Source: Gammaproteobacteria bacterium
GTDB taxonomy: Bacteria > Pseudomonadota > Gammaproteobacteria > WFUO01
DNA: 64,000 nt
Assembly: GCA_015484945.1 (NCBI GenBank)
Contig: WFUO01000061.1
Span: 88,066-152,065, forward strand
Reading direction: 5' to 3'
Made by a program: the position numbers and the translations under genes
Notes under the pieces: model-generated
The model's input: the letters and a program-made list of their open reading frames with translations, nothing else
The model's database searches: none
What the model was told of the DNA's origin: nothing
Shown: one piece after another, positions 1-64,000 of the stretch
Layout: every line of letters begins with the position of its first letter
How positions within the stretch are numbered: the first letter of the stretch is position 1

Positions 1-977
1 TTGGCATCGGCACTTCCGAGGTCGAGCATGTGCTTGCCACCCAGTGCCTGATCCAGAAGAAGTCGAAGAACATGCTGGTCAGTGTCGATGGCCGGGCCGG
101 CGAGGGTGTCACGGCCAAGGATATCGTGCTGGCGATCATCGGCCGTATCGGCACTGCCGGTGGCACCGGTCATGCGATCGAGTTTGGTGGTGAGGCGATT
201 CGCGCATTGTCCATGGAGGGCCGCATGTCGCTGTGCAACATGGCCATCGAGGCCGGTGCACGCGCCGGTATGGTGGCGGTGGATGACAAGACCATCGATT
301 ATGTGAAGGGCCGGCCGTATGCGCCGTCGGGTGAGTTGTGGGAACAGGCCGTGGCCAGCTGGCGCGAGTTGCACAGCGATGCCGATGCGCAGTTCGATCG
401 GGTGGTGCACATCGACGCGGCGGACATCGTTCCGCAGGTGACCTGGGGTACGTCGCCAGAGATGGTGACCGGCATCGATGGCCGGGTACCCGACCCGGCG
501 CAGGAGGATGATCCGGTGCGGCGCGAGGGCATGAAGCAGGCACTGGCCTACATGGGCCTGACACCGGGTACGCCAATCACTGACATCCGTCCTGACAAGG
601 TGTTCATCGGTTCTTGTACCAATTCGCGTATTGAGGATCTGCGCGCTGCAGCGGCCGTGGTCGAGGGGCGCAAGGTGGCCGACAATATCCGTCAGGCGCT
701 GGTCGTGCCGGGTTCGGGGCTGGTCAAGCGCCAGGCTGAGGAGGAAGGGCTGGACCGGATCTTCATCGAGGCGGGTTTCGAATGGCGCGAGCCCGGCTGT
801 TCGATGTGTCTGGCCATGAATGCCGACCGCCTGGAACCGGGCGAGCGCTGCGCCTCGACCTCGAACCGCAATTTCGAGGGGCGTCAGGGCCAGGGCGGAC
901 GCACCCATCTCGTCAGTCCGGCTATGGCGGCCCTGGCCGCCGTCGAGGGCCATTTCGCCGACATTCGCGAGGTATGA
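1..977 (+). CDS. leuC: 3-isopropylmalate dehydratase large subunit, C-terminal part (5' end lies outside the window)
   Basis: The frame is open from base 3 ([16 protein letters not shown]...). Aconitase-family motifs [12 protein letters not shown] and CSMCLAMN are present. It is followed by leuD and leuB. Confidence 0.95.
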
Positions 978-980
978 GAC

Positions 981-1628
981 ATGCAGAAACTGAACCATAT
1001 CGAAGGCATCGTGGTACCGCTCGATCGCGCCAACGTCGATACCGACGCGATCATTCCCAAGCAGTTCCTGAAGTCGATCAGACGCACCGGTTTTGGCCCC
1101 AACCTGTTCGATGAATGGCGTTATCTCGATCATGGCGAACCGGGACAGGACTGCAGCCAGCGGCCGCTGAACCCGGATTTCGTACTCAACCAGCCACGTT
1201 ACCAGGGCGGCACCATCCTGCTGGCGCGCGAGAACTTCGGCTGTGGCTCGTCACGCGAACACGCACCCTGGGCATTGCTGGATTACGGTTTTCGCGTCAT
1301 CATTGCGCCGAGTTTTGCCGATATCTTCTACAACAACTGTTTCAAGAACGGCATTCTGCCAGTGGTGCTGGACGAGGCGGTCGTGGATCGCCTGTTCGAC
1401 GAGGTAACGGCGAACGAGGGTTACAGGCTGGCGGTGGATCTCGAAGCCCAGACCATCACCACGCCGTCGGGCGAGGTGATCTCCTTCGAGGTCGATGATT
1501 TCCGCAAGCATTGTCTGCTCAACGGTCTGGATGACATCGGCCTGACGTTGCAGCATGTGGAAGATATCAGGTCCTACGAGCAGCGGCGCCGCGAGCAGGC
1601 GCCATGGTTGTTCACCGATTTGGGCTGA
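981..1628 (+). CDS. leuD: 3-isopropylmalate dehydratase small subunit
   Basis: N-terminus [31 protein letters not shown] and the [13 protein letters not shown] motif are present. The start is 4 nt after the leuC stop. Confidence 0.95.
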
Positions 1629-1661
1629 CCCGGCCGAGCGCCGGCAACAGGAAACACGCAT

Positions 1662-2738
1662 ATGAAAAAGATTCTCATCCTTCCCGGTGACGGTATCGGT
1701 CAGGAGATCGTCGCCGAGGCCGTCAAGGTTCTCGATTGCCTGCGTGAGGATTTCGGCCTCGATGTCGAAATGGAGCAGGCCCTGGTCGGAGGCAGTGCCT
1801 ATGACGAGTACGGTACGCCGCTGCCGGACGAGACACTGCGTCTGGCGCAAGAGGCCGATGCGGTGCTGCTAGGCGCCGTGGGTGGTCCCAAGTGGGAGTC
1901 ACTGGACATCTCGGTTCGCCCCGAGAAGGGTCTGCTGGGGCTGCGTTCCGGGCTGGGATTGTTCGCCAACCTGCGGCCAGCGATCCTGTATCCGCAACTG
2001 GCCGACGCCTCGACCCTCAAACCGGAGGTGGTCTCGGGGCTGGACATCATGATCGTGCGCGAACTGACCGGTGGCATCTATTTCGGTCAGCCGCGTGGCA
2101 TTCGCACGCTGGATGACGGCATGCGCGAGGGCTTCAATACCCTGGTTTACAACGAGGCCGAGATTGAACGCATCGGGCGCGTGGCCTTCGAAATCGCGAA
2201 GAAACGCAGCGGCCGTTTGTGCTCGGTGGACAAGGCCAACGTCCTCGAGGTGACCGAGCTTTGGCGTGAAGTGATGCAACGGCTGTCTGCCGATTACAGA
2301 AAGGTCGAACTCAGCCATATGTACGTGGACAATGCCGCCATGCAGCTGGTGCGCGCGCCCAAGCAGTTCGATGTCATGGTTACCACCAATATGTTCGGCG
2401 ACATCCTTTCCGATTGCGCGGCCATGCTGACCGGTTCCATCGGTATGCTGCCATCGGCGTCACTGGACGAGAATGGCAAGGGTATGTACGAACCCATCCA
2501 CGGGTCGGCGCCGGATATCGCCGGGCAGGATATCGCCAATCCGATTGCAACCATTCTGTCGGTGGCAATGATGCTGCGTTACTCGCTTGGCCACGCAAAG
2601 CTGGCCGAGCGTGTCGAGGCCGCCGTCGAACAGGTGCTCGATGACGGATTGCGTACCGAGGACATCTGGTCGGAAGGCACACAGAAGGTTGGAACCGCAG
2701 GCATGGGCAACGCCATCGTCGCGGCGCTACGGGCATAG
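1662..2738 (+). CDS. leuB: 3-isopropylmalate dehydrogenase
   Basis: [17 protein letters not shown] start and the isocitrate/isopropylmalate dehydrogenase signature [26 protein letters not shown] are present. Confidence 0.95.
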
Positions 2739-2746
2739 GAGAAGGC

Positions 2747-3862
2747 ATGATGATGAAGACCGGATTCGTGGGCTGGCGCGGCATGGTCGGCTCGGTATTG
2801 ATGGCGCGCATGCGGGAGGAGGATGACTTTGCCCGCATCGAGCCGGTGTTCTTCACCACCTCGCAGCTGGGCCAGCCTGGCCCGGACATCGGCCGCGCGG
2901 TGCCGGCGCTCAAGGACGCACATGACATCGACGAACTGACGCAGATGGATGTCATCGTCTCATGCCAGGGTGGCGGCTATACGAAGGAAGTGTATCCCGC
3001 ATTGCGAAAGGCAGGTTGGCAAGGCTACTGGATCGATGCCGCTTCGACCCTGCGCATGGCCGATGACAGTGTCATTGTGCTGGACCCGGTCAACCGTGAT
3101 GTCATCGACCGTGCGCTGGATGACGGCGTCAAGACCTTCGTCGGCGGCAACTGCACGGTGAGCCTGATGCTGATGGCGCTGGGTGGCCTGTTTGCCGCGG
3201 ATCTGATCGAGTGGGTCACGCCCATGACCTATCAGGCGGCATCCGGTGCCGGTGCGCGCAACATGCGCGAGCTGATCCGTCAGATGGGTGGTATCGAGGA
3301 CAGCGTGCGTGATCTGCTCGATGATCCGGCCAGCGCGATTCTCGAGATCGACCGTGGCGTGGCCGACTATCTGCGCAGCGACAGCATCCCGCACGAGGCC
3401 TTCGGCGTGCCGCTGGCCGGCAGCCTGATCCCGTGGATCGACGTGCCGATGGACAGTGGCCAGAGCCGTGAGGAATGGAAGGCCGAAGCGGAGACCAACA
3501 AGATTCTCGGGCGCGAGAGCGACCCGCTGCCGATCGACGGCCTGTGCGTGCGTATCGGCGCCATGCGCTGTCACAGCCAGGCGTTGACCATCAAGCTTGT
3601 GCGCGACGTGCCGCTGGACGAGATCGAATCGATCCTGGCCGGCGCCAACGACTGGGTGCGCGTGATCCCCAACGAGCGCGAGGTCACCATGCGCGAACTG
3701 ACCCCGGCGGCCGTGACCGGGCGCCTGGCAGTGCCGGTGGGTCGTCTGCGCAAGCTGAGCATGGGTGGCGAGTACCTGTCGGCCTTTACCGTGGGCGACC
3801 AGCTGCTGTGGGGAGCGGCTGAGCCGTTGCGGCGCATGTTGGGTATCCTGCAACAGGCCTGA
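2747..3862 (+). CDS. asd: aspartate-semialdehyde dehydrogenase
   Basis: [18 protein letters not shown]-terminus, [13 protein letters not shown] active-site Cys region and E. coli-type Asd length. The start could be any of three consecutive ATGs (2747/2750/2753). Confidence 0.93.
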
Positions 3863-4062
3863 GACGGAATTTTTTATTTCCATGCGGCAAAAACAGGCGT
3901 CCGGCTTTGGTTTTTGCCGCAAATTCATCTATATTTAACCCGATATGGAATTTTCATTATTTATGAAACAGCTACCGCAGACAGCTAAAAATTGTGTTAG
4001 CATCGGACGGTAATCGGAGCCAGAGGCTCCGTACGGCTATAAGAATAAGGTAGGGAGTAAGC

Positions 4063-6702
4063 ATGGCGCGGAAACTGGCCGGAATCGTGGTTCTCATCTT
4101 CATTTGGCTGCCAGCCCAGCTGTTGGCGCTCGGTCTGGGTAATATCGAACTCAAGTCATACCTCAACCAGCCACTCGAGGCGCGCATTCCGATACTGTCG
4201 GCCCGTCATGTGCGCCAGTTGCAGATACGTCTGGCCTCACCACAGGAGCATGCCCGCGCCGGTATCGACTATACCTACGTGATGTCGCAACTCCAGGTTC
4301 GTATCGAGCGCAGGAACGGCGCAGCCTGGGTCGTGATCAGCACCCGCAAGCCTTTCCGCGAGCCCTACCTGAGCGTGTTGCTGGAACTGAGCTGGGCCAA
4401 TGGCCGCATGATGCGCGAGTACACTGTACTGGTCGATCCGCCCGGGATCGTCAAATCCCGCCCGGCCGCCGTCAGCCAGGCTCCCGTCAGTGCGCCGGCA
4501 CGGCCGGCGGCGCGTCCGCAATCACGCAGCCGGTCCGCGAAGACAATCGAGGACGACCGTTATCCGCGTATTCCGCTGGAGGACTACAAGGCTCCGAAGA
4601 CGAAGGTGGCCGGCCGAACTGGCGGAACCTACGGTCCCGTCGGCCGCAATGAGACCCTGTGGACGATCGCCAGCAAGACCCGCCCGGATCAGCATATTTC
4701 AGTTGAACAGATGATGATCGCGTTGCAGCGCAGGAATCCGCACGCCTTCATCGGCAATAACATCAATCGCCTGCGCCGTGGCGTGGTGCTCACGATTCCG
4801 GCGCGGGATGTCATTAACGCCATCGACCACCGCCAGGCACGCGCCGAGGTGCGCCGCCAGTACCAGGTCTGGAAACAGGCGCGTACGGGTACGGCACCGG
4901 CCCGGACCGTCAAGGCGAAGACGCCTGCCGGCAAGCCGGCCACCGGCCGTCTGAAGGTCACGGCACCGCGTATCGGAACGGCAACCGGTACTGGCGGCAG
5001 TGCTGGTGGAAAGGGGGGTGGCGCTGGCACCACCAATGCCGAGCTGGCCAAGGCGCGTGAGGCCGCCAAGGCCAGCGAACGCGAAAAGGCCGTGCTCGCC
5101 GAGCGCGTCAAGGCGCTAGAGGCGCAACTGGCGAACATGAAGAAACTGGCCAAGCTGCGCAATGACCAGCTTGCGGCGCTGCAGGCCAAACTGGCCGAAC
5201 TGCAAGGCAAGAAAACCCCGGCGACGAAGACCGAGGCACCGAAGCAGCCCGAGGCGCCGAAGCAGCCCGAGGTCGTCAAGCCGCTGTCACCCACGGCCAA
5301 GCCCGGGACACCTGCCGTGGCCAAAAAGCCAGAGGTCAAGGCGCCTGTCAGGCCGGCGAAAAAGACCTATCAGTACGTACCGGCCAAGGTTGCGCCAGCC
5401 GGTACGCCGATCAACCAGAACAAGGTCTCAGGCTACAAGCCGGTTGATCTGAAATCACTGCCCAAGGCGCCGGTTCCGGCCGATCCTTTCGTCAGACCCG
5501 CTGTCAGCCGTCCTGCCGGCAAGCCGCCCGCGGCAACGGTATCACTGATCGACAAGGCGCGCCGGTACTATGAACAGAACCGCATGATGGTACTGATCGT
5601 CGGCGGTGGTGCGTTGTTGCTGCTGGTGCTGTTGATTCTGCTCATCATACGCCGGCGTAATGCCGCTGCCGGTTTCCAGGAAAGCATCCTTGCCGAGCCT
5701 GCCACTTCCGCCGCCACGGCCTCGACAGCGGCGGCGGCCGCCGCGGTCCCGGCAGTCGAGGAAGAAGAGAAATCGCCCGAGCCGGAAGTCGAGCCGCAAC
5801 CGGAGCCGGAACAGGCGGCTTCTTCGTATCTCAGTGATTTCACAGTCAGCGGTATGGATGCGCTGGATAGCGATGTGTCCGAATCCGATCCGCTCACCGA
5901 GGCCGACGTGTTCCTCGCCTATGGCCGTTTCGAGCCGGCCGAGGCCATGATTCGCGAGGCCATCGCTGCCGAACCGGAACGCAACGACCTGAAGATGAAG
6001 CTGCTCGAGATCCACTACCAGGCAAGGAATGTCGAGGGCTTCGAGCGTGACGCAGAGGCCTTCCGTGAGGCATTGTCGGCCGAGGGAGGTGACGACTGGC
6101 GTCATGCCGTCGAGATGGGGCGTGAATTGAACCCGACCAGTTCGCTGTTCAGCGAGGCCGCCGATGCCGTTGCCTCCGAGGGCGGTGAAGATGCGGAATT
6201 CACGTTCAGTGAGTTCGAGGTGCCGGAGGCCGAGACGCCCGCGGCCGAGGAACTGGAGGCCGAGCTCAAGGACCTGGCCGCCGAGCAAAAGCAGGAAGGC
6301 GACAAGGATGGGGTGCTGGAGTTCGATCTGGGCGATGCCGGTGGAGAAGCGGCCGCGAGCGAATCACCGGCCGCTGATCTGGCGTTCGATCTCGACGAGA
6401 TCGAGGCCTCGGTCGAGAAGGCGCAGGAAAGCGACGAGCAACTGGCCGGCGAACTGGCTGAAGAACTCAGCGAGATTGCCGAGACCATGGATACCACCGA
6501 CGCAACGCAGCCCGCCGGAGAAGAACAGCAGGCTGAAGCGGGCGAGGCCGAGCTCGACGAGGTTGGCACCAAGCTTGATCTGGCGCGTGCGTACATCGAC
6601 ATGGGGGATCCCGATGGTGCGCGGAGTATCCTCGAGGAAGTACTCGATGAGGGCAACGATGCCCAGAAGCAGGAAGCCGAGGAGCTTATGGGCAGGATCT
6701 GA
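4063..6702 (+). CDS. fimV: FimV/HubP-like peptidoglycan-binding pilus/polar-organisation protein
   Basis: The protein has an N-terminal signal/TM segment followed by LGLGNIELKSYLNQPLEARI. A LysM-like segment follows (YGPVGRNETLWTIASK...VLTIPA), then a Pro/Ala/Lys-rich linker, a TM helix (MMVLIVGGGALLLLVLLILLII) and an acidic tail. The C-terminus carries the FimV motif LDLARAYIDMGDPDGARSILEEVL. It sits in the asd-fimV-truA position as in Pseudomonas. Confidence 0.85.
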   Translation: MARKLAGIVVLIFIWLPAQLLALGLGNIELKSYLNQPLEARIPILSARHVRQLQIRLASPQEHARAGIDYTYVMSQLQVRIERRNGAAWVVISTRKPFREPYLSVLLELSWANGRMMREYTVLVDPPGIVKSRPAAVSQAPVSAPARPAARPQSRSRSAKTIEDDRYPRIPLEDYKAPKTKVAGRTGGTYGPVGRNETLWTIASKTRPDQHISVEQMMIALQRRNPHAFIGNNINRLRRGVVLTIPARDVINAIDHRQARAEVRRQYQVWKQARTGTAPARTVKAKTPAGKPATGRLKVTAPRIGTATGTGGSAGGKGGGAGTTNAELAKAREAAKASEREKAVLAERVKALEAQLANMKKLAKLRNDQLAALQAKLAELQGKKTPATKTEAPKQPEAPKQPEVVKPLSPTAKPGTPAVAKKPEVKAPVRPAKKTYQYVPAKVAPAGTPINQNKVSGYKPVDLKSLPKAPVPADPFVRPAVSRPAGKPPAATVSLIDKARRYYEQNRMMVLIVGGGALLLLVLLILLIIRRRNAAAGFQESILAEPATSAATASTAAAAAAVPAVEEEEKSPEPEVEPQPEPEQAASSYLSDFTVSGMDALDSDVSESDPLTEADVFLAYGRFEPAEAMIREAIAAEPERNDLKMKLLEIHYQARNVEGFERDAEAFREALSAEGGDDWRHAVEMGRELNPTSSLFSEAADAVASEGGEDAEFTFSEFEVPEAETPAAEELEAELKDLAAEQKQEGDKDGVLEFDLGDAGGEAAASESPAADLAFDLDEIEASVEKAQESDEQLAGELAEELSEIAETMDTTDATQPAGEEQQAEAGEAELDEVGTKLDLARAYIDMGDPDGARSILEEVLDEGNDAQKQEAEELMGRI

Positions 6703-6723
6703 ACCCCTTCCGATTGTATCCGG

Positions 6724-6753
6724 CAAAGGCGCCTTCTGGCGCCTTTGTTTGTT
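6724..6753 (+). terminator. rho-independent terminator after fimV
   Basis: A 10-bp GC-rich perfect stem CAAAGGCGCC/GGCGCCTTTG with loop TTCT is followed by TTTGTT. Confidence 0.8.
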
Positions 6754-6756
6754 CGC

Positions 6757-6860
6757 GTGACACACGGTACCCATTCAATACGGAGAACACAGAGATACAG
6801 GACCATGGCGGCAGTTCTTTGTGACACCATGCCTCTGTGATTTCTGTGACGAACCGTGAC
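6757..6860. repeat. short palindromic repeat built from 8-9 nt CAC(A/G)GAG units (family 1, copy 1)
   Basis: The left arm is cacacggta..atacggagaacacagagatacagga. The right arm is its approximate complement, tttgtgac..cctctgtgatttctgtgac..accgtgac. The same unit architecture occurs at 19546-19653 and 35873-36145. Confidence 0.6.
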
Positions 6861-6924
6861 CGCCGGTCAAATGATACTGATGCCGTATTCGTGCCAGGCA
6901 CACAGGAAGTGGCATAATGGCGTC

Positions 6925-7605
6925 ATGGATCCCCTGGTCAGAATGATGTGTTACTTTGTCATCGCCGCGCTGTTGTGGGCCGGCAGTGTCTGGTCGCTGC
7001 TGGCCGTGGGGCTGCTGTCGCTGGTTACAATGCTCATACTTGCCGAACCGAGTCTGGGCCAGTTGTGGCGCATGCTATGGCGCCTGAAATGGCTGTGTCT
7101 GTCGTTGCTGGTGGTGTATGGCTGGCTGACGCCCGGTGAGCCATTATGGAAGGGCATGTTCTCGCCCAGCCGTGATGGCATGGCCATGGGCCTCTATCGG
7201 CTGGGCTACCTGTTGGTGCTGGTATTGGCTGCACGCATCATCGTGCTGTCGATGCGGCGCGAGCAACTGGTTGCCGCCCTGTATCAGCTGATGTGGCCCC
7301 TGGGCTGGGCCGGCAGGCTGCGTGAGCGTCTGGTGGTGCGACTGTTGCTGGTGTTCGAGATCGTGCGTGATCTGGATCCGGCCGTCCTGTCTTCTGGTGA
7401 AGCATCCAGCGGCGGGCGAATGAGCCGGCTTGCCGGGACATTGGCGGTGCTCTACCGGCGTTGCCTTGATCGGGCCGATCGGGTGCGGCTGCGGCCAATC
7501 CGGTTTGCGCGGCCATCCGCACCGCCATGGTGGCAGTGGTCGTGGCCATTGGGCCTTGGCCTGGCACTGTGGTGGCTGGCGCGCCTGCCTGTTCCGGGGA
7601 ACTGA
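6925..7605 (+). CDS. multi-pass membrane protein, tentatively CbiQ/EcfT-like
   Basis: The ORF is 6856-7605, and the ATG at 6925 (MDPLVRMM...) precedes the first TM helix. It has 4-5 hydrophobic helices plus an Arg-rich amphipathic segment (RLRERLVVRLLLVFEIVRDL) reminiscent of the EcfT coupling helix. No partner ATPase gene is adjacent. Confidence 0.45.
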   Translation: MDPLVRMMCYFVIAALLWAGSVWSLLAVGLLSLVTMLILAEPSLGQLWRMLWRLKWLCLSLLVVYGWLTPGEPLWKGMFSPSRDGMAMGLYRLGYLLVLVLAARIIVLSMRREQLVAALYQLMWPLGWAGRLRERLVVRLLLVFEIVRDLDPAVLSSGEASSGGRMSRLAGTLAVLYRRCLDRADRVRLRPIRFARPSAPPWWQWSWPLGLGLALWWLARLPVPGN

Positions 7606-7608
7606 TCA

Positions 7609-8409
7609 ATGCGCGTCGCCATGGGCATTGAATACGATGGCAGCCGTTATTGTGGCTGGCAGCGCCAGGACGGCAATCGTACCGTGCAGGCCGAGATCGA
7701 ACGTGCCGTGTCGTTCGTGGCCAATGAATCGATCAAGGTGGTCTGCGCCGGGCGGACCGATACCGGTGTGCATGCCGTCGAACAGGTGGTGCATTTCGAT
7801 ACCAAGGCCGAACGACGCAAGCGTTCCTGGATACTGGGCAGCAATGCCAACCTGCCCGATGATGTCTCGGTGCTGTGGGCCCATGAGGTAAGCGAGGATT
7901 TCCATGCCCGTTTCTCGGCCCGGTCGCGGCGCTACCGTTACGTGATTCTCAACCGTTTTACCCGGCCGGCCATCCTTGCCGGACGGGTTTGCTGGGAACA
8001 CGTTCCTCTCGATGTGCAACGCATGCAGGCTGCGGCCAGGCATCTGCTCGGCGAGCATGATTTCACCTCGTTCCGCGCACTGGCCTGTCAGGCCCGTCAC
8101 GCAGTGCGCGAGATCCATGAACTGCGGGTCACGCGGTTGGGATGTTTCATTCATATCGACATCGTTGCCAACGCCTTCCTGCACCATATGGTGCGCAACA
8201 TCGCCGGTGTACTGATGGAGATCGGCAGCGGTGAGCGTGACCCCGAGTGGACCCGTGAACTGCTCGAAGTGCGAGACCGCTCACTGGGCGGCGTCACCGC
8301 GCCAGCCGCTGGCTTGTACCTGGTCAATGTTGAATATCCCGGCAATTTTCATCTGCCGCAACAGGGCAGCCCACCGGTATTCGGGATGGCCCAGGGCGAT
8401 GCCACGTGA
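7609..8409 (+). CDS. truA: tRNA pseudouridine(38-40) synthase
   Basis: MRVAMGIEYDGSRYCGWQRQ start, catalytic GRTDTGVHA motif and conserved position after fimV. Confidence 0.95.
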   Translation: MRVAMGIEYDGSRYCGWQRQDGNRTVQAEIERAVSFVANESIKVVCAGRTDTGVHAVEQVVHFDTKAERRKRSWILGSNANLPDDVSVLWAHEVSEDFHARFSARSRRYRYVILNRFTRPAILAGRVCWEHVPLDVQRMQAAARHLLGEHDFTSFRALACQARHAVREIHELRVTRLGCFIHIDIVANAFLHHMVRNIAGVLMEIGSGERDPEWTRELLEVRDRSLGGVTAPAAGLYLVNVEYPGNFHLPQQGSPPVFGMAQGDAT

Positions 8410-8529
8410 CCCAGTGGCGCGGGAAGTCCGGTCATTGGCCAGCCAGGTCTGAAACGGGTGTGCTTGGCTGCCGGCTACAAGCCGGCTTATTTCTGGTATC
8501 CTGTCGCGGTCTGGCAGAAGGGCGGTATC

Positions 8530-9147
8530 ATGCGCACCCGTGTTAAAATCTGCGGCATCACCCGCATCGAGGATGGCCTGGCGGCCGCGGCCGCCGGGGC
8601 GGACGCGATTGGCTTGGTCTTCCACCCCCCCAGTCCGCGGGCGGTGGATATCGAGCAGGCCCGGGCCATCGCCACTGCGATGCCGCCGTTTGTGAGTGTG
8701 ACCGCGTTGTTCGTCGATGCCGGGCGTGAACGTGTCCGCGAGGTGCTGGATGCGGTGCCGGTGGATCTGCTGCAGTTTCACGGTCACGAGCCGGCGCAGG
8801 ACTGCGAGGGTTTCGGCAGGCCCTGGATCAAGGCCGTGGCGATGCGCGAGGGTGTGGATCTGGCTGCGGTGATGAACGAATATGCCGCGGCGGCCGGTAT
8901 TCTGGTGGATGCCTGGCACCCGGAACTGCCGGGCGGCAGCGGCGAACGGTTCGACTGGGATCTGCTGCCGGCGGATCCTGTCCGTCCGTTGATCCTGGCC
9001 GGGGGACTGAATGCCGGTAATGTCGGTGAGGCCGTGAACCGGGTGCGGCCGTGGGCGGTCGATGTCAGCAGCGGGGTGGAACGTGAAAAGGGCATCAAGG
9101 ATCCGGACGCGATGACCCGGTTCGTGCGTGCCGTGTGGGCGGCGTGA
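8530..9147 (+). CDS. trpF: phosphoribosylanthranilate isomerase
   Basis: MRTRVKICGITRIEDGLAAAAAGADAIGLVF is the typical TrpF N-terminus. The ORF opens at 8458, but the ATG at 8530 matches the family start. Confidence 0.9.
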   Translation: MRTRVKICGITRIEDGLAAAAAGADAIGLVFHPPSPRAVDIEQARAIATAMPPFVSVTALFVDAGRERVREVLDAVPVDLLQFHGHEPAQDCEGFGRPWIKAVAMREGVDLAAVMNEYAAAAGILVDAWHPELPGGSGERFDWDLLPADPVRPLILAGGLNAGNVGEAVNRVRPWAVDVSSGVEREKGIKDPDAMTRFVRAVWAA

Positions 9148-9230
9148 TACGCCAATCATCAGGCTGCCGGCTTCATCGTTGCGGGATTGCGCCCACGGCG
9201 TGAGCAGGTGGGACAAGAGGCTGGATAATT

Positions 9231-10442
9231 ATGCAAGAAGTTGAATCTTATATGCAAATGCCGGATGATCGCGGCCATTTTGGCAAATATGGCGGCATTT
9301 TTGTCTCGGAAACGCTGATGGCGCCATTGCGCGAGCTGCGCGAGGCCTACGACGCGATGAAGGACGATCCCGCCTTTCAGGCCGCGTTCGATGCCGATCT
9401 GGCCCACTATGTCGGACGGCCATCGCCCCTGTATTTCGCCGAACGCTGGAGCGAGCATCTGGGTGGGGCACGCATCTTTCTCAAGCGCGAGGATCTCAAC
9501 CATACCGGCGCGCACAAGATCAACAATACCGTCGGCCAGGCGCTGCTGGCGCGCCGCATGGGCAAGACACGGGTCATTGCCGAGACCGGTGCCGGTCAGC
9601 ATGGCGTGGCGACCGCCACCGTGGCTGCGCGCCTGGGCATGCAGTGCGTGGTCTATATGGGCGCAGAGGACATCCGGCGTCAGGCGCTGAACGTATATCG
9701 TATGCGCCTGCTGGGCGCCGAGGTCGTGGCGGTGGAGTCGGGTTCCAGGACCCTCAAGGACGCGCTCAACGAGGCCATGCGCGACTGGGTCACAAATGTG
9801 GACGACACCTTCTACATCATTGGTACCGTGGCTGGTCCGCATCCGTATCCGGCCATGGTGCGTGACTTTCAGGCCGTGATCGGCCGTGAGGCGCGCGCGC
9901 AGATTCTCGAACAGGCGGGCAGGCTGCCCGATGCGCTGGTGGCCTGCGTGGGTGGTGGTTCCAACGCCATTGGCCTGTTCTATCCGTTTCTGGACGATAC
10001 CGGGGTAGCGATCTACGGTGTCGAGGCGGCCGGCGATGGTCTCGACAGCGGCCGGCACGCCGCTCCCTTGTGTGCCGGCCGGCCCGGCGTATTGCACGGC
10101 AACCGCACCTATTTGATGGAGGATCCGGACGGGCAGATCATCGAGACCCATTCGATCTCGGCCGGACTGGACTATCCCGGCGTCGGCCCGGAACACGCCT
10201 GGCTCAAGGACACCGGCCGCGCCCGCTATGTGGCTGTGACCGACGAGCAGGCCATGGCCGCATTTCATGAACTGACCCGCATCGAAGGCATCATGCCGGC
10301 ACTGGAGTCCAGTCATGCGCTGGCCTGGGCCATGCAACTGGCACCGACCATGGACCGTGATGCGATTCTGATCGTCAATCTGTCGGGCCGGGGCGACAAG
10401 GACATCCACACCGTTGCCGCGCTGGATGGCATCGAGGTTTGA
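9231..10442 (+). CDS. trpB: tryptophan synthase beta chain
   Basis: [14 protein letters not shown], the PLP-lysine motif HTGAHKINN and GGGSNAIG are present. An alternative start lies at 9252. Confidence 0.95.
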
Positions 10443-10453
10443 GGACAGACACC

Positions 10454-11272
10454 ATGAGCCGCATCGCCCAGACTTTCGAACGCCTGGCCGGCGAACAGCG
10501 CAAGGCGCTGGTCGCCTACATCACCGCCGGTGACCCGCATCCGTCCGAGACCCTGCCGATGATGCACGCCATGGTGCGCGCCGGGGCCGACATCATCGAG
10601 CTTGGCGTGCCCTTCTCGGATCCCATGGCCGACGGGCCAGTGATCCAGGCGGCCAGCGAGCGGGCGCTGGAACATCATGTCAGTCTGCACGATGTCATCG
10701 ACATGGTGCGAGAATTCCGTTTGCGCGACGAACATACGCCGGTGGTGTTGATGGGCTACCTCAACCCGGTCGAGGCCATGGGCTACGAGCCCTTCGCACG
10801 CGAGGCGGCAGCGGCCGGGGTGGATGGTGTGCTGACCGTGGACCTGCCGCCGGACGAAGGTGACGAGTTCATTCCGCTGATGCGCGAGGCCGGCCTCGAC
10901 TGCATCTTTCTGCTCGCCCCGACCAGTACCGATGAGCGTATCGAAAAGGTTTGCGCCAGCGGCAGCGGTTTCGTCTATTATGTTTCATTGAAGGGGGTCA
11001 CCGGTGCGGCCAATCTGGATGTGGATTCGGTGGCCGGAAAACTGGCTGCGATCAGGCGTCATACCGACATGCCCATCGGCGTGGGCTTTGGTATCAAGGA
11101 CGCGGACAGTGCCGGACGTGTGGCGCGGGTGGCCGATGCGGTGGTGGTCGGCAGCGCCATCGTCAGACTGATTGAACAATATCGGGACGCTCCTCAAGAG
11201 GCGCGCCTGCAGGTCGAGGGGTTGCTGGCATCCATGCGCAAGGCCATGGACACACAGACCATGACCGACTGA
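10454..11272 (+). CDS. trpA: tryptophan synthase alpha chain
   Basis: [11 protein letters not shown]...[11 protein letters not shown] and [17 protein letters not shown] are present. The ATG is 12 nt after the trpB stop. Confidence 0.93.
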
Positions 11273-11289
11273 AAGAGGATTGAATTGTC

Positions 11290-12150
11290 ATGAGCTGGTT
11301 CAAGAAACTCATGCCGTCACGGATTCAGGGCGGCGCCGAGAAACGCAGTGTGCCGGAAGGGCTGTGGAGCAAATGCGACAGCTGTGGCGCGGTGCTCTAC
11401 CGTGCCGATCTCGAGCGAAACATGGACGTCTGCCCGAAATGCGATCATCACATGCGCATTGGCGCGCGGCGCCGCCTGTCACTGTTCCTGGATCCTGAAC
11501 CGCGTACCGAGCTGTTCGCCTCACTGGAACCGGTCGATATACTCAAGTTTCGCGACAGCAAGAAATACAAGGATCGCATCAGCCAGGCACAGAAGAAGAC
11601 CGGCGAGAAGGATGCGCTGGTGGTCATGGAAGGGCAATTGAAGGGTCTGCCGCTCATCGCCGCGGCATTCGAGTTCGCCTTCATGGGCGGTTCCATGGGT
11701 TCGGTCGTGGGTGAGAAGTTCACCCGCGCAGTGCTGGCCTGTATCGAGCGTGGTATCCCGCTGGTGTGTTTCTCTGCCAGTGGCGGCGCACGCATGCAGG
11801 AGGCCCTGTTTTCGCTGATGCAAATGGCCAAGACCAGCGCCGCCCTGGCGCGCATGCGTGAACGGGGGATTCCCTTCATTTCGGTGCTCACCGACCCGAC
11901 CATGGGCGGCGTGTCTGCCAGCTTTGCGATGCTGGGTGACATCAATATCGGGGAACCCAACGCCCTGATCGGTTTTGCCGGTCCGCGGGTGATCGAACAG
12001 ACCGTGCGTGAAACCCTGCCGGACGGTTTCCAGCGCAGCGAATTCCTGCTTGAACACGGCGCCCTGGACATGATCGTCGATCGGCGCGAGATGCGCGACC
12101 GGCTGGCCAACCTGCTGGCCATGATGCAGCAAAAGCCATCCATCCAGTAG
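11290..12150 (+). CDS. accD: acetyl-CoA carboxylase carboxyltransferase beta subunit
   Basis: [10 protein letters not shown] start and the Zn-ribbon CDSCGAVLY...CPKCDHHMR. The trpA-accD-folC order matches E. coli. Confidence 0.95.
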
Positions 12151-12154
12151 GAGC

Positions 12155-13417
12155 GTGCGTTTCCGTACCCTGAAGGAATGGCTGTGCTGGCAGGAGCGCC
12201 TGCATCCTCAAGATATCGAGCTGGGCCTCGAACGGATTGCGCCGGTGTGGCGGCGGCTGCATCCTGAAGGCATTGGATGCCCGGTCGTCACCGTGGCCGG
12301 CACCAATGGCAAGGGTTCCAGCGTCGCCATGCTCGATGCCATCCTGCGCGCGGCCGGTTACCGGACCGCCTGCTATACCTCACCCCATTTGTGGCGTTAC
12401 AACGAACGCATTCGCATCGACGGCGCCGAGGCCAGTGACGATGCGCTGTGCCGGGCCTTCGAAGCCGTCGATGCCGCACGCGATGGGGTTCCGCTGACCT
12501 ATTTCGAGTTCGGCACGTTGGCGGCATTGTATCTGTTTGCACATGCCAGACCGGACATCGTCATCCTCGAGGTCGGCCTGGGTGGCCGGCTCGACGCGGT
12601 CAATGTCGTGGATGCCGACGTCGCGCTGCTGACATCCATTGGCATCGATCACACCGACTGGCTGGGCGATACGCGTGAACAGATCGGTCACGAGAAGGCC
12701 GGCGTGTTCCGTACCGGGCAGGCCGCCATCTGCGCCGACCTGGATCCGCCGGCCAGTGTGGTGGCGCATGCCATGGCGATCGGTGCCGATCTGTGGCGGG
12801 CCGGGCGTGACTTCGGCTATCAACGGCAGGCAGATGGCTGGGACTGGCGGGGTCGGCGTCTCCGGCGCCCGGGTCTGCCGCTGCCGGCCCTGCGTGGACG
12901 CGTACAGCTTGGTAACGCGGCCGGTGTGCTGGCGGTGCTGGAGGCGCTGGTGGATCGCCTGCCGGTTGATCAGGCGGCCGTGCGTGAAGGTTTGCAGCAT
13001 GCGCGTCTGCCGGGCCGTTTCGAGGTTGTGAGCGGCCCGCCGACATGGATTTTCGATGTATCGCACAATCGCGACGGGCTTGCGGTATTGCACGAGAATC
13101 TTGCCCTGCACGCCTGTAACGGCCGGACCCTGGCAGTGTTTTCGATGCTGGCCGACAAGTCTCTCGAGGAATCGGTGCGAGTACTGGCGGACGACATCGA
13201 TCACTGGTTTGTGGCCGGTCTCGACGTGGCGCGTGGCCTGGACGGTGATACCCTGGCCCGGCGGCTTTCCACGGTTGTCGATGACGAGCGTATCACGGTG
13301 TGCGGCACGGTTGCCGACGCGGCACGCTCGGCAATGGCGAATGCCAGGGAAGATGAACGGATTTTGGTGTTTGGATCGTTTCATACCGTAGCGCAGGCAA
13401 GGCGGGCGTGCTTATAA
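12155..13417 (+). CDS. folC: bifunctional dihydrofolate synthase/folylpolyglutamate synthase
   Basis: Mur-ligase P-loop VTVAGTNGKGS, and the position after accD matches the family and synteny. Confidence 0.9.
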   Translation: MRFRTLKEWLCWQERLHPQDIELGLERIAPVWRRLHPEGIGCPVVTVAGTNGKGSSVAMLDAILRAAGYRTACYTSPHLWRYNERIRIDGAEASDDALCRAFEAVDAARDGVPLTYFEFGTLAALYLFAHARPDIVILEVGLGGRLDAVNVVDADVALLTSIGIDHTDWLGDTREQIGHEKAGVFRTGQAAICADLDPPASVVAHAMAIGADLWRAGRDFGYQRQADGWDWRGRRLRRPGLPLPALRGRVQLGNAAGVLAVLEALVDRLPVDQAAVREGLQHARLPGRFEVVSGPPTWIFDVSHNRDGLAVLHENLALHACNGRTLAVFSMLADKSLEESVRVLADDIDHWFVAGLDVARGLDGDTLARRLSTVVDDERITVCGTVADAARSAMANAREDERILVFGSFHTVAQARRACL

Positions 13418-13465
13418 TACGGGCAGTCGGATCCGGCGCATGAAGCGGTCGGCAAGGAAAAACGG

Positions 13466-14113
13466 GTGGAGCTTTTGTTGAAACAGAGACTGGTCGGCGC
13501 AGCCGTTATCATCGCCCTGGCGGTCATCGTGCTGCCGATGATCTTCCAGGGCAAGGGCCAGCAGGGCATACGCGAGATACCGGAAATGCCCGAGGTGCGC
13601 GGACCGGCCAACAAGGGCATCATCCGTGAACAGCCGGTTCCCGATGCCGGTGAAAGACCGTCCATCGTTGGCAGGGGACCGGACAGGACGGCCCGCAAGC
13701 ACGAACGCGTGTCTGACGGTAAGGTACGCGCCAGAACCAGCGGCAAGGTCGAACGCAGTCCGGCCAGGCCATCCGCGCCCAGCAAGTCCACCGACAAGCC
13801 GGCCAGCAAACCTGTGGCCAAATCAACGGCCGGTTCCGCTGTTCAACCCGCCGCCAAGGCGTCACCATCCAATCCGTCGTGGGTGATCCAGGTTGGCAGT
13901 TTCAGCACCCGTTCGCGCGCCCTGGCCGTGAGGGACCGCCTGCGCGGCATGAAACTGCATGCCTTCGTCGATGTTCTTACACGTCAGGGGACGGCGCGCC
14001 TGTATCGTGTCCGCATTGGCCCCTTCGCCGTCAGGCGCCAGGCACAGCAGGCGCTCAAACGCCTGCGCAGGAACAAGGACTATGCCAAGAGTTTCATCAC
14101 CAGCCACCCGTGA
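13466..14113 (+). CDS. SPOR-domain cell-division protein (DedD-like)
   Basis: N-terminal TM anchor (LVGAAVIIALAVIVLPMIF), a low-complexity linker and a C-terminal SPOR-type domain (WVIQVGSFSTRSRALAVRDRL...YRVRIGPF). It sits in the folC-dedD-cvpA-purF position. It starts with GTG. Confidence 0.8.
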   Translation: MELLLKQRLVGAAVIIALAVIVLPMIFQGKGQQGIREIPEMPEVRGPANKGIIREQPVPDAGERPSIVGRGPDRTARKHERVSDGKVRARTSGKVERSPARPSAPSKSTDKPASKPVAKSTAGSAVQPAAKASPSNPSWVIQVGSFSTRSRALAVRDRLRGMKLHAFVDVLTRQGTARLYRVRIGPFAVRRQAQQALKRLRRNKDYAKSFITSHP

Positions 14114-14275
14114 ATCACGCTGCAAATATCGTTTGATCCCGTCGTGTGTATCCCCGGATTGCGCGACGTCTCATCCGGGTTGCCGCGTGTCTGATTGCGT
14201 TTCAGACCAGCCTGGCAGCGGATGTGACCATTTCTGTTTGCAAGGACGCCACGCTGGTCGGCCCGGGAGCACTGC

Positions 14276-14767
14276 ATGAACTGGATCGATATCGCTGTTC
14301 TCGCCATTGTCGTATTGTCCGCAGTCATCAGTCTGTGGCGTGGTTTCGTACGCGAAGCCTTGTCACTGACCAATTGGGTATTGGCGATCTGGGTTTCCAT
14401 CAGCTTCGCACACGACCTCTCGGGCTTGCTGGAGAACAGCATCAGGTCGCCCAACGTGCGGCTCAGTGTGGCCTTCGGGGTATTGTTTCTCGCAACCCTG
14501 ATCATAGGCGCATTGGTCATTTACCTGGTCACTCAACTGGTGCGCAAGACCGGCATGACCGGGACCGACCGCATGCTGGGTGTGATATTTGGTATTGCGC
14601 GCGGCATCATGGTGATCGGTATCCTGGTACTGCTGGCGGGGCTGACCGGCCTGCCCAAGGAACCCTGGTGGGAACAGTCGGCACTGTTGCCATATTTTCA
14701 GGATCTGGCGGTCTGGATCAGGGGCTTTCTTCCGGCCGACGTGGCTGGCAACTTCGTCTTCAAATGA
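14276..14767 (+). CDS. cvpA: colicin V production membrane protein
   Basis: MNWIDIAVLAIVVLSAVISLWRGFVREALSL is a typical CvpA N-terminus. It has four TM helices and precedes purF. Confidence 0.88.
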   Translation: MNWIDIAVLAIVVLSAVISLWRGFVREALSLTNWVLAIWVSISFAHDLSGLLENSIRSPNVRLSVAFGVLFLATLIIGALVIYLVTQLVRKTGMTGTDRMLGVIFGIARGIMVIGILVLLAGLTGLPKEPWWEQSALLPYFQDLAVWIRGFLPADVAGNFVFK

Positions 14768-14837
14768 ATGCGGCAGTATGGCGGGAATCGTCGTATAATG
14801 GCGCCTCGCCACACCAAGGCAAGCAGGGGTAGATAGC

Positions 14838-16373
14838 ATGTGCGGCATTGTCGGGATCGTTTCCGGTAAACCGGTCAACCAGGCCATCTATGATGCCTTG
14901 ACGGTATTGCAACACCGTGGCCAGGACGCCGCCGGGATCATGACCTGCGACGACGAAGGCCGTCTGTATCTGCGCAAGGACAACGGCCTGGTACGCGACG
15001 TGTTTCATACCCGGCACATGGTCAGGCTGCGAGGCAACATCGGCATCGGTCATGTACGCTATCCCACGGCCGGCTGTTCGAGCTCTGCCGAGGCGCAGCC
15101 GTTCTATGTCAATTCTCCATACGGTATTTCACTGGCGCACAATGGCAATCTCACCAACGCCGCCGAGCTCAAGCGCGACCTGTTTCGTGAAGATCTGCGC
15201 CATATCAATACCGATTCCGATTCCGAGATCCTGCTCAACGTGTTTGCCCACGAAATACAGCGCCAGGGCAAGCTGCGCGTCAACGAGGACGATGTTTTCG
15301 AAGCCATAGCGCGTGTTCACCAGCGTTGCCGTGGCGGCTATGCGGCGGTGGCCATGATCACCGGTTACTGTATCGTCGGCTTCCGCGACCCGTATGGTAT
15401 TCGTCCACTGGTGTATGGCAAGCGCGAGACCGATGACGGGCAGGTCGAGTACATGATCGCATCCGAGAGCGTGGCCCTGGATACACAGGGATTCGAGCTC
15501 ATTCGTGATGTCGCGCCTGGAGAGGCGGTGGTGATCGACAAGGAGGGCAACCTGTTCACACGTCAGTGCGCGAGCAACCCGGGGCATGCGCCATGCCTGT
15601 TCGAGTTCGTCTATTTTGCCAGGCCCGACACCATCATCGACGAGGTTTCGGTTTACAAGGCTCGCCTGCGCATGGGCAAGACGCTTGCCAGCAAGATCAC
15701 CCGTGAGCGGCCCGATCATGACATTGACGTGGTGATCCCGATTCCGGATACCAGCCGCACCGCAGCCTTGTCACTGGCCTACAGGCTGGGCGTCAACTAC
15801 CAGGAAGGATTCATCAAGAACCGTTACATTGGCCGCACTTTCATCATGCCCGGGCAGACACAGCGCAAGAAATCGGTGCGCCAGAAGCTCAATGCCATCG
15901 AACTGGAATTCAAGGGCAAAAACGTACTGCTGGTGGACGATTCCATCGTGCGCGGCACCACCTCGCAGCAGATCATCCAGATGGCGCGTGACGCCGGCGC
16001 CAACAAGGTCTATTTCGCCTCGGCCGCGCCGCCTGTGCGTTATCCCAATGTTTACGGCATCGACATGCCCAGCGCCGAGGAATTGATCGCGCACGGCCGC
16101 AGCGAGGAAGAAGTAGCCGCCGCGATCGGCGCCGACTGGCTGGTCTATCAGGATCTGGACGATCTCAAGCAGGCGGTGCGCAAGGGCAACGACAGCATCA
16201 CCGATTTCGATTCATCGGTGTTTGATGGCTACTACGTTACCGGCGACGTCGATCAGGGCTATCTCGACCATCTGCAACAGGTGCGCAACGACAACGCCAA
16301 GGCAAAGCGGGAAAGCGCGATCCTCGACCTGAGCGAGAGTGGTGGTCCGATTGATATCCACAACTCACGATAG
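14838..16373 (+). CDS. purF: amidophosphoribosyltransferase
   Basis: MCGIVGIV Ntn-Cys start, and the PRTase motif [13 protein letters not shown]. Confidence 0.96.
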
Positions 16374-16512
16374 GGCGGGTTTCAACGAAGAGACAAAACA
16401 CCGGCTCCAGGTATTTTGATTGCCTGGTACCGCACATGAAGTGACCATAGTCTCGTTAAATCATTCCTTACGAATGTTGACATGACTCCTTCGGTTGGCT
16501 AGCCTGTATTCA

Positions 16513-16568
16513 GGCGCCGATTTGAGTTTCAGCTTGCGGGCGCGATACAAATACAGCTAAAGCGAGGT
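16513..16568 (+). promoter_or_regulatory. candidate structured 5' leader of metZ (possible SAM-II-like pseudoknot)
   Basis: A sigma70-like promoter lies upstream (TTGACA 16477-16482, 17-nt spacer, TAGCCT). The leader GCGCCGAUUUGAGUUUCAGCUUGCGGGCGC...ACAGCUAAAGC has a GCGCC/GGCGC stem, a U-rich loop with AGCUU, and a downstream AGCUAAAGC. That downstream segment can alternatively pair with GCUUUAGC at 16574-16581. The match to SAM-II is from memory only. Confidence 0.3.
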
Positions 16569-16638
16569 CAGCCTGCTTTAGCCGATGCTCGAGCGGGTTT
16601 TTTTGTGCCCGCCCGGATCAACACAGGGAGTAACGGGC

Positions 16639-17820
16639 ATGAACGACAACGACGACAGCGGCTACGCTCTCGAAACCCTTGCCGTGCGGGCGGGCCAGCA
16701 TCGCACGGGCGAGGGCGAGCACAGCGAACCGATCTTTCCCACGTCCAGCTATGTGTTTGGCAGCGCCGCCGAAGCGGCGGCGCGTTTTGCCGGCGATGAG
16801 CCGGGCAACATCTATTCACGTTTCACCAACCCCACGGTGCGTACTTTCGAGGAACGCCTGGCCGCGCTCGAGGGCGGTGAACGCTGTGTGGCCACTGCAT
16901 CCGGCATGGCCGCCATTCTCGCCACCTGTCTGGGCCTGCTCGAACAGGGACAGCACATTGTTTCGTCGCGTTCGATCTTCGGCAGCACCGTGGTGTTGTT
17001 CGACAAGTATCTGTCGCGTTGCGGTATCCAGACCAGCTATGTCCCGATCGACGATCTCGACGCCTGGGATGCCGCCATCCGGCCGGAGACCGGACTGTTG
17101 TTCGTCGAAACGCCATCCAACCCGCTTACCGAGATGGCCGACATCGAAGCGCTGGCGAAGCTGGCCCATGCGCGTGATTGCCTGCTGGTGGTTGACAACT
17201 GCTTTTGCACCCCGGCCTTGCAACGGCCGTTGGCGCTGGGCGCCGACATCGTCATCCACTCGGCCACCAAGTATCTCGACGGCCAGGGGCGCTGCGTCGG
17301 TGGCGCCGTGGTCGGCGACGCGCAACTGGTGGGTGAGGATGTGTACGGCTTCCTGCGAACCGCGGGACCGAGCATGAGCCCGTTCAACGCCTGGGTGTTT
17401 CTAAAGGGTTTGGAGACGTTGCCGTTGCGCATGCAGGCGCATTGCGCGAACGCCCTGGCGTTGGCGCAATGGCTGGAGCAGCAGCCGCAGATCGAACGTG
17501 TCTATTATCCGGGTCTGGTTTCGCATCCCCGGCACGGTCTGGCCGAGCGTCAGATGAGTGGTTTTGGCGGCATCGTGGCCTTCGATGTGGCCGGTGGCCG
17601 GGAGGCCGCCTGGCGCCTGATCGACGCCACCCGGATGTTGTCGATTACGGCCAACCTCGGTGACACAAAGACCACCATCACCCATCCGGCCACCACCACG
17701 CACGGCCGCCTGAGTCCCGAAGCGCGCCTTCAGGCGGGCATTGGTGACGGTCTGGTGCGCGTGGCTGTGGGCCTGGAATCCATTGACGATATCCAGGCCG
17801 ATATCGCGCGAGGTCTGTGA
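16639..17820 (+). CDS. metZ: O-succinylhomoserine sulfhydrylase (PLP-dependent Cys/Met metabolism family)
   Basis: MNDNDDSGYALETLAVRAG..., PLP-lysine motif HSATKYLDGQG, and the purF-metZ adjacency known from Pseudomonas. GGGAG Shine-Dalgarno before the ATG at 16639. Confidence 0.88.
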   Translation: MNDNDDSGYALETLAVRAGQHRTGEGEHSEPIFPTSSYVFGSAAEAAARFAGDEPGNIYSRFTNPTVRTFEERLAALEGGERCVATASGMAAILATCLGLLEQGQHIVSSRSIFGSTVVLFDKYLSRCGIQTSYVPIDDLDAWDAAIRPETGLLFVETPSNPLTEMADIEALAKLAHARDCLLVVDNCFCTPALQRPLALGADIVIHSATKYLDGQGRCVGGAVVGDAQLVGEDVYGFLRTAGPSMSPFNAWVFLKGLETLPLRMQAHCANALALAQWLEQQPQIERVYYPGLVSHPRHGLAERQMSGFGGIVAFDVAGGREAAWRLIDATRMLSITANLGDTKTTITHPATTTHGRLSPEARLQAGIGDGLVRVAVGLESIDDIQADIARGL

Positions 17821-18659
17821 AAGGCACGGTGGAACCCGTCATACCCAGCCTGCATGACCAGGCACTGGCCTGTCTCATGTGCGACGATCCGGATGCCAAG
17901 CTGGTCCTGACCGGCGAAGTGGCGCAGGCCTGGCGTGCGGGACGGCTGGTGGCCGGTGGGGGCGGGCCGGTGCATCCGGTGCCGGTGCCCGGTCGTCCGC
18001 TACGACCGGTACTGGTACCACCAGCACGGGTGCCCCGCCGCCAGCTCGGCACGGCGCGCGGCCGCGCGGCGCTGATCCATGCGCTTGCGCACATCGAGTT
18101 CAATGCCATCAATCTGGCTTGGGATGCCGTGTACCGCTTTCGTGGCATGCCGGCCGGGTTCTACGATGATTGGGTCAGGGTGGCCGATGAAGAGGCGCTG
18201 CATTTTCGCCTGCTGCGTGAACGCCTGCGCCAGCTTGACCATGATTATGGTGATTTCGATGCCCACAATGGCCTGTGGGAGATGGCCTGCAAGACCGCGC
18301 ATGACGTGCTGGTGCGCATGGCGCTGGTGCCGCGCGTGCTGGAGGCACGGGGTCTTGATGTGACACCCGGGATGATGAAAAAATTACGCCATTGTGGCGA
18401 TCAGGCCACGGTGGATATTCTGGAAATCATCCTGCGTGACGAAATCGGACATGTCGCCATCGGTACCACGTGGTATCGTTATTGCTGCGAACAGCGCGGC
18501 CTGGATCCGGAAGACACCTTCGATGCGCTGATCGACGAATACATGCAGGGGCACATCCGCGAACCCTTCCACGAACAGGCCCGCAAGGCCGCCGGTTTCA
18601 GCGACGCAGAGATGGACAGACTGAAACGACACGCCAGAGGTAACGGAGAAAAACCATGA
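17817..18659 (+). CDS. DUF455-family ferritin-like protein
   Basis: The GTG start overlaps the metZ stop (GTGA). Motifs ALIHALAHIEFNAINLAWD and LRDEIGHVAIG fit a di-iron/ferritin-like fold of the DUF455 type. Confidence 0.75.
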   Translation: MKGTVEPVIPSLHDQALACLMCDDPDAKLVLTGEVAQAWRAGRLVAGGGGPVHPVPVPGRPLRPVLVPPARVPRRQLGTARGRAALIHALAHIEFNAINLAWDAVYRFRGMPAGFYDDWVRVADEEALHFRLLRERLRQLDHDYGDFDAHNGLWEMACKTAHDVLVRMALVPRVLEARGLDVTPGMMKKLRHCGDQATVDILEIILRDEIGHVAIGTTWYRYCCEQRGLDPEDTFDALIDEYMQGHIREPFHEQARKAAGFSDAEMDRLKRHARGNGEKP

Positions 18660-19429
18660 GAAGCAGATACGTCATCGTTGCCATGCTGGTATCACTGGTC
18701 ACCCTGCTTGCAGGGTGTGAGGGCAAGCCTTCCAATGCCGCCGGCACACCTGCATCCAAGACCACCGGTCGCAGCATGGTACTGATGCTCAAATACCAGG
18801 AGAGCGAACCCGGCGTCGATCCGTATGTGACGCGGGTACTGATTTCGCCACGCTTCGTGCGCTTCGACGACGACAAGGACGACAGCGACTATGTGCTGTT
18901 CGATCGCAAGCTGCGCACCATCTACAGTGTCGGGCACGACAACCGCGCGATTCTCGTCGTTCATGATCGCCGCATCACAGAGGTCTCACCGGTGGTTCTT
19001 AAACCCGGCATCGACACCAGTATCGACAAGGCCGCGCCGCGTATCGGCGGGCACCAGACCCGCAGGGTGCGTCTGCTGGTTAACGGCAAGGTGTGCCGGC
19101 GCATGTACGTGGTGCCCGGCATGTTGCCCGAGGCCGTGCAGGCACTCAAGGAATTCCGCCGCGTATTGGCCGGCAAGCTGGCTGCCAATATCTCCAAGAC
19201 ACCGGTCGGATTGCAGGACCCGTGCTTCCTTCAGGACGAAGTGTTCACCTCGCAGCGCAAACTGCAATACGGGCTGCCCATACAGGAATGGAAAAACAAC
19301 GACAGCACCCGGTTGCTGGTGGACTACAACGAGCAGTATCCGGTGCTCGACAGCCTGTTCACGCTGCCACCGGGCTACCGCCGATACACCGTCGGCAAAC
19401 AGGGAATGCGTGACGAACCCACGAGCTAG
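18656..19429 (+). CDS. hypothetical lipoprotein
   Basis: The ATG overlaps the upstream stop (ATGA). It has a signal peptide with lipobox LLAGC. I recognise no family. Confidence 0.7.
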   Translation: MRSRYVIVAMLVSLVTLLAGCEGKPSNAAGTPASKTTGRSMVLMLKYQESEPGVDPYVTRVLISPRFVRFDDDKDDSDYVLFDRKLRTIYSVGHDNRAILVVHDRRITEVSPVVLKPGIDTSIDKAAPRIGGHQTRRVRLLVNGKVCRRMYVVPGMLPEAVQALKEFRRVLAGKLAANISKTPVGLQDPCFLQDEVFTSQRKLQYGLPIQEWKNNDSTRLLVDYNEQYPVLDSLFTLPPGYRRYTVGKQGMRDEPTS

Positions 19430-19460
19430 AGCAGTTGTTTCATCAGCCGATTCGAATTCT

Positions 19461-19487
19461 GTGGCCTGCATGCAGGCCACGTTTCTG
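19461..19487 (+). terminator. probable terminator hairpin
   Basis: A perfect 20-nt palindrome GTGGCCTGCATGCAGGCCAC is followed by GTTTCTG. Confidence 0.55.
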
Positions 19488-19545
19488 ACCGATTCTGGAC
19501 AGCGCTGGCTGTGTTGCGGCTGGTGCTGGCAAACGGCATGAACCA

Positions 19546-19653
19546 AACACGGAGCACACAGAGGCACAGGGCCACGGAGAAAATTCTTGTGGTGTCTTGA
19601 AAGGCCTTTCCAACTCCACCTCTGTGACTCCGTGTCTCTGTGACCTCTGTGTT
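19546..19653. repeat. palindromic CAC(A/G)GAG-unit repeat (family 1, copy 2)
   Basis: Left arm aacacggagcacacagaggcacagggccacggag and right arm ctccacctctgtgactccgtgtctctgtgacctctgtgtt flank a spacer of about 35 nt. Confidence 0.7.
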
Positions 19654-19776
19654 GGCTACCCGCTGTTCGGGCGGAGTTTCCCGCATTTCAGCCTTCGGTC
19701 AGGGTGTGGGGCATGGTTTTCAATGACCTGAAAACACGTGTTCCCAGTGGTTGATAACCACTGTCAGGATGGCATG

Positions 19777-20499
19777 TCAGATGCTTTCCAGCATACAGCC
19801 ATTGCGGCTGACGCGCAGTACGCTGCCGCGCTCGCCCCAGTCGCCGAGCACGATGCGTACGGCGGGTTCGCCCTCGATGAAATGGTCGTGAATATCCGGG
19901 CGGTGAGTATGTCCGTGAATCATCTGGCTGACACCGTAGGCCCGCATCACACGCTCGACCTCGGCGGTATTGACATCGAGGATATCGGCACGCTTGCGCG
20001 CCGTCTCTTCACGGCTGCGCCGGCGCAGATCGGCGACGATCTCGCGCCGACGCTGTAGCGGCTGGGCGAGAAACTCGTTCTGCCAGTCCGGGGCACGCAC
20101 CTGTTCACGGAATCGCTGATAGTCGTGGTCGTCTATACACAGGCTGTCGCCATGCAGCAACAGGGTGGGGGTGCCATAGAGATCGATACGCAATGGATCG
20201 TCGATGAGTGTGCAGCCACTGCGCCGGGCAAAGGTCTCACCGATCAGGAAATCGCGGTTGCCGTGCATGAGGAAAACAGGCGTACCTGATTCGGTGACCT
20301 TCCTGATCGCCTGTGTTACCTCATTGCCCAAGGCACCGTCGTCATCATCGCCGATCCACGCATCGAACAGATCACCCAGAATGTACACGGCCTCGGCGGC
20401 GGTTGCGTATTCGGCGAGGAAGTCGAAGAACAGGCCGGTCAGTGCCGGCCTGTCGGGGTCGAGATGCAGATCGGAAATGAACAGGGTTTCCCGTCTCAA
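19777..20499 (-). CDS. lpxH: UDP-2,3-diacylglucosamine hydrolase
   Basis: Calcineurin-like motifs FISDLHL and [15 protein letters not shown] are present. It lies downstream of ppiB as in E. coli. Confidence 0.93.
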
Positions 20500-21020
20500 T
20501 CCCGGCCTTCCTCGTCGTCCTTTTCGTCGATGATGGTCACGCTCTCTATGACGACATCTTCCTCCGGCACATCCTGGTGGCCGGCCGATGAGGTGGTCTT
20601 TACCTTGGCAATGGCGTTGACCGCGTCCATCCCCTCGACAACGCGCCCAAATACACAGTAGCCGTAGCCCTGCATATCGGCGCTCTTGAAGTTGAGAAAG
20701 TCGTTGTCGGCCACGTTGATGAAGAACTGGGCCGTAGCCGAATGGGGATCCGGGGTGCGTGCCATGGCGACGGTGCCAATGCTGTTGCGCAGGCCGTTGT
20801 CAGCCTCGTTTTCGATCGGGTCACGGGTCTGTTTCTGGCGCATGCCTGGTTCGAAGCCGCCGCCCTGGATCATGAAACCGGGGATCACGCGATGGAAGAT
20901 GGTGCCGTTGTAGAAGCCGTCGCGGGCGTACTGGACGAAATTGGCCACCGTCTTCGGCGCCTTTTCTTCATCCAGTTCGAGAATGATGGGTCCATGGCTG
21001 GTCTGTATTGATGCCTTCAT
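20496..21020 (-). CDS. ppiB: peptidyl-prolyl cis-trans isomerase B (cyclophilin type)
   Basis: [15 protein letters not shown] and [19 protein letters not shown] cyclophilin motifs are present. Confidence 0.95.
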
Positions 21021-21264
21021 AGAATACCTCTTGAGTCGTTTCGGCCCCGTTTGACAACGGGGTTCCCTGCCGGTTCAATGCCTGGCCGGGGTGCCATGAT
21101 ATAGTGTTTGGCGGGGCGTCAAAAGCGGTAATTTCGCAAAAATTCATGACTTTTGCCGTTTCCGGCATCGTCCGGCAGCCTCCGGTGGCGGTTTTGTGGC
21201 CATGCGCGCTTTCCGTTACCATAGCGGTTTCATGGAAAAACAGCGGTCCGCAGGCGCTACAGAT

Positions 21265-22653
21265 ATGCTGGAAATCTACAACAACCTGACCCGCAAGAAA
21301 GAGGTCTTTACGCCCATTGATCCTGCCAATGTACGCATGTACGTGTGCGGCATGACGGTGTATGACTACTGCCACCTTGGTCATGCGCGGGTACTGGTGG
21401 TGTTCGACGTGGTGTACCGCTACCTGCGCATGATCTACGGCCCGGAGCACGTTACCTATGTGCGCAACATCACCGACATCGACGACAAGATCATCGCGCG
21501 CGCCAACGAACGTCATGAACCCTTTTCTGAACTGACCCGGCGGTTCATCGACGAGATGCACCGTGATGCCGAGGCACTGGGCGTGCTCCCGCCGGACCAG
21601 GAACCGCGCGCCACGACCCATATGGGCGAGATCATCGCCATGATCCAGACACTGATCGACAAGGGCTACGCCTACTGCGCTGGCAATGGTGATGTGTATT
21701 ACGACGTCAGCCGCTTCGAGCACTATGGCCAGTTGTCGGGCAAGCGGATCGAGGATCTGCAGGCCGGCGCGCGCGTGGAGGTTGATGAGGCCAAGGACGA
21801 TCCACTGGATTTCGCCCTGTGGAAGGCGGCCAAGCCGGATGAACCGAGCTGGGATTCTCCGTGGGGCAGGGGCAGACCCGGCTGGCACATCGAGTGTTCC
21901 GCCATGTCCACGCATTGCCTGGGGCATCATTTCGATATCCATGGTGGGGGCATGGATTTACAGTTTCCACATCACGAAAACGAGATCGCGCAGTCCGAGG
22001 CGGCCACCGGCGAAAAGTTCGTCAATGTCTGGATGCACAACGGTTTTGTGCGTGTCGATAACGAAAAGATGTCCAAATCGCTGGGCAACTTTTTCACCGT
22101 GCGCGAGATACTGGAACGCTACCGGCCCGAGGTGGTTCGCTACTTCGTTATCAGCAGTCATTACCGGAGTCCGCTGAACTTTTCCGACACCCAGCTGGAT
22201 ACCGCGCATGCGGCGCTGGATGCCTTTTACACAGCCTTGCGGGGTATCAGGCCTGACATCGACGCCGACGGCGGTGAATTCGAGGCACGCTTCCGTGAGG
22301 CCATGGATGACGATTTCAATACCGCCGGGGCGCTGGCAGTGCTGTCCGAGTTGCGTCATGAACTCAATCGCGCCCGCCAGGCGGGCGGGGACGCGCAGGT
22401 TCGGCGGCTGGCCGGGGTGCTGGTGCGTCTGGGCGAGTTGCTGGGTCTGTTGCAGGACGATCCCGAACACTGGTTCACCGGTGCGCAGGCAGGCGGGCTG
22501 GATCGCGAGGCCATCGAGGCGCTGGTGGCGCAGCGCGCGCAGGCGCGCGCCGACAGGGACTGGGCCGAGTCGGACCGGATTCGCGATCAGTTGCTCGAAC
22601 AGGGGATCGTCCTCGAAGACGGACCCGACGGGACAAGCTGGCGCAGGATCTGA
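21265..22653 (+). CDS. cysS: cysteine--tRNA ligase
   Basis: [15 protein letters not shown] start, HIGH-type motif CHLGHAR and KMSKS are present. The ORF opens at 21196, but the family start is at 21265. Confidence 0.95.
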
Positions 22654-22818
22654 GGAATCCCGGCCGGCGTTGGCGTGAGCCGACTTGTATTGTCGGAACC
22701 AGCGACGCATTATGGGGTCAGAGGATTGTGAGCCCCAAGGCATGGCAAGGGGTTGCCCGACCGATTATTCCAATAAATATATTATGTTGTAATACCATCA
22801 GAGAAGAGGTGACTGCCC

Positions 22819-23463
22819 ATGAAAGGCAAGCTAATGGCGCTGTTGATCACTGGCCTGATCACGGCCGGCGTCGCCACCGGCACTGAAAGCAGTGGTGGCA
22901 TGAAGGAAGACAAGACCCACGTGCAAGTGTGGAACGAATTTGCCCGCAACGTGTTCAACCTGCACAAGAAGCAGCTCATGGGGCGGCAGATCCGCAAGAC
23001 CTCCGAAGTGGGAGGCTATGTCGGCCGGCCGGCATTCTATCGTGAGGTCAATTATTACGATGCCAAACGCAACCTGCTGTTGAGCAAGATCCAGTGGGAG
23101 CTTAAGAATCCGCAGCACATCCACAGCATCGAGGTCTATGTTTACGACGACAAGGGCCGCGTGGTACGTGACTATACCGTCTCGTTCCTGCCCGACTATC
23201 GTAATGCCCCGGTGCAGGCATTGATCAATCTGCATACCTACAAGGACGGCGTTCACGGCATGCGTCAGTTCGACGCCAGTGGCGATCGCACCTACGAGAC
23301 CTGTGAGGGAACCTACAAGGGCAAGAAAGTGAGTTTCCGCCTGTTCGAGGATGACCTGGAAGGTGACGACGCCGATGTGGCCAGGCTGATGAAATCACCG
23401 CTGTACAAGGCCTGCATGCACAACATGCCGCCCAAGGTGAGCATGCACTACATGCCGCACTGA
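22819..23463 (+). CDS. hypothetical secreted protein
   Basis: Signal-like N-terminus (MALLITGLITAGVATG), a GAGGTG Shine-Dalgarno and an AT-rich upstream region. I recognise no family. Confidence 0.6.
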   Translation: MKGKLMALLITGLITAGVATGTESSGGMKEDKTHVQVWNEFARNVFNLHKKQLMGRQIRKTSEVGGYVGRPAFYREVNYYDAKRNLLLSKIQWELKNPQHIHSIEVYVYDDKGRVVRDYTVSFLPDYRNAPVQALINLHTYKDGVHGMRQFDASGDRTYETCEGTYKGKKVSFRLFEDDLEGDDADVARLMKSPLYKACMHNMPPKVSMHYMPH

Positions 23464-23495
23464 CCGGTTGCAGAAAAACCGTCACTGCATGTTTT

Positions 23496-23650
23496 GGCAG
23501 CCTGTCGGACTTGGAAGGCATCTACTGTGCTGACGGGAACACGGTGTAATTTTTCCCGCTTACTCGTTGCGTAGTGCTCGAAACCGGAAAGATTTGTCAT
23601 AGCGTTCCCACCATGCTCGCGACGATTCCCTGCGTCCGACTGGCTGCTAG
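23496..23650. repeat. about 155-nt extragenic palindromic element (family 2, copy A)
   Basis: Termini GCAGCCTGTCGGAC / GTCCGACTGGCTGC are inverted, and the interior also folds back on itself. A second copy lies at 45592-45760. The right end overlaps the folD stop codon. Confidence 0.8.
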
Positions 23651-24495
23651 TGCCGGGCAGCGGCCTCCAGGGTGTTTTCGAGCAGCATGGCGATGGTCAT
23701 TGGTCCGACCCCGCCCGGCACTGGCGTGATCGCCGCCGCGCGCTGGCTGGCCGCATCGAAATCCACGTCGCCAACCAGGCGTCCCTCGGGCAGCCGGTTG
23801 ATGCCGACGTCGATGACGATGGCGCCAGGCCGGATCCATTCCCCCCTGACGATGCCCGGCTTGCCGACTGCGACCACGAGGACCTCGGCGCGCCTAACAT
23901 GCGCCTCCAGATCCCGCGTGAACCGATGGGTGACGGTAACCGTGGCGCCAGCCAGCAACAGCTCCAGCGCCATTGGCCGGCCAACGATGTTGGAGGCGCC
24001 AACGATCACGGCCTCCTTGCCATGCAGGTCGATGCCGGTAGTCTCCAGGAGGCGCATCACCCCCTTGGGCGTACACGAGCGCAACACGGGTTTGCGCACC
24101 GCCAGACGCCCAATATTGTAGGGATGAAAACCGTCCACGTCCTTGTCGGTTTGAATCGTCTCGATAACGGTCTCCTCGTCGATGTGGGCCGGCAGGGGTG
24201 ACTGCACCAGGATGCCATCGATGGCCTGGTCGGCGTTCAGATCACGGATCAACGCCAGCAGTTCCGCTTCACTGGTGGAGGCGGGAAGGTCGAACGAACG
24301 CGAGACGAAACCGACCTCGTCACAGGCCTTGCGCTTGTTGCGTACGTAGATCTCCGAAGCGGGGTCGTCGCCGACCAGGATCACCGCCAGCCCCGGCGCG
24401 CGTTGCCCCGTCGATTTGCGCTCTTCCACACGTTTCTTGATCGTCTGGCGGATTGAATGGGCGAGGGCCTTGCCATCGAGGATCTTTGCGCTCAT
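23647..24495 (-). CDS. folD: bifunctional methylenetetrahydrofolate dehydrogenase/cyclohydrolase
   Basis: [12 protein letters not shown] start and [17 protein letters not shown] are present. The ORF extends to 24558, but the family start is at 24495. Confidence 0.93.
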
Positions 24496-24617
24496 CGGCG
24501 GGGAACAACCTTGTGGTGATTTCGAGTAACGACATTTTCGCACCCAGCCTCCGACCATACAAGCGCTTGGGACGATACGCCGGGGCTGCTATAATTCCCG
24601 CTACGGGGCCAGCAGCG

Positions 24618-24646
24618 TTGACGCTTACCGGCACAGCAGGTAGAAT
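24618..24646 (+). promoter_or_regulatory. sigma70-type promoter of the tRNA cluster
   Basis: TTGACG (24618-24623), a 17-nt spacer, then TAGAAT (24641-24646), followed by the GC-rich discriminator CGCGTGCC typical of stable-RNA promoters. Confidence 0.65.
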
Positions 24647-24690
24647 CGCGTGCCTTGTCCGGTCGACAAGCTGCGTCGGACCCGGAAATT

Positions 24691-24767
24691 CGGGGTATAG
24701 CGCAGTCTGGTAGCGCGCCTGCTTTGGGAGCAGGATGTCGGGAGTTCGAATCTCTCTACCCCGACCA
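24691..24767 (+). tRNA. tRNA-Pro (anticodon TGG)
   Basis: Manual cloverleaf: acceptor CGGGGTA/TACCCCG, D stem GCGC/GCGC, anticodon stem CCTGC/GCAGG, loop TTTGGGA, T arm GGGAG-TTCGAAT-CTCTC, encoded CCA. Confidence 0.93.
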
Positions 24768-25042
24768 GTTTTCCCGGCGGCAGGGCAGGAAGGTCTGCTG
24801 GAGGTCATTTGAATGTGACCGGTTGGCAGTAGAGAGGTTCGAACTCCCGACGTTTCGATCAGGCGAGTTCGACAAGCGGCGAAGCCGCGCAGAACGCTGG
24901 AGGCATCGAAGATGCCGACGGCGGCCCCGAAGGGGTGAGGGCGAAGCCCGAATAATCTCTCTACCCCGACCAGTTTTCCCGGCGGCAGGGCAGGAAGGTC
25001 TGCTGGAGGTCATTTGAATGTGACCGGTTGGCAGTAAAGAGG
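24749..25042 (+). repeat. 205-bp-period tandem duplication that includes the 3' end of tRNA-Pro
   Basis: 24749-24837 and 24954-25042 are identical at 88 of 89 positions. Each copy starts inside the tRNA-Pro T loop and runs through ..CCCCGACCA plus about 70 nt of downstream sequence. Confidence 0.9.
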
Positions 25043-25102
25043 GCCGCGGGCCTCCCGACCCAAAAGCCCGGCCAGGATGGCAGGACATGGTGGCAGGATT
25101 TC

Positions 25103-25179
<77 letters not shown>

Positions 25180-25209
25180 TTTAACATTTTGCCCCAATGA
25201 CAGTATGAT

Positions 25210-25286
25210 GGTGGCTGTAGCTCAGTTGGTAGAGCCCTGGATTGTGATTCCAGTCGTCGTGGGTTCGAGTCCCATCAGCCACCCCA
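25210..25286 (+). tRNA. tRNA-His (anticodon GTG)
   Basis: Extra G at position -1, anticodon stem CTGGA/TCCAG, loop TTGTGAT, encoded CCA. Confidence 0.92.
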
Positions 25287-25395
25287 GTTGTCAGACTACA
25301 GGCCCGGTCGCCGGATATATGCAGCGCGGCCGGCGTGTCTTTCGACACGCTTGCGGCAGTCTGGCGAGGTAGCCGGCTCAGGCCGGGTTTTGCAT

Positions 25396-25471
25396 GGGCC
25401 GTTAGCTCAGTTGGTAGAGCAGGAGACTCTTAATCTCTTGGTCGTAGGTTCGAGTCCTACACGGCCCACCA
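25396..25471 (+). tRNA. tRNA-Lys (anticodon CTT)
   Basis: Acceptor GGGCCGT/ACGGCCC, anticodon stem GGAGA/TCTCT, loop CTCTTAA, encoded CCA. Confidence 0.92.
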
Positions 25472-25573
25472 TTCTTCCTTCTCCCTTCGTCCCGAATGTG
25501 AAAATCCCCGCCAACACCGCAAAAAGCTGTCATCCGGCCACCGCATGGCTATATAATCAAGGATTTGCCAGGA

Positions 25574-25659
<86 letters not shown>

Positions 25660-25720
25660 CTATCGGCGGTGAATATGCCGTGGGCAGGAATTCGAAAATC
25701 CAAAGAACCGAGGAACACAC

Positions 25721-27031
25721 ATGCAAGTCTCTGTAGAAAGCACTGGTGATCTGGAACGCAAGCTGACCATCCAGGTGCCGCCGGAACAGATCGAGAACGA
25801 GGTTGACAAGCGACTCAAATCGCTCGCGAAAAAGGTCAGGCTGGATGGCTTCCGTCCGGGCAAGGTGCCGTTGCGCGAGGTCAAGCGGCGATACGACAGC
25901 CAGGTGCGCAGCGAGGTCATCGGTGATGTCATCGACCGTAGCCTGCAGGAGGCGATTGCGCAGGAGAACCTGCATCCGGCAGGCGGACCGCATGTGGAGC
26001 CGGTGTCGATGAATCCCGGCGAGGCGCTGGAATACACTGCTACGTTCGAGGTCTATCCCGAGATCGAACTGGTGTCGCTGGCGAACGAGAAGGTCGAGCG
26101 GATCGTCACCGAGATCACTGACGAAGATGTCGAAAAGACACTGGAAAAACTGCAGATACAGCGCGTGACCTGGAATCCGGTCGAACGTCCGGCGCAGGAA
26201 GGCGACCAGGTGACCATTGATTTCGAAGGCTTCGTCGATGACCAGCCTTTCGAGGGTGGCAAGGGCGAGGGTGTGCCGGTGGTACTGGGCTCCGGCAGCA
26301 TGATCCCCGGTTTCGAGGAACAACTGACCGGTATCGAGGCGGGTCAGTCGCGTACCCTCGAGGTCACCTTCCCCGATAATTACGGCAACACGGCGCTGGC
26401 AGGCAAGGCGGCGCGTTTCGAGGTCACGGCGCGCGAGGTGGCCGAGCCGGTACTGCCGCCGATCGACGAGGCGTTCGCCAAAAGCCTGGGCATCGAAGAG
26501 GGTACGGTCGAGGCGCTGCGGCGCGAGGTGCGCGAGAACATGCAGCGCGAGCTGGACAACAAGCTGCGTACCGACCTGAAGAACAAGGTGCTCGAAGCGC
26601 TGGTCCGCGCCAACGACATCCAGCTGCCCAAGGCGCTGGTGGATGAAGAGATCAAACTGCTGATGCAGCAGATGCAGCAACAGGTCGGCGGCGACAGCAG
26701 CCTGAATCTGCCGCCTTCCCTGTTCGAGGACAAGGCGCGCGAACGCGTGGCCATGGGGCTGCTGATGGGCGAAGTGATCAAGAAAAATGACATCTCTGCC
26801 GATGATGAAAGTATCGAGGCCAAGCTGCGGGATATCACGGCCACCTACGAGGACCAGGAACAGGTCATTGCACAGTACCGCAAGAACCCGCAACTGATGC
26901 GCAATATCACCGGGCTGGTGCTCGAGGACAAGGTGGTCGAGAAACTCCTCGGCGAGCTGCAGGTCGAAGAGGTGAACAAGCGTTTCGACGAGGTCATGAA
27001 CAGTGATGCCGCAGGCGGCCAGGAACAATAA
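25721..27031 (+). CDS. tig: trigger factor
   Basis: [20 protein letters not shown] start and an FKBP-type domain ([22 protein letters not shown]). It heads the conserved tig-clpP-clpX-lon block. Confidence 0.96.
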
Positions 27032-27041
27032 GGTAACCGAA

Positions 27042-27692
27042 ATGAACGATATGCATGGAAATGGTGGCGCAATGGAACCCCAGGGCCTGGGGCTGGTGCC
27101 CATGGTGGTCGAGCAATCACCGCGCGGTGAACGCGCCTACGACATCTATTCGCGTCTGCTCAAGGAACGTGTGGTGTTCGCCGTGGGCCCGGTCGAAGAC
27201 CACATGGCCAATCTGATCGTGGCGCAGCTGTTGTTCCTCGAATCCGAGAACCCGGACAAGGACATACACCTGTACATCAATTCACCGGGCGGCGCGGTCA
27301 CCGCCGGCATGGCAATCTACGATACCATGCAGTTCATCAAGCCCGATGTCAGTACCATGTGTATTGGTCAGGCAGCCAGCATGGGCGCTATCCTGCTTGC
27401 TGGCGGCGCCAGCGGCAAGCGTTACTGCCTGCCCCACTCACGCATCATGATCCATCAGCCACTGGGCGGGTTTCAGGGTCAGGCCTCGGATTTCGACATT
27501 CATGCACGTGAGATCCTCGCCATCCGCGAGCGTCTCAATCGCATTCTGGCAAAACACACCGGGCAGGATCTGGAAACGATCAAGAAGGACACCGACCGCG
27601 ACAACTTCATGGGTGCCGATGAGGCCCTGGAATACGGTCTCATCGACGAGGTGCTGACCCACCGCGAGCCCGGAGACAAGACGGCGACCTGA
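27042..27692 (+). CDS. clpP: ATP-dependent Clp protease proteolytic subunit
   Basis: Active-site contexts GQAASMGA and MIHQPLGG are present. The ATG at 27042 lies after the tig stop, while the ORF opens at 27003. Confidence 0.95.
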
Positions 27693-27852
27693 GCTTGTCA
27701 GAAGGCCCTGGCGCTGCCATGATGGAATCAAGGGACTTTTGAATGATCAAAACCCTGTAACTGGTACGAGAATTGCAAGTTACTTGAAATCATCACGGTG
27801 GTGATGCATTGTTGACTGACAGGAATACTGAAAGAATACCGAGGTACAGGTT

Positions 27853-29127
27853 ATGAATGACGACAACGGCAAGAACGACGACAACGGCAAGCTGTTGTAT
27901 TGTTCGTTTTGCGGCAAAAGCCAGCACGAGGTGCGGAAACTGATTGCCGGTCCGTCGGTATTCGTTTGCGATGAATGTGTCGAGCTTTGCAATGACATCA
28001 TTCGCGAGGAAATGCAGGAGAACGCGGGTACCGATGTCAGCAGCCTGCCCAAGCCACACGAGATCAACGAAACCCTGAACGAGTATGTCATCGGTCAGGC
28101 ACGCGCCAAGAAGGTGCTCTCTGTTGCGGTGTACAATCACTACAAGCGTCTCGAGATCAGTCAGCAGAAGAATGATGTCGAGATCTCCAAGAGCAATATC
28201 CTGCTGATCGGCCCCACCGGTTCGGGCAAGACCCTGTTGGCCGAGACCCTGGCGCGGCTGCTCAACGTGCCGTTCACGATTGCCGATGCCACCACGCTGA
28301 CCGAGGCGGGGTATGTCGGCGAGGATGTCGAGAACATCATCCAGAAGCTGCTGCAAAAGTGTGATTATGATGTCGAGAAGGCACAGACCGGCATCGTCTA
28401 TATCGACGAGATCGACAAGATTTCGCGCAAGTCGGAGAACCCGTCCATCACGCGTGATGTCTCGGGCGAGGGCGTGCAGCAGGCACTGCTGAAACTGATC
28501 GAGGGCACCGTAGCCTCGGTACCACCGCAGGGTGGCCGCAAGCATCCTCAACAGGAGTTCCTGCAGGTCGATACCGCCAACATCCTGTTCATCGTCGGTG
28601 GCGCCTTCGCAGGCCTTGAAAAGATCATCAAGGATCGTTCCGAGAAGGGTGGCATCGGCTTTTCGGCCAGCGTCAAGAGCAAGGACGAGAACATCAACAT
28701 CGGCGAAACACTGTATGACGTGGAACCCGAGGATCTGGTCAAGTATGGCCTGATTCCAGAGTTCGTCGGTCGCCTGCCGGTGGTCGCGACGCTCGAGGAG
28801 CTGGACGAGGACGCCCTGGTGCAGATCCTCACCGAACCGAAAAATGCCCTGACCAAGCAGTACGCCACGTTGTTCGAGATGGAAGGCTGCGAGCTGGAAT
28901 TCCGCGAAGATGCCCTGCGTGCCATTGCCCGCAAGGCCATGGAGCGCAAGACCGGCGCGCGTGGTTTGCGCACCATCCTCGAGCACGTGCTGCTCGACAC
29001 CATGTACGACCTGCCGTCGATGGAGAATGCCACCAAGGTCGTCATCGACGAGGCGGTCATCAATGGCGAGGCCAAACCCTATATCATCTACGCCAGTGGC
29101 GAAAAACAGGCAGCCGGATCTGACTGA
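27853..29127 (+). CDS. clpX: ATP-dependent Clp protease ATP-binding subunit
   Basis: Zn-binding CSFCGK...CDECV and Walker A GPTGSGKT are present. Confidence 0.97.
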
Positions 29128-29256
29128 CCGGATCCTGAGTATTTTTATCAGTTATTTTGCCGGCATCCTTGAAACCGGCCGCCGCGCACCTTATCTCGTA
29201 GTGCACGGGGCGTCATGCGCCGCCGTCACATCACCTCATACCATTCGAGGAAAATA

Positions 29257-31692
<2,436 letters not shown>

Positions 31693-31712
31693 TCATGATC
31701 CGTACCGAAAAA

Positions 31713-31737
31713 GGCCGGGCATGCCCGGCCTTTTTTG
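31713..31737 (+). terminator. rho-independent terminator after lon
   Basis: GGCCGGGCATGCCCGGCC hairpin preceded by an A-run and followed by TTTTTTG. Confidence 0.9.
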
Positions 31738-31890
31738 TCATGTGTTTTCCTCTCTTGCCAACGGCTTAGCGCATGAATCTCATCCGGCCTTGTTGATAGG
31801 GAATGCCCGCTACGACGGGTACGGACTGTATGTCAATGAGAAGTCAAGCAGAGAACCGGCCATTTTTATGCCTGTTTTACAGGCTTTTTA

Positions 31891-31919
31891 TTGACAGCGC
31901 CGGGGTGCAAATGTATAAA
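31891..31919 (+). promoter_or_regulatory. sigma70-type promoter upstream of hupB
   Basis: TTGACA (31891-31896), a 17-nt spacer, then TATAAA (31914-31919), within an AT-rich upstream tract. Confidence 0.6.
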
Positions 31920-32034
31920 AACCGTGACGCAAGGGATTCGAGAGCAGCAATAAAAAATCAACCCTATTGCCACGAAACGAATCATTCCACAAAACGACAA
32001 CCCTCAAGATCATCCTGAAGGAAGGGGAGGCTTA

Positions 32035-32307
32035 ATGAACAAGACTGAATTGATTGATGCCGTCGCCGAAGCAACGGACACCTCCAAGGCTGCTGCCGGC
32101 AAGGCCGTGGATGCTGTATTCGACACCATCACCGCTGCCCTGAAAAACGGCGACCAGGTCACCCTGGTCGGCTTTGGCACCTTCCTGGTCCGTGATCGCG
32201 CTGCCCGCACCGGCCGCAACCCGCAGACCGGGGAAACCATCAACATCGCCGCTTCCAAGGCACCTGCATTTAAGGCTGGAAAAGCGTTAAAAGATGCCGT
32301 AAACTAG
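32035..32307 (+). CDS. hupB: DNA-binding protein HU-beta
   Basis: [12 protein letters not shown]...[26 protein letters not shown] is canonical HU. Confidence 0.97.
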
Positions 32308-32321
32308 CGCGCTTTCTGACG

Positions 32322-32397
32322 GGGTGCTTAGCTCAGCTGGGAGAGCATCGCCCTTACAAGGCGAGGGTCGGGGGTTCGATCCCCTCAGCACCCACCA
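32322..32397 (+). tRNA. tRNA-Val (anticodon TAC)
   Basis: Acceptor GGGTGCT/AGCACCC, anticodon stem TCGCC/GGCGA, loop CTTACAA, encoded CCA. Confidence 0.92.
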
Positions 32398-32405
32398 TCA
32401 GATCC

Positions 32406-32482
32406 GGAGCGGTAGTTCAGTTGGTTAGAATACCGGCCTGTCACGCCGGGGGTCGCGGGTTCGAGTCCCGTCCGCTCCGCCA
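32406..32482 (+). tRNA. tRNA-Asp (anticodon GTC)
   Basis: Acceptor GGAGCGG/CCGCTCC, anticodon stem CCGGC/GCCGG, loop CTGTCAC, encoded CCA. Confidence 0.92.
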
Positions 32483-32490
32483 TACGGTGA

Positions 32491-32527
32491 AAAAGGGCGC
32501 TTCCAGTGGGGGCGCCCTTTTTTTCTT
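32491..32527 (+). terminator. rho-independent terminator after tRNA-Asp
   Basis: AAAGGGCGC...GCGCCCTTT hairpin followed by TTTTTCTTT. Confidence 0.85.
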
Positions 32528-32621
32528 TCCCCAGCCTGTTATGGGGTATGATTGGGCGTGCGCCTGATTCGTACCAGGCGCGGCAGAAAAAATACTACAG
32601 ACAAAACAGGGTTTCGTATCC

Positions 32622-34553
32622 ATGCTGCAAGCAATACGCGACAGGGCGACAGGATGGCTCGCCTGGCTGATCGTCATCATCCTCATCATACCGTTCGCCT
32701 TCTGGGGCCTGGATCAGTATCTGGGCAACAGTGGAGACGTGATCGTGGCCGAGGTCAATGGCACCGAGATCACCCGCAGCCAGCTCAATGCGGAATTCGA
32801 TCGCCTGACACAGCGCGCACCCATCGACGATCCTGCACTGGTGGCGCGTATCAAGCGCCAGGTGCTTGATGGCATGGTGCGCGCCGAAGCCGTGGCGCAG
32901 GCGCTGGAAGACGCAGGTTTCAGGTATCCGGCATCGTTGATAGAACGTCAGATCCAGACCGCGCCCGATTTTCTCAGCAATGGCCAGTTCGACCCGGCCA
33001 TCTATCGTCGCTATCTCGGCCGACTGGGCATCAATCACGAACAGTTCATTGCCCGTCAGCAACGCCGCATGGTTCGCCGCCAGCTGCGTTCCATGATTTC
33101 AGCTACCGAGTTTGTGACCGACAGTGAGTTCAGCGAACTCGTCCGTCTGCTGAACCGCAAGGTGGATCTGTCCTATGTTGTCATTCCGGCTTCGCGTTTT
33201 GCCAGTCAGGTAAAGATCACGGACAAGGCGGTGCGCGATTACTACGAAAAACACCGCCAGGAATTCGTTCGTCCCGAGGCTGTCCGCTTGCAGTACATCC
33301 GCCTGGACATGGCCGAGTTGGCCAGGAAAGTGCCGGTCGATACCGCCGAGCTGAAAAAGCTGTACGAGAAAAACAAACGCCTGTATCGGCGTGACCCGGC
33401 CTACCGTCTTTCACACATCATGATCAGGCTGCCGCGCAAGGCAAAACCGGCCGAGACGCAGGCGGCCATGAAGAAGGCGCAGGCGATTCTGGCCCGCCTG
33501 CGTGCCGGCGAACCTTTCGAAAAGCTGGCCAGGAAGGAATCCCAGGATCCAGGCTCCGCCGTTCGCGGCGGCAAGCTGGGGGTGGTCGGCAAGGGCAGTT
33601 TTGGCCAGGCCTTCGACAAGGCAGTGGAAGGGCTTCAGCCCGGGGGAGTCGCCGGTCCCGTGCGCACCGAGTATGGGCTGCACATCATTCGCCTGGATGG
33701 CGTGGTGCCCGGCAAGCAGATGAGTTTCACCGAGGCGCGTCCGCTGCTGGAAAAGGAATACCGTCTGAGCAAGGCCGATGAGCGATTCTATGCCTTGACC
33801 GAAAAACTGCGCGACATGACCTATGACGACCCCACCGGCCTGGAGCAGACGGCGCAGGCGCTGGGTCTCGAGGTGCGCGAAAGCGGCTGGATCACCCGCA
33901 AGGGCGCGCGTCAGGGCATTGGCCGCTATCCGGCCATCGTCAGAGCCGCGTTCAGCAGCGATGTTTTCGCCAATGGTGATCCCAAACGCAGCGTCAACAG
34001 CAAGCTGATCCAGGTTCGCCTGGGACGCAAGACCATGCCGGATCCCTATTTCGTCGTGCGCCTGAAGGCCTACCGCAAGCGCAGTATCAAGCCATTGAAC
34101 GAGGTGCGCGACAGAATTCGCAAACTGTTGCGGGACAAGGCCGTGCGCGCCAGGGCCGAGGCGCTGGGAAGCAAGATCATCAAAGAACTGAAGGCCGGCA
34201 AGTCACTGGGAGCGATCGCCATCGCCAACCAGCTCAAGGTTGTCGATACCGGTCTCATCGGCCGGCGTGACCGCAAGCATGATCCGCTGCTGGTCAGCCA
34301 TGCCATGCGCATGCCGGTGCCAGGCAAGGGCAAGCCAACCATCGATGGTCTGGCGGTACGCAAGGGATATGCCGTTATCGTGCTCAAACGCGTGCAGGAT
34401 GGTGATCCGAAAAAGCTGCCGGATATCGCACGCCAGTCCTTGCGCATGTCACTCTCCAGCCTGATCAGCGAGGAACTGGTCGATCAGGTTGTGGAGCAGT
34501 TGCGTCAAAGCGCCGAGATCGAGATCAACGACAAGGTCATTACCGGCAAGTAG
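32622..34553 (+). CDS. ppiD: periplasmic chaperone / peptidyl-prolyl isomerase D
   Basis: MLQAIRDRATGWLAWLIVIILIIPFAFWG N-terminal anchor and a parvulin domain (SQDPGSAVRGGKLGVV...GPVRTEYGLHIIRL). It follows hupB as in E. coli. Confidence 0.9.
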   Translation: MLQAIRDRATGWLAWLIVIILIIPFAFWGLDQYLGNSGDVIVAEVNGTEITRSQLNAEFDRLTQRAPIDDPALVARIKRQVLDGMVRAEAVAQALEDAGFRYPASLIERQIQTAPDFLSNGQFDPAIYRRYLGRLGINHEQFIARQQRRMVRRQLRSMISATEFVTDSEFSELVRLLNRKVDLSYVVIPASRFASQVKITDKAVRDYYEKHRQEFVRPEAVRLQYIRLDMAELARKVPVDTAELKKLYEKNKRLYRRDPAYRLSHIMIRLPRKAKPAETQAAMKKAQAILARLRAGEPFEKLARKESQDPGSAVRGGKLGVVGKGSFGQAFDKAVEGLQPGGVAGPVRTEYGLHIIRLDGVVPGKQMSFTEARPLLEKEYRLSKADERFYALTEKLRDMTYDDPTGLEQTAQALGLEVRESGWITRKGARQGIGRYPAIVRAAFSSDVFANGDPKRSVNSKLIQVRLGRKTMPDPYFVVRLKAYRKRSIKPLNEVRDRIRKLLRDKAVRARAEALGSKIIKELKAGKSLGAIAIANQLKVVDTGLIGRRDRKHDPLLVSHAMRMPVPGKGKPTIDGLAVRKGYAVIVLKRVQDGDPKKLPDIARQSLRMSLSSLISEELVDQVVEQLRQSAEIEINDKVITGK

Positions 34554-34554
34554 C

Positions 34555-35874
34555 ATGCCACGCCTGAAGCTCCACTGGCAGATTCTCATCGCGATAGCCC
34601 TGGCTGTCGTCGCAGGTCTGGCGGCGGGCAAGCAGGCGTCGATTTTCGGTATCAGTTACTACGCCATCTTCGGCTTCATTGGTGCGCTGTTCCTCAATGC
34701 GCTGAAGATGGTCATCGTGCCGTTGATTGCGTCGTCGATCATCTCCAGCATGGCGGGTATCGGTGGCACCAGCGGTTTTGGCCGGCTTGGGCTCAAGACC
34801 CTGTTGTACTACATGGCCACCAGCCTGCTGGCCATTCTCACCGGGCTTGTGATCGTCAATCTGCTTCAGCCGGGCATCATCGACGGTCAGCCGGTCAAGG
34901 AACTCTTCGGACTCAGCAGCGAACAGGCCAAGGCCGCGCTGGACAAGATTGGCGGACGTGACGCCGGCACCATCGCCGATGTGTTTCTCGGCATGTTTCC
35001 AACCAATATTGTGGCCGCTGCCGCCGACAATGGACAGATGCTGGGCATTATCGTCTTCAGCCTGTTGTTCGGTTTCTTCCTGACCCGCATACAGGAACCG
35101 TACGCCGAAGCCCAGTACAATTTCTGGCAAGGCATGTACGAGATCATGATGAAGATCACCGATCTGATCATTCGATTCGCGCCAATCGGTGTGTTCGGTT
35201 TGATCGCCAGGGTCATGGCGGGGCTGGACATGAGCCAGTTGCAGCAGGGGGCATCGGCGATTGGCCTGTTCTTCGTCAGCGTGATACTGGCGCTTTCAGT
35301 GCATGCCTTCATCACCATGCCCTTGATCCTGAGATTCGTCGCCAGGGTCAATCCGCTGCGTCATTATCGCGCCGTGGCGCCCGCATTGCTGACGGCCTTT
35401 TCCACGTCCTCGTCATCGGCCACCCTGCCATTGACCCTGGAATGCGTAGAGCGCAACGCCGGCGTTTCCAAGAAGACCGCATCCTTTGTGCTGCCGCTGG
35501 GCGCCACCGTGAACATGGATGGCACGGCCCTCTACGAGTGTGTCGCGGCAATGTTCATCATCCAGGCCTATGGTATCGATATCAGCTTCAGCACCCAGTT
35601 CCTGATCGTGCTGGTGGCCCTGATGACCTCAATTGGCGTGGCCGGCGTGCCGGCCGCCAGTCTGGTGGCCATTTCCATCATCCTCGCCACCATCGGCGTT
35701 CCGGCCGAAGGCATCGGCCTTATTCTCATCGTCGATCGCATACTCGATATGTTCCGCACCTCGGTCAACGTGTTCAGCGACACCTGTGGCGCCGTCACCA
35801 TTGGCCGTCTGGAAGGCGAACACGAGATCCTGACCGACAAGACCAGAGATCATGCTTCCAAAAGTGATAATTGA
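34555..35874 (+). CDS. dicarboxylate/amino acid:cation symporter (DAACS family)
   Basis: The LKMVIVPLIASSII, SSSATLP and NMDGTALYE motifs are typical of the GltP/DctA family. The ATG at 34555 is immediately after the ppiD stop. Confidence 0.88.
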   Translation: MPRLKLHWQILIAIALAVVAGLAAGKQASIFGISYYAIFGFIGALFLNALKMVIVPLIASSIISSMAGIGGTSGFGRLGLKTLLYYMATSLLAILTGLVIVNLLQPGIIDGQPVKELFGLSSEQAKAALDKIGGRDAGTIADVFLGMFPTNIVAAAADNGQMLGIIVFSLLFGFFLTRIQEPYAEAQYNFWQGMYEIMMKITDLIIRFAPIGVFGLIARVMAGLDMSQLQQGASAIGLFFVSVILALSVHAFITMPLILRFVARVNPLRHYRAVAPALLTAFSTSSSSATLPLTLECVERNAGVSKKTASFVLPLGATVNMDGTALYECVAAMFIIQAYGIDISFSTQFLIVLVALMTSIGVAGVPAASLVAISIILATIGVPAEGIGLILIVDRILDMFRTSVNVFSDTCGAVTIGRLEGEHEILTDKTRDHASKSDN

Positions 35875-36145
35875 ACACGGAGGTCACAGAGATACGGAGA
35901 AAGATCGGGCGATTATTGCTGCCCTGCCAGTTTCCTGTGTTTTCTGGCAGAGTATGATAGTTCAATATCCGGGTTAAAGTTTGTAACCAAAAGAAAAATG
36001 ACTGACGATCTGCCCAGGCGCGAAGCATAGGGCTGGGAATACGCTGCTGTTTCGTCGCGATATTACATAAAACATCGGGCGACTCGATACTCAGTAAAAC
36101 CGTCACCCCTCCTCTGTGACTCCGTGTCTCTGTGGCCTCCGTGTC
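35873..36145. repeat. MITE-like element: family-1 inverted repeats flanking an AT-rich core of about 200 bp (copy 3)
   Basis: Left arm gaacacggaggtcacagagatacggag is the reverse complement of right arm ctccgtgtctctgtggcctccgtgtcg. The core is markedly AT-richer than the window. The left end overlaps the TGA stop of the symporter gene. Confidence 0.75.
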
Positions 36146-36178
36146 GATCTCGACAGGTGAGTCAGGGATTTACCGTGC

Positions 36179-36964
36179 TCATTCGTCGATGGTCATGCCG
36201 ATGGTGTTGTAGCCGGCATCGACATAGGTGATCTCGCCGGTGATGCCCGAGGCGAGATCGGAGCACAGGAACGCGGCGGCATTGCCGACTTCCTCGATGG
36301 TGACGTTGCGGCGCAATGGCGAATTGTTTTCGACATGGTCGAGCATCTTGCGGAAGCCGCTGATGCCGGACGCTGCCAGTGTGCGGATGGGACCGGCCGA
36401 GATGGCATTGACGCGTATGCCTTCCGGGCCCAGGGCCTGTGCCATGTAGCGGACATTGGCCTCGAGGCTGGCCTTCGCCAGTCCCATGACATTGTAGTTG
36501 GGCACCGCGCGTTCGGCGCCCAGGTAACTGAGCGTGAGCAGGGCGCCGTTGCGGCCCTGCATCATGTTGCGTCCGGCCTTGGCCAGCGCGGCGAAGCTGT
36601 ATGAGCTGATTTCGTGGGCGGTGAGAAAGCCGTCGCGGGTGATGCTGTCGAGGTAGTCGCCCTCGAGCTCGTCCTTGGGCGCAAATGCCACCGAGTGGAC
36701 AATGATATCGACATGATCCCAGTAGTCGTCGATATGGTCGAATACGGCATCGATCTGGGCGTCGTCAGCCACGTCACAGGGTACGGTTATCTCCGAGCCG
36801 CATTCAGCGGCGAACTTCTCGACCCGGTCACGCAACTTGTCGTTCTGGTACGTGAACGCCAGCTCGGCGCCTTCGCGATGCATGGCCTGTGCAATACCCC
36901 AGGCGATGGAACGGTTGCTGGCCAGGCCGACGATGAGTGCATTCTTTCCGCTCAGAAATCCCAT
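36179..36964 (-). CDS. fabI: enoyl-[acyl-carrier-protein] reductase (NADH)
   Basis: [29 protein letters not shown]-terminus and the [23 protein letters not shown] catalytic region are present. The ORF extends to 37105, but the family start is at 36964. Confidence 0.95.
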
Positions 36965-37205
36965 GTGCTCATGTTCTCCGCTGTTCATGTAGAGGGGTGC
37001 GCAATGTCCGGCCATTGACCGAACCTGTCGAATTGTACCGGTCCGCCGAAGGATGCGCCAGCGCTGCATCATCAAATGCTTATGTACAGATACAGGTGCT
37101 TTCATGATCCGGTCAGCCGTTTATAATGCCTGCAGGATGGCGATCAGGCACATCAAGGTATTTTCTTTCTATCCATGGCGGGCTGCGGACCGGCATCCGA
37201 CGGGC

Positions 37206-39371
37206 GTCCGTTGGCGGCTGTATATGCTGGCCTTGCTGGTGTTGCCATGGCTGGCGTCCTGTGACGGGCGGGCGTGGAACAATCCCTATCCAGCCAGTCA
37301 GGACAAGGCCAATATCCTCTATTCGGCTTTCTCCGGCAGGCCCAAACATCTCGATCCGGTGCGTTCCTACAGTTCGGACGAATACCTGTTCATCGGGCAG
37401 ATCTACGAGCCACCGCTGCAGTATCATTATCTCAAGCGTCCGTACCGCCTCGAGCCGCTGACCGCTGACGGCATGCCCCGTGTTGTGTATCTTGACAGCA
37501 AGGGGCGTGTGACCACGCGTGACAAGGCAGCATTTACGCGTTACATCATTCGCATCCGCAAGGGCATACGCTACCAGCCACATCCCGCACTGGCCGTGGA
37601 CGAGAAGGGGCGTCCGCGCTATCTCGGGCTGAATGAGGCGCATCTGAAACGGATTCGCACCCTTGCGGACTTCAAATACCAGGGCACGCGTGAACTGGTG
37701 GCGGCCGACTATGTGTATCAGATCAAGCGTATTGCCCATCCACGTCTGCAATCTCCGATCTACAGTCTGATGGCTGATTACATCGTTGGCTTGCGTGACT
37801 ACGCGCGCCGCCTGCGTCAGATCGATCGCAAGCTGGTGGCAAACAAGGGGCGTGAGGCATGGCTGGATCTGACCCGTTACCCGCTCAGGGGTGTGAAGCT
37901 GATCGACCGCTATACCTACGCCATCCTGATCAAGGGCCGCTACCCGCAGTTTCTGTACTGGCTGGCAATGCCGTTCTTTGCGCCAGTGCCGCCCGAGGCC
38001 GAGCGTTTCTACATGCAACCCGGCATGAAGGAACGCAATCTGACCCTGGACTGGTACCCGATCGGCACCGGCGCCTATATGCTGACTGTCAACGATCCCA
38101 ACCGGCGCATGGTGCTGGAGCGCAACCCCAACTACCATGAGGATCGTTATCCGCGTCACGGGATGCCGGGTGATCGCGAACGTGGCCTGCTGCGTGATGC
38201 CGGCAAGCGCATCCCGTTCATCGACAAGGCGGTGTACAGCCTGGAGAAGGAAACCATCCCGTACTGGAACAAGTTTTTGCAGGGGTATTATGATGCCTCG
38301 GGCATTTCTTCCGACAATTTCGACCAGGCCATCCAGTTCACCACCACGGGGGATGTCCGCCTGACCGACGACATGCGCCGCAAGGGTATTCGCCTGGTCA
38401 CCGCGGTGCAGGCTACGACCATCTACATGGGGTTCAACATGAAGGATCCGGTAGTGGGTGGTTATGGTGAACGCGCACGCAAGCTGCGCCAGGCCATTTC
38501 GATCGCGGTGGATTACGAGGAATATATCTCCATCTTCGCCAACGGTCGCGGGGTTGCCGCGCAGAGCCCGATTCCGCCCGGTATCTTCGGTCACCGCCAG
38601 GGCAGGGCGGGGATCAACCCGGTGGTCTACCGCTGGGTGAACGGCCGTCCCCGGCGGCGCAGTATCGCCGAGGCCAAACGCCTGCTGGCCGAGGCAGGCT
38701 ATCCCGGCGGCCGCGATGCAAGAACGGGCAAGCCGTTGCTGATCCATCTCGATGTGCGTGGTGGCGGGCCCGGCGACAAGGCCTATTGGGACTGGCTGCG
38801 CAAACAGTTCCGCAAGATCGATCTGGAACTGGTGATTCGCAACACGGACTACAACCGGTTCAGGGAGAAGATGCGCAAGGGTAACGCGCAACTTTTCGTA
38901 TGGGGGTGGAATGCCGACTATCCCGATCCAGAGAACTTCCTGTTCCTGCTCTACGGTCCCAACGGCAAGGTCGATCATGGTGGCGAGAACGTGGCCAACT
39001 ATGCCAACCCGGAATACGACCGTCTGTTTGAACGCATGAAGGCCATGCCCAATGGTCCCGCGCGTCAGCGTATCATCGACCGCATGCTTGCTATTCTGCG
39101 TCATGACGCGCCCTGGCTGTTCGGTTTCCACCCGCGTAGCTTTACGTTGTTCCATCGGTGGTATCACAATGTCTCGCCCAACCTGATGGCGCACAATACC
39201 CTCAAGTACCGGCGTATCGACCCGCTATCGCGTGCACAGGCGCGCCAGGCATGGAACCGCCCGGTACTGTGGCCGGTGTGGCTGTTGCTGGGATTGTTCG
39301 TGATTTCACTGATTCCGGCCATCGTGGTCTGGCGGCGCCGCGAGACACGACCGATGAAGGAGGTGGACTGA
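37206..39371 (+). CDS. ABC transporter substrate-binding protein, family 5 (peptide/Yej/Sap-like), probable lipoprotein
   Basis: The body is a family-5 SBP and heads an ABC operon. The start is uncertain (ORF opens at 37053). GTG 37206 gives VRWRLYMLALLVLPWLASC, with a lipobox. There is an extra C-terminal hydrophobic helix, VLWPVWLLLGLFVISLIPAIVVW. Confidence 0.75.
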   Translation, partial: VRWRLYMLALLVLPWLASCDGRAWNNPYPASQDKANILYSAFSGRPKHLDPVRSYSSDEYLFIGQIYEPPLQYHYLKRPYRLEPLTADGMPRVVYLDSKGRVTTRDKAAFTRYIIRIRKGIRYQPHPALAVDEKGRPRYLGLNEAHLKRIRTLADFKYQGTRELVAADYVYQIKRIAHPRLQSPIYSLMADYIVGLRDYARRLRQIDRKLVANKGREAWLDLTRYPLRGVKLIDRYTYAILIKGRYPQFLYWLAMPFFAPVPPEAERFYMQPGMKERNLTLDWYPIGTGAYMLTVNDPNRRMVLERNPNYHEDRYPRHGMPGDRERGLLRDAGKRIPFIDKAVYSLEKETIPYWNKFLQGYYDASGISSDNFDQAIQFTTTGDVRLTDDMRRKGIRLVTAVQATTIYMGFNMKDPVVGGYGERARKLRQAISIAVDYEEYISIFANGRGVAAQSPIPPGIFGHRQGRAGINPVVYRWVNGRPRRRSIAEAKRLLAEAGYPGGRDARTGKPLLIHLDVRGGGPGDKAYWDWLRKQFRKIDLELVIRNTDYNRFREKMRKGNAQLFVWGWNADYPDPENFLFLLYGPNGKVDHGGENVANYANPEYDRLFERMKAMPNGPARQRIIDRMLAILRHDAPWLFGFHPRSFTLFHRWYHNVSPNLMAHNTLKYRRIDPLSRAQARQAWNRPVLWPVWLLLGLFVISLIPAIVVWRRRETRPMKEVD

Positions 39372-40348
39372 TGTTCGCCTACATCATACGCCGGGTATTG
39401 TATGCCGTACCGATCCTGATCGGCGTCAACGTGTTGACCTTTGCATTGTTCTTCGTCGTCAACAGCCCGGATGACATGGCGCGCATGCACCTGGGCACCA
39501 AGCATGTGAAGCAGGAGGCCATAGACAAGTGGAAGCAGGCGCGCGGGTACGACAAGCCGCTGTTCTACAACCCCGGGGCGCGGGGCCTGGAGAAGTTCAC
39601 GGATACCATCTTTTTCGACAAATCGGCGCGGCTGTTCGCATTCGATTTTGGCAAGGCCGATGACGGGCGCAGTATCTCGTACGATATTCGTCAGCGCATG
39701 TTGCCCAGCCTGGCCATCGCCATTCCGGTGTTTGTGGTCGGAATCCTGGTCAATATCACCTTTGCGTTGTTGCTGGCCTTTTTCCGCGCCACCTATCTGG
39801 ATGTCTGGGGCGTGATACTGTGCGTGATACTGATGTCCATATCGAGTCTGTTCTATATCATTGGCGGCCAGTATCTGATCAGCAAGCTGATGCATCTGGT
39901 GCCAATCTCCGGCTATGACAGCGGGCTTTCATCGGTCAAGTTTCTGATTCTGCCGGTACTGATCGGTATCGTTTCCGGTATCGGTTCCGGCACGCGCTGG
40001 TACCGGACGATCTTCCTCGAAGAGATCGGCAAGGACTATGTGCGCACCGCGCGCGCAAAGGGACTGTCTGAACTGGCTGTGCTTTTCCGACATGTGTTGC
40101 GCAACGCCTTGATTCCTATCCTGACCGGCGCCGTGGTGGTGATCCCGTTGCTGTTCATGGGCAGTCTGCTGACCGAGTCGTTCTTCGGTATTCCCGGGCT
40201 GGGCAGTTACACCATCGACGCCATCCAGAACCAGGATTTTGCCATCGTGCGCGCCATGGTTTTTCTGGGCTCGGTGTTGTATATCCTTGGTCTGCTGCTC
40301 ACCGACATCTCCTATACCATCGCCGACCCGAGGATCAGGCTGTCATGA
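39371..40348 (+). CDS. ABC transporter permease (DppB/YejB-like)
   Basis: MFAYIIRRVLYAVPILIGVNVLTF is the typical N-terminus of this family. The ATG overlaps the SBP stop (TGATG). Confidence 0.88.
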   Translation: MFAYIIRRVLYAVPILIGVNVLTFALFFVVNSPDDMARMHLGTKHVKQEAIDKWKQARGYDKPLFYNPGARGLEKFTDTIFFDKSARLFAFDFGKADDGRSISYDIRQRMLPSLAIAIPVFVVGILVNITFALLLAFFRATYLDVWGVILCVILMSISSLFYIIGGQYLISKLMHLVPISGYDSGLSSVKFLILPVLIGIVSGIGSGTRWYRTIFLEEIGKDYVRTARAKGLSELAVLFRHVLRNALIPILTGAVVVIPLLFMGSLLTESFFGIPGLGSYTIDAIQNQDFAIVRAMVFLGSVLYILGLLLTDISYTIADPRIRLS

Positions 40349-41850
40349 GCGTCAATGCACATAGGCGGGCCTGGTATCTGCGTCCTTTGTTGCTGGTGGC
40401 AGTAATGCTGGTATTGCTCAATGGTCTGCCACCGCTGTTCGGAGTCAGGGCCGCCTACCTGGTCACCGACAAGCTGATTTTTCTGTTGCTGACGATGGTG
40501 ATCTTTTTCGTTGCCTGGCTGCGTACCCGGCCTGATCAGCTTGGGCCGTGGATCGAGGTGTTTCGCAATCACCGCGCCATGGCTTCGGCGGTGGTCTTGC
40601 TGTGCTATGTGGCCGTTGGTCTGCTGGATTCCATTCATTTCCGCGAACCGCTGCCGGCGGTGGATGGCAAGCCGGTACAGTACAGTGTGCGCGAGACCAG
40701 TTTGTTCGATGTGTTGATGACGCCCTTCCGGACACGCACGGAAAAGAGCTATTCGGCGCCCATGGCACGCTACGCCTTGTCGAAGGAAATCCGCTATCTG
40801 CCCGACGGTACATCCAGGCGTGAATATCCGCGCCTGCGCCACGCTGGCATCGGAGTCAATGATGCGCATGATTTGCTCATTGATATCGGCTGGCGCACGG
40901 CCTGGGGCATGCTCGCCGGCATCATTGTGCTGATGGCGCTGGTTCTGCCTCTGTTGGTTGCGGGCGCAAGGCGCAGCGGCATGCGTGTGGCCGGCCTGTG
41001 GCGTGAGATCATGGCGGCACGCACGACCTTGCCATGGCGGACGGCGTTGATGACGGCCCTGGTGTTGTTCGTGGGCATTGGCATCCTCGTCAGTCTGGGC
41101 ATGAATTACCATGTTCTTGGCACCGACAAGGTCGGCAACGATGTGTTCTATCTGGCCACCAAGAGCATTCGCACCGGGCTTGTCATCGGCACCCTGACCA
41201 CGCTGGTGATGTTGCCGTTTGCGATATTGCTGGGCATCGCGGCCGGGTATTTCCGCGGCTGGGTGGATGATGTGATCCAGTATCTGTACACGACCCTGAA
41301 TTCGATACCCGGTGTACTGCTCATCGCCGCGGCCATTCTTTCGATTCAGGTCTATATCAGTAATCATCAGGCCAGTTTTGCGACCGCCAGCGCGCAGGCC
41401 GATCTTCGTCTGCTGGCGTTGTGCGTGATCCTCGGCATCACCAGCTGGACCGGCTTGTGCCGGCTGCTGCGCGGAGAGACTCTCAAATTGCGCGAGCATG
41501 ACTACATTACCGCCGCCCTGAGCTTCGGCGTGCGTCCGTTCCGGATTCTGCGCCAGCATGTGCTGCCCAATGTCATGCATATCGTTTTGATCGTTATCGT
41601 ACTGGATTTCAGTGGTCTGGTTCTGGCCGAAGCTGTGCTATCTTATGTCGGGGTAGGTGTCGATCCATCGACCGTCAGTTGGGGAAACATGATCAACAAT
41701 GCCCGGTTCGAGATGGGGAGGGAGCCGATGGTCTGGTGGACGCTGGTCGCCGCATTCGTGTTCATGTTCATGCTGGTGCTGGCCGCCAACCTGTTTGCCG
41801 ATGCGGTTCGTGATGCCTTCGATCCGCGTCTCAGGGATGGGTCGAGATGA
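40345..41850 (+). CDS. ABC transporter permease (DppC/YejE-like) with long N-terminal membrane extension
   Basis: The C-terminal about 300 aa is a DppC-type permease core. The N-terminal about 200 aa adds further hydrophobic helices. The start overlaps the upstream stop (ATGA). Confidence 0.85.
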   Translation: MSVNAHRRAWYLRPLLLVAVMLVLLNGLPPLFGVRAAYLVTDKLIFLLLTMVIFFVAWLRTRPDQLGPWIEVFRNHRAMASAVVLLCYVAVGLLDSIHFREPLPAVDGKPVQYSVRETSLFDVLMTPFRTRTEKSYSAPMARYALSKEIRYLPDGTSRREYPRLRHAGIGVNDAHDLLIDIGWRTAWGMLAGIIVLMALVLPLLVAGARRSGMRVAGLWREIMAARTTLPWRTALMTALVLFVGIGILVSLGMNYHVLGTDKVGNDVFYLATKSIRTGLVIGTLTTLVMLPFAILLGIAAGYFRGWVDDVIQYLYTTLNSIPGVLLIAAAILSIQVYISNHQASFATASAQADLRLLALCVILGITSWTGLCRLLRGETLKLREHDYITAALSFGVRPFRILRQHVLPNVMHIVLIVIVLDFSGLVLAEAVLSYVGVGVDPSTVSWGNMINNARFEMGREPMVWWTLVAAFVFMFMLVLAANLFADAVRDAFDPRLRDGSR

Positions 41851-41867
41851 ATCAAGGAGAAGTTGTC

Positions 41868-42314
41868 ATGGGTGAAACCGTACTGACCGAGAAACAGCGC
41901 TTCGCCGAGCGTCTCAACAGCGTGCTCGATGATATCGGTTTTCCGCGCCTGGGTCATGGACGCCAGAGCGCTCTGGCCAAATTGCTGGATGTGACGCCCG
42001 ATCAGGTCAGTGTCTGGCTCAAGGGCGAGGGGTATCCAAAGACCTCAAAGCTGGTCAAGATCGCCCAGCATGTCGGTGTGCGCTCCAACTGGCTGCTCTC
42101 GGGTGCGGGCGAGAAATACCCCTCGGAAAGCGATCGCCAGGAGACCGGCACGGGGAAACGTCATCCATCACCCGGCGTTCGGGAAGACGACAGCCTGCTG
42201 TCGCAGGAAGCCTTCGAGGTCGCGCTGATATGGATGCAGCTCTCGCCCGGTGAGCAGCGGGCCATGAAGGCCGCGATGTTGCAGCTGGCCAGGTCCGGCG
42301 GCAAGGGAGACTGA
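41868..42314 (+). CDS. Cro/C1 (XRE)-type helix-turn-helix protein
   Basis: [64 protein letters not shown] fits the HTH_3 pattern. AAGGAGAAG Shine-Dalgarno before ATG 41868. An upstream ATG at 41847 overlaps the permease stop. Confidence 0.75.
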
Positions 42315-42321
42315 CACACCC

Positions 42322-44340
42322 GTGAGCGAGGTGCTGTTGCAACTGCAGGAGGTCGAGGCCTCGCTCAACAGTGCCGGTGGACGCGTGCGTGCCGTCGATC
42401 GGGTGAGTTTCACGATCCGTCGTGGCGAAACATTTGCCCTGCTGGGTGAATCGGGTTGCGGCAAGTCGATGACGGCCTTGACCATCATGGGCCTGCTGCC
42501 GCGTCCGGCCGGTCGTCTGACCGGCGGCAGGATCCTGCTCGATGGCGAAGATCTGGCCGGTTATTCCGAACAGCAGATGCGCCGGGTACGAGGCAACCGC
42601 ATCGCGATGATCTTCCAGGAACCGATGACCTCGCTCAACCCGGTGCTGAGCGTGGGCGCGCAGATTGGCGAAGTGCTGCGCGAGCACAAGGGCCTGCGCG
42701 GCACTGCCGCACAGGCGCGCATTGTCGAGCTGCTGGATGCCGTCGGTATCCCTGATCCCGAACGGCGCAGCCATGAGTACCCGCACCAGCTTTCCGGCGG
42801 CATGAAGCAGCGTGTCATGATCGCCATCGCCCTGGCCGGTGATCCCGACCTGCTGATCGCCGACGAGCCGACCACGGCGCTGGACGTGACCATTCAGGCC
42901 CAGGTTCTGGACCTGATGAAGGACATCCAGGCGAAAACCGGCATGGCCATCATGCTCATCACCCACGACCTGGGTATCGTTGCCGACATGGCCGACCATG
43001 TCGCGGTCATGTACGCCGGCCAGATCGTCGAGCGGCGTGCACGCGATGATTTCTATGCCCGGCCGCTGCATCCATACAGTCAGAAGCTGTTTCGCGCCCT
43101 GCCTTCACTGGACAAGCGGCAGGGCACGCTGGAAGTGATTCCGGGTAATGTGCCGCCGCTCACCATGCGTTTCGATCATTGCCGGTTTGCCGAGCGCTGT
43201 GACCAGGCGCGTGACGACTGTCGGGTTCGCGAACCGGCATGGGTGACCCTGGAAGCTGACGAGGGTGTGCGCTGTGTGCTGTACGATCGTCGCTCTGGGC
43301 TTGCTGCTCCGGCGGATCAGGGGACGCAGCCGGATATTGTAAAACAGCCGGCGGCATTGTCCGAACCCGGTCCCGGTCTGCTGCGGGTCGAGGATCTGCG
43401 TGTGCATTTTCCCATTCTCCGTGGTGTGCTCAGGCGCCAGGTTGGCGCCGTGCGCGCCGTCGATGGGGTGTCGCTGGAGATCCGCCGTGGTCAGACCCTG
43501 GCGCTGGTTGGCGAATCGGGGTGCGGCAAGACCACGGCCGGCAAGGGCATCCTGCAACTGTTGCGCCGGCATACCGGGGGCAGGGTGCTGTTCGATGGCA
43601 CCAACCTGTGTGATCTGAAGGAGTCGGCGCTGCGCAGTCTGCGCTCGCAGTTCCAGATCATCTTCCAGGATCCGTATTCGTCCATGAACCCGCGCATGCG
43701 CATCCGTGACATCATCGAGGAGGGAATGCTGGCCCAGGGTATCGGCGGCAACGCCCGCGAGCGTCAACAACGGGTCGATGAATTGATGCGCCAGGTGGGC
43801 CTGGCCCCGGAGATGAAGGACCGTTACCCGCACGAGTTTTCAGGCGGCCAGCGTCAGCGCATCTGTATCGCCCGTGCGCTGGCCGTGGAACCGCGCCTGA
43901 TCATCTGTGACGAGCCGACCAGCGCGCTGGATGTCTCGGTACAGGCGCAGATCCTCAACCTGCTGCGCCGCCTGCAGCAAGAGCTGGGCCTGGCCTATCT
44001 GTTCATCACCCATGACCTGTCGGTGGTTTCGTACCTGGCGCACGAGGTCGCGGTCATGTACCTGGGGCGTATCGTCGAACAGGGACCGGTCGAGGCAGTG
44101 TTGTCGCAACCCCGCCATCCCTACACCCGTGCGCTGTTGTCGGCGGTGCCGGAGCCCGATCCCGCGCGTCAACGCCCGGTGATCCGCCTGCAGGGCGATT
44201 TGCCATCGCCCAGCCACCCGCCACAGGGGTGTCATTTTCATCCCCGCTGTCCCGAGGTGATGGCGGTCTGCCGCGAGCAGTATCCGCCAGCGCAGCGGAA
44301 TGGGCACATGACCCGTTGTCATTTGTATTCAGCGGATTGA
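42322..44340 (+). CDS. fused double ABC ATPase (YejF / DppD-DppF-like)
   Basis: Two Walker A motifs ([18 protein letters not shown]) and two ABC signatures ([16 protein letters not shown]), each followed by a Cys-containing oligopeptide-type C-terminal segment. GTG start. Confidence 0.92.
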
Positions 44341-44410
44341 GGCCGGTTTGTCCTATAACCTAGTGATTTGCTAATATATTGGACTCGATCCAATCCATAA
44401 CGGGGTTTTC

Positions 44411-45595
44411 ATGAATACAGCAGTCTTTCACCCACCGGTCCGCACGCTGATGGGGCCGGGTCCGTCCGATGTCAATCCGCGCATTCTCGAGGCCATGTCC
44501 CGGCCCACGATCGGTCATCTCGATCCGGTCTTTGTCGGCATGATGGACGAAGTCAAGGCCATGTTGCAGTATGCCTTCCAGACCACGAACAACCTGACGT
44601 TTCCGGTCTCGGCACCCGGTTCGGCCGGTATGGAGACCTGTTTCGTCAACCTCGTGGAACCCGGTGACAAGGTCATCGTGTGCCAGAACGGGGTTTTTGG
44701 CGGACGCATGAAGGAAAACGTGATCCGTTGTGGCGGCGAGGCCATCATGGTCGAGGACGAATGGGGCAAGGCCATCGACCTTGGTAAGGTCGAGCAGGCT
44801 CTCAAGGATCACCCGGATGCGAAGGTGCTGGCCTTCGTGCACGCCGAGACCTCCACCGGCGCCCAGTCAGACGCGGCAACCCTGTGTGCACTGGCGCGTG
44901 AGCATGACTGCCTGAGTATCGTGGATACCGTGACCTCGCTTGGCGGCACGCCGGTGAAGGTGGACGAATGGGGCGCCGATGCGGTCTATTCCGGCACCCA
45001 GAAATGCCTGAGCTGCGTGCCTGGCATCTCACCGGTCACGTTCAGTGAACGTGCCGAGGCCGCCATCAGGAACCGCAAGACGCCGGTACAGAGCTGGTTT
45101 CTGGATCTCAGCCTGGTCATGGGTTACTGGGGGCCAGGCGCCAAGCGCGCCTATCACCATACCGCGCCGATCAACACCCTCTATGCTCTGCACGAGGCGC
45201 TGGTGATCCTGCAGGAAGAAGGTCTGGAGAATGCCTGGGCGCGCCACCGCAGGAATCACGAGGCCCTGAAGGCCGGCATCGAGGCCATGGGCATGTCGTT
45301 TGTTGTCGATGAGGCCGACCGCTTGCCACAGCTCAACGCTGTGACCATACCGGAAGGTGTCGATGACGCCGAGGTGCGCACCCGTCTGCTGAACGACTAC
45401 GATCTCGAGATCGGGGCCGGGCTCGGTGCCCTGGCTGGCAAAATCTGGCGCATCGGCCTGATGGGTTTTGCCAGCAACGCGCGCAACGTGCTGTTCTGCC
45501 TGGGTGCGCTGGACAGCACCCTGACCAGTCTGGGCGCCAGAATCGAATCCGGTGCCGCGGTCGAGGCGGCGTGCAAGGTGCTCGATGCTTGTTAG
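44411..45595 (+). CDS. class V aminotransferase (alanine/serine--glyoxylate or serine--pyruvate type)
   Basis: LMGPGPSDVNPRILEAM N-terminus and PLP-lysine context YSGTQKCLS are typical of the AGXT/SgaA family. Confidence 0.85.
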   Translation: MNTAVFHPPVRTLMGPGPSDVNPRILEAMSRPTIGHLDPVFVGMMDEVKAMLQYAFQTTNNLTFPVSAPGSAGMETCFVNLVEPGDKVIVCQNGVFGGRMKENVIRCGGEAIMVEDEWGKAIDLGKVEQALKDHPDAKVLAFVHAETSTGAQSDAATLCALAREHDCLSIVDTVTSLGGTPVKVDEWGADAVYSGTQKCLSCVPGISPVTFSERAEAAIRNRKTPVQSWFLDLSLVMGYWGPGAKRAYHHTAPINTLYALHEALVILQEEGLENAWARHRRNHEALKAGIEAMGMSFVVDEADRLPQLNAVTIPEGVDDAEVRTRLLNDYDLEIGAGLGALAGKIWRIGLMGFASNARNVLFCLGALDSTLTSLGARIESGAAVEAACKVLDAC

Positions 45596-45760
45596 CAGTC
45601 TGTCGGACCCGGGAAGCATCTACTGCGCTGATGGGAACACGGAGCAAATCTTCCCGCTTTCTCGTTGCGTAGTCCCCACTATGCGCCTCGAGACCGGAAA
45701 GGTTTATCCTCGTGTTCCTGCCATGCTCGTGATGATCCCCTGAGTCCGACAGGCTGTTAG
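45592..45760. repeat. about 169-nt extragenic palindromic element (family 2, copy B)
   Basis: It aligns by eye along its whole length with 23496-23650. Termini are TTAGCAGTCTGTCGGAC / GTCCGACAGGCTGTTAG. The left end includes the TAG stop of the aminotransferase gene. Confidence 0.8.
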
Positions 45761-45825
45761 GTCATGACAGCCGCCGCCGCATGCCGTATCATGCAGCGGT
45801 TGATGTCATCGGAGAACCTTTATCC

Positions 45826-46449
45826 ATGGCCCCACAGATCGATGCCCTGGAGGCACTCAAGCGCCTGCGTGAAGGCAATGCCCGTTTTGTTGCCGGCCAG
45901 CGCGCGAACTTCCCCCTGTTTTCGGACGACAAGCGTGAGAAACTGTTGTCCGGACAACAACCGTTTGCGGTCATCCTGGGCTGTTCCGATTCCCGTGTTC
46001 CGGCCGAGATCGTCTTCGACCAGGGTCTCGGCGACCTGTTCGTGATCCGTGTGGCCGGCAATATCGTCGCGCCATCGCAGATTGGCAGCGTGGAGTTTGC
46101 CGTTTCACAGTTTGGCACCCGGCTGGTCGTGGTGCTGGGCCATTCCCGCTGCGGCGCCATTCTTGCCACCATTGACCAGTTGCGCCGGGGTGGCAGCAGT
46201 TCCTCGGCCAACATCAATGCCATCGTCGATCGCGTCAAGCCGTCGATCCAGGGCCTGATGGAGACCGATCTCGTCAACGATCAGGATGCCCTGGTGTGCT
46301 CGGCCATACGTGCCAATGTGCGTGCATCGGTTGCGCAGCTGCGGCATGGCTCGGCCATCATCGAACGGCATATCGCCGAGCACGGCTTGATGGTGGTCGG
46401 TGCCGAATACTCGCTCGAGACCGGTGAGGTCGAGTTCTTCGACGACTGA
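45826..46449 (+). CDS. can: beta-class carbonic anhydrase
   Basis: Zn-ligand motifs CSDSRV and HSRCGA are present. GGAGAA Shine-Dalgarno before the ATG at 45826. Confidence 0.9.
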   Translation: MAPQIDALEALKRLREGNARFVAGQRANFPLFSDDKREKLLSGQQPFAVILGCSDSRVPAEIVFDQGLGDLFVIRVAGNIVAPSQIGSVEFAVSQFGTRLVVVLGHSRCGAILATIDQLRRGGSSSSANINAIVDRVKPSIQGLMETDLVNDQDALVCSAIRANVRASVAQLRHGSAIIERHIAEHGLMVVGAEYSLETGEVEFFDD

Positions 46450-46570
46450 GGCCGGGCCTGTTCACACACCCTTGAAAAATACCTGACTGATCCCATAATG
46501 TATGGCGATCGCCACAGGGCGGTTTCCAGTAGCCCTTTTTACTTATCTTGTACATGACAGGAGCGTAAAA

Positions 46571-46768
46571 ATGACTGCAGAATCACTGACCCTGAAACCT
46601 CACAGCTATGACAAGCTCGGCGCCATTCACTGCGGCGTCCTCGAGGATTACACCGCCGTATGCGCTGGCGACCTGCACAAGCTCGATGACGGCGAATCCT
46701 GGACCTTCGAGCGTGCCAGGGTCACCGTCAGACGGGATGGCGAGGAGTTCGTCTTTACCCGGCAATAG
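46571..46768 (+). CDS. hypothetical small acidic protein (65 aa)
   Basis: AGGAG Shine-Dalgarno 8 nt before the ATG. No signal peptide and no recognisable family. Confidence 0.5.
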   Translation: MTAESLTLKPHSYDKLGAIHCGVLEDYTAVCAGDLHKLDDGESWTFERARVTVRRDGEEFVFTRQ

Positions 46769-46921
46769 CCGTTCTTTGCCGGCTGCTCCGATCAAAGGCC
46801 GTTACTGACCGGCATACCGCATGTTGGTCAGCAATGGCCCGTTCAGATTCTGTTCAGCTTCAGGTGTTAACATTCCAGCGAAATACTTTTAATAACAATA
46901 ATCTTTTTGTCTGGAGGTTAT

Positions 46922-47167
46922 ATGAAATACCTGATGGTTCTCTTGCCACTGATATTGTCTTTACCGGCCCTGGCCAAACAGGGGGCGGTTAAAGCTGGAA
47001 TGTGTGTCATCGTCTATTCGAACGACCATTTAGTTACAGGTGCATGCCATAACCCGCGTGTGACGTGTAACAGCGACAAGACCTGCACGATCCAGGGTTA
47101 TCGTGTCAAGGGACGGGTCAAAACCGGCCCGATGCCGCGCGGCCGGGGCGTCAAGGCCATTCGATGA
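46922..47167 (+). CDS. small secreted four-cysteine protein, paralog 1 (81 aa)
   Basis: GGAGG Shine-Dalgarno and signal peptide MKYLMVLLPLILSLPALA. Mature part has 4 Cys and a basic tail. It shares the motif CVI..C....V.CN....CT[IV].G with the next gene. Confidence 0.7.
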   Translation: MKYLMVLLPLILSLPALAKQGAVKAGMCVIVYSNDHLVTGACHNPRVTCNSDKTCTIQGYRVKGRVKTGPMPRGRGVKAIR

Positions 47168-47186
47168 ACCAATTCAGGAGAAGCGC

Positions 47187-47444
47187 ATGAAAACCATTCT
47201 GACGACATTATTCCTATCCATTGCCTTGACCGCCTCGATGGTTGCGACCGCCGCCCGTGGTACGGTACATGAGTACGGTGTTCGATGGTGTGTCATCGAT
47301 GACAACGGTATCAAGGATGCATATCGCTGTGACGCCGTTGGGGTCGATTGCAACATGAAAACCGGCGATTGCACCGTCAACGGACGTCGCGGGAAGGTGA
47401 GCAAGAAACCGGTTCGCAAAATGCCAGGACGCGCCATGCACTGA
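47187..47444 (+). CDS. small secreted four-cysteine protein, paralog 2 (85 aa)
   Basis: AGGAG Shine-Dalgarno and signal peptide MKTILTTLFLSIALTASMVATA. It has the same Cys spacing as paralog 1 and a basic tail. Confidence 0.7.
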   Translation: MKTILTTLFLSIALTASMVATAARGTVHEYGVRWCVIDDNGIKDAYRCDAVGVDCNMKTGDCTVNGRRGKVSKKPVRKMPGRAMH

Positions 47445-47611
47445 CGTGACAGTCTGCCCACTGTGTTCAATTGGTGTCACGGAAGACATCAAAAAATGTT
47501 GGTTTCCGGTTGTGACACAGATGGCTTGACGATTGACCTGCCGGTTAACCACTTTATACCTTTGGGTGCGTTAGACCCAATGGCACGAGTGGCCAGACAC
47601 AGGAGGGGGGT

Positions 47612-48520
47612 ATGATCAAGTCGAATCGAACCAACTATGACCTGGGCGTGGGAAATGCAAGATATTGCGTTTCATGCGGACTGATTGCCATTTTTCTGCT
47701 TCTGATTATGGTGGTGTTGCCTGTGTATGCGTCGGCAGGTGACAGCGCCCGGGTCTCGGCCCCGGGCGGGCGTATCATCCTGGCATACCATGGCGGCCGT
47801 GTTACCACGCCTCGATACCGTTCCAGTGGCTACCGGTCGATACGTACGTATCGAGGTGGTGGCCGCAGTTACCGCCCGCGAATCCGCTATCGGCGATCAC
47901 GTTCCGGTACCTATCGTTTGCGGGTTCGTCGGAGTCGTACCCGGGTCTATCGTTCACGCGTCCGGGTACGCCGGGCCAGGGCTTATCGTTCACGTGTCCG
48001 GACGCTTCGGGCCAGGCAGGCGCGCGTCCGGACGCTTCGGGCCAGGCAGGCGCGCGTCCGGACGCTTCGGGCCAGGCAGGCACGCGTCCGGGCGCTCCGG
48101 GCCAGGCAGGCGCGCATCCGGGCGCTCCGGGCCAGGCAGGCGCGCATCCGGGCGCTCCGGGTCAGGCAGGCGCGCATCCGGGCGCTCCGGGCCAGGCAGG
48201 CGCGCATCCGGGCGCTCCGGGCCAGGCAGGCGCGCATCCGGGCGCTCCGGGCCAGGCAGGCGCGCATCCGGGCGCTCCGGGCCAGGCAGCCACGGATCCG
48301 TGCTCGACGGGTCAGCTATAACAAACGTCCGATCTTTCTCACCGGCAAGGGTGCTGCCCGGCGAGGCGCGCGCAACCCGGCGATCAAAGCCATGCGCAAG
48401 AGTCGCCTGGCAGTGCGTGACAGCATGCGGAAGACACGCAGAAAGGTGCAAAAGGATATGGCTCGTCAGCGCAAGCGGTTCACAGGTATGAACAAGAATC
48501 CGCTGGTCAGGGGCAAGTAA
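47612..48520 (+). CDS. membrane-anchored/secreted arginine-rich tandem-repeat protein (302 aa)
   Basis: Strong Shine-Dalgarno AGGAGGGGGG. One hydrophobic helix (CGLIAIFLLLIMVVLPVYA), then an R/Y/S/G-rich region, then about ten RARQAR[IV]R[AT]L repeats and a Lys/Arg-rich tail. This frame has G/C at every third codon position of the repeat unit, unlike the two alternative frames. Confidence 0.75.
   Translation: MIKSNRTNYDLGVGNARYCVSCGLIAIFLLLIMVVLPVYASAGDSARVSAPGGRIILAYHGGRVTTPRYRSSGYRSIRTYRGGGRSYRPRIRYRRSRSGTYRLRVRRSRTRVYRSRVRVRRARAYRSRVRTLRARQARVRTLRARQARVRTLRARQARVRALRARQARIRALRARQARIRALRVRQARIRALRARQARIRALRARQARIRALRARQARIRALRARQPRIRARRVSYNKRPIFLTGKGAARRGARNPAIKAMRKSRLAVRDSMRKTRRKVQKDMARQRKRFTGMNKNPLVRGK
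47996..48295 (+). repeat. 30-bp tandem repeat, about 10 units, inside the CDS
   Basis: Unit GTCCGGACGCTTCGGGCCAGGCAGGCGCGC, with two sub-variants (GACGCTTCGG in units 1-3, GGCGCTCCGG in units 4-10) and very few other substitutions. Confidence 0.95.
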
Positions 48521-48540
48521 ATCGTGAAAAAGGCGTGTTA

Positions 48541-50172
48541 TCAGACACTGCCGGACTGGCGGGTGACATCGACATAGACGGTCAGGCGCTGGCCGGGCTG
48601 CAGATAGCGCCCACGGATGCGGTTCCAGCGCTTGAGCTGGCGTATGGTCACACGGAAGCGGCTGGCGATGCGCGCCAGTGAGTCGCCCCGCCGCACGGTG
48701 TAGTAGATGGCCTGACGGCGCTGCGCCAGGGGATTGCGTCCCAGTAATGCGGCGTGTCCGGGACGCGCTGGCCGCTTGCGCCAGATCACCAGTTTCTGCC
48801 CCGGCCGCAGGTGGTCGCGCGGTGCCATGCCGTTCCATTTCGCCAGCCGGCGTACCGATACCCGGTAGGTTCGCGACAGGTTCCAGAGATTGTCTCCCGG
48901 GCGCACTGTGTGCACATGACGATAGCCCTTGCCGCTGCGCTGCAGGCGCCGCAGGCGCTGTTCGGCGGCCAGGCTGTAGTGACGCAGATTTTTACGTGCA
49001 ACGGGAATGATCAGATGACGGCCGGCACGTATGGCGTGGCCACGAATGCGGTTGATGCGGCGGATGAGAGCGACACTGGTTCGGTAGCGCCGGGCAATGG
49101 CGATCAGCGATTCTCCAGGGCGGATGCGATGCCGCTTCCATTTCAGCCGTCGGCTGGCCGGCAGACGCGCGAAGCGTTCCCGGAAGCGTTTCGCATGTGT
49201 GACTGGCAGCAGCAGGTAGTGCGGTCCGGCAGGATCGGTGGCCCAACGGTTGAAACCCGGGTTGAGGCGGTAGATCTCGCGAATGTCGAGCCCTGCCAGT
49301 TCCGCCGCCAAAGCCAGATCGATCTGTGAGCCGGTCCTGACTTTCGCCAGGTACGGTGCGTCGATGATGGGCCGCAGGCGGATGCCGTATTTTTCGGGTG
49401 TGGCGACGATGTTGCTCAATGCCAGCAATTTGGGGACATAGCCACGGGTCTCCCGGGGCAGATACAGGTGCCAGAAATCGGTCTTGCGTCCCAGCCGGCG
49501 GTTGAAGCGGATGGCCCGGGCAACCGTGCCAGCGCCGGAATTGTACGCCGCCAGCGCCAGCAGCCAGTCCCCCTTGAAGCGCTTGTGCAGGCGTTGCAGA
49601 AGATCCAGCGCCGCGTGGGTCGAGGCGATTACGTCCCGACGGCCGTCATACCACCAGTTTTGCCTGAGACCGAAACGGCGGCCGGTGGACGGGATGAACT
49701 GCCAGATGCCGGCTGCCCGGCCATGGGAGTAGGCGAACGGTTGGAAGGCGCTTTCCACCGCCGGCAGCAGGGCGATCTCGGTGGGCATGCCACGGCGCCG
49801 GATTTCCTCGACGATCAGATGCAGAAACGGCTCGGCCCGTTGCATGACCCGTTCGATGTATTCCGGATGACGCGCGTACCAGCGCAGGTCATTGCGGATT
49901 CGGGGATGATCACGGTCCGGTAGCCGGAAACCGGCGCGTATGCGTTGCCAGATGGTCGGCGGGCGTGCCAGATTGCCGACAGGCCTGGCATCGGCGGGGA
50001 CGTGCACGCCCGCGGCGAGCGCGGCCGTCGTCATGGCCGGTGGCGGCGATGCCGACATCGCAGGAACCGTGTGCGTAACCGGATCGGTTCGCAGGCCAAC
50101 GGTATTGCAGCCATTCAACAGCAGGATGCCGGCAATGAGCCCAAGGATTCTCATTAGTGCTTGATTCATCAA
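48541..50172 (-). CDS. mltD: membrane-bound lytic murein transglycosylase D
   Basis: SLT domain (LPAVESAFQPFAYSHGRAAGIWQFIPSTG) followed by three LysM repeats (e.g. HRIRPGESLIAIARRY, HTVRPGDNLWNLSRTY, YTVRRGDSLARIASRF). Lipoprotein-like N-terminus LLNGC. Confidence 0.9.
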   Translation of the reverse strand: MMNQALMRILGLIAGILLLNGCNTVGLRTDPVTHTVPAMSASPPPAMTTAALAAGVHVPADARPVGNLARPPTIWQRIRAGFRLPDRDHPRIRNDLRWYARHPEYIERVMQRAEPFLHLIVEEIRRRGMPTEIALLPAVESAFQPFAYSHGRAAGIWQFIPSTGRRFGLRQNWWYDGRRDVIASTHAALDLLQRLHKRFKGDWLLALAAYNSGAGTVARAIRFNRRLGRKTDFWHLYLPRETRGYVPKLLALSNIVATPEKYGIRLRPIIDAPYLAKVRTGSQIDLALAAELAGLDIREIYRLNPGFNRWATDPAGPHYLLLPVTHAKRFRERFARLPASRRLKWKRHRIRPGESLIAIARRYRTSVALIRRINRIRGHAIRAGRHLIIPVARKNLRHYSLAAEQRLRRLQRSGKGYRHVHTVRPGDNLWNLSRTYRVSVRRLAKWNGMAPRDHLRPGQKLVIWRKRPARPGHAALLGRNPLAQRRQAIYYTVRRGDSLARIASRFRVTIRQLKRWNRIRGRYLQPGQRLTVYVDVTRQSGSV

Positions 50173-50365
50173 TTGATTTTTTCTTGATACTAACCCACTG
50201 TTTTTACCGTGTACAGGGCGGGCACCTGACGCCGGTCACATTTGCGCGGATCCATGCGCCTGGATGAGACGGCAAGGCCCTTGTCGCCAGGTTGCCTGCC
50301 ACCGTTGCCGGCGCTGTGTTAGAGTCGTGATGGGCGTGAGACACGACACGATCTGGCGAAAGATC

Positions 50366-51136
50366 ATGAGACAGCGAATGAAACAGGACAATGGCCAGGC
50401 ATGCCGGGATATCAACGCCCGCCTGCGCGAGTGGTATGCGCGTCCTCTGGGCCGTGCCGTGGCCAGTGCCGAGCGTGAGGCGCTGGCGCGGCTGTTGCCA
50501 ACATTGTTCGGGTATTACCTGTTGCAGGTCGGGGATACGGGGGATGATTGGCTTACCGACAGCCGCATCCTGCATCATGTGGTCATGTCGCATGGTCTCG
50601 ACCAATCCGCAGGCGGGGTGTTGCAGGGGTTGCCCATGGCCCTGCCGGTACGCAGTGACAGCCTTGATGCCGTGCTGCTGTTGCATACCCTGGAATTCGC
50701 CGGGGACCCGCACCAGGTGTTGCGTGAGGTCGATCGAGTGCTGGTGCCGGAAGGACATCTCATTGTGCTCGGTTTCAATCCGTACAGTTTCTGGGGTTTG
50801 CGTCGTATCCTGGGACGCCGGCGAGGACAGGTGCCCTGGGGTGGACGTTTCATCGGCTGCAACCGTTTGCGTGACTGGCTCAAGCTGCTGGGGTTCGAGT
50901 TGGTGAAACATCAGAAACTGTTTTATCGTCCACCGGTGGCCAGCGATCGCCTGGGCCGGCGGCTGTCGTTCGTGGCAAGGTTTTGCGAACGCTGGTGTCC
51001 GGTTCTCGGGGGTGTCTATCTGGTCGTGGCACGCAAGAAAGTCTCGACCCTGACACCGGTCAGACCGCGGTGGCGGCCCAGGCGCAGCCTGTCCGCCGGT
51101 CTGGCCAATGGCAGTACGAGGAATGTGCATGAGTGA
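50366..51136 (+). CDS. class I SAM-dependent methyltransferase (YafS-like)
   Basis: The position mltD / methyltransferase-rnhA-dnaQ mirrors the E. coli neighbourhood (mltD, gloB, yafS, rnhA, dnaQ); no gloB is present here. Motif [35 protein letters not shown] is present. The start is uncertain (50264/50330/50366/50378). Confidence 0.75.
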
Positions 51137-51584
51137 CGACAAGACGGTGACGATCTACACTGATGGCGCCTGCCGTGGCAATCCGGGTCCGGGCGGTTGG
51201 GGGGTGGTGCTCGAATACGGCGACCATGAAAAGGTGCTCAAGGGGGCCGAGCCCGAGACCACCAACAACCGCATGGAACTGACTGCGGCCATTCAGGCGC
51301 TGGAGGCGTTGAAGCGGCCTTGCAGGGTGCGTCTGGTGACCGATTCGCAGTATGTGCGCCAGGGCATTACCGAATGGCTGGCCAACTGGAAACAACGCAA
51401 CTGGAAGACGGCCGCGAAACAGCCGGTCAAGAACCGCGATCTCTGGCAGCGGCTGGACGAGGCCGCCGCAAGTCATGAGATCGAATGGGAATGGGTGCGG
51501 GGCCACAATGGACATCCCGGCAACGAACGCGCCGACCAGCTGGCCAACGAGGCCATTGACGAACTGCTCAAGCAACGGAGCTGA
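51129..51584 (+). CDS. rnhA: ribonuclease HI
   Basis: [19 protein letters not shown] and TNNRMEL motifs are present. It overlaps the methyltransferase end by 8 nt. Confidence 0.95.
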
Positions 51585-51587
51585 GAG

Positions 51588-52295
51588 ATGCGACAAATCG
51601 TTCTGGATACCGAAACGACGGGGCTCGAACCTTCACAGGGCCACCGGATCATCGAGATTGGCTGTGTCGAACTCGTTGACCGGCGTTATACCGGCAATAC
51701 CTATCACCAGTACCTGCAGCCAGACCGCGAGATCGACGCCGGCGCCATCGAGGTGCATGGCATCACCAACGAATTTCTGGCCGACAAGCCGCGTTTCGCC
51801 GATATCGTCGATGACTTCATGTCCTTCATCAAGGGCGCGCAACTGGTGATCCACAATGCGCCCTTCGATGTGGGTTTCATCGATCACGAGCTGGGCTTGC
51901 TGGATGCGGGTTGGAAGCGCCTGGACAGTTATTGCCAGATCCTCGATACCCTGGCCCTGGCTAGAGAGATGCATCCGGGACAGAAAAACAGTCTCGATGC
52001 CCTGTGCAAGCGCTATGAGATCGACAACTCCTCACGCCAGAAGCATGGCGCCCTGCTCGATGCCGAGATTCTCGCCGATGTCTATCTGGCCATGACCGGT
52101 GGACAACGCGCCCTGTTGCTTGGTGGCGAGGAGGCCGGTTCCGGTGCCGGCGAAACGGCCGCCATCCGGCGTCTGGATGGCAACCGGCCGCCGTTGGCCG
52201 TCATTCGTGCCAGTGACGACGAGGCGCTGGCGCATACCCGCCGGCTGCGCGCCATTCAAGAGGCCTGTGGCGACACGCCGGTCTGGGACCGCTGA
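51588..52295 (+). CDS. dnaQ: DNA polymerase III epsilon subunit (3'-5' exonuclease)
   Basis: Exo motifs RQIVLDTETTGL, VIHNAPFDVGF and HGALLDAEILADVY are present. Confidence 0.95.
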   Translation: MRQIVLDTETTGLEPSQGHRIIEIGCVELVDRRYTGNTYHQYLQPDREIDAGAIEVHGITNEFLADKPRFADIVDDFMSFIKGAQLVIHNAPFDVGFIDHELGLLDAGWKRLDSYCQILDTLALAREMHPGQKNSLDALCKRYEIDNSSRQKHGALLDAEILADVYLAMTGGQRALLLGGEEAGSGAGETAAIRRLDGNRPPLAVIRASDDEALAHTRRLRAIQEACGDTPVWDR

Positions 52296-52317
52296 CGCGT
52301 CTAAATGCCCCGGTCTT

Positions 52318-53163
52318 TCAACGTCGGCCTTTGTTGCGCAGTAACAGTGCCGGGTTGACCATGGTACGGTTGAGGCTGACGGCCCAGTGCAGGTGAGGTC
52401 CGGTGGCGCGGCCGGTCATTCCGACCGTGCCGATCTGCTCGCCCTGATTCACCGGTTGCCTGGCACGCACCATGATGCGGTCGAGATGAGCGTACATCGA
52501 CACCATGCCCCGACCGTGGTCGATGAACACCGTCTTGCCGGTGAAAAAGAAATCGCCGGTCATGACCACGAGGCCATCGGCTGGCGCGCGTACCGGCGTG
52601 CCCCTGGGTGCGGAGATATCCATGCCCCGGTGTGGACGCCGTGGCCGGCCGTTGAAGATGCGCCGGAAACCGAACGAGTTGCGGTAGCGTCCCTTGACTG
52701 GCAAGCGGAAGTCGAAACTGATCTCGGGCGGATCGCTCCAGCGGCTCAGGGCGGTGATGATGAGGTTTCTTTCACGGTAGATACGCTGCAGATCACGCTT
52801 GTTTGGTGTGACCATGCGCTGGTTCGCGATGCTGATATGCTGGGTGCGGTAGTGTTTCGCGCGGATGATGAACGGCACCGGACGCATGCTGCGGTTGCCG
52901 TAACGGACAATCAGCTCGTAGCGTCCGGGAGGCAATGACAGCGGAATGCCGAGCACGGCAAACCAGCGTCCACGGCGCTGTACCAGCATCACACGCCGTT
53001 TGCGCCATACCGCGTAGAGCGGTTTTTCCTCACGGTGCAGATTGAGTATCACAATACCGCCCGGCACAGATTCGGCGCGGGGCAGATCCAGCATCGCGGC
53101 CGCGCTGGCGTCGGCAAGATATGTCAGCAGCCACAGCAAGGTCGCAGCCGCCTGTCGCCTCAT
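52318..53163 (-). CDS. M23-family murein endopeptidase
   Basis: HRGMDISAPRGTPVRAPADG and GRATGPHLHW Zn-ligand motifs, plus an N-terminal signal peptide. Confidence 0.88.
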   Translation of the reverse strand: MRRQAAATLLWLLTYLADASAAAMLDLPRAESVPGGIVILNLHREEKPLYAVWRKRRVMLVQRRGRWFAVLGIPLSLPPGRYELIVRYGNRSMRPVPFIIRAKHYRTQHISIANQRMVTPNKRDLQRIYRERNLIITALSRWSDPPEISFDFRLPVKGRYRNSFGFRRIFNGRPRRPHRGMDISAPRGTPVRAPADGLVVMTGDFFFTGKTVFIDHGRGMVSMYAHLDRIMVRARQPVNQGEQIGTVGMTGRATGPHLHWAVSLNRTMVNPALLLRNKGRR

Positions 53164-54518
53164 CGTTTGTTCCTCCTGCGAGCGGGTGTCACACTGTCAA
53201 CCGTGCATGCCAGCGAGCCCCTGGCCAGCTGTGCCACGACACGGTCGCCCGGGGCGAGCCTGGCGGCATCATCGATTACCCGATCATCGTGGCGCACGAT
53301 CGCGTAGCCGCGGTCCAGCGTGGCCAGGGGGCTGAGGCTGTGCAACTCGCGTGACAGTGCGGCGAGCCGGTCCTCCTGCCGGCGCAGCCGGTTGTGCATG
53401 GCGCTGTTCAGGCGTTGCTGGAGCTGTCTGCAGATGCCCGCGGCGTGCGCGATACGCGCGCCGGGATGGTGCCGCTGCAGTCGCCCCGCGAGTGCCGCGA
53501 GGCGTGCCTGCCGTTCCGCCAGCCGGTGACGGCAGGCACGCGACAGACGCATCGACAGTTCGTCCAGGTGCTGGAACTGCTGCTGCAGCCGATATACCGG
53601 GTGCTGCCGCCGAAGCCGCTCACGCAGCCAGTCCAGATGCCGCGCATGCTCACGCAGCAGGGTATCGATCCGGCGCAGCAAGCGCTGCGCGAGGGTCTCG
53701 ATGCGCCGTTGCAGAACGCTGGCATCCGGGCTCAGCAGTTCGGCGGCCGCGCTCGGCGTGGCGGCGCGCTGGTCGGCAACCAGATCGGCGATGGTTACGT
53801 CCACCTCGTGGCCGATACCGGTCACGACCGGCAGGTGGCTGGCGAAAATGGCGCGCGCGACCACTTCGGTATTGAAGCACCACAGATCCTCCAGGGATCC
53901 CCCGCCCCGGGCCACGATCAGCGCATCCACCTCGTTGCGGCGGTTGGCCGTCTCGATCGCGGCGGCAATTTGATACGCCGCATCTTCGCCCTGGACCGCA
54001 GTTGGGTAAACGGTGAGCTCAATGGCAGGAAAGCGGCGCCGGAAAACGCTGACGATGTCGCGTATCGCCGCCCCGGTGGGCGAGGTGACGATACCGATAC
54101 GCGCCGGCCATGGCGGCAATGGGCGTTTGTGCCGGCTGGCAAACAGCCCCTCGGCATCCAGGCGGCGCTTGAGCGCCTCGAAGGCGCGTTGCAGCGCGCC
54201 ATCACCGGCCTCTTCCATGTGTTCGATGATGAGCTGGAAGTCGCCACGTGCCTCGTACAGGCTGATGCGCGCGCGCACCAGCACCATCATGCCGGGTTCG
54301 GGCATGAAATCCAGCAGGCTGTTGCGGTTGCGGAACATCGCCGCGCGCACCTGGGCCTGTTCATCCTTGAGGGTGAAGTACCAGTGCCCGGAACCCGGCG
54401 TGGCGAGGTTGCTGATTTCGCCTTCCAGCCACAACAGTGGAAAGTTGCCCTCCAGTAGCTGACGGGTCTCGCGGTTGAGACGCGATACGGTGTAGATGTC
54501 GCGTTCCGGCATGTCCAT
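53160..54518 (-). CDS. xseA: exodeoxyribonuclease VII large subunit
   Basis: IYTVSRLNRETRQLLEGNFPLLWLEGEISN OB-fold N-terminus. It is divergent from guaBA as in E. coli. Confidence 0.93.
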   Translation of the reverse strand: MDMPERDIYTVSRLNRETRQLLEGNFPLLWLEGEISNLATPGSGHWYFTLKDEQAQVRAAMFRNRNSLLDFMPEPGMMVLVRARISLYEARGDFQLIIEHMEEAGDGALQRAFEALKRRLDAEGLFASRHKRPLPPWPARIGIVTSPTGAAIRDIVSVFRRRFPAIELTVYPTAVQGEDAAYQIAAAIETANRRNEVDALIVARGGGSLEDLWCFNTEVVARAIFASHLPVVTGIGHEVDVTIADLVADQRAATPSAAAELLSPDASVLQRRIETLAQRLLRRIDTLLREHARHLDWLRERLRRQHPVYRLQQQFQHLDELSMRLSRACRHRLAERQARLAALAGRLQRHHPGARIAHAAGICRQLQQRLNSAMHNRLRRQEDRLAALSRELHSLSPLATLDRGYAIVRHDDRVIDDAARLAPGDRVVAQLARGSLACTVDSVTPARRRNKR

Positions 54519-54571
54519 GCCGACAGGGTAGCCTGAAAGCGGTCAGAAAGGGAAGATCACCCGCGGAAAAA

Positions 54572-54602
54572 TGAAAAACCGGGGCAGGGCCCCGGTTTTT
54601 TT
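54572..54602 (-). terminator. bidirectional-type rho-independent terminator downstream of the 54619-54924 gene
   Basis: CCGGGG/CCCCGG hairpin flanked by an A-run on one side and a T-run on the other. Confidence 0.75.
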
Positions 54603-54618
54603 CGATTGGCCTTGCGGC

Positions 54619-54924
54619 TTACTGGTGAAGATCGGCGTACTTGGCTTTCTTGGCCTGTTCCATGCCCAGCTTGGCGTGGGTCTTGGCCATGTTGGCCAGC
54701 TTGATGGCCTTGGCGTAGTTACCCTTGCGGTAGGCCTTCTTGGCCGGCCCCAGCAGCTTTTTATAGGTATCACGCCACTCGAAGCCCATCTTGCGGACCT
54801 TGTTGTTGGCCTGAACAGCGGCAAGGATGGCATTGGCGGCCTGGGCGCGGGTTGCCTTGCCGGCGATGGCACTGGTGGCGCCGAAAGCAAGCAGCATGGT
54901 GAGCAGGATTGCGATCTTCTTCAT
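54619..54924 (-). CDS. small secreted Lys/Ala-rich helical protein (101 aa)
   Basis: Signal peptide MKKIAILLTMLLAFGATSAIA and GGAG Shine-Dalgarno. Family uncertain (possibly DUF4398-like, from memory). Confidence 0.6.
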   Translation of the reverse strand: MKKIAILLTMLLAFGATSAIAGKATRAQAANAILAAVQANNKVRKMGFEWRDTYKKLLGPAKKAYRKGNYAKAIKLANMAKTHAKLGMEQAKKAKYADLHQ

Positions 54925-55118
54925 GGTGTCTCCTCCGGTAATGGATCACTCTGGTTGTTATCCGGGGCATGGCCCCATGCCCGGCTGGCGGGCTTTTTGT
55001 TATCGGGCGGCCGCAGCCGGTCACCCACGATGGGTCTAGGCTACCCATATTTGTACCGGGGCGTCAAATTCTATCATCAACGGCTAATATACCTTCCCGC
55101 CAACGGCCTTTGTGGTAG

Positions 55119-56621
<1,503 letters not shown>

Positions 56622-56653
56622 AAGCCGTTCGCCTGCGCCAGAGCAAAGTAGTC

Positions 56654-58234
56654 ATGTCCAACAACATTCATGCCGACCGCATACTGATTCTCGATTTCGG
56701 ATCGCAATACACCCAGCTCATCGCGCGGCGTGTGCGCGAGGCCGGAGTCTATTGCGAAATACACGCCTGGGATCTGATGGACGATCAGGCGGTACGCGAA
56801 TTCGCGCCCCGGGGCATCATACTCTCCGGCGGCCCCGAGTCGGTCACCGGTGACGAGGCGCCGGCCGCACCACAGGTAGTGTTCGAACTCGGCGTACCGG
56901 TACTGGGTATCTGCTACGGCATGCAGACCATGGCCGCGCAGCTCGGCGGCCGGGTCGAGAATGCCGATCACCATGAATACGGTTATGCCCAGGTGCGGGC
57001 GCGTGGTCATTCCGCCCTGTTGCGCGACATCGAGGACCATACCACGCCGGAAGGCTATGGCATGCTCGATGTATGGATGAGCCATGGCGACCGGGTGATC
57101 GAGATCCCGCCGGGCTTCAAGGTCATCGCCACGACCGACAACGCCCCCGTGGCCGGCATGGCCGACGAATCGCGCCATTTTTACGGTCTGCAATTTCATC
57201 CCGAGGTCACGCATACCCGCCAGGGCGAGCGCATCATCAACCGTTTCGTGCATGAGATCTGTGGATGTGACGCCCTGTGGACGCCGGGCAACATCATCGA
57301 GGACAGCATCACGCAGATTCGCCAACAGGTTGGCGACGACCAGGTCCTGCTCGGGCTGTCCGGTGGCGTCGATTCCTCGGTCGTCGCGGCCCTGCTGCAC
57401 AAGGCCATCGGCGGCCAGCTCACCTGTGTGTTCGTTGACAACGGCCTGCTGCGTCTGCACGAGGGCGACCAGGTCATGGCCACGTTCGCCGAGCACATGG
57501 GCGTGCGCGTGATCCGCGTCGATGCCGAACAGCGTTTTCTCGATGCCCTGAAAGGCGTGACCGACCCGGAACGCAAGCGCAAGATCATCGGCAACCTGTT
57601 CATCGAAGTGTTCGATGAGCAGGCCGAGCAGCTTGACAACGTCAAGTGGCTGGCCCAGGGCACTATCTACCCCGATGTGATCGAATCGGCCGGGGCCAAA
57701 TCCGGCAAGGCGCATGTGATCAAGTCACATCACAATGTCGGTGGTTTGCCGGAGTTCATGAAGCTGAAACTGGTGGAACCCCTGCGCGAACTGTTCAAGG
57801 ACGAGGTACGCAAGCTGGGTCTCGAACTCGGTCTGCCGTCCGAGATGGTGTACCGTCATCCGTTCCCCGGCCCCGGGCTGGGTGTGCGTATCCTCGGTGA
57901 GGTAAAGAAGGAATATGCCGATATTCTGCGTCTGGCAGATGACATCTTCATCAGCGAGCTGCGCCAACACGATCTCTACGACCAGGTCAGTCAGGCCTTC
58001 GCCGTGTTCCTGCCAGTGAAATCGGTCGGTGTCACCGGTGACGGGCGCCGTTACGATTATGTCATCGCCTTGCGCGCGGTGGAGACCATCGACTTCATGA
58101 CCGCGCGTTGGGCGCATCTGCCTTATGATTTCCTCGCCCATGTTTCCACGCGCATCATCAACGAGGTCAAGGGCGTCTCGCGCGTCACCTACGACATCTC
58201 CGGCAAGCCGCCCGCGACGATCGAGTGGGAGTAG
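56654..58234 (+). CDS. guaA: GMP synthase (glutamine-hydrolysing)
   Basis: [20 protein letters not shown], GATase GICYGMQ and ATP-PPase P-loop LSGGVDSSV are present. Confidence 0.97.
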
Positions 58235-58302
58235 GGGCGATTGGCGCCGCCCGAAGCCGTCGGATGATGCCGGCATGACATCACCCGGCTGCATCCGTTC
58301 TT

Positions 58303-59217
58303 TCAGATAGTGCGCTCGATCTGTTCCGCTTCCCGCAGTACCAGCTGCGCGAAGGCCGATGCGGCCGGGCTCAGGCGTTTTCCCTCGCGTTGCACCAGGT
58401 ACCATTCCCGTTGCAGGGGGAACCCCTGGATGTCCAATACGCACAACTGTCCCGACGCGATCTCTGCCCTGACCGTGTGTAACGATACCAGACCCAGGCC
58501 CAAACCCGCCTCGACTGCGTGCTTGATGGCTTCATTCTTGTTCATCTCCATGGCGGGTTCAAACTGATGGCCATGTTCCGTGAACAATTTCTCCAGTGCC
58601 ATCCGGGTGCCTGATCCCTGTTCCCGTCCGATCAGGGGTTCATTGACGAGTCTGGAAAACGGAATATCGCGTTTATTTGCGAGTGCATGATCCGTGGCGG
58701 CAATAATGACCAGCGGGTTTTTCATAAAGGCTTGCGCAACGAGGTGAGAATTTTCGGGAGGTTTTCCCATCAGCGCCAGATCGATGCTGTTTGCCGAGAG
58801 ATGCTGTAGCAAGGTTGCACGGTTGACAACATTTAGGAAGGTGTGAACGTCAGGATGCAGGGTGCGAAACAGCGCGACCAGGCGTGCAGCAAAAACACTC
58901 GCTGTGCTGGTTGCAGAAACGGTGAGTGTGCCACCCTTCAAACCCTGAATATCAGCCAGTGTGTGTTCCAGATTGACCAGTTGCTGTTCTATCACCTCAC
59001 CGCATTCCAGTACCGCCCTTCCAGCCTCGGTGAGGTGAATCTTCTTGCCCATATGTTCGAACAGTGGAATGCCAAGCATGGCTTCGAGTTGCTTGATTTG
59101 CATCGAAACCGCTGGCTGCGTGAGGTGCAGTTCACTGCTTGCGCGTGAAAAGCTTTCATGATGCGCAACGGCGGTGAGTATCTGGAGTTGTCGCAGGGTA
59201 ACCTTAAGCATAATCAA
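58303..59217 (-). CDS. cbbR: LysR-family transcriptional regulator, RuBisCO operon type
   Basis: LysR HTH (LRQLQILTAVAHHESFSRASSELHLTQPAVSMQIKQLE). It is divergently adjacent to cbbM. Confidence 0.85.
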   Translation of the reverse strand: MIMLKVTLRQLQILTAVAHHESFSRASSELHLTQPAVSMQIKQLEAMLGIPLFEHMGKKIHLTEAGRAVLECGEVIEQQLVNLEHTLADIQGLKGGTLTVSATSTASVFAARLVALFRTLHPDVHTFLNVVNRATLLQHLSANSIDLALMGKPPENSHLVAQAFMKNPLVIIAATDHALANKRDIPFSRLVNEPLIGREQGSGTRMALEKLFTEHGHQFEPAMEMNKNEAIKHAVEAGLGLGLVSLHTVRAEIASGQLCVLDIQGFPLQREWYLVQREGKRLSPAASAFAQLVLREAEQIERTI

Positions 59218-59426
59218 AACTTTGATATATACAAAAATATACTGAATATACCTTATAACACGCGTACTTTATAGTGTCTTTACTGCAAGGGAAACCCTGA
59301 TTGCCTGTATTGCCGTGTTCCCGGACGGAGCGGAATCCAGCGATTTGAATAATGGGCATTGCGTTTGGCGGAATGCTTCAGGGTCAGGGCTTTCCCGTGT
59401 TTTTCAGGCAAATACCGGAGGTTCCC
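59218..59426. promoter_or_regulatory. divergent cbbR-cbbM control region
   Basis: The AT-rich segment 59218-59300 contrasts with the window as a whole. The LysR/target-gene geometry implies CbbR operator(s) and both promoters lie here. I could not fix individual sites. Confidence 0.5.
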
Positions 59427-60836
59427 ATGTCAAACGATCAATCGGGTCGCTATGCAAATCTGGATCTGAAAGAAGAAGAGCTGATTGCCGGCGGCAAACA
59501 CCTGCTGGTGGCATACCGTATGAAACCGGCTGACGGGCACGGTTTCCTGGCCGTTGCGGCACACGTTGCCGCCGAGTCTTCGACAGGTACCAATGTCGAG
59601 GTCTGTACCACCGACGATTTCACCCGCGGTGTGGATGCACTGGTCTATGAAATCGACGAGCACGCCTTCGGTGACAAGGGCGGCCTGATGAAGATCGCCT
59701 ATCCTGTCGAGTTGTTCGATCCGAACCTGACAGACGGTACCTACAATGTTTCTCACATGTGGTCGCTGATACTGGGAAACAACCAGGGCATGGGCGACCA
59801 TGAAGGCCTGCGTATGCTTGATTTCCTGGTGCCGGAATGCATGATCAAGCGCTTCGATGGTCCTTCCGCGAATATCAGCAACCTGTGGAAGGTTCTCGGG
59901 CGTCCTGAGCAGCATGGGGGCTATATTGCGGGAACCATCATCAAGCCCAAGCTGGGACTGCGTCCCGAGCCTTTCGCAAAGGCTTGTTACGATTTCTGGC
60001 TTGGCGGTACGTTCATCAAGAACGACGAGCCGCAGGCCAACCAGCCTTTCTGTCCGATGAAAGAAGTGATCCCGCTGGTTGCCCAGGCCATGGATCGTGC
60101 ACAGCAGGAAACCGGCGAGGCCAAACTGTTTTCCGCGAACATCACCGCCGACTTCCATCAAGAAATGATCCATCGGGGCGAGTACGTTCTGGAACAGTTC
60201 GCCAAATACGATTCCGCCGATCACGTTGCCTTTCTCGTCGATGGCTTCGTCACCGGTCCGGCCGGGGTGACGACCTGCCGTCGCGCCTTCCCGGACACCT
60301 TCCTGCATTTCCATCGAGCAGGTCATGGAGCCTTGACTTCCTACAAATCGCCGATGGGCATGGATCCGGTCTGTTACATGAAGATGGCACGACTGATGGG
60401 GGCCTCCGGGATTCATACAGGCACCATGGGTTATGGCAAGATGGAAGGTCATGCCGGTGAGACGGTCATGGCGTACATGCTGGAGCGTGATGAGTGTCAG
60501 GGCCCTTACTTCTATCAGAAATGGTATGGAATGAAGGCAACCACGCCGATCATCTCAGGTGGCATGAACGCCCTGCGCCTGCCGGGTTTCTTCGAGAACC
60601 TGGGGCACGGCGATTTGATCAATACCTGTGGCGGTGGTTCCTTCGGTCACATCGATGGGCCGGCGGCCGGCGGCAAGTCCCTTGACCAGGCATACCAGTG
60701 CTGGAAGGAGGGTGCCGATCCCATCGAATTCGCCAAACAACATCGGGAATTTGCGCGTGCATTCGAGTCATTTCCTGGTGATGCCGACAGGCTGTTCCCG
60801 GGTTGGCGCGAAAAACTCGGCGTCAAGGTGGCCTGA
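59427..60836 (+). CDS. cbbM: ribulose-1,5-bisphosphate carboxylase/oxygenase, form II
   Basis: [35 protein letters not shown]-terminus, active-site [12 protein letters not shown] and FIKNDEPQ, and no small-subunit gene. GGAGG Shine-Dalgarno before the ATG at 59427. Confidence 0.95.
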
Positions 60837-60863
60837 TCCAGGACCAGGCTCCCGGCCGTAACG

Positions 60864-60908
60864 AAGGGCCGAATACCGTTGCAATTTCGGTATTCGGCCC
60901 TTTTCCGT
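60864..60908 (+). terminator. rho-independent terminator after cbbM
   Basis: A 15-bp stem AAGGGCCGAATACCG/CGGTATTCGGCCCTT is followed by TTCCGTT. Confidence 0.85.
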
Positions 60909-61166
60909 TATGTGGCTTGGCGGTTTTCCAAGGTCACCTGCAACTCGCTGGCATCCATATCACCAGGCTCCGGTTTGTGCGCATTGTATCGACTGGTTCT
61001 TGCGATATTTCCGGCGCCATTCTGTCAGGCTTTTTGCAGGCCCGCCGGTACGATATCGGTGATGGAAACTTGCCAGCCGGTCTGTCATCATAGGCGATAT
61101 GACGCAAGGCCCGCCGGATGTTGACGGCGCCGTGCGGTATCCATCATGCAATCCGGGGGGGTTAAG

Positions 61167-61607
61167 ATGACTGATAGATTCCTGGTCTGGTACAACCATC
61201 GCCAGCATCTCGTGGCCTGGCTGGTGTTTCTGTTTCCTGTCGGCCTGTTCGGGCTGTGGAAGACTTCTCTCTGGAACGACAGGGACAAGATCAGGATCGC
61301 GATTGGTGTGTTCATCGCCGTTGCGGTCATAGCAGCCATGGGTCGCAGCGGGCAGTGGCTTTTCGCACTGCTGGCCTGCCCCGCGGCGCTTTGGTACCTG
61401 TGGCAGGATGAGCGTGTCACGAAAAACGTCCGTTACCTGTTTGCAGGTATCCTGGCTGCATATATTCTTGTTCTGCTTGGTATGAACGATGTGGGATCCG
61501 CTGCCGGTTACAATCCTTCCTCCAGCTGCAGTACCACCTTCACGCGAAATGGATGCACCTACTACCGGGATTCATCGTGTAATGTGATTGGCCGTGCCTG
61601 TAACTGA
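61167..61607 (+). CDS. hypothetical four-helix membrane protein with Cys-rich C-terminal tail
   Basis: Four hydrophobic helices, then SSSCSTTFTRNGCTYYRDSSCNVIGRACN (4 Cys). The start is either 61146 or 61167. Confidence 0.55.
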   Translation: MTDRFLVWYNHRQHLVAWLVFLFPVGLFGLWKTSLWNDRDKIRIAIGVFIAVAVIAAMGRSGQWLFALLACPAALWYLWQDERVTKNVRYLFAGILAAYILVLLGMNDVGSAAGYNPSSSCSTTFTRNGCTYYRDSSCNVIGRACN

Positions 61608-61658
61608 CTTCCTCAACATACGGTTATACTTGAAGGGCAGGCCAGACTGGAATCAATC

Positions 61659-62729
61659 ATGGGTATTGTCATGAAAGTGCTATCCAAATCTGTCATTGTT
61701 ATTCTTTCCCTGGTCATGGCAACCAGTGCCTGGTCAGGGGTCAATATTCAACCTTCCAAACTGTATTTCAGCGGTGTTCTCAAGCTGGGGAGCAAGATGA
61801 AATATGTCCGTGTTCATCTCAAGCCTGGCATGCGGTTTGTGGCGGTCATGGGTGTTTACAAGAATCGTCGTGGTGAAAATACTGTCAAGGCGTGGCTGGT
61901 GACCGAGGAAAACTTTCGGCGCCGCCGTGCCGGCAAGCGTTATTACTACATCAAGGGCGCCGGTGGAACGGTACGCAAGACCGGCAAGATCGTATATCGC
62001 GCCACGAAGGAAGGGGATTATTATTTTCTGATAAGAAGCGGCAGTACTAACGGAAACACTCCCGTCAAACTGGTCGTTTATACACTACAGCCCAGGCTGA
62101 CGCCGGAATTTTTGCGCGAGCGCAAGTTCTACGATCGTATGTACCGCGCCTATATCGCCATGTTCAAGTCACGTTACTTCGATATCAACGTACGCGTATG
62201 CGGGATCAAGAACGCCTTTTCCGACTATGAATCCAACATCACCATCTGTCGGGAACTGATCATTGACCTGAAGCGCAAGGGGCATGGCGAGGCGATCAAG
62301 TTCATTCTGCACCATGAATTCGCCCATTCGCTACTCAAGATCTGGGGCTGGCCGCTATACGACAACGAGGATGTGGCCGACGAGTTTGCCACGGTGCTTT
62401 CGTTGATGTTCCGTCAGTACAAGGCACCGCTGGCGGCGGCCCGATGGTGGGCGAAGCGCCCGGTATCGGCGCGCTACCTGAGATACAAGATCAGGAAATA
62501 CGACCGCCATACGATAACCATCCAACGTGCCCGGAACATTCTCAAGTGGATGAAGGAACCACGCAAGCTTTTGAAGAAATGGCAGAAGTTTCTTATCTCG
62601 AACATGACCAATGCCGCCTTGAAGGTACTCAAGCGCGGCTGGGAGAAGGGAACGCTGACCTGGGTGAACATCGATGTGGTACGCGCAGAGATCGCGCGGC
62701 GTGTGCGTCTGCAACGACAGTGCCGTTGA
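61659..62729 (+). CDS. secreted putative zinc metallopeptidase (HExxH; DUF4344-like, tentative)
   Basis: Signal peptide, a beta-rich N-domain, and HHEFAH followed by DNEDVADEFA. Composition is lower in GC than the surrounding genes. Confidence 0.6.
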   Translation: MGIVMKVLSKSVIVILSLVMATSAWSGVNIQPSKLYFSGVLKLGSKMKYVRVHLKPGMRFVAVMGVYKNRRGENTVKAWLVTEENFRRRRAGKRYYYIKGAGGTVRKTGKIVYRATKEGDYYFLIRSGSTNGNTPVKLVVYTLQPRLTPEFLRERKFYDRMYRAYIAMFKSRYFDINVRVCGIKNAFSDYESNITICRELIIDLKRKGHGEAIKFILHHEFAHSLLKIWGWPLYDNEDVADEFATVLSLMFRQYKAPLAAARWWAKRPVSARYLRYKIRKYDRHTITIQRARNILKWMKEPRKLLKKWQKFLISNMTNAALKVLKRGWEKGTLTWVNIDVVRAEIARRVRLQRQCR

Positions 62730-62896
62730 TGCCCACGGGTTCGATGGCCGGACAGGTATGCATTCCGCACACTGGCCGGTCATCCCGGCCCGGGTGTCTG
62801 GGGGAGTGATACGGGCGCGGGAGGCCGGTTGCCGGCCGGCCAGTCAGGCCTGAAACTGGTGCTGCCGGGCCAGGTCTGTATGACGCATGTACAGGA

Positions 62897-63712
62897 TCAG
62901 TGTTTCTCCTGCACCTGCCGTGCCGGTTCGCCATGCTGTGGCCAGGCGCTGGCGTCGATGGTCTCCTGGTAGGCATGCCAGGTCGCGTGGCCGATCAGTG
63001 GCAACAGCACGAACAGTGTAGCGGTAAGGAAGCCAATGGCGCTGAACAGCACGATGATGGCGGCCCAGACCAGCATCGGCCCCTTGTTGCGCAATACCGC
63101 ATGGATGCTGGTGAGCATGGCGGTTATGACATCGACCTGGCGATCCATGAGCATGGGTAGCGAGAATGCGCCCGCACAGAAAATGATGGCCGAGAAAAGG
63201 GCGCCGATCGCACTGCCTATGCCCAGGAACAGCGCCATGTCACGCCAGTCGGGATGTGCTTCGGGCGGGAAGAAGATGTGTACCGTGGAGGCGGCCCGTG
63301 CCCATAGAAGGAAGACGACCAGCAGGATTACCGCGAACATGACAACATTGCCGAGGTGCCGGCGTCCCTCGCGCAGACAGTAGCCGAGTACCGGTTTCTT
63401 TCCCAGTTGCAGCTGGCAACTGATGGAATACAGACCGATGGCCAGTACCGGCCCGATGAACATGAATCCAGACATCAGCGCCACCATGATGATGAAGCTG
63501 CCAAGTTTCCAGGCCAGGCCGGCGACCAGGTAGCTCAGCAGCATCAGTGCCATGCCGTACAGCAGGCTTTGTCGCGGTGCGCGCCGGATGTCCGACCAGC
63601 CCTGCCTGATCCAGCGCAAGGGCGCGTCGTAACCGATATTTCTGCAGGGTGCGACGAAGGGCATTTCTGCACGGTCGAAATGACCGGATTCCCGTTTCCC
63701 GGAAGTGTCCAT
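62897..63712 (-). CDS. integral membrane protein (DUF2189-like, tentative)
   Basis: PLRWIRQGWSDIRRAPRQSLLYG followed by several TM helices. The family assignment is from memory. Confidence 0.6.
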   Translation of the reverse strand: MDTSGKRESGHFDRAEMPFVAPCRNIGYDAPLRWIRQGWSDIRRAPRQSLLYGMALMLLSYLVAGLAWKLGSFIIMVALMSGFMFIGPVLAIGLYSISCQLQLGKKPVLGYCLREGRRHLGNVVMFAVILLVVFLLWARAASTVHIFFPPEAHPDWRDMALFLGIGSAIGALFSAIIFCAGAFSLPMLMDRQVDVITAMLTSIHAVLRNKGPMLVWAAIIVLFSAIGFLTATLFVLLPLIGHATWHAYQETIDASAWPQHGEPARQVQEKH

Positions 63713-63877
63713 GACTGCTCCTCCTTGCAGATTGCCTGCTGCCGAAAACCGGGTTTTCGTCCTTGACTGCCAGATGCGCCCCGACAGCCGGTAAATCTGC
63801 GTGAAATTATCAGGTATTTTGTTGTTATTTCTACGGAAAATACTAGATGGAGTTTGACATTTATCAAGATTTGACGG

Positions 63878-64000
63878 TCAGGACAGGGGAATTGCGACGC
63901 TGATGATGACACCGTCGCCGGACGGACGGTTGGCCGCGGCGGCACGGCCATGGTGAAAGTCGGCAATGAGCCTGACGATATGCAGGCCCAGGCCGAGGTG
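63878..64000 (-). CDS. sensor histidine kinase, C-terminal 40 codons (rest lies outside the window)
   Basis: The minus-strand frame reads HLGLGLHIVRLIADFHHGRAAAANRPSGDGVIISVAIPLS*, the G2-box/C-terminal end of an HATPase_c domain. Confidence 0.7.
   Translation of the reverse strand, partial: HLGLGLHIVRLIADFHHGRAAAANRPSGDGVIISVAIPLS

Follow-up and report, generated by a model that had tools for sequence, protein, structure and literature searches.

Do the four co-oriented genes that follow a carbonic anhydrase gene in an uncultured hydrothermal-vent gammaproteobacterium form one dedicated system, and what might their products do? A sequence-only reading of the window (the whole 64,000-nucleotide stretch of DNA analysed here) had described them as a low-GC cassette of unrecognisable proteins between two housekeeping genes, can and mltD, and had proposed a self-contained envelope or extracellular module, or alternatively a toxin-like peptide set. 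Our results tentatively point to a different arrangement, namely a lineage-specific accessory islet rather than a four-gene system, in which the last three products would most likely be exported polycations binding an anionic partner.

The four open reading frames (g1 to g4) lie where they had been placed and encode products of 65, 81, 85 and 302 aa. Each ATG is preceded at 5-7 nt by AGGAG, GGAGG or AGGAGG, in agreement with the strong Shine-Dalgarno sequences that had been noted. Of all six frames, the annotated one had the best codon-usage score in g1, g2, g3 and, outside its repeats, g4. Moreover, the within-species SNPs of g2, g3 and the N-terminal part of g4 were synonymous without exception, and of the 18 in the g4 frame 11 lay at third codon positions (binomial p = 0.014). 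Judged by these features, g1-g4 are real-looking genes.

As the earlier reading had stated, none of the products is recognisable: we found no described family matching g1-g4 in Pfam, NCBIfam, PADLOC or the PDB sequences. At E <= 1, Pfam and NCBIfam returned nothing except noise for g3 (E 0.06), PADLOC returned nothing for g1-g3 and a weak, non-significant match for g4 (DrmA, E 0.015), and neither single-sequence nor profile searches of the PDB sequences gave anything significant. The sole PHROG match (16267, function not known; E 4e-11) fell on the Arg/Ala repeat of g4 alone and is likely compositional. An exhaustive phmmer search of 1.84 billion representative proteins, in which g1, g2, g3 and the non-repeat ends of g4 were joined as one query, returned families for g1 and g2 only, leaving g4 without a homologue. 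In word-indexed searches of 5.8 billion proteins, g4 had no match and g2 matched itself alone. Relatives of g2, g3 and g4 were not found on viral contigs, nor those of g1, g2 and g4 on plasmids, and a literature search found nothing comparable. The sequences are new, but nothing indicates a new kind of system.

Comparison of the can-mltD junction among relatives showed that can plus g1-g4 is a variable islet at the agt/mltD junction. This 2.9-kb lineage-specific stretch (45596..48540; 2945 bp from the agt stop to the mltD stop) is bounded on the left by agt, a class-V aminotransferase gene (44411..45595, + strand), and on the right by mltD, encoding lytic murein transglycosylase D (48541..50172, - strand; SLT plus three LysM domains; NCBIfam MltD E 4e-126), whose stop lies 20 nt from that of g4. 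The synteny of agt with mltD is conserved in four relatives (L070, L006, L014 and L042). In L070 and L006, whose agt is 76-79% identical to the one studied here, the two genes are immediate neighbours in convergent orientation and the same ABC ATPase lies upstream of them, and in L042 and L014 the junction holds other inserts. Since agt and mltD adjoin each other in L070 and L006, the beta-class carbonic anhydrase gene can (45826..46449, + strand; Pro_CA E 3e-39; alternative start at 45781) also belongs to the variable segment. The cassette is thus flanked by genes matching Pro_CA and MltD, as had been said, but its description as lying between two housekeeping genes is misleading. Co-travelling of can with the cassette was ruled out, as four close homologues (70-77% identity) lie in unrelated contexts, none with the cassette downstream. 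The same islet arrangement was found on five contigs from several vent samples, and the vent-deposit habitat is read from the sample names.

The islet resembles the ORFan islets of variable junctions in several respects: extra DNA lies between conserved syntenic genes, the GC content and codon usage of g2-g4 are atypical, annotated homologues of the products are lacking, and presence or absence varies between strains. It differs in that the usual marks of a mobile genomic island (integrase or transposase, adjacent tRNA gene, flanking direct repeats) were not found. No direct repeats flanking the islet were detected in a scan of 45500-48700, no tRNA gene lies within 13 kb of the islet (the nearest are at 32.3-32.5 kb), no integrase was recognised among the genes scanned, and the islet itself holds no integrase-like ORF, mobility gene or IS element. 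It also differs in including a conserved-type carbonic anhydrase and g1, both with host-like codon usage. Rfam searches of 45500-48700 found no RNA elements even at E <= 1. A phage lysis module beside mltD was considered and rejected, given that this mltD is the conserved syntenic copy and PHROG support is absent. With regard to base composition, the spacer at 46850-46920 is indeed AT-rich (34% GC against 60% for the whole window), and the low-GC label suits the spacers and g2/g3 (54%) but not g1 (59%) or g4 (66%).

The islet would comprise at least three independent units, namely can plus g1, g2/g3, and g4. Their separation is supported by the g1 homologues found elsewhere, a hairpin after g1, and coding scores of 0.58 for g1 versus 0.0-0.3 for g2-g4. 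The proposal of a self-contained four-gene module does not stand, as the g1 family occurs in unrelated contexts, only the g2/g3 pair recurs, and g4 is an orphan. The four genes were not found together in other genomes, with g1 alone in two of them (L090 and L096) and the informative contigs being short, and no homologues of the four genes were found near mltD in 80 relatives.

g1 (46571..46768, + strand) encodes an acidic 65-aa protein (pI 5.2, net charge -4) lacking a signal peptide, and is supported by its homologues (alignment A6) and codon usage. The phmmer search gave 18 matches at E < 1e-3 over query residues 1-65, and the homologues comprise P0125 (60% identity, E 2e-14), P0126 and P0129-P0144. 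We define the family here by a ~60-aa domain with the consensus LxLxPxxYxKLGxxHCGV...GD...L.DG...F.R..I.V.R.G.EY.FT., which g1 carries; none of the members has a Pfam or NCBIfam match. On the basis of this alignment, g1 is a member of an undescribed, widespread family of small, apparently beta-rich ~60-aa domains. Five copies of the domain are present in P0127, and giant repeat proteins with a membrane anchor carry several copies at their end. The g1 homologue in L090 lies between a PCMT methyltransferase gene and trpC, and that in L096 adjoins a SprT-like gene. An AlphaFold2 (AF2) model of g1 predicts four strands at low confidence (pLDDT 64), and a Foldseek search of the PDB with the AF2 models of g1 and g2 gave no match below E 0.7. 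Upstream of g1, a consensus scan gave a sigma-70-like promoter match (TTGAAA-16-CATAAT; 46472..46499, + strand; 10 of 12 positions), which is a pattern match only. The imperfect hairpin after g1 (46797..46839, + strand), with 19-nt arms that are 79% complementary and a 5-nt loop, may be a transcript boundary, but it has no T-run after it and the terminator scan did not call it. We suggest that can and g1 form one unit, and that g1 is probably a cytoplasmic single-domain protein, probably unrelated to the rest of the islet.

g2 (46922..47167, + strand; Cys gaps 13, 6 and 5) and g3 (47187..47444, + strand; Cys gaps 12, 6 and 6) encode precursors of 81 and 85 aa, with the start of g3 19 nt past g2. 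The two genes had been described as paralogues for signal-peptide four-cysteine mini-proteins with basic tails, and the architecture was borne out: judged by eye, each N-terminus has a hydrophobic signal-like segment (ending ALA|K in g2 and ATA|A in g3), four Cys follow, and each tail carries a charge of +8 within ~20 residues. The mature forms would have net charges of +10 (g2, ~63 aa) and +6 (g3). With regard to paralogy, the pairwise similarity is modest (30% identity, E 0.001; 85 of 5000 shuffles reach the score), but the relationship is supported by the four Cys, which align in five family members. In this alignment (A4), C28, C42, C49, C55, G26, G59, G64 and V66 are invariant. The remote homologues of g2 are P0128 (45% identity) and P0139 (42%), with phmmer E values of 1e-8 and 6e-5. 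The closest relative of g3 is a 99-aa ORF on contig L089 (244-543), which has the VR[WY]C and CNxxTGxC motifs in common with it, and this similarity together with the Cys register places g3 in the family. Both genes have the features by which we define the family here, i.e. a signal peptide, Cys gaps of ~13, 6 and 5-6, and the motifs G..C, C[TS][IV]xG and GxV. As far as these alignments tell, g2 and g3 are subtypes A and B of a rare, undescribed signal-peptide four-Cys family. A family HMM recovered only the members of A4, none of which matches a curated family in Pfam or NCBIfam, and when JGI metagenome DNA was scanned with the degenerate motif CxSDxTCTIxG[YF], only three chance matches came up, in unrelated ORFs.

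The A/B tandem pair was found on one other contig, L089. Neither there nor on L092, which also carries g2/g3-type genes, does g1 lie upstream, and contigs with g2/g3 relatives end right after the mini-protein genes, at the very point where assembly would be interrupted by a repeat. In three of three genomes the g2/g3-type genes are lower in GC than their neighbours (43-51% vs 63%). The AF2 model of g2 has a small beta core (pLDDT 64-77) and a tail below 50, with an overall value of 61. These features suggest that g2 and g3 form a two-gene operon of lower GC, whose products may be Sec-exported and beta-rich, probably with two disulfides and, in this lineage, disordered basic tails. Since the pair appears to be older than this lineage, g2 and g3 probably act together. 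On the other hand, mature net charge varies from -3 to +10 across the family (P0139 -3, P0128 +1), and this lack of conservation weakens polyanion binding as a family-level function.

g4 (47612..48520, + strand) encodes a 302-aa orphan protein with 88 Arg (29%), a net charge of +95 and a pI of 12, which agrees with the earlier description of an arginine-repeat protein with one hydrophobic helix. Its only hydrophobic stretch (residues 19-42; 47666..47737, + strand; hydropathy up to 2.8 over 19 residues) ends in P-V-Y-A-S-A|G and could serve as a Sec signal that is cleaved or as an anchor in the membrane. Residues 63-128 (47798..47996, + strand) form a degenerate Arg/Tyr/Ser-rich region (RYRSSGYRSIRTYR...), which includes decayed repeat copies; the repeat family (D1; 68-85% identity) reaches back to 47937. 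Next comes a tandem array in which a 30-bp unit is present in 10.1 copies (47997..48300, + strand; TRF score 510, 96% matches), each unit encoding [AT]LRARQAR[IV]R. The repeats have 81% GC and a GC3 of 94% in the g4 frame, and their Arg residues recur with a five-residue periodicity (autocorrelation 0.93 at lag 5). The protein ends in a non-repeat basic Lys/Arg tail of 72 aa (48302..48517, + strand), whose coding score of +0.30 is the best of the six frames. On a same-species contig (L003) the 5' part of g4 is absent, start codon and signal segment included, a single repeat unit is left, and the retained 3' end is 6.7% diverged, with 7 synonymous and 4 non-synonymous differences in the tail. 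An assembly artefact was examined as an explanation and rejected: the two joined regions have no k-mer longer than ~16 nt in common, which makes a real deletion allele more likely, if unproven.

Considering these results, we tentatively favour the reading in which g2-g4 are most likely exported to the periplasm or cell surface. Their Sec-type N-termini and strong basicity make the envelope or extracellular location proposed earlier plausible, though not as part of a self-contained four-gene module. As polycations they might bind LPS, eDNA, polyphosphate, an acidic polysaccharide or a mineral surface, and g4 would contribute a Sec-signal- or anchor-like N-terminus followed by ~170 residues of Arg-rich repeats able to expand and contract, possibly as a part that the cell can do without and that varies in length. 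That g2/g3 and g4 cooperate would be an additional assumption.

The location of g4 can also be seen differently. According to the well-established positive-inside rule, which disfavours export of a domain of charge +93 and 86 Arg, the repeat domain could instead face the cytoplasm, and g4 would then be anchored in the inner membrane, have nucleic acid or polyphosphate as its ligand in the manner of a tethered protamine or H1-like tail, and have no relation to the exported g2/g3 pair. The hydrophobic stretch of 21-23 residues has the length of a transmembrane helix, the 167-nt gap separates g4 from g3, and g4 weakly resembles a PDB sequence that is a basic extension binding rRNA (uL23 N-terminal domain, E 0.017). 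We nevertheless regard this topology as unlikely, since the net charge is +2 on the N-terminal flank and only +1 over the 20 residues that come next after the helix, the Arg-rich part starting later, which favours N-in/C-out, and just beyond the helix lies a canonical cleavage motif, A-S-A|G, that has Pro at -6. A further view, distinctly improbable to us, is that the cassette is partly non-functional and that g4 is an ORF which a GC-rich minisatellite has generated, or has prevented from closing, within a variable spacer undergoing decay. The repeat lacks stop codons in several frames, a reverse-strand frame scores well inside the array, the N-terminal part has a coding score of ~0, no homologue exists among the proteins searched, and a natural allele has lost the start codon and signal segment. 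Yet 201 non-repeat codons are open in one frame (by our estimate a chance of ~1e-3), AGGAGG lies 6 nt upstream of the ATG, the g4 frame is the best on both flanks of the array, and the L003 differences are biased to g4 codon position 3, which is position 1 of the reverse ORF. That reverse-strand ORF (47990-48838) was rejected as a gene, as it overlaps mltD out of frame and the SNPs would fall at its own codon position 1.

Other functions can be envisaged for exported g2/g3. Small, cationic, Cys-stabilised secreted paralogues in tandem, with a patchy, rare distribution and lower-GC DNA in three genomes, would fit a small acquired islet of antagonistic peptides (antimicrobials akin to bacteriocins, toxins or protamines), possibly including g4, given that Arg-rich polycations are in general membrane-active. 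This version of the earlier toxin-like proposal is rather improbable: no dedicated exporter, processing or immunity gene was recognised, and no C39 peptidase domain was found among the neighbours scanned. g2/g3 have classical n-h-c signal peptides instead of the double-glycine leader of class II microcins, the only nearby ABC system, located upstream, is an oligopeptide-type importer (SBP_bac_5/BPD_transp_1/oligo_HPY), the PADLOC and PHROG searches gave nothing meaningful, and two family members are not cationic. Alternatively, the four invariant, closely spaced Cys (gaps 6 and 5-6) of an exported protein from vent deposits could be metal ligands rather than disulfide partners, in which case g2/g3 would be periplasmic mini-proteins ligating Cu, Zn, Cd or Fe-S as an adaptation to metal-rich vents. 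We find this very doubtful: the Cys gaps (13, 6, 5 and 12-13, 6, 6) show neither CxxC nor the spacing of HiPIP, small Fe-S or zinc-ribbon proteins, g2/g3 have no twin-arginine motif and no Pfam or other metal-binding family match, a zinc-ribbon PDB match had an E value of only 0.6, and Cys pairs usually form disulfides in the oxidising periplasm. The preferred reading of exported polycations can also be extended, although we give this extension little credence, to a "protamine-like" electrostatic scaffold at the surface of a RuBisCO-bearing chemolithoautotroph of vent deposits, in which the g2/g3 pair and the expandable g4 would condense or nucleate an anionic polymer or mineral precursor, and the matrix would be adjusted through the number of repeats; candidates for the partner are eDNA, polyphosphate, polysulfide, silica and metal sulfide.

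Several known systems offer partial parallels. SgpA/B/C, the sulfur globule envelope proteins of purple sulfur bacteria, are likewise small paralogous Sec-exported proteins, with a structural role in sulfur-oxidising Gammaproteobacteria, but these are Gly/Tyr-rich and repetitive with no conserved four-Cys core, whereas g2/g3 lack repeats and have four Cys; among those genes of the window that were scanned, none was recognised as acting in sulfur oxidation. g4 is analogous to TolA/TonB-type proteins in having a single N-terminal hydrophobic helix and then an extended charged stretch of repeats that might reach across the periplasm. It differs in that it has no Pfam domain, and hence no TolA_C or TonB_C, its repeats consist almost wholly of Arg and Ala and lack acidic residues, and no tolQR/exbBD partners were found among the genes called 10 kb upstream or identified downstream. 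The histone-H1-like tails of AlgP and PhaF are short tandem basic repeats that bind polyanions and are joined to a localising module, but they are built on Lys/Ala/Pro, lie in the cytoplasm and have neither a signal nor a transmembrane segment, whereas the g4 repeats are Arg-based and follow a Sec-like N-terminus; protein searches detected no sequence similarity between them.

For now, g1-g4 are a well-characterised set of hypothetical proteins that touches no long-standing question yet. The g2/g3 family and the g1 domain, neither of which is in Pfam or NCBIfam, each extend protein-family space a little. Were g4 expressed, it would rank among the most Arg-rich bacterial proteins with a secretion-type N-terminus, and would be a test of how much positive charge Sec export tolerates. 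It can also be likened, in its repeat structure and through one variable contig, to bacterial surface proteins with in-frame VNTR (contingency) repeats: the array is near-perfect, the copy-number polymorphism was seen once, as the single-unit natural allele on the short metagenome contig L003, and the 30-bp unit, being in frame, allows copy number to change without a frameshift.

The four ORFs that the sequence-only reading had placed between can and mltD are all present on the + strand, namely g1 (46571-46768, 65 aa), g2 (46922-47167, 81 aa), g3 (47187-47444, 85 aa) and g4 (47612-48520, 302 aa), each with the strong Shine-Dalgarno sequence it had claimed (AGGAG, GGAGG or AGGAGG, 5-7 nt 5' of every ATG). 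They are flanked on the left by can, encoding a beta-class carbonic anhydrase (Pro_CA, E 3e-39), and on the right by the convergent mltD, whose product combines SLT with three LysM domains (NCBIfam MltD, E 4e-126). The description of a low-GC cassette applies to the spacers (34-52% GC) and to g2 and g3 (54%) but not to g1 (59%) or g4 (66%, with 81% in its repeat array), the whole window standing at 60%. As had been read, g1 is acidic (pI 5.2); it has no signal peptide. The N-termini of g2 and g3 are n-h-c signal-like segments ending in ALA (followed by K) and ATA (followed by A), respectively, and the mature forms of ~62 aa are indeed four-Cys mini-proteins with basic tails (+8 in the ~20 C-terminal residues of each). 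An imperfect palindrome (45764-45809, 20-nt arms, 80% complementary) overlaps an alternative start that would lengthen can; in metagenomes the gene is called from the shorter start at 45826 (207 aa).

We conclude that g1-g4 are real genes. A codon-usage score was trained on 22 conserved window genes; by this measure the annotated frame ranked first of six for g1, g2 and g3 and for g4 on either side of its repeats. g1 scored 0.58, as host-like as can (0.76), and g2, g3 and g4 scored 0.0-0.3. Five contigs, drawn from one MAG and several metagenomes of hydrothermal vent deposits, carry the same arrangement at 97-100% identity. SNPs are few in g2, g3 and the N-terminal part of g4, and every one of them is synonymous; so are 7 of the 11 non-repeat differences in the 3' part of g4, and 11 of the 18 differences across g4 fall at codon position 3 (p = 0.014). 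An overlapping reverse-strand ORF was also considered as the gene; these position-3 differences are its codon position 1, which argues against it.

That the products were unrecognisable was borne out, since none of g1-g4 matched Pfam, NCBIfam, PADLOC or PDB sequences, and the sole PHROG match was confined to the Arg/Ala repeat of g4. Searches of viral contigs (for g2, g3 and g4) and of plasmids (for g1, g2 and g4) were negative. Against 5.8 billion proteins, a word-indexed search found no match to g4 and, for g2, only g2 itself; clustering at 90% identity leaves g1, g2 and g3 as singletons. phmmer was then run exhaustively against 1.84 billion representatives with a single query that joined g1, g2, g3 and the g4 ends outside the repeats; it gave 18 matches for g1 (top P0125, 60% identity, E 2e-14), two remote homologues of g2 (P0128 and P0139) and none for g3 or the g4 ends. 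Members of the g1 and g2/g3 families likewise had no match in Pfam or NCBIfam, and the low-confidence, beta-rich AF2 models of g1 and g2 found no similar fold. These searches establish the orphan status and family relations of the islet genes: the sequences are new, with one orphan and two small families that had not been described.

Five sequences of the g2/g3 family could be aligned, the fifth being a 99-aa protein encoded immediately before the P0128 gene on metagenome contig L089; four Cys and several Gly are common to all. Subtype A (g2, P0128 and P0139) has Cys gaps of 13, 6 and 5, and subtype B (g3 and L089 244-543) has gaps of 12-13, 6 and 6 with VR[WY]C and CNxxTGxC motifs. An adjacent A/B pair is kept, in opposite order, in two unrelated genomes (the window and L089), which implies an old duplication, and the subtypes probably function jointly. 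On L089, an unrelated marine contig, the tandem pair (244-910) has 31-46% GC beside 63% GC, and the contig ends 5 bp past the second mini-protein gene. In all three genomes the four-Cys genes lie 10-20 GC points below the adjacent DNA. The net charge of the mature proteins spans -3 to +10, which makes basicity a local feature rather than a family trait. A degenerate-motif scan of JGI metagenomes returned chance matches only; the family is therefore rare.

Stand-alone members of the g1 family measure 64-111 aa. The ~60-aa domain also occurs as 2-5 tandem C-terminal copies in large or giant proteins (P0127, P0133, P0135, P0144 and P0136), an undescribed architecture; P0136 aside, these proteins carry a transmembrane helix at the N-terminus as well as long acidic PDVxLPKVDV-type repeats. 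The helix motif MxMFLLQxLLxLLxAFxLGY is conserved at their N-termini, and on contig L097 a BON-OmpA gene precedes the P0127 gene (6001-9243). Other g1 homologues are flanked by a PCMT methyltransferase gene and trpC (L090) or adjoin a SprT-like gene (L096). With g1 in such unrelated contexts and the four-gene set never co-occurring elsewhere, an outcome that the sequence-only reading had itself named as refuting, the proposed self-contained module was not upheld; only the g2/g3-type pair recurs.

The segment 45596-48540, can included, is a variable islet, as the contents of the junction between mltD and the aminotransferase gene agt vary among relatives. L070 and L006, whose agt is 76-79% identical, have no insert: agt and mltD converge there as immediate neighbours, and the ABC ATPase upstream is the same one. 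The junction spans about 0.9 kb in L014 and holds a Mem_trans transporter gene and short repeated elements in L042; judging from these four loci, it behaves as a recurrent site of insertion or variation. We looked for flanking direct repeats, a nearby tRNA gene and an integrase and found none, and the defining features of mobile islands were absent. Close can homologues (70-77% identity) occupy four unrelated contexts with no cassette 3' of them, and profile HMMs of the g1 and four-Cys families found no member near mltD in 80 relatives. With one genome per GTDB species, the closest MltD relatives, from MAGs of Chromatiales or Thiohalomonadales found in vents and sediments, are only 60-64% identical, a sign of poor sampling of the lineage. 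To find an ORFan islet at a variable junction in a lineage of this kind is nothing out of the ordinary.

The best-supported account, to which we give appreciable but less than even credence, is an accessory islet of three independent units (can with g1, the g2-g3 pair, and g4), in which g2-g4 would act by electrostatic binding, as exported and locally cationic proteins of the envelope or the extracellular space; export, disulfides, the binding partner and any g2/g3-g4 cooperation are what we infer here. The arginine-repeat protein with a single hydrophobic helix was correctly read: g4 has 88 Arg in 302 residues (net +95) and is hydrophobic at residues 19-42 only. This segment ends in P-V-Y-A-S-A (followed by G), a canonical AXA site, and the next 20 residues have a net charge of +1, the Arg-rich part starting only beyond; such features would fit an exported protein. 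A membrane anchor with the remainder of g4 in the cytoplasm would account equally well for the 21-23 residues of the segment and for the extreme positive charge beyond it; a cytoplasm-facing, membrane-anchored polycation is unlikely, though to be taken seriously. An exported protamine-like scaffold is the most doubtful reading. Likeness of g4 to TolA-type spacers and H1-like polycationic tails, and the parallels with Sgp proteins and VNTR surface proteins, go no further than analogy; the defining features of TolA/TonB were absent.

Antagonistic peptides are a less probable explanation than the anchored polycation; the mini-proteins have signal-like N-termini, and the defining features of bacteriocins were not found. 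Periplasmic metal binders, with the invariant Cys on one side and the missing defining features of HiPIP on the other, are more improbable still. No membership in a described family was established for g1-g4. Barely less likely than antagonistic peptides is that g4 is a non-functional ORF held open by a minisatellite. Its array repeats a 30-bp unit 10.1 times almost unchanged (96% matches), the unit encoding [AT]LRARQAR[IV]R; decayed copies border the array on either side, and the codon-usage score does not distinguish the strands within it. Against this reading stands the codon-position bias. Arg is spaced regularly in the array, at every fifth residue ([AQT][LA]R[AIV]R, lag-5 autocorrelation 0.93).

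In L003, a same-species contig from a different vent sample, the g3-g4 spacer is joined to one repeat unit (L003 1190-1290 compared with 47485-48267), with loss of the g4 SD, start codon, signal segment and ~9 repeats. The two sides of the join share no long k-mer, which makes a genuine deletion allele likelier than misassembly. What remains of g4 at the 3' end differs by 6.7%, compared with 0.2-0.3% for the flanks, and this divergence suggests that recombination brought in a more distant allele of g4. Given this allele, g4 is variable and apparently dispensable.

Elsewhere in the window, a RuBisCO large-chain gene (59352-60836) lies ~11 kb from can beside a divergent LysR regulator gene (58303-59217), and the organism is probably a chemolithoautotroph. 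A 155-aa HTH_3/CI-repressor-like gene (41847-42314) sits between the permease and ATPase genes of an oligopeptide-type ABC transporter operon. Rfam places tRNA clusters of five genes at 24691-25656 and two at 32322-32479. Another small predicted exported-type protein, of 101 aa with a signal peptide and a weak, sub-threshold DUF1771 match, is encoded at 54619-54924 (-).
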